From the IMG/VR virus record IMGVR_UViG_3300039106_000621, positions 1 to 33,125 of that record: DNA of 33,125 nt. One strand, 5' to 3'. Position 1 is the first letter of the stretch. Each line of letters opens with the position of its first letter. The DNA is from a virus (taxonomy: Duplodnaviria > Caudoviricetes). The position numbers and the translations under genes were made by a program. Below the pieces are notes generated by a model. It had not been told where the DNA came from and did no database searches. It saw only the letters and a program-made list of their open reading frames with translations. Positions 1 to 33,125 of this stretch are shown piece by piece.

Positions 1-105
1 ATCATCTTTAACATGGTCAAGAGTGAATCCTGCATTGTATCCAATGTTAAAAATTTCATCATCACTCAAAGGTTCACGTTTTGGTGGTGCTTGTTCTTTA
101 TCCAT
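1..105 (-). CDS. Partial phage hypothetical protein (runs off the window edge)
   Basis: Read manually: ATG at 105 after GAGAG; MDKEQAPPKREPLSDDEIFNIGYNAGF..., open to position 1. Confidence 0.55.
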   Translation of the reverse strand, partial: MDKEQAPPKREPLSDDEIFNIGYNAGFTLDHVKDD

Positions 106-191
106 CTCTCAATCCTTTTAAATAATAATGGGCATCCATAAACAAATCATTTTCTTCTGATAGTGGTCTACCCATAAATATGATTCAAGGC

Positions 192-365
192 TCATTTACC
201 CACCCCACATAACTTACTTATTTCATCAGCAGTTAAATTTTGTCTACTTATGTTTATAACACAATTAGTTGCTATGGTTTTTTCATGAACCATAGCGACA
301 ATACATACTAATAGGATTACCACTACTGCACTTGCAGCACTAAATGCTATAAAGTCATTACTCAT
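192..365 (-). CDS. Small membrane protein (57 aa)
   Basis: ATG at 365 with GGAGGTGGAG SD, overlapping the upstream stop (ATGA); one hydrophobic stretch. Confidence 0.6.
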   Translation of the reverse strand: MSNDFIAFSAASAVVVILLVCIVAMVHEKTIATNCVINISRQNLTADEISKLCGVGK

Positions 366-898
366 AACTCCACCTCCCCAGAGTTCAACATATCGCAAGC
401 ACGTTGGGCGGATTCGCCTGTTGTGAAAAGAACAGTATTAACTTTATAATCATATACCGTTATAGCTTCCCATTTTCCTGCTGTTACTTTAAAAGCTAAC
501 GTATGTAGCCATCTGTCATAATTTTCATCATCCCCACACAGCTCATCCCTTAACGCAAGCAATCGATTAAACTTCCGCATCTCAACCGCTGCGCGTTCTG
601 CTTGTTCTTTGGTTGGTCGTCTTGTACCAAACAACGTCGCCTGTTCACAATTTATTGATACTGTTGCAGAGACGATGTCATTATTACTGGTAATCCACCA
701 ATCTCCGCCTTCAGGCTCCCACTTCACCGGCTTGCGACGGTATTCGCAGCTTAGTACCCAAACTGGATGTGTACTCACACTTGACCATTCGGTGGCATCA
801 TTAAGCAACACTTGCCACAACTTCCAAGGCTCATTAGTTTTAGCCGCGTCCTTCGCATATTCCAACATTAACTCTGCGTGTTTATGTGGTACACTCAT
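362..898 (-). CDS. Phage hypothetical protein (178 aa)
   Basis: Start revised to ATG 898 (SD AGGGGGA); HKHAELM..YA.DA...PW and P.W...EYRRKP motifs recur in phage proteins. Confidence 0.75.
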   Translation of the reverse strand: MSVPHKHAELMLEYAKDAAKTNEPWKLWQVLLNDATEWSSVSTHPVWVLSCEYRRKPVKWEPEGGDWWITSNNDIVSATVSINCEQATLFGTRRPTKEQAERAAVEMRKFNRLLALRDELCGDDENYDRWLHTLAFKVTAGKWEAITVYDYKVNTVLFTTGESAQRACDMLNSGEVEL

Positions 899-939
899 AA
901 ATCCCCCTTTGTGATTACTCTTTGTCTTACTCTCATAAA

Positions 940-1551
940 TCACCCACACTTGCTATCGCCACAGTTAGTACACGTCATGCACCCGTCCATCAGTATCAGA
1001 GCTTTGACATTACATTTACTACATAGTTGCATCTCGACACCTTTGGCTTCTTCTTTCTTAGCTTCTAAGTACGCTTGTTGATGCTCATCCACTTCAACTT
1101 TAATAACACCAATGCTTATTAAATGTTGCTCGATAACTGTTCCTATTTCAGCCACCAGCGATGGCATATACACACCACCTTTTTTGTAGTAACCACCTTT
1201 CGGGTCAAAGACATTCTTGAGTTCTTCAACTAAAAACGTAGAGTCACCACCTTTGCGCCACACAGCCGACACTAAGCGCGTTAATGCAAGTACCCACTGG
1301 AAATGATCCATGTTTTTAGAGTTGATGAACATCTCATAAGGATGATGAACGCCATCAAGCACCATGTCATTGATAGTGATATACAGAGCGTGTTCGCTTT
1401 GTGGCGTTTTAATCTTGTAAGTTGTGCCGGTTAAGCAGTTTGGTCGCACTAAGTTTTCGTGCATTAACTGAGTAATTTTCTCAACAGGCAATGCTTCATC
1501 TTCTTTGTTAACTACTTTGTAGCCAACAATCTTTTGGTCAATTTTATTCAT
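940..1551 (-). CDS. nrdJb: NrdJb-like small subunit of split class II ribonucleotide reductase (TSCPD domain plus C-terminal Zn ribbon)
   Basis: Motifs GTTYKIK..EHALYITIND, PYEMFINSKNMDHFQW..ALTRL.SAV.RKGGD..FLVEELK.VFDP.GGY and C-terminal CSKC...DGC.TC.NCGDSKCG match proteobacterial NrdJb as I recall it. Confidence 0.85.
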   Translation of the reverse strand: MNKIDQKIVGYKVVNKEDEALPVEKITQLMHENLVRPNCLTGTTYKIKTPQSEHALYITINDMVLDGVHHPYEMFINSKNMDHFQWVLALTRLVSAVWRKGGDSTFLVEELKNVFDPKGGYYKKGGVYMPSLVAEIGTVIEQHLISIGVIKVEVDEHQQAYLEAKKEEAKGVEMQLCSKCNVKALILMDGCMTCTNCGDSKCG

Positions 1552-1684
1552 CTATTAAATCCTCAAGCACTTCCCCAATACAATCTAGCAGTACGCTAAG
1601 TCCTACTAACAACTCACTTGCTAAGTACAACAAACAGCAAATAAGGAATACAGGAAACTTCAGTATGTTTATTAATGTGTTCAT
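1544..1684 (-). CDS. Small hydrophobic protein (46 aa)
   Basis: Read manually: MNTLINILKFPVFLICCLLYLASELLVGLSVLLDC...; overlaps both neighbours in coupled fashion. Confidence 0.5.
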   Translation of the reverse strand: MNTLINILKFPVFLICCLLYLASELLVGLSVLLDCIGEVLEDLIDE

Positions 1685-1839
1685 CTTTGATGCCTTATGT
1701 CATTAAATATAGCGCGTCTTGCTTTGCATCTATCGCACTCCCGATAACCAAGGGATTGATAAACTCGCCAGTGATCATGTTTGCAATTGGTAGCGTCTGG
1801 TAACGCTCGTACTGCTTCTACCTTTTTAACTTTGTCCAT
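1681..1839 (-). CDS. Small Cys/His (possible Zn-binding) protein (52 aa)
   Basis: ATG 1839 after GAGG; C.H.H...CDRC. Confidence 0.55.
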   Translation of the reverse strand: MDKVKKVEAVRALPDATNCKHDHWRVYQSLGYRECDRCKARRAIFNDIRHQR

Positions 1840-1893
1840 ATAATCCTCATACATAAACCAATCAATCCTACATAAGCAACAAGTGCCACCCAA

Positions 1894-1986
1894 TCATCTA
1901 AAGTCATTGGTATCCCCTTTTGTATATTCAATTACAAATAAAACTATAGTGATAGCAATCACTGTCCAGTATATTAATTCGCCCAT
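1894..1986 (-). CDS. Small membrane peptide (30 aa)
   Basis: Read manually: MGELIYWTVIAITIVLFVIEYTKGDTNDFR; GGAGGAAGAAGAG upstream. Confidence 0.4.
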   Translation of the reverse strand: MGELIYWTVIAITIVLFVIEYTKGDTNDFR

Positions 1987-2123
1987 TGCTCTTCTTCCTC
2001 CAATGCTCTGAGCATCAACTTCAACTGCTCAATTTCTTTGAGGAGTTGAAGTTTAATTTTTCTTAGTTCTTTTTTGTTTTTCTGAGCCGTTTTAAGGCGA
2101 CTTATACATTCGTCTTTGGTCAT
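1974..2123 (-). CDS. Small coiled-coil protein (49 aa)
   Basis: Read manually: MTKDECISRLKTAQKNKKELRKIKLQLLKEIEQLKLMLRALEEEEQWAN; ATGA overlap with upstream stop. Confidence 0.55.
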   Translation of the reverse strand: MTKDECISRLKTAQKNKKELRKIKLQLLKEIEQLKLMLRALEEEEQWAN

Positions 2124-2338
2124 TTTATACCTACCTGTAGTTCACCTTTTACATTGCGCTCCATTTCATAAACCGCATACATCTTGCCGTCATGAATAAT
2201 AAATTCACCTGTTGTTACTTTAATCACTTCGTAGTAATGGCGATGAAGTGAAGCAACAATACTCAAAGTTAAAATTACGCCCAAACAAAATGAAGCAATA
2301 GCTACATATATTGCGTCGTAGTTCATAATGTGTTTCAT
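2120..2338 (-). CDS. Hypothetical membrane-anchored protein (72 aa)
   Basis: ORF track; N-terminal hydrophobic helix; tight packing. Confidence 0.65.
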   Translation of the reverse strand: MKHIMNYDAIYVAIASFCLGVILTLSIVASLHRHYYEVIKVTTGEFIIHDGKMYAVYEMERNVKGELQVGIK

Positions 2339-2341
2339 AAA

Positions 2342-2554
2342 TCACCAGAGTTTTTTAGGTCGCCCACGGGGGGATAAATAAGTATTTACTAATGAGAACG
2401 CTTTTTCTAAATCAGATGTTGCCCACAGCCATGCTGTTTTACCTTGTTTACTAACACCTACGGGCAATACATTAAGCGCTATTAATTTACGTCTTAATGT
2501 TGCTTGCGACATTCCTGTTTTTTCTCGGAATTGTTTAATTGTCATTGAACTCAT
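2342..2554 (-). CDS. Small HTH DNA-binding protein (Xis/MerR-like) with C-terminal AT-hook
   Basis: MTIKQFREKTGMSQATLRRK HTH pattern; PRGRPKK. Confidence 0.6.
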   Translation of the reverse strand: MSSMTIKQFREKTGMSQATLRRKLIALNVLPVGVSKQGKTAWLWATSDLEKAFSLVNTYLSPRGRPKKLW

Positions 2555-2808
2555 TGCACTGCCCCTGTTGATAAGTCATTACATATCGCTGTGATGATAC
2601 GAGTCGGTCTTTTACTCATTTGGTAAGCACCAACAGCAAGATTCCATTCTTCGCGCCCATTGGTACAAGCTGTCATTGATTCATAAGGAATTACGCTTGT
2701 GGTGTAAGCGATGGTTTCTTTGGTAGTGCTATGACCTTTTTTGTCAATGTTAGTTTCTGTTGTTAGAAACGAGAGCGTTAATGTTAATGCCGCTGCGGTA
2801 ATACTCAT
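2551..2808 (-). CDS. Hypothetical exported protein (85 aa)
   Basis: Hydrophobic N-terminus, two Cys; GGAG SD; ATGA coupling. Confidence 0.65.
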   Translation of the reverse strand: MSITAAALTLTLSFLTTETNIDKKGHSTTKETIAYTTSVIPYESMTACTNGREEWNLAVGAYQMSKRPTRIITAICNDLSTGAVQ

Positions 2809-2972
2809 TTTTTATTCTCCAATACTGCGTTTTTAAGCGCTCTACGCAGACGGGTGATTTCGTCTAATGCGCTGAAGTGCAAGTACGCCATCGTCATAAA
2901 CAAACCTATCATTAAGACATAAGCGATACTGCTTTTATCTAAATAGTCTAAACTTTCAATTATTGCGTCCAT
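2805..2972 (-). CDS. Small membrane protein (55 aa)
   Basis: Read manually: MDAIIESLDYLDKSSIAYVLMIGLFMTMAYLHF...; GAGG SD. Confidence 0.55.
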   Translation of the reverse strand: MDAIIESLDYLDKSSIAYVLMIGLFMTMAYLHFSALDEITRLRRALKNAVLENKK

Positions 2973-2990
2973 TGTCTGTGTCCTCAGCTA

Positions 2991-3257
2991 TTACGCTTCT
3001 AGTGTTGATGAATTAGTATTAAGTTCTTCACGAACACCATCAAGCATTTCAACGCAATCATTAATCTGACTGTTGATTTCTTTAATAAATACTTCTCTAT
3101 TTTCTGGTGTGTCAGTGCTACCAACTAAATACCCTATTGCTTGCACAAGCTCAAAGGTCAAATCGCTAAAGGCTTCTTGTTGGTTATCATGTTCCAACGC
3201 AGTTTTTAGTAATCTTGAAATAACATCATGGTGGTTAAACTTTCTTTGGTTCGACAT
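2991..3257 (-). CDS. Hypothetical protein (88 aa)
   Basis: ORF track; AGGAG SD. Confidence 0.7.
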   Translation of the reverse strand: MSNQRKFNHHDVISRLLKTALEHDNQQEAFSDLTFELVQAIGYLVGSTDTPENREVFIKEINSQINDCVEMLDGVREELNTNSSTLEA

Positions 3258-3414
3258 ATCTATCTCCTAGCATTTTTTTAAGTTGTTTTTCAGTATCTAT
3301 TGCTCTTTGTTTATTGAAAGCATCCCATTGGGAGTGTGTCCAATACTTGCGCTCATCATCTTCTTCCTCAGCATACCAATATGCGTCAGAAGTGTTATCT
3401 TCAAATACTCGCAT
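3235..3414 (-). CDS. Hypothetical acidic/aromatic protein (59 aa)
   Basis: Read manually: MRVFEDNTSDAYWYAEEEDDERKYWTHSQW...; GAGGT SD. Confidence 0.6.
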   Translation of the reverse strand: MRVFEDNTSDAYWYAEEEDDERKYWTHSQWDAFNKQRAIDTEKQLKKMLGDRYVEPKKV

Positions 3415-3503
3415 TTATATAACCTCTTGTTTGTGTTATACTCAATTTGCATTTCACTCCAACTGTTTGAAATGCGTTCATGTGTTAGACTCCTCGACTC
3501 TAT

Positions 3504-3546
3504 TCCTACTGCCTGTTTACTCCTTTGGGGCAGTAGGATTTTTTTT
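3504..3546 (+). terminator. 10-bp stem-loop with T tract (plus-strand terminator or RNA-processing hairpin)
   Basis: TCCTACTGCC (3504-3513) / GGCAGTAGGA (3529-3538) followed by T8. Confidence 0.55.
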
Positions 3547-3607
3547 GTTTCGAGAAACCGTGAAGCTATTTTATTGATTTTATCCCCTCAGTCAACCTTA
3601 ACTTAAC

Positions 3608-5848
3608 TTATTTTAATGCACGAAGTAAGTCAGATTGCACAATATCTTTATCTTTCAATACGTTAATGATTCGCTCGTCAATGCAGCCTTTGCAGATTAA
3701 GTGGATAATCCTTACCGCCATAGTCTGTCCTTGCCGGTACAATCGAGCATTAAACTGCTGGTAATACTCCAAACTCCAGCTCAGTGAAAACCACACAATC
3801 ATGCTACCACCGTGTTGGATATTTAACCCATGTCCAGCGGAATTATGCGATATGAATACCTCCCCATTATTATTTCGTACAAGAAATCTATTTCTTGATC
3901 CGCAATCAACTAAATCAAATACTTCCGAGAACGTCGGTTTTTCGGATACTTTGAATTTAAATAATTGATCACAGCATCCTCCGGAGTCATTCCTAAATTT
4001 AAACGAGGGGTTATCGCTCCTCTGCTTATGTTCACAACCCTGCAAAATTCTGACAAGTGCATTTGTTTGCCTTTGTAAACTAAAACCCTGTTGTTTATTT
4101 TGTTTGCTTGTTGTTCCATATTTGTTGCCCATCGGCAATTGTCTTTGGAATAACCTTTTGAATTGTCTATCCGATCTAAAGTTAGATTGTCTGAATATGT
4201 TTCTTTCATATCTGAATAAAAATTCTTGAAGTCTAACCATTCTTTCGCAACGCCCTTGCCTTTTCCACCATATAGAATGTAGCTTCGATCGTATTCTTTC
4301 GTTGCTCGACTCATCATCCCCTTCCAAATACTCCAAATTCTTGTATTTGTCATTAAATGAAAGTTTTCTTTTACGCATTTTGAACAATGTTTTCTGTTCT
4401 CTTTGTTCGCTCTTAAAACATTTTGTTTTAATAGTGTGTGTATTTCCCCGCAATGGCAACATTGAGCTAAGGTAAGCGTCAGTTCCGCTGTAGCTGTAAT
4501 TCGCTTTTCTTCTAGTATGGATATTATTTTGTACATTTTTTGCTTCCACCCATTTGTCATCGATAAGTATTTTATGATTCTCGGTCATGGTTATCCCCAT
4601 CACATCAATCACTTCTTTTACACCAGAAAAATGACACCCGCTATGGCTTACAAATTCAATACCATCAAAAACACGTTCGTCTTTTTTCACATCGACAATC
4701 TTAGTCCATCCTCTATGTTCAGTCAACACTTCAGTCGATGGATGTAAACAAGCCGGATGAGCAAATAGAAGGGGTATTTCGCCATTGTTCCATTCGTCAA
4801 TAGTGTTTTGATGCTTATCGAGAACTCGTGCATTAGGAAAGCGTTTAAGCAATCGCTCAATATCGCTTTTGAAGTTATAGGCAACAAGGATATTCTCCCC
4901 ATCGTTTTGCTCAATAATGTCTGCAAGCGCATCGAGTTTTGCATCGTGAACGACTTCATAGTTTTTAAATTCATCGACGTACACAGCACCAGCGCAATAC
5001 TGCAATAACTTATTGGCAAGTGTCGCTGCGCTCAATGCTTCAACTTCAGACTCCTCAAACTTCAAATAAAGTTTTTCTTCAAGAAGTTTATAATTGTTCA
5101 TTACTGTAGGTGCTAATTCAATTTCTTCATATAATTCAATGTAGTCTGGCATTTCAAGGTAATCGCTGGTTTCCATTGATATGGTAAATGGCGCTATCAA
5201 TTCTTCGATTTTCTTTTGTGAGTCTTTGCGAGGGGTATATTTGTAACCGCTATAATCCTGTTCAAAGAATCGGCTTTTATACATAGTCATAGTTCGCCCA
5301 AGTGCTTTACCGTTATCTACTAAATAGCATTGCGACCACAAGTCAAGTAAGCCATTGGGTGAAGGTGTGCCTGTAAGCAGGGTAATGTAGTGAACATAGG
5401 GAAGTGCTTTGCGTAGCGCTTTGACACGTTTGCTTTTATCGCTTTTAAAGCTGCTCGATTCATCAATGACCACCATTTGAAATGGAAATTTATCTCTGTA
5501 ATGCTTAACCAGCCAAACCACGTTTTCCCGATTGATGACATAAACGTCCGCATCATGATGCAAGGCAGCTAGGCGCTTTTGCTCTGTGCCTGTACATATT
5601 TTGAATTTTAAATCTTTGAGATGTTCCCATTCCTTTGCTTCTTGCGCCCAGACGCTATTAGCTACTCTCAGTGGCGCGATAACAAGCGCTTTGGTAATTA
5701 CACAAGCGTCAATTAAATCGTGGATTGTAGTGAGCGTAGAAGCTGTTTTCCCCATCCCCATTTTAAGCGCACAAAGTGTTCGCTCTTGTTCAATTTGAAA
5801 CGCGGAGGTTCTGACTTGGTAATGACGGAGTTCTACTCTAGTGCGCAT
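3608..5848 (-). CDS. SNF2-family helicase precursor containing an intein (746 aa; 443 aa after splicing)
   Basis: Walker A MGMGKT, Walker B VVIDESS, motif III LTGTP, motif V HPA|SAGHGLN split by the intein, motif VI QFNARLYRQGQ. Confidence 0.95.
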   Translation of the reverse strand: MRTRVELRHYQVRTSAFQIEQERTLCALKMGMGKTASTLTTIHDLIDACVITKALVIAPLRVANSVWAQEAKEWEHLKDLKFKICTGTEQKRLAALHHDADVYVINRENVVWLVKHYRDKFPFQMVVIDESSSFKSDKSKRVKALRKALPYVHYITLLTGTPSPNGLLDLWSQCYLVDNGKALGRTMTMYKSRFFEQDYSGYKYTPRKDSQKKIEELIAPFTISMETSDYLEMPDYIELYEEIELAPTVMNNYKLLEEKLYLKFEESEVEALSAATLANKLLQYCAGAVYVDEFKNYEVVHDAKLDALADIIEQNDGENILVAYNFKSDIERLLKRFPNARVLDKHQNTIDEWNNGEIPLLFAHPACLHPSTEVLTEHRGWTKIVDVKKDERVFDGIEFVSHSGCHFSGVKEVIDVMGITMTENHKILIDDKWVEAKNVQNNIHTRRKANYSYSGTDAYLSSMLPLRGNTHTIKTKCFKSEQREQKTLFKMRKRKLSFNDKYKNLEYLEGDDESSNERIRSKLHSIWWKRQGRCERMVRLQEFLFRYERNIFRQSNFRSDRQFKRLFQRQLPMGNKYGTTSKQNKQQGFSLQRQTNALVRILQGCEHKQRSDNPSFKFRNDSGGCCDQLFKFKVSEKPTFSEVFDLVDCGSRNRFLVRNNNGEVFISHNSAGHGLNIQHGGSMIVWFSLSWSLEYYQQFNARLYRQGQTMAVRIIHLICKGCIDERIINVLKDKDIVQSDLLRALK
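3842..4750 (-). mobile_element. Intein (303 aa, precursor residues 367-669) in helicase motif V
   Basis: Block A CLHPSTEVLT, block B TMTENHKI (TxxH), block F VFDLVD, block G FISHN followed by Ser+1; removal restores HPASAGHGLNIQ. Confidence 0.93.
3910..4536 (-). CDS. HNH-type homing endonuclease nested in the +1 frame inside the intein (208 aa)
   Basis: N-terminal CCHC..CSKC; RIWSIWKGMMSR..YGGKG..W..F..FY.DM; LTLDRIDNSKGYSKDNCRWATNMEQQANK nuclease motif; C-terminal HTH-like segment; ATG 4536 preceded by GGTGG; TAG at 3910-3912. Confidence 0.88.
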   Translation of the reverse strand: MYKIISILEEKRITATAELTLTLAQCCHCGEIHTLLKQNVLRANKENRKHCSKCVKENFHLMTNTRIWSIWKGMMSRATKEYDRSYILYGGKGKGVAKEWLDFKNFYSDMKETYSDNLTLDRIDNSKGYSKDNCRWATNMEQQANKINNRVLVYKGKQMHLSEFCRVVNISRGAITPRLNLGMTPEDAVINYLNSKYPKNRRSRKYLI

Positions 5849-6137
5849 AATCGCCTTCCACTGGTAATCGATAAAGTAACAGGGTATCTACCGCTTCTTT
5901 TGAGTCAATGACATAGACATGAACACCCATCTCACGTCGCCTTTGATGATCTCGTTCTTGCGCTTCAGTAGGTTTCTTTTTAGGCGCTTTGCATTCAACA
6001 AAAAATATCGGTTGAAATGGCAAGGTAATTAAACGGTCTGGGACGGATCGACGATTGGGCGATGTAAACTTCTCGCACGTTCCACCTACTTTTTTGATTT
6101 GATCGCACAGGTATTTTTCAATTTCTTTTTCAAGCAT
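5838..6137 (-). CDS. VRR-NUC domain nuclease
   Basis: EKEIEKYL, KFTSP.RRSVPDR, FVECKAP..KPT..Q; GGAG SD before ATG 6137. Confidence 0.9.
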   Translation of the reverse strand: MLEKEIEKYLCDQIKKVGGTCEKFTSPNRRSVPDRLITLPFQPIFFVECKAPKKKPTEAQERDHQRRREMGVHVYVIDSKEAVDTLLLYRLPVEGDYAH

Positions 6138-7926
6138 TGTAACCAACTCCTTTTAACACTTCATTTGCCTTAGTGTAGTAATAATAAAAATTAACATCCT
6201 CTGGAAAAGCATTTGGCAAATTCATCAATGGACGACAGCCTTGTGACATCGGGACTTTGTTTCCATTCTTTGCATAAACAAGTGACATATCAGCAAGACC
6301 TAAATCGCAACTGTGATAAAAGCGAACTGCTTTACCAAGATACTCCCCTCTAAACAATGCGCCACCTGTTACTCTGCGAACTGTGACAAACTTTCTAATG
6401 TCCTCACAATCGGTAATTGTCTTTTCAATTGGCGTTCCGTTAGCGATAAATTCAGCAACGGCTTCATAGATGATTAAGCCGTCGGGGTTTTTGCTCAGTG
6501 ACGCTTCACCAAAGCACCCTTTGCATTTAGTTTTACCATCGAGCTTCACAGCGATATAGTTATTTACATCACGCGATGCCAGTTCACGGTAATCGGTTTG
6601 CTCTAGCGTATAGCTGGTTTGAATTTCCCAATTAAATAATATTTCTTGAAGCATGGGCATTTGACTTTCGTGGTAATACGTCACAATCCCATCGGTATTC
6701 GCACTGACTACGCGAATACCATTTAGTTCAAGTTCTTCAATTAACATGAGTAGGGATAACTGACCAGTGATAGTGGTTTGCAAAAGTAACTGTGGTGAGT
6801 ATAAAGCACTGTATTTGCTGCCAAATTTGCCAAATGATCCATTGAGTACAATTTTTAACGTATCGGCAGTTACCTTATCACCTATGTGTTTTGCTGCGAT
6901 ACGTTTTTTTACAACACCTTGATATAAATCTAAAAAAGATTTCCCCATAGATTCTGGAAATAGTTTTTGTTGTAAAATAATACTTGGATAATAGCTCGCG
7001 GCATCGTATTCAGCTAAGTAAAATTCATTGTTAGTTTTGATATGTTGTGCTGTTTCGCGTGAATGTAAACCTCCAATACCCATTTGATATGCCGAACTCC
7101 CAATTTTAATAGGTTCACCTAACCATTTAGGTAACTCAACACTACCATTATCTTTGAGCGCAAAGGTTTCATAAATTAGCTGGTCAAAAATATCACAAAG
7201 TTCCTGTGTTTTAAATTGGATAATTTCGGGATTGCGATACTTAAAAGTAAAATTGTTATCGTATTTCTTTGGGCGGTAAGTTTCTAACGTCAATGCTGAC
7301 AGTTCAGATTTAATTACCGCTTCGGCAATCTGCGCATCGGATTTTGAATTGAGGTTGATACCGTATTGCTGCGTCATCTCTTTGCGCAAGTCTATTTGCC
7401 CTTTGAGCTTGTCAAACAGTTCACCTGTAACTTGCGTATCGTTTCTGCAATACTCGCGCATCAAGTTACGCTCACTGTCTTTTATTAACTCATTAGGATC
7501 AATTGGTAAGTCTTGCATTTTCTTGGTGTGAATACGTCCACCGTAAATTTTAAGCGATGCTTGCCCAATGGGAATTTCAATAATGTCGATATGTTTATCG
7601 TAAGTAGGGACTTGGAGGTTATGCTCTTTGAGAATCTGCCAAGTAACGCGCTGATCTGTGATTATTTTTGTGGAAAGTTTGTGGAGCTTCTTACAATCCC
7701 ATGATTCCAATGCGCCATGAATAACAGGTATATCGTAGTTCAAACCATTAAATGAAACGGTTTCGTGATTAAGAAGTAGACGCTGTATCTTTTTGGCTTG
7801 TTCTTCGTTTAACTTTGCATCTTCGCCAAACAATTCTATTTCAAGTGTCGAACCTGTAGCGTGATTGACAGCTAAAAATAACCAGTAGTTTTTGTAACAC
7901 TCAGTGTCAATAATGTAAGTATTCAT
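6130..7926 (-). CDS. DNA polymerase, family-B type, with N-terminal 3'-5' exonuclease
   Basis: ExoI DTE, ExoII FNGLNYD, ExoIII YCRND; polymerase motifs DAASYYPSII, KIVLNGSFGK, SANTDG. Confidence 0.88.
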   Translation of the reverse strand: MNTYIIDTECYKNYWLFLAVNHATGSTLEIELFGEDAKLNEEQAKKIQRLLLNHETVSFNGLNYDIPVIHGALESWDCKKLHKLSTKIITDQRVTWQILKEHNLQVPTYDKHIDIIEIPIGQASLKIYGGRIHTKKMQDLPIDPNELIKDSERNLMREYCRNDTQVTGELFDKLKGQIDLRKEMTQQYGINLNSKSDAQIAEAVIKSELSALTLETYRPKKYDNNFTFKYRNPEIIQFKTQELCDIFDQLIYETFALKDNGSVELPKWLGEPIKIGSSAYQMGIGGLHSRETAQHIKTNNEFYLAEYDAASYYPSIILQQKLFPESMGKSFLDLYQGVVKKRIAAKHIGDKVTADTLKIVLNGSFGKFGSKYSALYSPQLLLQTTITGQLSLLMLIEELELNGIRVVSANTDGIVTYYHESQMPMLQEILFNWEIQTSYTLEQTDYRELASRDVNNYIAVKLDGKTKCKGCFGEASLSKNPDGLIIYEAVAEFIANGTPIEKTITDCEDIRKFVTVRRVTGGALFRGEYLGKAVRFYHSCDLGLADMSLVYAKNGNKVPMSQGCRPLMNLPNAFPEDVNFYYYYTKANEVLKGVGYNA

Positions 7927-7950
7927 AGGGGTATCCTATTTGTGAATATG

Positions 7951-7985
7951 AAAAAAAAACCGACAAGTTGATAACAAAATGTCGG
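7951..7985 (-). terminator. Putative intrinsic terminator/attenuator just upstream of the polymerase gene
   Basis: CCGACA (7960-7965) / TGTCGG (7980-7985) with A9 on the left (U tract on the minus strand). Confidence 0.5.
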
Positions 7986-8590
7986 CAGAGGAGAGGTGGA
8001 GCTTGAGGTTTTAATAAATACACTTACTTATTAAAAACCCAATTGGGCGACACGCATATTGGCGTATGCGTGTCTAGGATTTAACGCAACACACTATACA
8101 CTCAAAATATAGTGTGCTTAAAACATTCAACAAAAGCCAATAGCTAAATAATCAGTTTAACTATCACTAAAAGCACTGTTTACTACCCCACTACAATCAG
8201 TTCTAATCTTCCCTATGTAGTTAGTAAATTACCGTCACCGATAATCTTAACCCGAATCGAGCGCGTAGCTAGTGCGCTTTACCGATATTAAAGGCTGCAA
8301 GGTTGCGAATTGCGGTACGCTACAAGCAATGCTTTTAGTGATAGTGATTGTCTTTCCAATCTGTCATGATAGTAATCTCAGTATTCGTTGGCGTACTTTC
8401 AGCCAATCCCAAGTCTCATATTTCTGAGCGTCTGGCCATTACAGGTGCGCTATGCGCGTACTATCAAGTCATAACAGGTGAGGACTTACACCATAGAGCG
8501 TCAGCGTCATCACGTTAATGACCGCGACCACCTTAGAGCCAGTCTGTTATGACTTGATAGTGCTTGTCTTTCCAAGCTGTCAATTAACTT
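7951..8590 (-). ncRNA. Putative highly structured non-coding RNA region
   Basis: No credible ORF; hairpins at 8007-8039, 8049-8074 and 8090-8116; perfect 16-bp and 18-bp long-range inverted repeats; duplicated 28-nt motif. Strand inferred from the flanking operon. Confidence 0.6.
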
Positions 8591-8640
8591 TTACGATGTT
8601 AATCCAATCGTCTTTTCACCACACTGAGGACACAGAGTAT

Positions 8641-9165
8641 TTAGAAATCATCTTCTTCTGATTCGTCGTCAAACGCATCAGCACTTGCGACTTTGGCATC
8701 GGAGAAGGTTTCACCATCTTTCTTGAACTGAACGCCAAGAATATTGGCAAGAATTTGTTTCCCGCCTTTAGGATGATTTGAATACCAGAAGTCAAAAATA
8801 GCATTGACATAGCATCCTGCATAAACCTTATCATCTTCTTCGGTAATTGGAGCGCGATCCTTATCAAAAACTGGGATACGTTTGTTTGATGAACCTTTAA
8901 GCGCCATCATGTTTTCATAGCCATCATAGTCTTTAGTGTCACCGTCTTGGAAACAAGTGATTTTTAAACCTTTGGGCGCACCATCTTTAAATGTTTGAGC
9001 AATGAATTTATCAATTGCTGCTTGGGTAATTTTGTGATTTTTACTACCTTTTTCCATTAGGACGGTAGCTTCAAATTTTGTTTCTACGTTTTCAAATACT
9101 GCTTTTTTAAAAAGCGCTGGAAATGATAAACGAACTTCGCCTAATTTAATTTGTGTTTCTGACAT
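8641..9165 (-). CDS. DUF2815-family ssDNA-binding protein (T7 gp2.5-like fold)
   Basis: VRLSFPALF, DGD.K, VYAGCYVNA, LGVQF.KDGE.F and acidic tail ending in Phe (FDDESEEDDF). Confidence 0.88.
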   Translation of the reverse strand: MSETQIKLGEVRLSFPALFKKAVFENVETKFEATVLMEKGSKNHKITQAAIDKFIAQTFKDGAPKGLKITCFQDGDTKDYDGYENMMALKGSSNKRIPVFDKDRAPITEEDDKVYAGCYVNAIFDFWYSNHPKGGKQILANILGVQFKKDGETFSDAKVASADAFDDESEEDDF

Positions 9166-9287
9166 TTTAGCCTTCTTGCTTTTAGCATTATGGTTTTGGG
9201 ATTAGGTGAGGATGGGTTATTGATAAATCGCCAATTAAGTGATTTCCCATCCTCGTTTTAACTTAACCGGAGAGATAAGTTGAGTTA

Positions 9288-9316
9288 AGTTTAGATTGAT
9301 TTATTACATCTGTCAA
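9288..9316 (-). promoter_or_regulatory. Sigma70-type promoter upstream of the ssb gene
   Basis: TTGACA (9316-9311), 17 nt, TAAACT (9293-9288). Confidence 0.7.
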
Positions 9317-10458
9317 TCGTCAAAATCAGAAAAATCATTTGCAGAAACTGACAACGATTTTCTGGGGTCACTTTCTGGCACAACGGTTGGTTTGCCCGAT
9401 TTTTTAACTATCAGATTTTCAAAGTCTTTTATGTTTTTCTTACCTACTAACTTTTCAAATTTAGCCACTGAAATAAAACTACGCTCAAACAATTCTTCCT
9501 CAGTGTGTGCGTCAGAGAGTGCAATAACGGCTTCTTCTTCACTACCCCAATCGCGTGAACTGCGACCTTCAACAAGTTTATAACCGGTAAAGCTATTGCC
9601 CGATTCTAAGCGCTCTCTAACGTGTTCTTCAATAGCACTCAGCCATGATTTAATCAGTATTGCGCTACTCAGTGCAAGGTTAAGCTCTGCGTCGGATAAC
9701 CGGTTTACGCTGGGCAGCTCGTCGAAAAAACCAAATTCATTTTGTATGGCATTCTCTGTGTAGCGCATAAGCTCTGGACATCGTGACTTGTGCTTACACC
9801 ATTGGCATTGCTTCTCACCTGCTGTGAGTGGTGCATTATCCTGCATAGCCAGCTCTGCTCGCTCTTTAACCCACTCACCAAATGCTAGTAACTCGTCGAT
9901 ACTTATTGTCAATTCATCAATATGGTCTAGTCGCGGCTGATAGATAATCATTGTGACGGTCTTGATATCTTCGAGCATACCGAACTCGCTATAGACTCCT
10001 AGCGCGTAGATTTTGGTTTGCGTGGTATCAGCATAGACCTTTACGCCTTTACCGTACTTCAAGTCGATAATTGTTACGTTATCGTCATTGAGGATGATGC
10101 AATCGGCTGTACCAAAACCGTCTTGAGCGTACTCGCTGTAGTCGAGTTTTTGCTCGTAGATTTTATGCCCTTTGTGTTCTGCAATGAAGTCCATGTAATC
10201 ATTTACATGATGACACATGGCTTTATCTACTGTTATCCAGTTTGTTTCCGGTAGTTGCTTACCTTCAAAATCGAATGGATTAATATCGCCTTTCAAGCAT
10301 ATCTCTGCAAGCTCATGCGCGGCTGTACCTTCGTCTGCAAATGCGCTACGGGATTCCTTATAAGGCTTTTGCGCTGCGACGCTACCGGAGCAATATAGCC
10401 AAGTAGCACTACCACTTGCGCTCAGTAAAGAGTGTTTAGGCGCTTCTTCATTAGACAT
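9313..10458 (-). CDS. DUF2800-family PD-(D/E)xK (Cas4-like) exonuclease
   Basis: HSLLSASG...W..C.GS, EGTAAHE, FGTADC, IIDLKYGKG, Q..IYALG, QPR, CQWCKHKSRC; start revised to ATG 10458 (GGAG SD). Confidence 0.88.
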   Translation of the reverse strand: MSNEEAPKHSLLSASGSATWLYCSGSVAAQKPYKESRSAFADEGTAAHELAEICLKGDINPFDFEGKQLPETNWITVDKAMCHHVNDYMDFIAEHKGHKIYEQKLDYSEYAQDGFGTADCIILNDDNVTIIDLKYGKGVKVYADTTQTKIYALGVYSEFGMLEDIKTVTMIIYQPRLDHIDELTISIDELLAFGEWVKERAELAMQDNAPLTAGEKQCQWCKHKSRCPELMRYTENAIQNEFGFFDELPSVNRLSDAELNLALSSAILIKSWLSAIEEHVRERLESGNSFTGYKLVEGRSSRDWGSEEEAVIALSDAHTEEELFERSFISVAKFEKLVGKKNIKDFENLIVKKSGKPTVVPESDPRKSLSVSANDFSDFDD

Positions 10459-11149
10459 TGAAGCTCTCCAAGAAGTTATAAAATTCAGCATAGTGTTTAG
10501 GCGCAAGAGTCATTGTGCTAGATGCGTCAAGTTCAGTTAACTTATCCACAATTTGCTCTTTTGAAATAGCATTACGTTGACGCAGTTCAAGCGCTATTTC
10601 TTTTAATAGCTTTGATGTTAAAAGAAGTTCGGGTTCTTTTACTTCTTCAACAGGTTCTTCAGCGAGTTCTTCCACTTCTACTTCTACAGGCTTTTCTTTT
10701 TTCTTTACTGCTTTAGGTTTTACTTGTTCGGTTACTTCTTTGGCTACTTGTTCGGCTAGTTGTTCAATGGCTGTTTTCTTAGCGCTAGATGATCCTGCTC
10801 TACCTTCATCCCTATCTACTTTCATCGCTTTGTTCATTGCTTCGTGATGCTCAATATCAGTGATGATTTCAACAGTTTCTTTATTATCCTCAATAATTGT
10901 AGGTGCTAAAGTTTCATCAAGCGTTTTGACAACATCCTCAAGTCTGTATTTAAACGCAGTTGATTGCTTAGTTAGCTTTTCGTGAATACCTTTACTGATA
11001 CCTGCTTTGATAATTTCATCCGTTTGCACTAAGCGCTCTGCTATTTCATGCAATAACTCATAGCTAAACTGAGTGTTTGTGCCATGTATTAATGAGAGTG
11101 AAATGAATTCACCAAGTTGGGTGTTTGTGAGTATTGTTAAATCATTCAT
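10451..11149 (-). CDS. Hypothetical protein with Glu/Lys/Pro-rich linker (232 aa)
   Basis: ATG 11149 with GAGG SD; position directly upstream of the DUF2800 gene, typical of this module. Confidence 0.7.
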   Translation of the reverse strand: MNDLTILTNTQLGEFISLSLIHGTNTQFSYELLHEIAERLVQTDEIIKAGISKGIHEKLTKQSTAFKYRLEDVVKTLDETLAPTIIEDNKETVEIITDIEHHEAMNKAMKVDRDEGRAGSSSAKKTAIEQLAEQVAKEVTEQVKPKAVKKKEKPVEVEVEELAEEPVEEVKEPELLLTSKLLKEIALELRQRNAISKEQIVDKLTELDASSTMTLAPKHYAEFYNFLESFNV

Positions 11150-11184
11150 TGTGTTTTTCCTCTGTTGTTGTAAAATGAGAGTCA

Positions 11185-11213
11185 ATCTTAACTTAACTCA
11201 CAAAGAGATGCAA
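11185..11213 (-). promoter_or_regulatory. Sigma70-type leftward promoter overlapping the start of the Cro-like gene
   Basis: TTGCAT (11213-11208), 17 nt, TAAGAT (11190-11185). Confidence 0.55.
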
Positions 11214-11432
11214 ATGGAAAATGAAGAATTTTATGACGGTGTGACCGTTGATGATGTGGTGCAGTGGTTTGGTGGTGAGCAGGTTGTGTTAGCAAAGAAG
11301 TTAGGTGTGACTAAAGCAGCAGTGTCGTATTGGGTAACTGAAGGAAAGATACCGGCAAACAGGGCGATACAGGTTGAGCAATTAACCGATGGGGCAATTA
11401 AGGCAGTTGATTTACCAATAATTAAAAGATAA
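11214..11432 (+). CDS. Cro/YdaS-like HTH transcriptional regulator
   Basis: FGGEQVVLAKKLGVTKAAVSYW..GKIP..RA.Q.E.LT.G; start at ATG 11208 or 11214. Confidence 0.85.
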   Translation: MENEEFYDGVTVDDVVQWFGGEQVVLAKKLGVTKAAVSYWVTEGKIPANRAIQVEQLTDGAIKAVDLPIIKR

Positions 11433-11444
11433 CGAGGATTGTTT

Positions 11445-13955
11445 ATGGTGGAGTCTACTAAAACGTACCGCATCAGTCGCGGGGATAAGAACAGCGCTGT
11501 CTGTCGCAATGTGGAGGTGACATGGGAGCGAATTTGTACGGTACTCGGTAAACACAAAGTTGCAAAGACCAAAGAGCAGGAAGGATGGTTTTGTGGCGGT
11601 GGGTTCAGTAATGGGTATCGCAACACGGAGAACCTGCTCGGACGTTCACTTTTAACCATTGACGTTGATGAATGCGCAATGACTAAAGGAGAGATTGAGT
11701 TTGAGCTGGAGATGACCGGCTTTGCGCTCGTTGCGTACTCAACATGGCGTAGTACAGATGACGCTAATCGCTTTCGTATAGTGTTACCACTGTCACGGGA
11801 GGTCAGCGCGGAGGAGTATGTTACCGTGATGCACTGGTTCGCGTCGGAGTTTAGCAGTTTTATTATTGATGACAGTGCTTTTAAGCCTGCTCAGTTTATG
11901 TATATGCCAAGTGTTAGCGCTGGTTCGATTGAGTCGTCTTTTGTGATGGTGATGGAAGGCAGTGAGGTTGATGTGGATGTAGCGCTTGCCTTTCCTGTTG
12001 AAAAGCGGGTGCAGGGAACTGTCAAGGATTACTTGACAACTGAATTTGATGTAGATGATACGGATGATGACGCGGATGATATGCAGGGACTCTCGCTTGC
12101 ACTCGCGCATGAGCCGATTGATGTCAGTGATGCACTGGTTGAAGCCAATCTCGATGCACTGGTTGAAGCGGCAGGCGATTACTCGACGTGGATTACCGTC
12201 GGGCAAGCATTGCATCATCAATATCGCGGATCGGATGATGGGAAGTTGCTCTGGCTACATTGGTCAGCTAACTCGGATAAGTTCAACGCGGCAGATATTG
12301 ACCGCAAATGGCAATCATTCAAGACGGAAAAGAAAGTGCGCCCGTTGACGTTTGCCACAGTGATTAAGATGGTGAAGGACAGCGGAGTAAGTGTTGGGGA
12401 GATTGTCGAACGGCAGGTTAAAGAATTGCTTATTACCGGATCAGAAGGTCTGTCGGTTGATAATGACAGGGCGTATGAGGATGTGCGCAATAAGTTGCGT
12501 AAATTACCACTCAGCGCTGTGACATTAACCAAGCGTCAGCAAATCGCACAGGACATTTATGATCGATGGGGTAAAGGTGAGGGGATGACGAAGTCGGCTA
12601 TTGTTCGTGAGCTTTGCCCACCGAAGAAGGGCGGACTGATTGTTGAGGAGATGCCGTCGTGGTTGAACAACTGGGTTTATGTGCAACGTCCGATGGAGTT
12701 CCATAACTTGAAGCACGGCTACTCTATCAAGCGCGAAGCCTTCAACGCGGAGTTTGATCGCATGGATGAGTGTGTCGCTGCGGAAAGGTCAGCATCGTCG
12801 ATGGCGCTCGTTGATTGGAAACTCGACACGGTAATCGATACCATGTACTGGGCGAGTAAGAACGATGGGATTTTCGTTAATGATAACGATGGACTGCGAT
12901 ATGTGAACTCGTATAAGAAGCGCGGAGTTTTACCATGTGAAGTGATGGACGACGATGGGTTGCGTGTTGTGGATATGATGCTCAAGCACTTGGAATTCAC
13001 GCTGGTTGAACCTAAAGAAAGGGCGATACTGCTGGACTGGATGTGCCATGTTGTGCAAAACATTGGCAGTAAAGTGAATTGGGCGGTACTTTTGCAGGGT
13101 ACGCAAGGTGGCGGTAAAACCTACTTTACTCGCATTTTGCAGGGGATACTTGGGTCGAATGCCACGCAGCTCGATCCGAAGCAATTTACGAAGGGGACGT
13201 TTTCGGGATGGGCGTATGGTTCGGTATTGAATATCGTTGAGGAGATACGGCTATCGGGCGATAACAGATGGTCGATTATCGATACAATGAAGCCATACAT
13301 TACAAACGAAACGATACAGATTGAAGAAAAATTTTCTAACTCTAGGACTGTTCCGAATTTCACGTCGTATTTTCTTTTAACCAATTATCAAGATGCACTA
13401 CCAATTACCAATGGTGATAGACGTTATTGCGTTTTGTATAGTCGCTGTCAGTCGGAGGAACATTTGTTTGCACTGCTCGGTGGTGAGCAGGAAACCAACC
13501 GGTATTTTGAGAAACTGTTTTCAGAAACAGACCGTCGCATGGATGCACTTTGCCACTACTTTATGAATCGGGTGATAAGTGGGGATTTTTCAGCGAAAGG
13601 TCGAGCGCCTAAAACCTTGTCGCGTGAAAAGATGATTGGGTATTCTGTGTCACATGAATTTGAAGAAGTGAAAGATTTGATTGCGCATTACCACTGTGAG
13701 GTCATTAACGAAAACATAGTCGATATCACACTACTTGGTAAACTTAATTTTGAAGAGTTTGAGCCTTCAGTTTTAAAACTTCCAAAAACGTCGGCATTGA
13801 CTCGGATACTTTTACAGATTGGCTACGAGAAAGTTCACAAAAGAATCGATGTACCGACAAGCGATGGAGGGCGAAAAAAACACACGATTTGGCGACGTAG
13901 CACTCTGGACGAGAATGAAGTTATCAAGAAAGTCCGCGAGCATTACGGAATTTAA
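11445..13955 (+). CDS. Primase-helicase (AEP-like primase, PriCT-2, C-terminal SF3/DUF5906-like NTPase)
   Basis: LLTIDVDE, YSTWRS, RFRIVLPL; DYSTWITVGQALH..W..WS..S.KF (PriCT-2); GTQGGGKT Walker A, IVEEI, LTNY..A, DRRY. Confidence 0.88.
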   Translation: MVESTKTYRISRGDKNSAVCRNVEVTWERICTVLGKHKVAKTKEQEGWFCGGGFSNGYRNTENLLGRSLLTIDVDECAMTKGEIEFELEMTGFALVAYSTWRSTDDANRFRIVLPLSREVSAEEYVTVMHWFASEFSSFIIDDSAFKPAQFMYMPSVSAGSIESSFVMVMEGSEVDVDVALAFPVEKRVQGTVKDYLTTEFDVDDTDDDADDMQGLSLALAHEPIDVSDALVEANLDALVEAAGDYSTWITVGQALHHQYRGSDDGKLLWLHWSANSDKFNAADIDRKWQSFKTEKKVRPLTFATVIKMVKDSGVSVGEIVERQVKELLITGSEGLSVDNDRAYEDVRNKLRKLPLSAVTLTKRQQIAQDIYDRWGKGEGMTKSAIVRELCPPKKGGLIVEEMPSWLNNWVYVQRPMEFHNLKHGYSIKREAFNAEFDRMDECVAAERSASSMALVDWKLDTVIDTMYWASKNDGIFVNDNDGLRYVNSYKKRGVLPCEVMDDDGLRVVDMMLKHLEFTLVEPKERAILLDWMCHVVQNIGSKVNWAVLLQGTQGGGKTYFTRILQGILGSNATQLDPKQFTKGTFSGWAYGSVLNIVEEIRLSGDNRWSIIDTMKPYITNETIQIEEKFSNSRTVPNFTSYFLLTNYQDALPITNGDRRYCVLYSRCQSEEHLFALLGGEQETNRYFEKLFSETDRRMDALCHYFMNRVISGDFSAKGRAPKTLSREKMIGYSVSHEFEEVKDLIAHYHCEVINENIVDITLLGKLNFEEFEPSVLKLPKTSALTRILLQIGYEKVHKRIDVPTSDGGRKKHTIWRRSTLDENEVIKKVREHYGI

Positions 13956-13962
13956 AATTTTA

Positions 13963-14219
13963 ACTATGTCGCAGAGAAAAAACGCTAAATTTTCTTTGCG
14001 ACATAGTTACTATGGATTTGCGACATAGTTTGAAAATCACTATGTCGCACCTTCAAACCCTTATAAATACTACATTCTTATACTCTCTGCGACATAGTAG
14101 ACATAGTTTTAGTAATAATTGGTATAGAGATTAATTAATAGAAATATAGCCTTTTTTGTATTGATTTATAATATATATATAAATGGGAAAAACTATGTCC
14201 ACTATGTCGCTATGTCGCA
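13963..14219. repeat. Putative replication origin: ACTATGTCGCA iterons in both orientations around an AT-rich core
   Basis: Copies at 13963, 14039, 14201 and 14210 (forward) and 13997, 14019 and 14088 (reverse); partial copies near 14100 and 14192; AT-rich 14105-14190; directly after the primase gene. Confidence 0.75.
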
Positions 14220-14222
14220 GAC

Positions 14223-14247
14223 AAAAAAAGCCGGTAATTAACCGGCT
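14223..14247 (-). terminator. Intrinsic terminator for the leftward early genes
   Basis: AGCCGGT-AATTA-ACCGGCT with A7 on the left, just after the stop at 14254. Confidence 0.7.
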
Positions 14248-14253
14248 AATATT

Positions 14254-14661
14254 TTATTCTGATTCGAGTCCATGGTTTCGTGGATCATATTGCCTATGTC
14301 CAGCACGACCACCACACCCTTCGCATTGAACAAAAACGTCTAAGACTTTACCATCTTCATCGACGTATGTTTTTGCACCGTCCATGGGATTGAGTGGCGC
14401 TGTCATATCGCAACCGCAATCTAAACATTTGTCGTAAGGCAGTGAACGATACTTTTTAAACTCCATCATCGTCCGAATTGCTAAACTCACAAAAGCCGAT
14501 TTTGATTTAAGTCCAGCGGCTTCGAGAAAATCAATTAAATCTCCCTGTATTGATAATTGATAATGTCTTGATTTTTTACGCGGATCAATTTTAGGTCTAC
14601 CGCGTGAAACTTTTAAGGCTTTAGGAACTTTTACTTTCATTGCCTTTTTAGCGAACAGCAT
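14254..14661 (-). CDS. Putative DNA-binding protein: AT-hook, RHH-like segment and Zn ribbon
   Basis: RGRPK, HYQLSI..DLIDFL....KSKSAFVSLAI, CLDC...CEGC; start uncertain (14661 or 14640). Confidence 0.65.
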   Translation of the reverse strand: MLFAKKAMKVKVPKALKVSRGRPKIDPRKKSRHYQLSIQGDLIDFLEAAGLKSKSAFVSLAIRTMMEFKKYRSLPYDKCLDCGCDMTAPLNPMDGAKTYVDEDGKVLDVFVQCEGCGGRAGHRQYDPRNHGLESE

Positions 14662-14809
14662 TTTTAATTTCCCCATATTCTGCTTCGAGTGATTTCCATG
14701 CGGTAACGTATTCTTTGTATGCTTGGAACAAGTGAACGTCCTCCATGTGAAGCATTTGGATATATTCACTTGGTAGCGATTGGATATATTGTTTAAAGGT
14801 CATCATCAT
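14648..14809 (-). CDS. Hypothetical protein (53 aa)
   Basis: Read manually: MMMTFKQYIQSLPSEYIQMLHMEDVHLFQAYKEY...; CCGGAGA SD. Confidence 0.6.
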   Translation of the reverse strand: MMMTFKQYIQSLPSEYIQMLHMEDVHLFQAYKEYVTAWKSLEAEYGEIKNAVR

Positions 14810-14812
14810 GGT

Positions 14813-15055
14813 TTATTCTCCGGTGTAAATATAAATGCGTTGTTTGTCGTTATAAATTGGCAACCCTTTGCGGTCATAATGGCGCACAATTTTAAAACCA
14901 ATCTTTTTACCATCTGCCGTAAAGTAGTCTGTTTTTGAACCGTGTACCTTATTCCATTCGCCAATCGATAAAATCATTCGGCTACGTAGGTTTGGAAAGG
15001 AAGCACGGCATTTTTCTGCAAAATCATGATTAGTATCAAGTTTGAATGATGACAT
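14813..15055 (-). CDS. Hypothetical protein (80 aa)
   Basis: ATG 15055 with GGGGAG SD. Confidence 0.65.
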   Translation of the reverse strand: MSSFKLDTNHDFAEKCRASFPNLRSRMILSIGEWNKVHGSKTDYFTADGKKIGFKIVRHYDRKGLPIYNDKQRIYIYTGE

Positions 15056-15057
15056 GG

Positions 15058-15153
15058 TTATTCTCCCCAAAGTACGATTAATTCAGCAACAAACACAACA
15101 GTAAAAATTGTTGTAAGGATTGAGCCAACTACTACGTCATAAAATGTATTCAT
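15058..15153 (-). CDS. Small membrane peptide (31 aa)
   Basis: Read manually: MNTFYDVVVGSILTTIFTVVFVAELIVLWGE; CCGGAGA SD. Confidence 0.55.
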   Translation of the reverse strand: MNTFYDVVVGSILTTIFTVVFVAELIVLWGE

Positions 15154-15225
15154 GTTATATCTCCGGTTTAGTTAGTGTAATAGCACACTGCATAACGGCT
15201 TAAAGATAAGCCGTTACACGCTGAA

Positions 15226-15387
15226 CTATTCCCAGTCGTTATATTCTTCTAGCACGTCAACTACACGCCCGCTAACGTCAATTAATGCGCTGTTAGCGTC
15301 GTAGATTTGCGCGTGCACCATGTCGCCAATATCTTTTCGTGTTGTCATTGGTGCGACGGTATCGTTATCTAGTAATAATGTAATCAT
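15226..15387 (-). CDS. Hypothetical protein (53 aa)
   Basis: Read manually: MITLLLDNDTVAPMTTRKDIGDMVHAQIYDANSALIDVSGRVVDVLEE...; GGAG SD. Confidence 0.6.
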   Translation of the reverse strand: MITLLLDNDTVAPMTTRKDIGDMVHAQIYDANSALIDVSGRVVDVLEEYNDWE

Positions 15388-15401
15388 GTTTGCTTCTCCA
15401 G

Positions 15402-15644
15402 TTAAATATAATCAAGTTCTTTTGCAATGCGTTTCAGTGCAGTTTCAATGTGGTTATCATCAAGATACTGATAAAGAAAATCAGTAGCGGTAAAATGTAA
15501 TTTCGCAGCTTTGAACAATCCCCATATAAAAAACTTTTCTTTGTTCTTTCCAAGGTCGTTTGCTTTGAATGCTAGCATTTGATCGCGTGGCAATGCTTTA
15601 ATAGCGTCTTTCATCATGTTGTAATGCGCTAATTTCATTTTCAT
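15402..15644 (-). CDS. Phage hypothetical protein (80 aa)
   Basis: ORF track; GGGAG SD; LY.YL.D.HI.TAL..I motif recurs in phage early proteins. Confidence 0.7.
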   Translation of the reverse strand: MKMKLAHYNMMKDAIKALPRDQMLAFKANDLGKNKEKFFIWGLFKAAKLHFTATDFLYQYLDDNHIETALKRIAKELDYI

Positions 15645-15874
15645 GCTTGCAATCTCCCTGCTTTATACGCTCTTACATACTTTTTCATTACGTCAAGTGA
15701 TTTGCTGTACATCATCAAGCCACACGGAAAACACACAGATAGTATTTCAGTGTCGTTATAATGCGCACCACAAATATACTCCCCCTTGTAAAAAATTGAC
15801 CATGAGCAACAAATTAATGTGGAATTCCAGCGTTGTGCTGCTAAATTGTTTTGATACGTTCTATTTGCTATCAT
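15641..15874 (-). CDS. Hypothetical protein (77 aa)
   Basis: Start revised to ATG 15874 after CCGGAGA. Confidence 0.6.
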   Translation of the reverse strand: MIANRTYQNNLAAQRWNSTLICCSWSIFYKGEYICGAHYNDTEILSVCFPCGLMMYSKSLDVMKKYVRAYKAGRLQA

Positions 15875-15887
15875 TTTATATCTCCGG

Positions 15888-16493
15888 TTACTTTGCAATT
15901 TCGTTAATGAAAACCACGTCATTGTGGCTATAGCATAAACGGCAGTCATTGCAGGATTGACTGCAATTAATAGCGATAGAAGGTTTTAAATCTGATTTTT
16001 TATGCGCTGTGAAAACTTTATCGTACCCAGTAGGCAATTTTTCAACTTTGTTTTTCTTTGTGCTGCTGTGGATCAAAATCACGTTAGCCGGTTTGCTAAC
16101 CATTTTTAAAACTTTTTTAATCAAGTCTTTGCGTTTAGTCCAGAATCCAAAAACGGTCTCGGGGTTTTTTCTTGCAATGTTGAAGTAATTTAAAACGTGA
16201 ATTTCATTATGAACTTCTCCGTAGCTATCAAAACGCGCGACAGCAAAATTTAAACGCGGTAATTCAGATTCTAAAAGAATCCGTTTGTACAAATCGGCAT
16301 TGCGTTCTAATGCTGGTGATAAACTAGGATACATTTGCTCGTTACGCGCTGCGTAGCAAGATGAACAAATAATAGTTTTGTCGTTCTTTTCTCGCATTTT
16401 GTTGCAGAATGGATTTAATAAAGTACTAGTATTGATAGAAGGAATAAATTCCATTTTACCGCTACCTGTCGTTATGTGAAGTTTGAATTTCAT
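15888..16493 (-). CDS. GP88-like Cys-cluster protein (radical-SAM-related)
   Basis: C...ICSSCYA, RFDSYGE, NPET.F..WTKR, C-terminal CSQSCNDCRLCY; start revised to ATG 16493 after CCGGAGA. Confidence 0.65.
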   Translation of the reverse strand: MKFKLHITTGSGKMEFIPSINTSTLLNPFCNKMREKNDKTIICSSCYAARNEQMYPSLSPALERNADLYKRILLESELPRLNFAVARFDSYGEVHNEIHVLNYFNIARKNPETVFGFWTKRKDLIKKVLKMVSKPANVILIHSSTKKNKVEKLPTGYDKVFTAHKKSDLKPSIAINCSQSCNDCRLCYSHNDVVFINEIAK

Positions 16494-16545
16494 TGTGTTC
16501 TCCGGTTTAGTTTTAAGATTTAACGCTGTGCTTCGCGTTGGTGAT

Positions 16546-16590
16546 AAGATAATCGATGTAATTAAAATAATCAACAAAATTATTTTAATT
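16546..16590 (-). promoter_or_regulatory. Leftward sigma70-type promoter overlapped by a 12-bp inverted repeat
   Basis: TTGATT (16574-16569), 17 nt, TATCTT (16551-16546); AATTAAAATAAT/ATTATTTTAATT at 16560-16590. Confidence 0.5.
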
Positions 16591-16755
16591 AATTAAGTTT
16601 AATAATTTTGTTTAGCGTAAAATTAATAAGCTATTTTGCTATGTGTTTGATTAAATTGAGGAAAACGGAACGATAGCGAATCGCTATTATCTTTTCAGCC
16701 TGTCCGCAATCATTGCCGGTAGGGTTCATTCCTAGCATCAACTGCTGCACAAATC

Positions 16756-16773
16756 AGCAGGCACAAAAAAGCC
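16756..16773 (+). repeat. 18-bp direct repeat, left of the Rha gene
   Basis: AGCAGGCACAAAAAAGCC, identical to 17500-17517. Confidence 0.85.
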
Positions 16774-16853
16774 TTAAAGATATTGCCTGTTAATAATTAC
16801 CTGCTAAAATTCAATTGCCATCGTGGCTTTTATTTAACTTATGAGGTTTCAAA

Positions 16854-17501
16854 ATGGATATTATCCAAATCAAAAAAGAATTGCGCATTGACTCCCGCCT
16901 ACTTGCTGGTCAATTAGACCATCGTCATCGAACCATATTTGCATCAATAACAAAGTACGAAAAAGAATTAGCCTCACTTTCACTGATGCGATTTGAAACG
17001 GAGGCAGTGAAAGTAGAAGGGGAACGCGGTTATAAAATTCAAAAGTTTGCACTACTCACAGAGGATCAATGCTATTTTGTCTTAACCTTAATGCGAAACA
17101 ATCAGAACGTCGTAGCGTTGAAGTTAAAACTGGTGAAAGCCTTTCGAGATGCTAGAAAACAAATTGCCAATAGGGATATGGCGCGCCTATCTGGTAAACA
17201 GGTGCGCAGAGATGAAACGGATGCTATAAAGGAATTGGTCGAATACGCGACGACTAAGGGTTCTAAGAACGCGCAATTCTACTATCCTAATATTACCATC
17301 ATGACAAACAAAGTCATTGGTATAGATAAGGGGCAACGTGACACACTAGATACACGTCAATTATGTGTCCTGCAAATGATTGAAACGGCTATACGTATTG
17401 CAATTGGTGACGGCTTGCGTGAACAACTCGACTATCATGACATCTTTGAATTATGCAAAGACAGAGTTAGCGAACTACAACCACTCCTCAAACTAAACTA
17501 G
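16854..17501 (+). CDS. Rha-family phage regulatory protein
   Basis: IDSRLLA..L..RH..I...I.KY, LLTEDQ..F.LTLMRN...V..LK.KLVKAF; GAGGT SD. Confidence 0.85.
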   Translation: MDIIQIKKELRIDSRLLAGQLDHRHRTIFASITKYEKELASLSLMRFETEAVKVEGERGYKIQKFALLTEDQCYFVLTLMRNNQNVVALKLKLVKAFRDARKQIANRDMARLSGKQVRRDETDAIKELVEYATTKGSKNAQFYYPNITIMTNKVIGIDKGQRDTLDTRQLCVLQMIETAIRIAIGDGLREQLDYHDIFELCKDRVSELQPLLKLN

Positions 17502-17517
17502 CAGGCACAAAAAAGCC
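17500..17517 (+). repeat. 18-bp direct repeat, right of the Rha gene
   Basis: AGCAGGCACAAAAAAGCC. Confidence 0.85.
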
Positions 17518-17545
17518 CTACCGGTTTTAAATTCCTACAGGGCTT
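17509..17545 (-). terminator. Putative terminator downstream of the K/G micro-ORF
   Basis: AAGCCCT...AGGGCTT stem with A tract on the left. Confidence 0.5.
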
Positions 17546-17588
17546 CTCTAACTTAAAACAAATAAAATATTTTACCTGCTAACTTACA

Positions 17589-17639
17589 CTAGCATTTTTT
17601 ACCACCACCGCCTTTACCGCCTTTTTTCTTCATAGCCAT
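17589..17639 (-). CDS. Basic micro-peptide MAMKKKGGKGGGGKKC (16 aa)
   Basis: Directly preceded by AAGGAGGTGATCCAG (17654-17640); ends in TAG; followed by a terminator-like hairpin. Confidence 0.6.
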   Translation of the reverse strand: MAMKKKGGKGGGGKKC

Positions 17640-17734
17640 CTGGATCACCTCCTTTTTTATGACATACTTCAATTATAGTATAGCTGTGATACAATCGCGC
17701 AAAATCTTTATCACTTCATCGTCGTGAGGACGTT

Positions 17735-18730
17735 ATGACAATCAGACAAAATTCTTTTATAGCTGGTGAGATGATCAGCAGAAAACAAATGGATCAAATG
17801 GGTATGCCAATAGGCAACCCACACAAACCTCCTTTCAAACAAAAAGAAATGCCTTTTTTTATCGCTCCAGCAGTCACAGCAGCAAGCGTGGCAATTGGCA
17901 CAGCGGCAACAGTTGGATCAATGGCGGCAATCGGCACAGCGGCTCTTGCAACAGTCGGGGCAATTGGTACAATCGCAGCGGTCGCAGGGACAGCAATGTC
18001 GGTAGTCGGAATGGTTACAGGCGATAAAAGCCTGATGAAAATAGGCGCAATTGTAGGTCTAGCAGGTGGCGTGGCTTCGCTTGCATCCGGTGCTGTAGCT
18101 TCACTTGCTGCTGGTGGGGAATTTGCCATGGGGACAGCAGGTATTCAATCAGCTAATGCGGCTAATGCGGCAGCGGTTAATACAAGCAACCTTCTGGCTA
18201 ATGGCGCAGTAACTGGTGGATTGTCAGCAAGTAAAACGGCATTAAACGGATTGACTGGGGAAACCGCAAGACAGGCTGCGATTAATACAGCTCAAATGTC
18301 ACCTGTTACATTACAAGGAGGGGCAACCAGTAGTCAAATAGGTAGCGCATTAGGTCAAAACGCAACCATATTGCCTAATTCCGGCTTAATTGGTAAAACT
18401 GCAAGCGGTGCTTTATTAAGTGGCGCGGAAGCGTTGAGGGCAGGTGGTTCTGGTGCAGCTTTAGCGGCAAACTCAGCGGCATCAAGTGGCGGCTTTATAG
18501 ATAGGCTAATGGGTAGCATGACTGAAAAAGACTATGTAATCACAGGCTTTAGCGCGTTAACAGGCGGGGCAAAGATGATGCAAGGCAATCAAGCAAGCGC
18601 TAATCAGCAAAAACAGTATGAATACGCACAATCAATCAGAAATCAACGTACCGCCAATCTTAACAGCGTCCCAAGCCTACGCAATACACTTGATGCTAAT
18701 GCTGGTTTGAACGCTAACGCAGGACTATAA
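17735..18730 (+). CDS. Ala/Gly-rich internal virion (ejection/pilot-like) protein
   Basis: Long small-residue hydrophobic segments; GAGG SD; first gene of an operon that contains a transglycosylase-like protein and a giant protein. Confidence 0.6.
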   Translation: MTIRQNSFIAGEMISRKQMDQMGMPIGNPHKPPFKQKEMPFFIAPAVTAASVAIGTAATVGSMAAIGTAALATVGAIGTIAAVAGTAMSVVGMVTGDKSLMKIGAIVGLAGGVASLASGAVASLAAGGEFAMGTAGIQSANAANAAAVNTSNLLANGAVTGGLSASKTALNGLTGETARQAAINTAQMSPVTLQGGATSSQIGSALGQNATILPNSGLIGKTASGALLSGAEALRAGGSGAALAANSAASSGGFIDRLMGSMTEKDYVITGFSALTGGAKMMQGNQASANQQKQYEYAQSIRNQRTANLNSVPSLRNTLDANAGLNANAGL

Positions 18731-18732
18731 CA

Positions 18733-19305
18733 ATGGCTACAATGCAAGACACAGCAAAGAAAACCGGCATGACTAATGAAATGCTGATCCAGATACAAAA
18801 AAATATAGAATCAAAAGTATCTCCAGAGAATAAACAGCGCTATGAGAAAACAGTCTTGGCCGCTGAAACTTTAATGTTTGATCCGAAAACCCATCAAAAC
18901 ATGGAACTAGTCAAGAATCCAGATAGCCAATCTAACCTAGTTGAAACGGTCAGCAAAGGCGTTAGCGGCTTAATGTGGTTACTCTATCAGCAATCAAAGA
19001 AAAGTTTACCGGCAGAAGTGCTAGTATTTGCAGGAACGACCACTATCTGCAAGGTGCTAGACTTTGCAGAGCGCGGTCTACGTCTACCACTCACTCCGGA
19101 AATCATCTCACAGACAACCAAGCGCACAACAGATAAACTGTTTGAGCAAATGGGCATCACACCAGAACAGCTCAAAGCGGCAATTGCTCAAGGTAAACAG
19201 GAAATTGAGGATTACCAAACGCATCAAGAGTATGTTGGCAATAAGATGCAGGCAGTCAAGTCTAAAGGCACAGCGCCTAATAAACCAGTCAAGCGAGGAA
19301 TGTAA
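18733..19305 (+). CDS. Hypothetical protein in the internal-virion operon (190 aa)
   Basis: ORF track; AGGA SD; tight packing. Confidence 0.7.
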   Translation: MATMQDTAKKTGMTNEMLIQIQKNIESKVSPENKQRYEKTVLAAETLMFDPKTHQNMELVKNPDSQSNLVETVSKGVSGLMWLLYQQSKKSLPAEVLVFAGTTTICKVLDFAERGLRLPLTPEIISQTTKRTTDKLFEQMGITPEQLKAAIAQGKQEIEDYQTHQEYVGNKMQAVKSKGTAPNKPVKRGM

Positions 19306-19307
19306 TC

Positions 19308-20699
19308 ATGGCTTATGGAATGTTAACTAGTTTTGCCTTAGGCGCTGCGCAAGGTCTAGGCACGGCAATGATAAATAAATACAGCAAGGATCAAGATGCT
19401 GAGATTAAAGCTAAAGCGGATGCAGAGCGTGAAGCACGAATTGAAGAAGCGGCCATAAGGCTGGAAGGTAGAAAGAATTTACGATCTGATTATGAATATG
19501 ATCGCAAAGCAGCAGACGAAACCATTACAAAAGGCGAAGAACGTCAAGCCAAATATGATGAAGAAGAACGCAAACAAAAAATGCTAAATGATCCCTATAC
19601 CTTGCAAGGTCAAAAAACCGTAGCTGAAACTGAAACTACAAAGAAACAAGGGATGTTAGCCGAATCAAACCTAGCAGAAAAAGAAAGAAAAGGACAACAA
19701 GATGAATTGATACTAGATATGCAACGACAACTAGTTAATGAAACCGATCCGACTAAACGATCTGAAATTGCTACTAAAATAGCGCAAATGAGCGGTAAAA
19801 CAGGAGATGAAAATAAAACCCTGTCAAAAGTGGTAACACCAGACGGTAAATCTTTCTTTGAAATCACTGGTGTACTTAACACGCGAACAGGTCAAGAGAA
19901 ATGGGCAGAAAATACAACGCCTATTAATCCTAAAGAAGTTGAAGCCAAGGCTATTGCTTATGCTAATCTGCAAGCCGGTACAAACCTAAAGAATGTAGGT
20001 GAAGCCGACGCGCTAAAATCTAAAGGATGGGGGGATACCGAAACTAATAACGCTAAAACTGCGCAATCGTTCACCAATGCTTACAATGAATTCAAAGTAA
20101 ATGGCGGTAAGATTGTAGAACAAGATAAACCAAACTATAGTCCTGCACCATTTAAAGCGGATGATCCTGCTAAACAAAAAGAATATGACATTATCTTTGG
20201 TGGCGTAGTTAAGCAACATGAATCGGGCAGTAAAGGTGTTAATGCTCAAAACCCAACGTCAAGCGCAGGAGGCACATGGCAATTAACTGATCCAACGGCA
20301 GAATTCTATGGTGCTAAAAAAGACGCGAACGGTAAAATATCTAACGCTGAAAAAGATAGAGTTGCTCCGAAATTTTATGCGGATGTTTACAAGACAACCA
20401 ACGGTGATCCAGCAGCTATGATTGCAGCGGGATTTGGTCAAAACGATATTAAAAGTGCTATTAAAGATGCTGAGAAAAAAGGCACAAAATGGTGGGTAGA
20501 AACTGATAGCATTACGCCTAAAGATATGAACGAAAGTTATATTCGTGCTAGAGAATCAGTTGCACTACTTCGAGCAAACGGTATTGAACCCGATACAAGG
20601 TTATTAGATTTTGTAGATAACTATAAAGCGACTAAAATTGCATCAACAGCACCAGATAAAACTGGATTTACATTAAGAGCAGTGCGCCCAGCGCTTTAA
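19308..20699 (+). CDS. Internal virion protein with C-terminal lytic transglycosylase-like domain
   Basis: N-terminal Gly/Ala helix and coiled coil; QHESG...AQNPTSSAGGTWQLT resembles the SLT ES..N..S.A.G..Q motifs. Confidence 0.7.
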   Translation: MAYGMLTSFALGAAQGLGTAMINKYSKDQDAEIKAKADAEREARIEEAAIRLEGRKNLRSDYEYDRKAADETITKGEERQAKYDEEERKQKMLNDPYTLQGQKTVAETETTKKQGMLAESNLAEKERKGQQDELILDMQRQLVNETDPTKRSEIATKIAQMSGKTGDENKTLSKVVTPDGKSFFEITGVLNTRTGQEKWAENTTPINPKEVEAKAIAYANLQAGTNLKNVGEADALKSKGWGDTETNNAKTAQSFTNAYNEFKVNGGKIVEQDKPNYSPAPFKADDPAKQKEYDIIFGGVVKQHESGSKGVNAQNPTSSAGGTWQLTDPTAEFYGAKKDANGKISNAEKDRVAPKFYADVYKTTNGDPAAMIAAGFGQNDIKSAIKDAEKKGTKWWVETDSITPKDMNESYIRARESVALLRANGIEPDTRLLDFVDNYKATKIASTAPDKTGFTLRAVRPAL

Positions 20700-20711
20700 G
20701 GAATTAAACAA

Positions 20712-23700
20712 ATGGCTATATTTACTTTTGCAGCACCAGACGGAAAAGAATACGATATTGAAGCGCCAGAAGGTGCAACCCAAGATCAAGCATTGGATTA
20801 CTTAGTATCGAATTGGGATACGCTCAAAGATATGCCGTCACCTAGTGATGCTGCGAAAGTAAATGAACCTGTAGTACAAGAAACCAACCAACCTGTAGCA
20901 GAACAGCCAGAAGGCGACAAATCTATGGTAGGTAAAGCCTTAGATTGGATGATGAAACCCGAACCTCAAAAACCAGTAGACACTTCAATTGATAATCAAG
21001 AATTATCAACCACTGAAGAAGCCTATCAACGTGCCAAGAAAATTGCGGCTGAACTTTATAATTCCACTATTGAACCTTATCGAAAATCCGTAGAGGATTT
21101 ATCTTTATCAATGGGTAAAGGCTTAATAAGTGTTCCCGAATTTATAACAGGTGTTGCTGATATAGCCAGTGGGGGTAAAGTAGGTAAAGCCTTAGAAGAC
21201 AGTGGCGTTAACTTCCAAGAAGCAAAAGACTGGTTAACTTCTCGCCAAACTTTAGAAGAACAAGCGGCTGCAAAAGAACGAGAAAGCGAACCTACATTTG
21301 GTGGAACAGTTAAATCAATGGCAATGCACCCATTGTCAACTATTAACGCGGCTGTTGAATCAATTCCAGCGTCATACGTTGGTGGGCGAATCGGTCAAGC
21401 AGTTGGTGGGATAAAAGCATTAGGTAAAGCCAGCGGAATGCTTGGAGCAGGTGCAGGTGAATTTATTGTCGGATCGGGACAAGCAGAAGAAGGTATTCGT
21501 CAACAAACACCAGACGGGCTAACCACACCAGCACAATCAGCCTCAGCGGTAGGCGCAGGTGCAGCAGACGCATTCTTAGCAGGTATTGGTAGCGTAGCCG
21601 CTAAGAAATTAGGTATATCAGATATTGATACCTTATCAGCAGGAACAGGTGAAGCATCGAAAACTATTAGCAATCTGTATAAACAAGTATTGTTAACAAT
21701 GGGTGTTGAAGGGGGTGAGGAAATATCTCAATCGGCTGCTGAAAAGGTTATTGAAAACTATGCGTTAGATAAACCAAGTCTATTTGAAGGTGTACCAAAC
21801 GCTGCGGCAATAGGCTTAGTTACAGGTGCGACTATGGGCGGAGGTCACGCTTTAATAAGCGAACTGGAAAAAGATAAACCTCAACCCGAAGGCACACCAA
21901 TTGCAGAATCAATGTTGCGCGGTGGATTACCAACAAGTGAACCTACTCAACCTCAAACAGAACCGCCTGATAATGAAGCCCTAAGAGCTTATAGGGAAGT
22001 TTTCAGTGATGCGAATTTAAACCCTACCCCACCTGCTCAAGCGGTAGATACCACAGCGCCTATTGTTGACAATGAAACTATTGCCAAAGATGTAATTAAT
22101 TCAAATACACTTGATGACGCACTCCAAACATTCAACAATACCGTAGAAGCAAACACCTATGGGCATGAAGTGAATATGGAATATGCAAATAAAATTGCAG
22201 ACAGATTCACTAGTAAAAAAGAAATTGAAATTCAAGATAAGGATTATCAAGATTCAGTTCAATTAGAAAATCAGCTTTCAACCGTTAGGGATGAGCTTGC
22301 TTACAAGAAATTCCAAACAGCATTTGAAGAATCAAATCAACAGGCATCAAAAGAAGAATTTGATGCGTTAGTTGAACAAGAAATTCAAGATAAAAATCAA
22401 CAACTTAAATCTGTTTTAGACCAACAATCAACGCAAAGAGCGCAAAGATTTGAAGCCAGTGTCCCATCAACTAATACCGTTATTGAAAATGAACAATGGG
22501 CAAGAACTCGTAACAATCGTAATGCCATTATTCAAATGGTATTCGATAGAAACCTGCCTGCTGAAAATATTTTCCCTGCCATTAAAGCAGAATTAAAACG
22601 TCAAGGCTTTAACGATACGCAGTTATCGCAAGATGATATTGAAGCCTATACGTTTTTAAAAGAATACCCACAAGCTAAGGTCGAACCAGCTCCACTGCAA
22701 GTGATCCCAACATCAGTAAATGAAATGGATGTTGAATCGCTAATCAAGGAAAAACCTCAAGCAATTCAAACTGAGCAATTATCACCTGCGTTATCCAAAG
22801 TAAATGAATGGGTAAACAATGGAGCGACTTATAAAAATGGAATGCTCATTGATTCTAAAGGTAAAAAGTTTGTACTTAACAAAGCTCAACGTGACTACTA
22901 TTTAATGTCGCGCTCTAGTCCATTGATGCAAACACCTGTTGCTATGGGCGAAGGTACGGTTGAAACACGTCGAGGTCAAGAGCAGATTAGTGGTGTGGAA
23001 GAACCTAATGCGCCAACAGCAGAAATACCTGTAGCAGAAACACTAATAACAGAAGTTCAAACGCAAGAACAACTTCAAAAACTAATGAATAGTTTTCAAG
23101 AAGGGGATGTGATTGTTACAGATACAGGTGATAGATTTGTAATTGAAGGTGTTATAAAAAGAAAAAATGGAGAGGTTGCGGCAGTTATAATCCCCCCATC
23201 TGAAGAAGAAGGAAGTAAACGATTTACCCTAGATATTGATGGTGTTAATGCGTTTATTAATCCTCAAGGGTATTATGACCAAAAGACAAATGAACGAAAA
23301 CTTAGCGGATTTGGAAAAGTTGAAAGAGCAAAACCAACAGCAGAAATGCCAACAGCAGAAATGCCAACAGCAGAAACGCCAACAGCAGAAATACCTGTAG
23401 CAGAAACTCCAACAGCAGAAAATAAAAAACTGTATGAGTTAACTCGTGAAGAATATGCAGTAAGATTCCCAACAGCTAAGGAATCAGCCTATGACGATAC
23501 TATTCGCAATGCTGTAACTCTAGGTGACTTAACACAGGAACAAGCTGATAAAGTTTTAATCAGAACATGGTCTGGGCAAAAAGAATTTTGGGCAAAAACT
23601 AGAAGTGAACTTGAGCAAGAAAAGAAAGATAGCACTCGTAGGTTAGTTAAAGAAAAAGCGCAATCTAAAAAGAACCCTACTTACAATGTAAAATGGGCGC

Positions 23701-26700
23701 AAAAGTCTGAAGATAATTCTCGCAAAATAGCTATTGAGCAAAACAAAAAACAGTATGATGAATTACTAGCAGTTCATAAAGAACGTGTTCAAGAAGCACT
23801 TGATGAAGGTAAACCTGTACCCAAAGAAGTGTTAGCTGATTATCCCGATTTAAAACCAAGCGTTGAAGTTACAAATCAAACACCAGTAGCAGAAACGCCA
23901 ATAGAGACCAAACAACAAATTAATCCAAAAATTGCAGGTAATTTGAAAAGTGGTGACATTGTAGTTGATGTAAACGGAAAAGAGTATTTGGCGCAAAGCG
24001 CTCGACAAGATTACTTAGAAGCGTTTCCAATTGTAAATGGCAAAGCGGATGTTTCAAAAGATACATTAGTAACATTTCATTTAAGAGATGCAACTAAAGA
24101 TGCGTTTAAAGAACGTAACAACACGCCTATTTTTACAACAGGTAAAAATTTATATTCTGAAACACCAACAACAGAAACGCAAGCAGCAGAAACACCAGTA
24201 GCAGAAACACCAGTAGTAGAAACACCAGTAGCAGAACCCAAAGGAACAATCAACAACCCTATTCTTAGAAAGAACGGTAAGCCATTTACTAGTCAGCAAG
24301 GAGCGCAAACGCACATTCGCACCAATCCAGAATTATCTAAGGATACTCACACTTGGGTAAAACTTGGCGATGAGAAATACGGTATTGTCACTGAAGACCA
24401 AGTGGTTAGAAAACCAACAAAACCTGCTGCCAATAACCTACGGGCACTAACTGGTTTAGAACCTATTGAAACTGCTATTGGTAAACTTGGCGGTATCAAT
24501 CGTGAGATGGCGAATAAAGCAGGTTTTTCTGATTTTAAAGGTTGGTACTTTACTAAAACAAGTTCCGAAGGTTTTGATGGAATGGCGTTACGATTAGCTG
24601 ATAGGGGTTATGACGTTGATGGGGAAAACGATTTAATTGCTAAATTAGATCAATCATTAAATGCAAGGCTATTTGGTAGGGGGCAACAAGTCTATACGTC
24701 CCAAGGACTTGATAACGATATTGCCAAAATGTTAGCCGATAGAGAGGATGATTTAGAACAGCAACAACAAGATGAACTTTTAAATACCTATACAAATGAA
24801 GAAGTTAACGCAATTTTAGATGCGCAGACGCAAGCTGAAAAAGATAAACTCATTGCAGATATTAAAGCAGAAAAGAAACGTAAAGCTGATTTAGAAGTCG
24901 ATACAGTAGTTGATGAAATGCTCGGTAAAGGCATGACAACTTCTGGTGATTTGTTTGCACCAGAACGTAAGGGCAAAGCTACCGTTGGGCGTGAAGTGAC
25001 AATTGAAGGTGAGCAACTTGCTAACTCACCACTTGAGCTTAAAAAACTTTATCCTAATCATTGGTTCTATGGGAATAAAGGCGCTCAAAGTAAATTTGAT
25101 GAAACTGAAATTGATTATGAAACCCAATACCCTAATCTTGAATCGGTTTCATTAATCAATACAGATAGCAATATCGGTGGATTCTACGATCAAGTTGAGC
25201 AGGCTATTTATCAAACAAGTCAATCTGATCGCACCACAATACACGAACTCGGTCACGCTATTCATCACCAACTACTGAATTACCGCAAATTAACTGAGGA
25301 TGAACGCGCTACACTTAAAGAATTAATTCTAGGTGATGCGGAAGCTAATCATCCTTATTTAGCAAGTGATAAAGAACTTGTGGCTGAATTCAATCTGTAT
25401 GCACACGTTTTTCCAGTCAAAGCCAAAGCCTATGCACCAGAGCTTTATAAAGAGCTTGTAGGCGGCAGAAAAGATGTAAGCATTAAGTTAGGTAGCCAAG
25501 ATAATAAAGCACTCACAGCAGCGCTTAAACAGGCGAATGTGACTATTGAGAAAGGGTATGGGGATGAAGAACAAATCAAACCTAAACTTACTCAAAAAGA
25601 ATTAGATGATTATGATAAATATAAAGTTAATAGATATAATGAAGATAAAAATAATGTTATTAATTTTTTAGATGAAATTGGTGCATGGACATCTAATCTT
25701 ATGAAAGAATCTAAAGATTTTTTAGTTGTTCCAATAGTTTCAATTAATAAAAATATTAGATTTGCATTAGTTTCAAAAGCCTATCCTGCTGTAAAACATG
25801 GATCGATTATATTTTTAAATGACGATGGTCAAATAGCAAAGGCTAAAAGTTATAGTCGCATTGCTAAGAATTTATTTGGTAAAGAAAAAGGTAGAGAAAT
25901 AATATTTGATGATAATTTAAATTCAGAGGTTTTATCTGAATATAAAAATGATTTGGCATTTAATGCAGGACTTAGTTTTCAGTCAATTGTTGATAAAGTA
26001 GATAGTTTAAAATCATTATCTCACCTTACTACTTCGGAAGATCGTGCTTCTCAGTTAAAAGATATTTTAGGGGATGTTTGGACTAAAGCTGTTGATAAAT
26101 CTAATAAATCAAATATCAAATTCAGCAAAGCCAAATCGCAGCAACGCCTTGCACCTAATGGTAAACCATCAAACTTAAATGCGGTTCAATACGAGCAAGT
26201 TAGAACACCAGAATTCAAAGAGTGGTTTGGTGATTGGGAAAATGATCCAGAAAATGCTTCAAAAGTTGTTGATGAAAATGGCGAGCCGTTAGTGGTTTAT
26301 CATGGTACAAAACAAATTGATATTGAATCATTTAAAAATGTTAGAAATCCTAAAGATTGGGGAGATGTATTTAAGCAATACAAAGAAGAAGGCGGTATCC
26401 CCTATTCACTTTATCGATATGGTTTCTTTTTCTCACCTGTAAAAGAAATTGCTAATAATTACACTGGTGATAATACGGGTACGCTTTACCCTGTATTTGT
26501 ATCTTCCAACAATCCTATATTTGTAGATTATTCTAAAGCAAAAAATAAATTACCACCTTACGCACCATTAGGTGAAAAAAATACAGATGGTTTGATATAT
26601 CATAATAATGATTTTGATAAGGTATTAGAAATAGCTGTTATTGATCCTAATCAAGTTAAATCTGCTATAGGTAACACAGGTGCGTTTAGCAAGGAAACAA

Positions 26701-29700
26701 ATGATATTCGATTCAGCAAAACAGCTAAAAAGGTTTTAGATGAAAACCCATTGGCTATTATTCACAATCTCAGCTTAAGTAATTTGACCCATGCTGACAA
26801 AATGGGCGGTATCGCTGTACCTAGTGTGGCAGTTATTAATCAAAAGCATCCATTGAGTGGCTTTGGTGAAATTACTTTAATTGGGGATACCTCACAATTT
26901 GCGCCAGAAGTAAATGCTAAAAATAAATACTTTAATGCAGATGTGTATTCTCCACGTTATCCCCAAGTAACTTATGTTGTTGATTCCAAAACACTTAATA
27001 GTGCAAATGAATCGTTATCAGACGATACTAAAGAATTGGCAAAAGCAATTGGCTATAGAGGTTTAATTAACGCATCGTCTATTGAAGATAGAGGAGTGTT
27101 AAAAGGATTGCAAGATAGCGTGACTTTAAAATATGAGTTTTTAAAGTCAATCGGCAAAGCGCCTAAAATGCAATATAGACCCAACAAAACTCCACCTGCT
27201 AGTATGAAGAAATTTATTTCTTCAAAAGTTGATGCAATGGAATTGGAAAACGATACTGCGTTTGTGCAAGCAGTCGTTGATATTTCAAATGAATCTATTC
27301 GAGTTAGAAATGAGCGTTTAAATCAAAACCGCAAATACATTGCAGTCGATAGTCAAGAAGCGTTAAACCTAGCATCTGCTTATCAATATAATATTAAAGA
27401 ATTTCGAGATCAAAAAGGAGCGCAAAAATCAATTGATGAATATGCGACTTCTAAATTGATTCGTGAAAAAACCAATCAAGCTCAATACGAAAAATGGCTA
27501 GTTGAAAATTACAGTAATCTTGTATCTGACGAACGTATTTTTAATGGTTATACCAGTTCGGGTAAGCGCGTTTATTTGCCGCACAATCTCGACACAGTTG
27601 TGAAGCTGATGACTAAAACCATAAAGGGCGGTGAAAACGTTAGTTATGGGATAGGTACAATTCGCGCATATACCGCAAAACAATTTAAAACTGTTAAGCA
27701 AATACAAGATGCTCGCGGAGATATTGTTAGTGATGAAAAATTAGCGCAGTTAAAAGAAGAATTAGAATCTGAATTTAATTCTATTTCAGATGAATTAAGA
27801 CCGTATTCTGATTATTCTGATCCTAGTGCAACGGATGCATTAAGTGACCTTGTGTCAAAAGGCTTACGGGCATTTAAAGAATCTTATCAAAATGTACCTG
27901 AAGAAACGATGACTAAAGTGTATAGTTTCTTAGATAAACTCAAAAATATGCCTGCGCATTATTTTGAAGGGAAAATAGGACGTGCTGTTGATATTGGCGA
28001 ATTCTCCGGTGCGTTAGTTCCAAAAGGTAAAGAGTATGATGAAGCGGTTAAAATCCTAAATGCTAATGGTATTACTAAAATTAAGCGTTATACCGAAGGC
28101 GATGCACAAAGCCGCAGTGATGCGCTTTTAAACTTTAGTGATTTACTGTTTGGAAAAAATCGACAACCTGCTACCAATACTCACACCGAGCAATCTTTAA
28201 AAGAAGGTTTGACCAAAGCCGGTGACGATGCTTACGGTAAAGGCTGGACTGATAAGTTACTTAGCACAGGGATGTTTGAAATTATCTCTGACGAACAAGC
28301 ACAAGCGATTATTGAAGAATCTACCGGAACTAAATTTGCATTAGTTGGAGATCGTTCCGCAGCAAACACCCAAATTGATACAACAATGGGGGCGTATGCC
28401 GCTGTTGCTAGAAACTTATTTGCAAAAATACCAAACCTTAAAAACATATTGGATTATGGTGCGGGGAAAGGACGTGGTACGGCAAGTGTTTTTAGAGCGT
28501 TGACTAATAAGGGATTGGATGTAAATGTAAAATCTTACGAGCCCTTCCCAGAAAATTGGGCAAAATCATTAACAGACGAACCCGATTTTACAAATGCCGA
28601 TAATATTAAAGACGGTAGTCAAGATGCGGTAGTAAATCTAAACGTATTAAATGTTGTCCCAAGAGCAATTAGAGATGATATTGTAAAAAATATTGGGCGA
28701 ATTTTAAAAGATGGAGGTGTTGGGGTAATTAGTAGTCGTCGTTGGAAAGGTGATGTCGATACCATTAAACCTGCAAATTCAAAAGCGGGTGAAGAACCCA
28801 ATTCTTTTTATGTTACTCGTAAATTAAAAGGCGTTGAACAAACTAATTATCAAAAAGGCATTGAGCCAGACGAGTTAGTTGCTTATGTTCAAGAATTACT
28901 TCCAGATTTTGATGTTAGAAAAATTAACGGCTATGGTGCAAGCGCGGTAATTATTCAAAAATCTGGCGGCACGCCTATTTTAGATTCAATTTTAAAACCT
29001 GTTAAAAAAGAAAAAGTTGAAATTGGTTCTGCTGAAACAGAAGCGCTTAGAAAAGAAGCAAAAGAGTTAGGCGCAGGAGAAAGATATTCTGAATTTGGTG
29101 TCGGTAAAAAAATGGGGGATGAGGTGTATCTTCATAGAGATTATGAAGGGGTTCTCCCACAAGGCGATTTAGCGGATGCTAAAGAACGTATTGATGATTT
29201 TGAATATAACCTTATTCGTTATAATACTAAAACTGGTGCAATTGGATTTTTTAATTCGCCCGATTTTGATACTTCGCCCGAACCCATTAACGGTAATTTA
29301 ATTGTAGTTGAACCAGACGGGACAATACGGACGGTAGATTTAAATAAAAACCCAGATAAACAGGCTATCTATCACCATAAATGGGAATGGGTAAAGGACG
29401 ATTATGATGGTTTTGATGTTAAACAAAGTATTGAGCGATCTATTGGATGGCAAAAAGTAGTTAACCGCGAAGGTATTGATAGAAAACGTATTGGCTTTCA
29501 AGGTGTTTGGCAAAATGAAGTATTGCAACCTTTTGATATTAAGTACAGCAAAAACGGTGATATTGAAGCATTCTATAATCCTGCTAACGGTAAAACGTAT
29601 TTTGTCGCAGAGAACATTGATAAAGCAACTGATTTACATTATTTAATGATGCACGAAGTTAGTGTGCATATGCTTAAAATGGGAGCTAATGAAGCTGAAT

Positions 29701-32700
29701 TTGAAAATTTCTTAAAAGAAACTGACAACTTAGTAAAAGTTAAAAACCCAGCGGCTGTTAAGGGTAGACAAGATGCGTTAGATGCCGATACTCCAGAAGA
29801 AGATTTGCGCGAAGAAACACTTGCCTATTTAATTAAATATGCGCCCAAACTCAAAATTGTTCAAAGATTCAAAGCATGGCTCAAAAATGCACTTCGCAAT
29901 ATGAGTAAACTATTCCCTGCTTCACAAAAGCTAGGATTCATTCAATGGGCAAATAACCTAAGTGACCAAGATTTACTTTACATTGCTGAAGCGACATTGC
30001 GTAAAGCACCAGAGATGTTGGTTGCGCAACGACAAGATACTGGGAATGTAAAATTCAGCCTTGCTCAAAACGAAGAAAACCTTTTCAATTTACCTGCTGA
30101 AACTAAATTCCAATTTATGCGCAAATGGATTCAAGATGATTTATTGAGAATCCGCGTTGTAATGGATAAGATTAGAGAACAAGGTGGGAAAGTCGATGAA
30201 AGCAATGACGTGGTTCTTGCTATGGAAGCTGCGGGTAATATCGCAGCAAACCAATTGGAAAATCTTAAAGAGCGTTTCATTCAACCGCTAATTGATAGAA
30301 TGGCGAAAATGAATGTAAACAAAGATGAAATTGGTTTACTTCTTTATGCTAAAGGCGCTCCTAGTCGTAATGCTTACATCCAATCTATCAATCCTACATT
30401 TCGTAAATTAGGCGAAGGCGGTAGCGGTATGACTGACGCAGAGTCAGCGGCTATTATTGAAAGATATAAAGAAACAATGGGTGATAAATACCCAGAGTTT
30501 GAAAAGTTAGTTGATGATTGGCAAAACATTCAAAACATAGTTAAACGAATCTTAGTGCAATCGGGTGACATTTCACCAGAGCAAGCAGAGGCATGGGATA
30601 ATGCGTCAGATTATCATGTTCCAATGAAGGGTTTTGAAGAAGTTGACGAAATAACCGGTAAAGCAACTAAAAAATCTAGTCGTGGGAATATCGGTCAAGG
30701 TTTCTCTATATCGGGTAAATTTGATAGACGCGCATTAGGTCGGCAATCTCGTGCTAGTCAAATTGTCGAAAACATTGTGATGAATTTAGAAAGAGCGGTC
30801 ATTCGTTCTTCTAAAATGTACACACAATCAGTGCTTTACAAGTTAATTGAAGATAATCCCGATGCTAAGTTATGGGAGAATGAAGTTACTCCAATGCAAC
30901 CGGTAATGGGTAAATCCAAAGCGCAATACGTCATGTACTTCAACGGCAGTGAGATTGGTCAACGCGATACACTAAAAGATGCCCGTCGCTACGTTGAAGC
31001 AGAAACAGCGCGAACAGGTCAATCTAAACGTGAATATGAAATTATTAAAGTAGGCGGTGAACCTCAAGTTACTTTGATTAAAAAACCTTATGACCAAAAT
31101 GAAGAAATATCATATTGGCGTAATGGTAAACAAGTTCGTATTACAGTTAACGATTCGGAATTTGTTCAAGCGTTTAATAGATTAGGGGATGAGAACATTT
31201 ACTCCATGTTTAAGGTCATGGGCGCTTTTAATAGATTCTTGCGCCATGCTTATACAATTTTAAACCCTGTATTTATTATTGCCAATGGGGTGATGGTTGA
31301 TCCGGCAGTTGCTTTATATACCAACACAGCTAGAAAGGGATTTAAATACGCATCCACTGTTTTAGCTAAAACGCCTATAGCTTCTTTGCAACTTGCTAAA
31401 TACATGGCAAAAGGAACATCGGGCAATGCGCAGTGGGATAACACAATCAAATCTTACCTTGATAACGGTGGTAAATCTGGCGCAGCCTTTATTTCAAGCA
31501 TTGAGCAAAAAGCTGACGAACTTAACTTAGCAGTTTTAAAATCAAAAATGACGGATACTAAATTTTATGAATATCCACTTGATAAATTAAAACTGATGGT
31601 TGTAGATAATAAACTTGCTAACTTAATGAAATATTTAGGGGAAGTTGGTGAAACTGCAACTCGACTGTCTACATTTAAAGTTGCTGTTGATAACGGTATG
31701 ACTCCGCAGGAAGCCGCTAAAATTGCACGAAACGTAACTATTAATTTTAATCGACGAGGTATCGTTGGTCGTGAACTTGGCGCTATGTATTTGTTTTTAA
31801 ACGCATCTATCCAAGGTACTGAAAATTTAATTGATGCTACTATTCACGGAGAGCATAAAGCGCAAGCTACCGCGATACTTTCAACTTACGTTGCATTAGG
31901 TTATTTAATAGCACTACTTGGTGGAGATGATGGGGATGATGATTTGATTCCCGAAGAAGAAAAAAATAGATATGTCAGCATTGTATTGGATAAAGAAACC
32001 GGACTTCGCGTCAATTGGAAACTTGCCTACGGTTTATCGTTCTTTAAGGATGTTGGTACAGCAATCCATAGAATACAAGCAGGGGGTGATGTGGAGAAAA
32101 TTACCAATAAATTGATGTCATCTTTCTTTGGTAACTTTGCTTATGTCAATCCAATGGTGTCGGGAGAATGGGATTCTAAAGATTTAATAGCAGGTATGAT
32201 TCCTACCTTTGGGCGAATTCCTTATTCGGTTATTAATAATAGAAACCAATGGGGTAAACCTATTTATCCAGAAGATGTTTACAACACCACTGTTCCAGAT
32301 AGTGAAAAAGAATGGTCTACAACAAGAGGTACGATGTATTCCGATTTTGCTAAATGGATGAACAAAGTCACAGGCGGAACAAAAGTAGAATCTGGCTTGG
32401 TAGATATGTCTCCCGAAACAATGAAGTATTTGACAAATGCGCTTACCGGATCGGCAGGAACGCAAGTTTATAAATTTGTAAACTCTATTTACACTTCTTC
32501 AATGAATGCTGAAGAAATGGGATTACATAATTTACCTGTCGTATCGGGGTTTGTTAAAGAAAACACTATTGACTCTTATCGTAATGTTTATAACTCACAA
32601 CGCAAAGAAGCAAAAGATATTTACGATAAGTTTAAAAAGTATGAAAAATTAGGCGATGATGAAGCTACTGATAAATTTACCAGTAAACATCAACCTACGC

Positions 32701-32867
32701 TCGACTTCTACGATGAAACTAAATCAATTATCAAAGAGGTAAAAGATTTGCGAGATAAGCAAGATGAAGCGCGAGTTGAAGGCGATAAAGCATTAGTCAA
32801 AGAGCTTGAAGCCGAAGAAAAACAACTATTGATTGAATACAGTTACCAGTATAATCAACGTCAGTAG
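20712..32867 (+). CDS. Giant polyvalent internal virion protein (4051 aa): zincin HExxH motifs, ART-like domain, SAM methyltransferase, C-terminal LPD38-like domain
   Basis: PDGKEYDIEAPEGAT N-terminus; HELGH (25242); VVDENGEPLVVYHGT (~26270); LDYGAGKG and NLNVLNVV (~28450-28660); HEVSVH (29652); E.ATRL..F, NFNRRG, YLFLNASIQG, N...WG.PIY in the C-terminal region. Confidence 0.85.
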   Translation: MAIFTFAAPDGKEYDIEAPEGATQDQALDYLVSNWDTLKDMPSPSDAAKVNEPVVQETNQPVAEQPEGDKSMVGKALDWMMKPEPQKPVDTSIDNQELSTTEEAYQRAKKIAAELYNSTIEPYRKSVEDLSLSMGKGLISVPEFITGVADIASGGKVGKALEDSGVNFQEAKDWLTSRQTLEEQAAAKERESEPTFGGTVKSMAMHPLSTINAAVESIPASYVGGRIGQAVGGIKALGKASGMLGAGAGEFIVGSGQAEEGIRQQTPDGLTTPAQSASAVGAGAADAFLAGIGSVAAKKLGISDIDTLSAGTGEASKTISNLYKQVLLTMGVEGGEEISQSAAEKVIENYALDKPSLFEGVPNAAAIGLVTGATMGGGHALISELEKDKPQPEGTPIAESMLRGGLPTSEPTQPQTEPPDNEALRAYREVFSDANLNPTPPAQAVDTTAPIVDNETIAKDVINSNTLDDALQTFNNTVEANTYGHEVNMEYANKIADRFTSKKEIEIQDKDYQDSVQLENQLSTVRDELAYKKFQTAFEESNQQASKEEFDALVEQEIQDKNQQLKSVLDQQSTQRAQRFEASVPSTNTVIENEQWARTRNNRNAIIQMVFDRNLPAENIFPAIKAELKRQGFNDTQLSQDDIEAYTFLKEYPQAKVEPAPLQVIPTSVNEMDVESLIKEKPQAIQTEQLSPALSKVNEWVNNGATYKNGMLIDSKGKKFVLNKAQRDYYLMSRSSPLMQTPVAMGEGTVETRRGQEQISGVEEPNAPTAEIPVAETLITEVQTQEQLQKLMNSFQEGDVIVTDTGDRFVIEGVIKRKNGEVAAVIIPPSEEEGSKRFTLDIDGVNAFINPQGYYDQKTNERKLSGFGKVERAKPTAEMPTAEMPTAETPTAEIPVAETPTAENKKLYELTREEYAVRFPTAKESAYDDTIRNAVTLGDLTQEQADKVLIRTWSGQKEFWAKTRSELEQEKKDSTRRLVKEKAQSKKNPTYNVKWAQKSEDNSRKIAIEQNKKQYDELLAVHKERVQEALDEGKPVPKEVLADYPDLKPSVEVTNQTPVAETPIETKQQINPKIAGNLKSGDIVVDVNGKEYLAQSARQDYLEAFPIVNGKADVSKDTLVTFHLRDATKDAFKERNNTPIFTTGKNLYSETPTTETQAAETPVAETPVVETPVAEPKGTINNPILRKNGKPFTSQQGAQTHIRTNPELSKDTHTWVKLGDEKYGIVTEDQVVRKPTKPAANNLRALTGLEPIETAIGKLGGINREMANKAGFSDFKGWYFTKTSSEGFDGMALRLADRGYDVDGENDLIAKLDQSLNARLFGRGQQVYTSQGLDNDIAKMLADREDDLEQQQQDELLNTYTNEEVNAILDAQTQAEKDKLIADIKAEKKRKADLEVDTVVDEMLGKGMTTSGDLFAPERKGKATVGREVTIEGEQLANSPLELKKLYPNHWFYGNKGAQSKFDETEIDYETQYPNLESVSLINTDSNIGGFYDQVEQAIYQTSQSDRTTIHELGHAIHHQLLNYRKLTEDERATLKELILGDAEANHPYLASDKELVAEFNLYAHVFPVKAKAYAPELYKELVGGRKDVSIKLGSQDNKALTAALKQANVTIEKGYGDEEQIKPKLTQKELDDYDKYKVNRYNEDKNNVINFLDEIGAWTSNLMKESKDFLVVPIVSINKNIRFALVSKAYPAVKHGSIIFLNDDGQIAKAKSYSRIAKNLFGKEKGREIIFDDNLNSEVLSEYKNDLAFNAGLSFQSIVDKVDSLKSLSHLTTSEDRASQLKDILGDVWTKAVDKSNKSNIKFSKAKSQQRLAPNGKPSNLNAVQYEQVRTPEFKEWFGDWENDPENASKVVDENGEPLVVYHGTKQIDIESFKNVRNPKDWGDVFKQYKEEGGIPYSLYRYGFFFSPVKEIANNYTGDNTGTLYPVFVSSNNPIFVDYSKAKNKLPPYAPLGEKNTDGLIYHNNDFDKVLEIAVIDPNQVKSAIGNTGAFSKETNDIRFSKTAKKVLDENPLAIIHNLSLSNLTHADKMGGIAVPSVAVINQKHPLSGFGEITLIGDTSQFAPEVNAKNKYFNADVYSPRYPQVTYVVDSKTLNSANESLSDDTKELAKAIGYRGLINASSIEDRGVLKGLQDSVTLKYEFLKSIGKAPKMQYRPNKTPPASMKKFISSKVDAMELENDTAFVQAVVDISNESIRVRNERLNQNRKYIAVDSQEALNLASAYQYNIKEFRDQKGAQKSIDEYATSKLIREKTNQAQYEKWLVENYSNLVSDERIFNGYTSSGKRVYLPHNLDTVVKLMTKTIKGGENVSYGIGTIRAYTAKQFKTVKQIQDARGDIVSDEKLAQLKEELESEFNSISDELRPYSDYSDPSATDALSDLVSKGLRAFKESYQNVPEETMTKVYSFLDKLKNMPAHYFEGKIGRAVDIGEFSGALVPKGKEYDEAVKILNANGITKIKRYTEGDAQSRSDALLNFSDLLFGKNRQPATNTHTEQSLKEGLTKAGDDAYGKGWTDKLLSTGMFEIISDEQAQAIIEESTGTKFALVGDRSAANTQIDTTMGAYAAVARNLFAKIPNLKNILDYGAGKGRGTASVFRALTNKGLDVNVKSYEPFPENWAKSLTDEPDFTNADNIKDGSQDAVVNLNVLNVVPRAIRDDIVKNIGRILKDGGVGVISSRRWKGDVDTIKPANSKAGEEPNSFYVTRKLKGVEQTNYQKGIEPDELVAYVQELLPDFDVRKINGYGASAVIIQKSGGTPILDSILKPVKKEKVEIGSAETEALRKEAKELGAGERYSEFGVGKKMGDEVYLHRDYEGVLPQGDLADAKERIDDFEYNLIRYNTKTGAIGFFNSPDFDTSPEPINGNLIVVEPDGTIRTVDLNKNPDKQAIYHHKWEWVKDDYDGFDVKQSIERSIGWQKVVNREGIDRKRIGFQGVWQNEVLQPFDIKYSKNGDIEAFYNPANGKTYFVAENIDKATDLHYLMMHEVSVHMLKMGANEAEFENFLKETDNLVKVKNPAAVKGRQDALDADTPEEDLREETLAYLIKYAPKLKIVQRFKAWLKNALRNMSKLFPASQKLGFIQWANNLSDQDLLYIAEATLRKAPEMLVAQRQDTGNVKFSLAQNEENLFNLPAETKFQFMRKWIQDDLLRIRVVMDKIREQGGKVDESNDVVLAMEAAGNIAANQLENLKERFIQPLIDRMAKMNVNKDEIGLLLYAKGAPSRNAYIQSINPTFRKLGEGGSGMTDAESAAIIERYKETMGDKYPEFEKLVDDWQNIQNIVKRILVQSGDISPEQAEAWDNASDYHVPMKGFEEVDEITGKATKKSSRGNIGQGFSISGKFDRRALGRQSRASQIVENIVMNLERAVIRSSKMYTQSVLYKLIEDNPDAKLWENEVTPMQPVMGKSKAQYVMYFNGSEIGQRDTLKDARRYVEAETARTGQSKREYEIIKVGGEPQVTLIKKPYDQNEEISYWRNGKQVRITVNDSEFVQAFNRLGDENIYSMFKVMGAFNRFLRHAYTILNPVFIIANGVMVDPAVALYTNTARKGFKYASTVLAKTPIASLQLAKYMAKGTSGNAQWDNTIKSYLDNGGKSGAAFISSIEQKADELNLAVLKSKMTDTKFYEYPLDKLKLMVVDNKLANLMKYLGEVGETATRLSTFKVAVDNGMTPQEAAKIARNVTINFNRRGIVGRELGAMYLFLNASIQGTENLIDATIHGEHKAQATAILSTYVALGYLIALLGGDDGDDDLIPEEEKNRYVSIVLDKETGLRVNWKLAYGLSFFKDVGTAIHRIQAGGDVEKITNKLMSSFFGNFAYVNPMVSGEWDSKDLIAGMIPTFGRIPYSVINNRNQWGKPIYPEDVYNTTVPDSEKEWSTTRGTMYSDFAKWMNKVTGGTKVESGLVDMSPETMKYLTNALTGSAGTQVYKFVNSIYTSSMNAEEMGLHNLPVVSGFVKENTIDSYRNVYNSQRKEAKDIYDKFKKYEKLGDDEATDKFTSKHQPTLDFYDETKSIIKEVKDLRDKQDEARVEGDKALVKELEAEEKQLLIEYSYQYNQRQ
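23334..23423 (+). repeat. In-frame 15-bp tandem repeat x6 (PTAEM/PTAET/PVAET)
   Basis: CCAACAGCAGAAATG and variants. Confidence 0.9.
24159..24236 (+). repeat. In-frame 15-bp tandem repeat x5 (ETPVA)
   Basis: GAAACACCAGTAGCA and variants. Confidence 0.9.
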
Positions 32868-32876
32868 TAATCACTT

Positions 32877-32901
32877 GGCGCTACATACCGTAGCGCCCTT
32901 T
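32877..32901 (+). terminator. GC-rich hairpin after the giant gene (weak terminator or stabiliser)
   Basis: GGCGCTAC-ATACC-GTAGCGCC followed by CTTT. Confidence 0.55.
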
Positions 32902-32916
32902 AACTAGGAAAAGAAG

Positions 32917-33125
32917 ATGGAAGAATTAGCAGTTACAATTACACGCGATGCTCAAGGTCAATACACTGTTGAGAAAGAAAATAACCAAGAACAAATAGCT
33001 GAAGGTGGAGAAGGCGCAGCAGAAAATGGTGCCGAAGGTATGGGCGCTGGTGTTCAAAAAGCGCGTGACCTTAACGATGCTTTGAAAATTGCCAAAGGTC
33101 TTTTAGAAGGTGGGGAATCAGCAAG
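32917..33125 (+). CDS. Partial hypothetical protein (runs off the window edge)
   Basis: ATG 32917 after AGGA; MEELAVTITRDAQGQYTVEKE..., open to the end of the window. Confidence 0.65.
   Translation, partial: MEELAVTITRDAQGQYTVEKENNQEQIAEGGEGAAENGAEGMGAGVQKARDLNDALKIAKGLLEGGESA

Follow-up and report, generated by a model that had tools for sequence, protein, structure and literature searches.

A phage helicase intein with a PacI-like nuclease gene nested out of its reading frame

The SNF2-family helicase of a freshwater phage is interrupted by an intein, and within the intein lies a second gene, read from the same strand in the +1 frame. This raises the question of whether the two form a single mobile element and, if so, how one stretch of DNA can serve both. 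The window (the whole stretch of DNA that was analysed, 33,125 nucleotides) is a linear virus record of 33 kb that is 58% complete; its virus is present in freshwater and lake metagenomes.

We favour, at a probability of roughly 0.8, a dual-coded mobile intein with an out-of-frame PacI-like homing nuclease. The helicase frame would be read through the 303-aa intein, which is predicted to excise itself and restore a 443-aa helicase. The nuclease would probably be translated independently, beginning at a start codon of its own within the intein, and would cut intein-less helicase alleles near the insertion site, whereupon repair would copy the element in with short co-conversion.

The intein and the gene inside it

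The replication module at the locus comprises a DUF2800 exonuclease, an Enc34-type SSB, a DNA polymerase (PHROG 1252), a VRR-NUC protein and the SNF2 helicase; a primase/helicase gene (11439-13955, +) lies on the opposite strand to the remainder of the module. The window also holds a stand-alone TSCPD / ribonucleotide-reductase-like C-terminal protein of 203 aa (940-1551, -) and an ORF of 4,051 aa (20712-32867, +) that matches only PHROGs 14770, 616 and 30335, all of unknown function, and, weakly, a methyltransferase.

Table 1. Features of the helicase locus, in window coordinates; a slash marks the insertion point.
Feature	Coordinates	Strand	Remarks
SNF2-family phage helicase precursor ORF	3608..5848	-	746 aa
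N-extein, 366 aa	4751-5848	-	
C-extein, 77 aa	3611-3841	-	
Class-1 intein, 303 aa, C1...H302-N303	3842..4750	-	insertion HPA/SAG
N-terminal half, splicing (HINT) domain, residues 1-98	4457..4750	-	aligns 1..98 to Npu DnaE N-intein
Block B, T56-E-N-H59	4585-4574	-	
C-terminal splicing segment, blocks F and G, residues 273-303	3842..3934	-	
Nested +1-frame gene, PacI-like beta-beta-alpha-metal ('HNH') endonuclease, 208 aa	3910..4536	-	presumed homing endonuclease
Shine-Dalgarno-like GGTGG	4546..4550	-	within intein codons W67-V68-E69, 9 nt upstream of nested ATG
Nuclease zinc finger CxxC...CxxC (C26, C29, C51, C54)	4375..4461	-	invariant in 55/55 full-length relatives
Nuclease core D121-R122...Y129...N133-C-x-W...Q142-Q-x-N145	4102..4176	-	Arg at usual His position, Tyr invariant
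Small helical C-terminal domain of nuclease, about residues 151-197	3946..4086	-	presumed DNA-binding
Bifunctional overlap, nuclease codons 1-26	4460..4536	-	also encode selected intein residues
Downstream flank unlike close empty alleles, about 18 nt	3824..3841	-	likely co-conversion tract
Upstream flank difference, 3-4 nt	4751-4754	-	Ala vs Gln at -1

The insertion point, which we take to be helicase motif V, is occupied precisely and in frame: the exteins add up to 443 aa, and 16 of the 24 close alleles are intein-less at the same site. The insert has the HINT fold and the class-1 residues C1, T56 to H59 (block B), D279 (block F), H302-N303 and S+1; C1, T56, H59, D279, H302 and N303 are invariant in 37 aligned rows, and residues 1-90 are modelled at a pLDDT of about 90.

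From 126 fetched loci, an open intein at the helicase site was recovered in 89 besides the window; together with the window these comprise 70 unique sequences, from which 59 representatives were drawn at below 85% identity. Two further alleles are broken: in L052 (2001-2924) the first intein residue is Arg and a stop follows early, and L048 (1273-2194) contains a frameshift in the intein frame. Both are either pseudogenes or assembly errors.

No endonuclease domain was found in the intein frame, since none of the 70 unique alleles matches the nuclease profile in frame 0, and the intein-frame region where such a domain would lie is modelled with low confidence. A canonical intein with an in-frame endonuclease is thus out, and the in-frame HNH fusion that would have undone the original prediction is absent among the homologues. 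The out-of-frame layout is real and common to dozens of phages, with a full nuclease encoded by 55 of the 59 representatives.

This nuclease had been taken for a complete phage-type HNH enzyme. It is a complete gene and matches PHROG HNH families (E 1e-40), but the canonical assignment (I-HmuI / EndoVII-type) falls, because the catalytic His is absent: Arg follows the metal-binding Asp in all 55 full-length nucleases (47 ER, 8 DR, no His), while R122, Y129 and N133 are invariant. The best structural match for nuclease residues 58-147 is PacI. Like PacI and the other His-Me fingers of group 20, as characterised in the available parts of PMC5714182 and PMC3384342, the nuclease lacks the His and conserves a Tyr in the beta-beta-alpha loop. 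This suggests that its catalysis may be Tyr-based. PacI differs, according to the same sources, in being a 142-aa restriction enzyme; the nested nuclease is intein-borne and has two additional parts, a hairpin at the N-terminus and a helical domain at the C-terminus. The PacI-type family has about 93,000 representatives at E 1e-10 or better. To our knowledge, almost no biochemistry exists for it.

Relatives and origin

Related inteins occupy other sites. Among 27 at PolA-like sites and a second helicase site (assigned from flanks), the nuclease lies in +1 in 22 and in +2 in two; one has a nuclease remnant, and two are minis of 109 and 116 aa without a nuclease. Those at the apparent second SNF2 helicase site include the +1-nuclease inteins L110, L117 and L120 (from position 2001), which follow N-K-L-L-Q-like motifs. 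Three helicases of 1,064-1,093 aa (P0056, P0093 and P0108) also carry the LAGLIDADG domain PF14528, which is probably a second, canonical intein.

One named relative is the DNA polymerase intein of phage APSE-1 (P45, with nested P46 'HNH endonuclease', NC_000935), whose splicing domain is homologous at 25% over 303 aa. A homologous D-R...Y...N nuclease lies in +1 in APSE-1 and Caulobacter phage RW, and in +2 in Sodalis phage SO-1 and Salmonella phage LP31. These four differ from the helicase intein in their PolA host gene and their start offsets. The nested gene is annotated in the APSE-1 (P46 inside P45) and SO-1 (gp38/gp39) records and un-annotated in RW and LP31. The SO-1 record (L137, NC_013600.1) labels the element a type I self-splicing intron; its sequence looks like that of a 299-aa intein whose nuclease lies in +2.

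Out-of-frame intein endonucleases, one HNH included, are already in print. The accessible portion of PMC4422536 (2015) describes a putative HNH gene out of frame in a brucellaphage intein, where one change replaces an amino acid in one frame yet is silent in the other; the host gene encodes the terminase large subunit rather than a helicase, and that portion contains no test of selection or homing. Non-canonical inteins of actinobacteriophages have out-of-frame and antisense endonucleases, according to the part of the preprint available to us (Gosselin, Arsenault, Gogarten 2025, bioRxiv 10.1101/2025.01.02.630785), and those on the same strand share with ours an in-frame part without recognisable structure. 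The cyanobacterial dnaX intein (Phillips et al. 2026, bioRxiv 10.64898/2026.09.14.751524) is similar in the nuclease's own start and putative SD, in a low dN/dS for the nuclease frame and a high one for the intein frame, in a disordered in-frame part, and in the coexistence of empty, mini and full alleles; it differs in its LAGLIDADG endonuclease, encoded in a +2 ORF, and in its cellular host gene. Those features of non-canonical inteins, as both preprints define them, that sequence comparison can address were found here: a complete nested ORF, an open host frame, purifying selection on the nested frame and patchy spread. Literature searches found no description of this helicase site, of an intein nuclease whose active site is PacI-like, or of two-frame selection on an intein splicing domain.

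How did the layout arise? It is plausible that a free-standing nuclease gene invaded a mini-intein, which is also the model of Gosselin et al., who see signs of continued transfer in the section available to us. Alternatively, an in-frame fusion of intein and nuclease could have slipped out of frame through two compensating indels. In-frame HNH inteins do exist, as the same portion of that preprint reports, and the nuclease sits at the usual position of an intein endonuclease, with its 5' end overlapping folded intein sequence. However, frame 0 is empty of nuclease not only at the helicase site but in all 31 related inteins at other sites, and the relatives have the nuclease in +1 or +2, beginning at different points. 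Homologous nuclease genes also occur elsewhere, in 913 phage records (those listed are annotated as HNH or hypothetical). A slipped fusion is thus unlikely, though it keeps some weight.

Empty alleles and mobility

The element has spread patchily and recently among near-identical helicases. Of 30 close helicase alleles, 24 extend to the insertion site, and eight of these contain the intein. Four of the 16 empty alleles have 98% protein identity to the N-extein of the window, several intein-bearing alleles are nearer to empty alleles than to one another, and filled and empty alleles coexist in two of three DNA runs. This distribution is consistent with homing, a reading that rests on a contrast in divergence rather than on a tree: among intein-bearing alleles, third positions have diverged by 9.8% in the exteins and by 1.4% in the intein. 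The residue at -1 is Ala in all nine filled alleles (eight loci and the window), and downstream these alleles are unlike the most frequent empty type over a stretch of a few to about 18 bases. Together, the divergence and the flanks fit recent homing with short co-conversion. The cleavage substrate proposed originally is not the natural empty allele, since all 16 close empty alleles read HPQ/S and their flanking bases differ.

Runs X2 and X7 contain other contigs that agree with the nuclease core (window 4076-4182) over short stretches and then diverge, which suggests that the same samples hold related nuclease genes besides that of the window. Contigs from the RNA run reach only the downstream flank.

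The fixed difference at -1 also permits a different reading, in which the nuclease is kept for a non-homing task (marker exclusion of rival phages, degradation of host DNA or recombination), the intein is a mere shelter, and empty alleles with Gln at -1 are immune. Both allele types share samples, and PacI itself is, in the available text, a restriction enzyme. This is improbable, given the low divergence of the intein relative to its exteins, the variable flank tracts, and the occurrence of the intein after HPQ, HPM, HPL, HAA and HPR as well. In addition, four of the 59 representatives have been reduced to inteins of 147-197 aa by internal deletions that stay in frame; the two splicing halves persist in them, as do fragments of the nuclease. 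Such deletions, by which the nuclease decays toward a mini-intein, are what the decay phase of a homing cycle predicts. A single freshwater phage population holds alleles in all three states, empty, full and decaying, which makes homing by the dual-coded intein directly testable.

Selection in two reading frames

The original prediction of a separate +1-frame gene with its own start and an SD-like element is borne out by the relatives. At intein codon 72, all 59 representatives have an ATG or GTG in the +1 frame. The T of this start, which falls on a wobble position of the intein frame, is invariant across six different intein amino acids. Anti-SD pairing upstream of the start exceeds that of synonymous re-codings in 46 of 59 relatives (p 3e-6), with part of the site supplied free by the invariant Trp67 of the intein. 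These observations weigh against a programmed +1 ribosomal frameshift, by which the nuclease would be made as a fusion to the N-terminal half of the intein with no separate initiation. Some open codons do precede the ATG in the +1 frame, reaching back to codon ~55 in many alleles, and in the window a run of A lies directly before the ATG; however, this run is missing from many relatives, the SD-like enrichment keeps a fixed spacing, and no notable RNA structure was seen (z -0.26), which makes a frameshift very unlikely.

The intein frame has been purged of stops, as predicted. At 51 junctions in the window a synonymous T would create an intein-frame stop, and none has one; none of 20,000 re-codings of the window reached zero. 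The 55 genes together have 2,488 junctions at risk, where 755 stops would be expected; not one is present. In 18 disjoint pairs the nuclease frame has a dN/dS of 0.195, which confirms purifying selection on it; the ratio is 0.16 in the single-coded splicing parts and 1.32 in the overlapping intein frame. The last value is a by-product of selection on the nuclease frame; Phillips et al. note likewise that the intein-frame ratio of dnaX is raised by selection on the other frame (bioRxiv 10.64898/2026.09.14.751524).

Was the intein frame across the nuclease rightly called filler? For residues ~101-269 it was: these are a tolerated and probably disordered linker, on which the sole clear constraint is to stay stop-free and keep the frame. 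The first ~26 overlapping codons, by contrast, are selected in both frames. Nuclease wobble positions are over-fixed relative to codon usage (z>4) at eight of 27 codons from 2 to 28, and at one of 170 further on. They set intein residues R80, A83, Y85, Y87, G89, Y93, L94 and M97, which are confidently folded in the model, lie within the span aligned to the N-intein half, and are retained in all four deletion alleles. The TAG stop of the nested gene (3910-3912) falls within block F, 23-24 codons ahead of the intein end in most relatives. Thus the SD, start, first ~26 codons and stop of the nuclease all lie on functional intein sequence.

It is hardly credible that the insert stays unspliced as a tolerated loop. 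Its scores against intein HMMs are below threshold, and such a loop is proposed, in the available text of PMC11855218, for the ShiLan domain, likewise an out-of-frame HNH nested in a phage gene (a methylase) with a stop-free host frame; the ShiLan insertion is described there as lacking a splicing domain and an SD. A chance ORF, or an artefact of two compensating errors, is already refuted by a contig of another study that is identical over the entire intein, by the absence of indels in three DNA runs, by the same layout in 55 diverse full-length relatives, and by shuffles.

A broader reading of the dual-coded intein stands at even odds. It holds that these inteins, borne by SNF2 helicase and PolA genes of phages, form a clade that is widespread and so far undescribed, and that they home by a tyrosine nuclease of the PacI type that lacks the His and is encoded by a separate gene interwoven with the intein. 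With its ribosome-binding site, start, first ~26 codons and stop on splicing-domain sequence, the two parts would be locked together, and the nuclease could be lost only by internal in-frame deletion.

The locus is a clean natural case of overlapping genes in which the constraints can be separated, with 26 codons selected in two frames and ~170 under stop avoidance only. Phage inteins of about 300 aa 'with no endonuclease' are often full mobile elements whose nuclease is overlooked, as in the RW and LP31 records, since only one frame is considered in gene calling and intein annotation. If active, the nested enzymes would be PacI-type homing nucleases.
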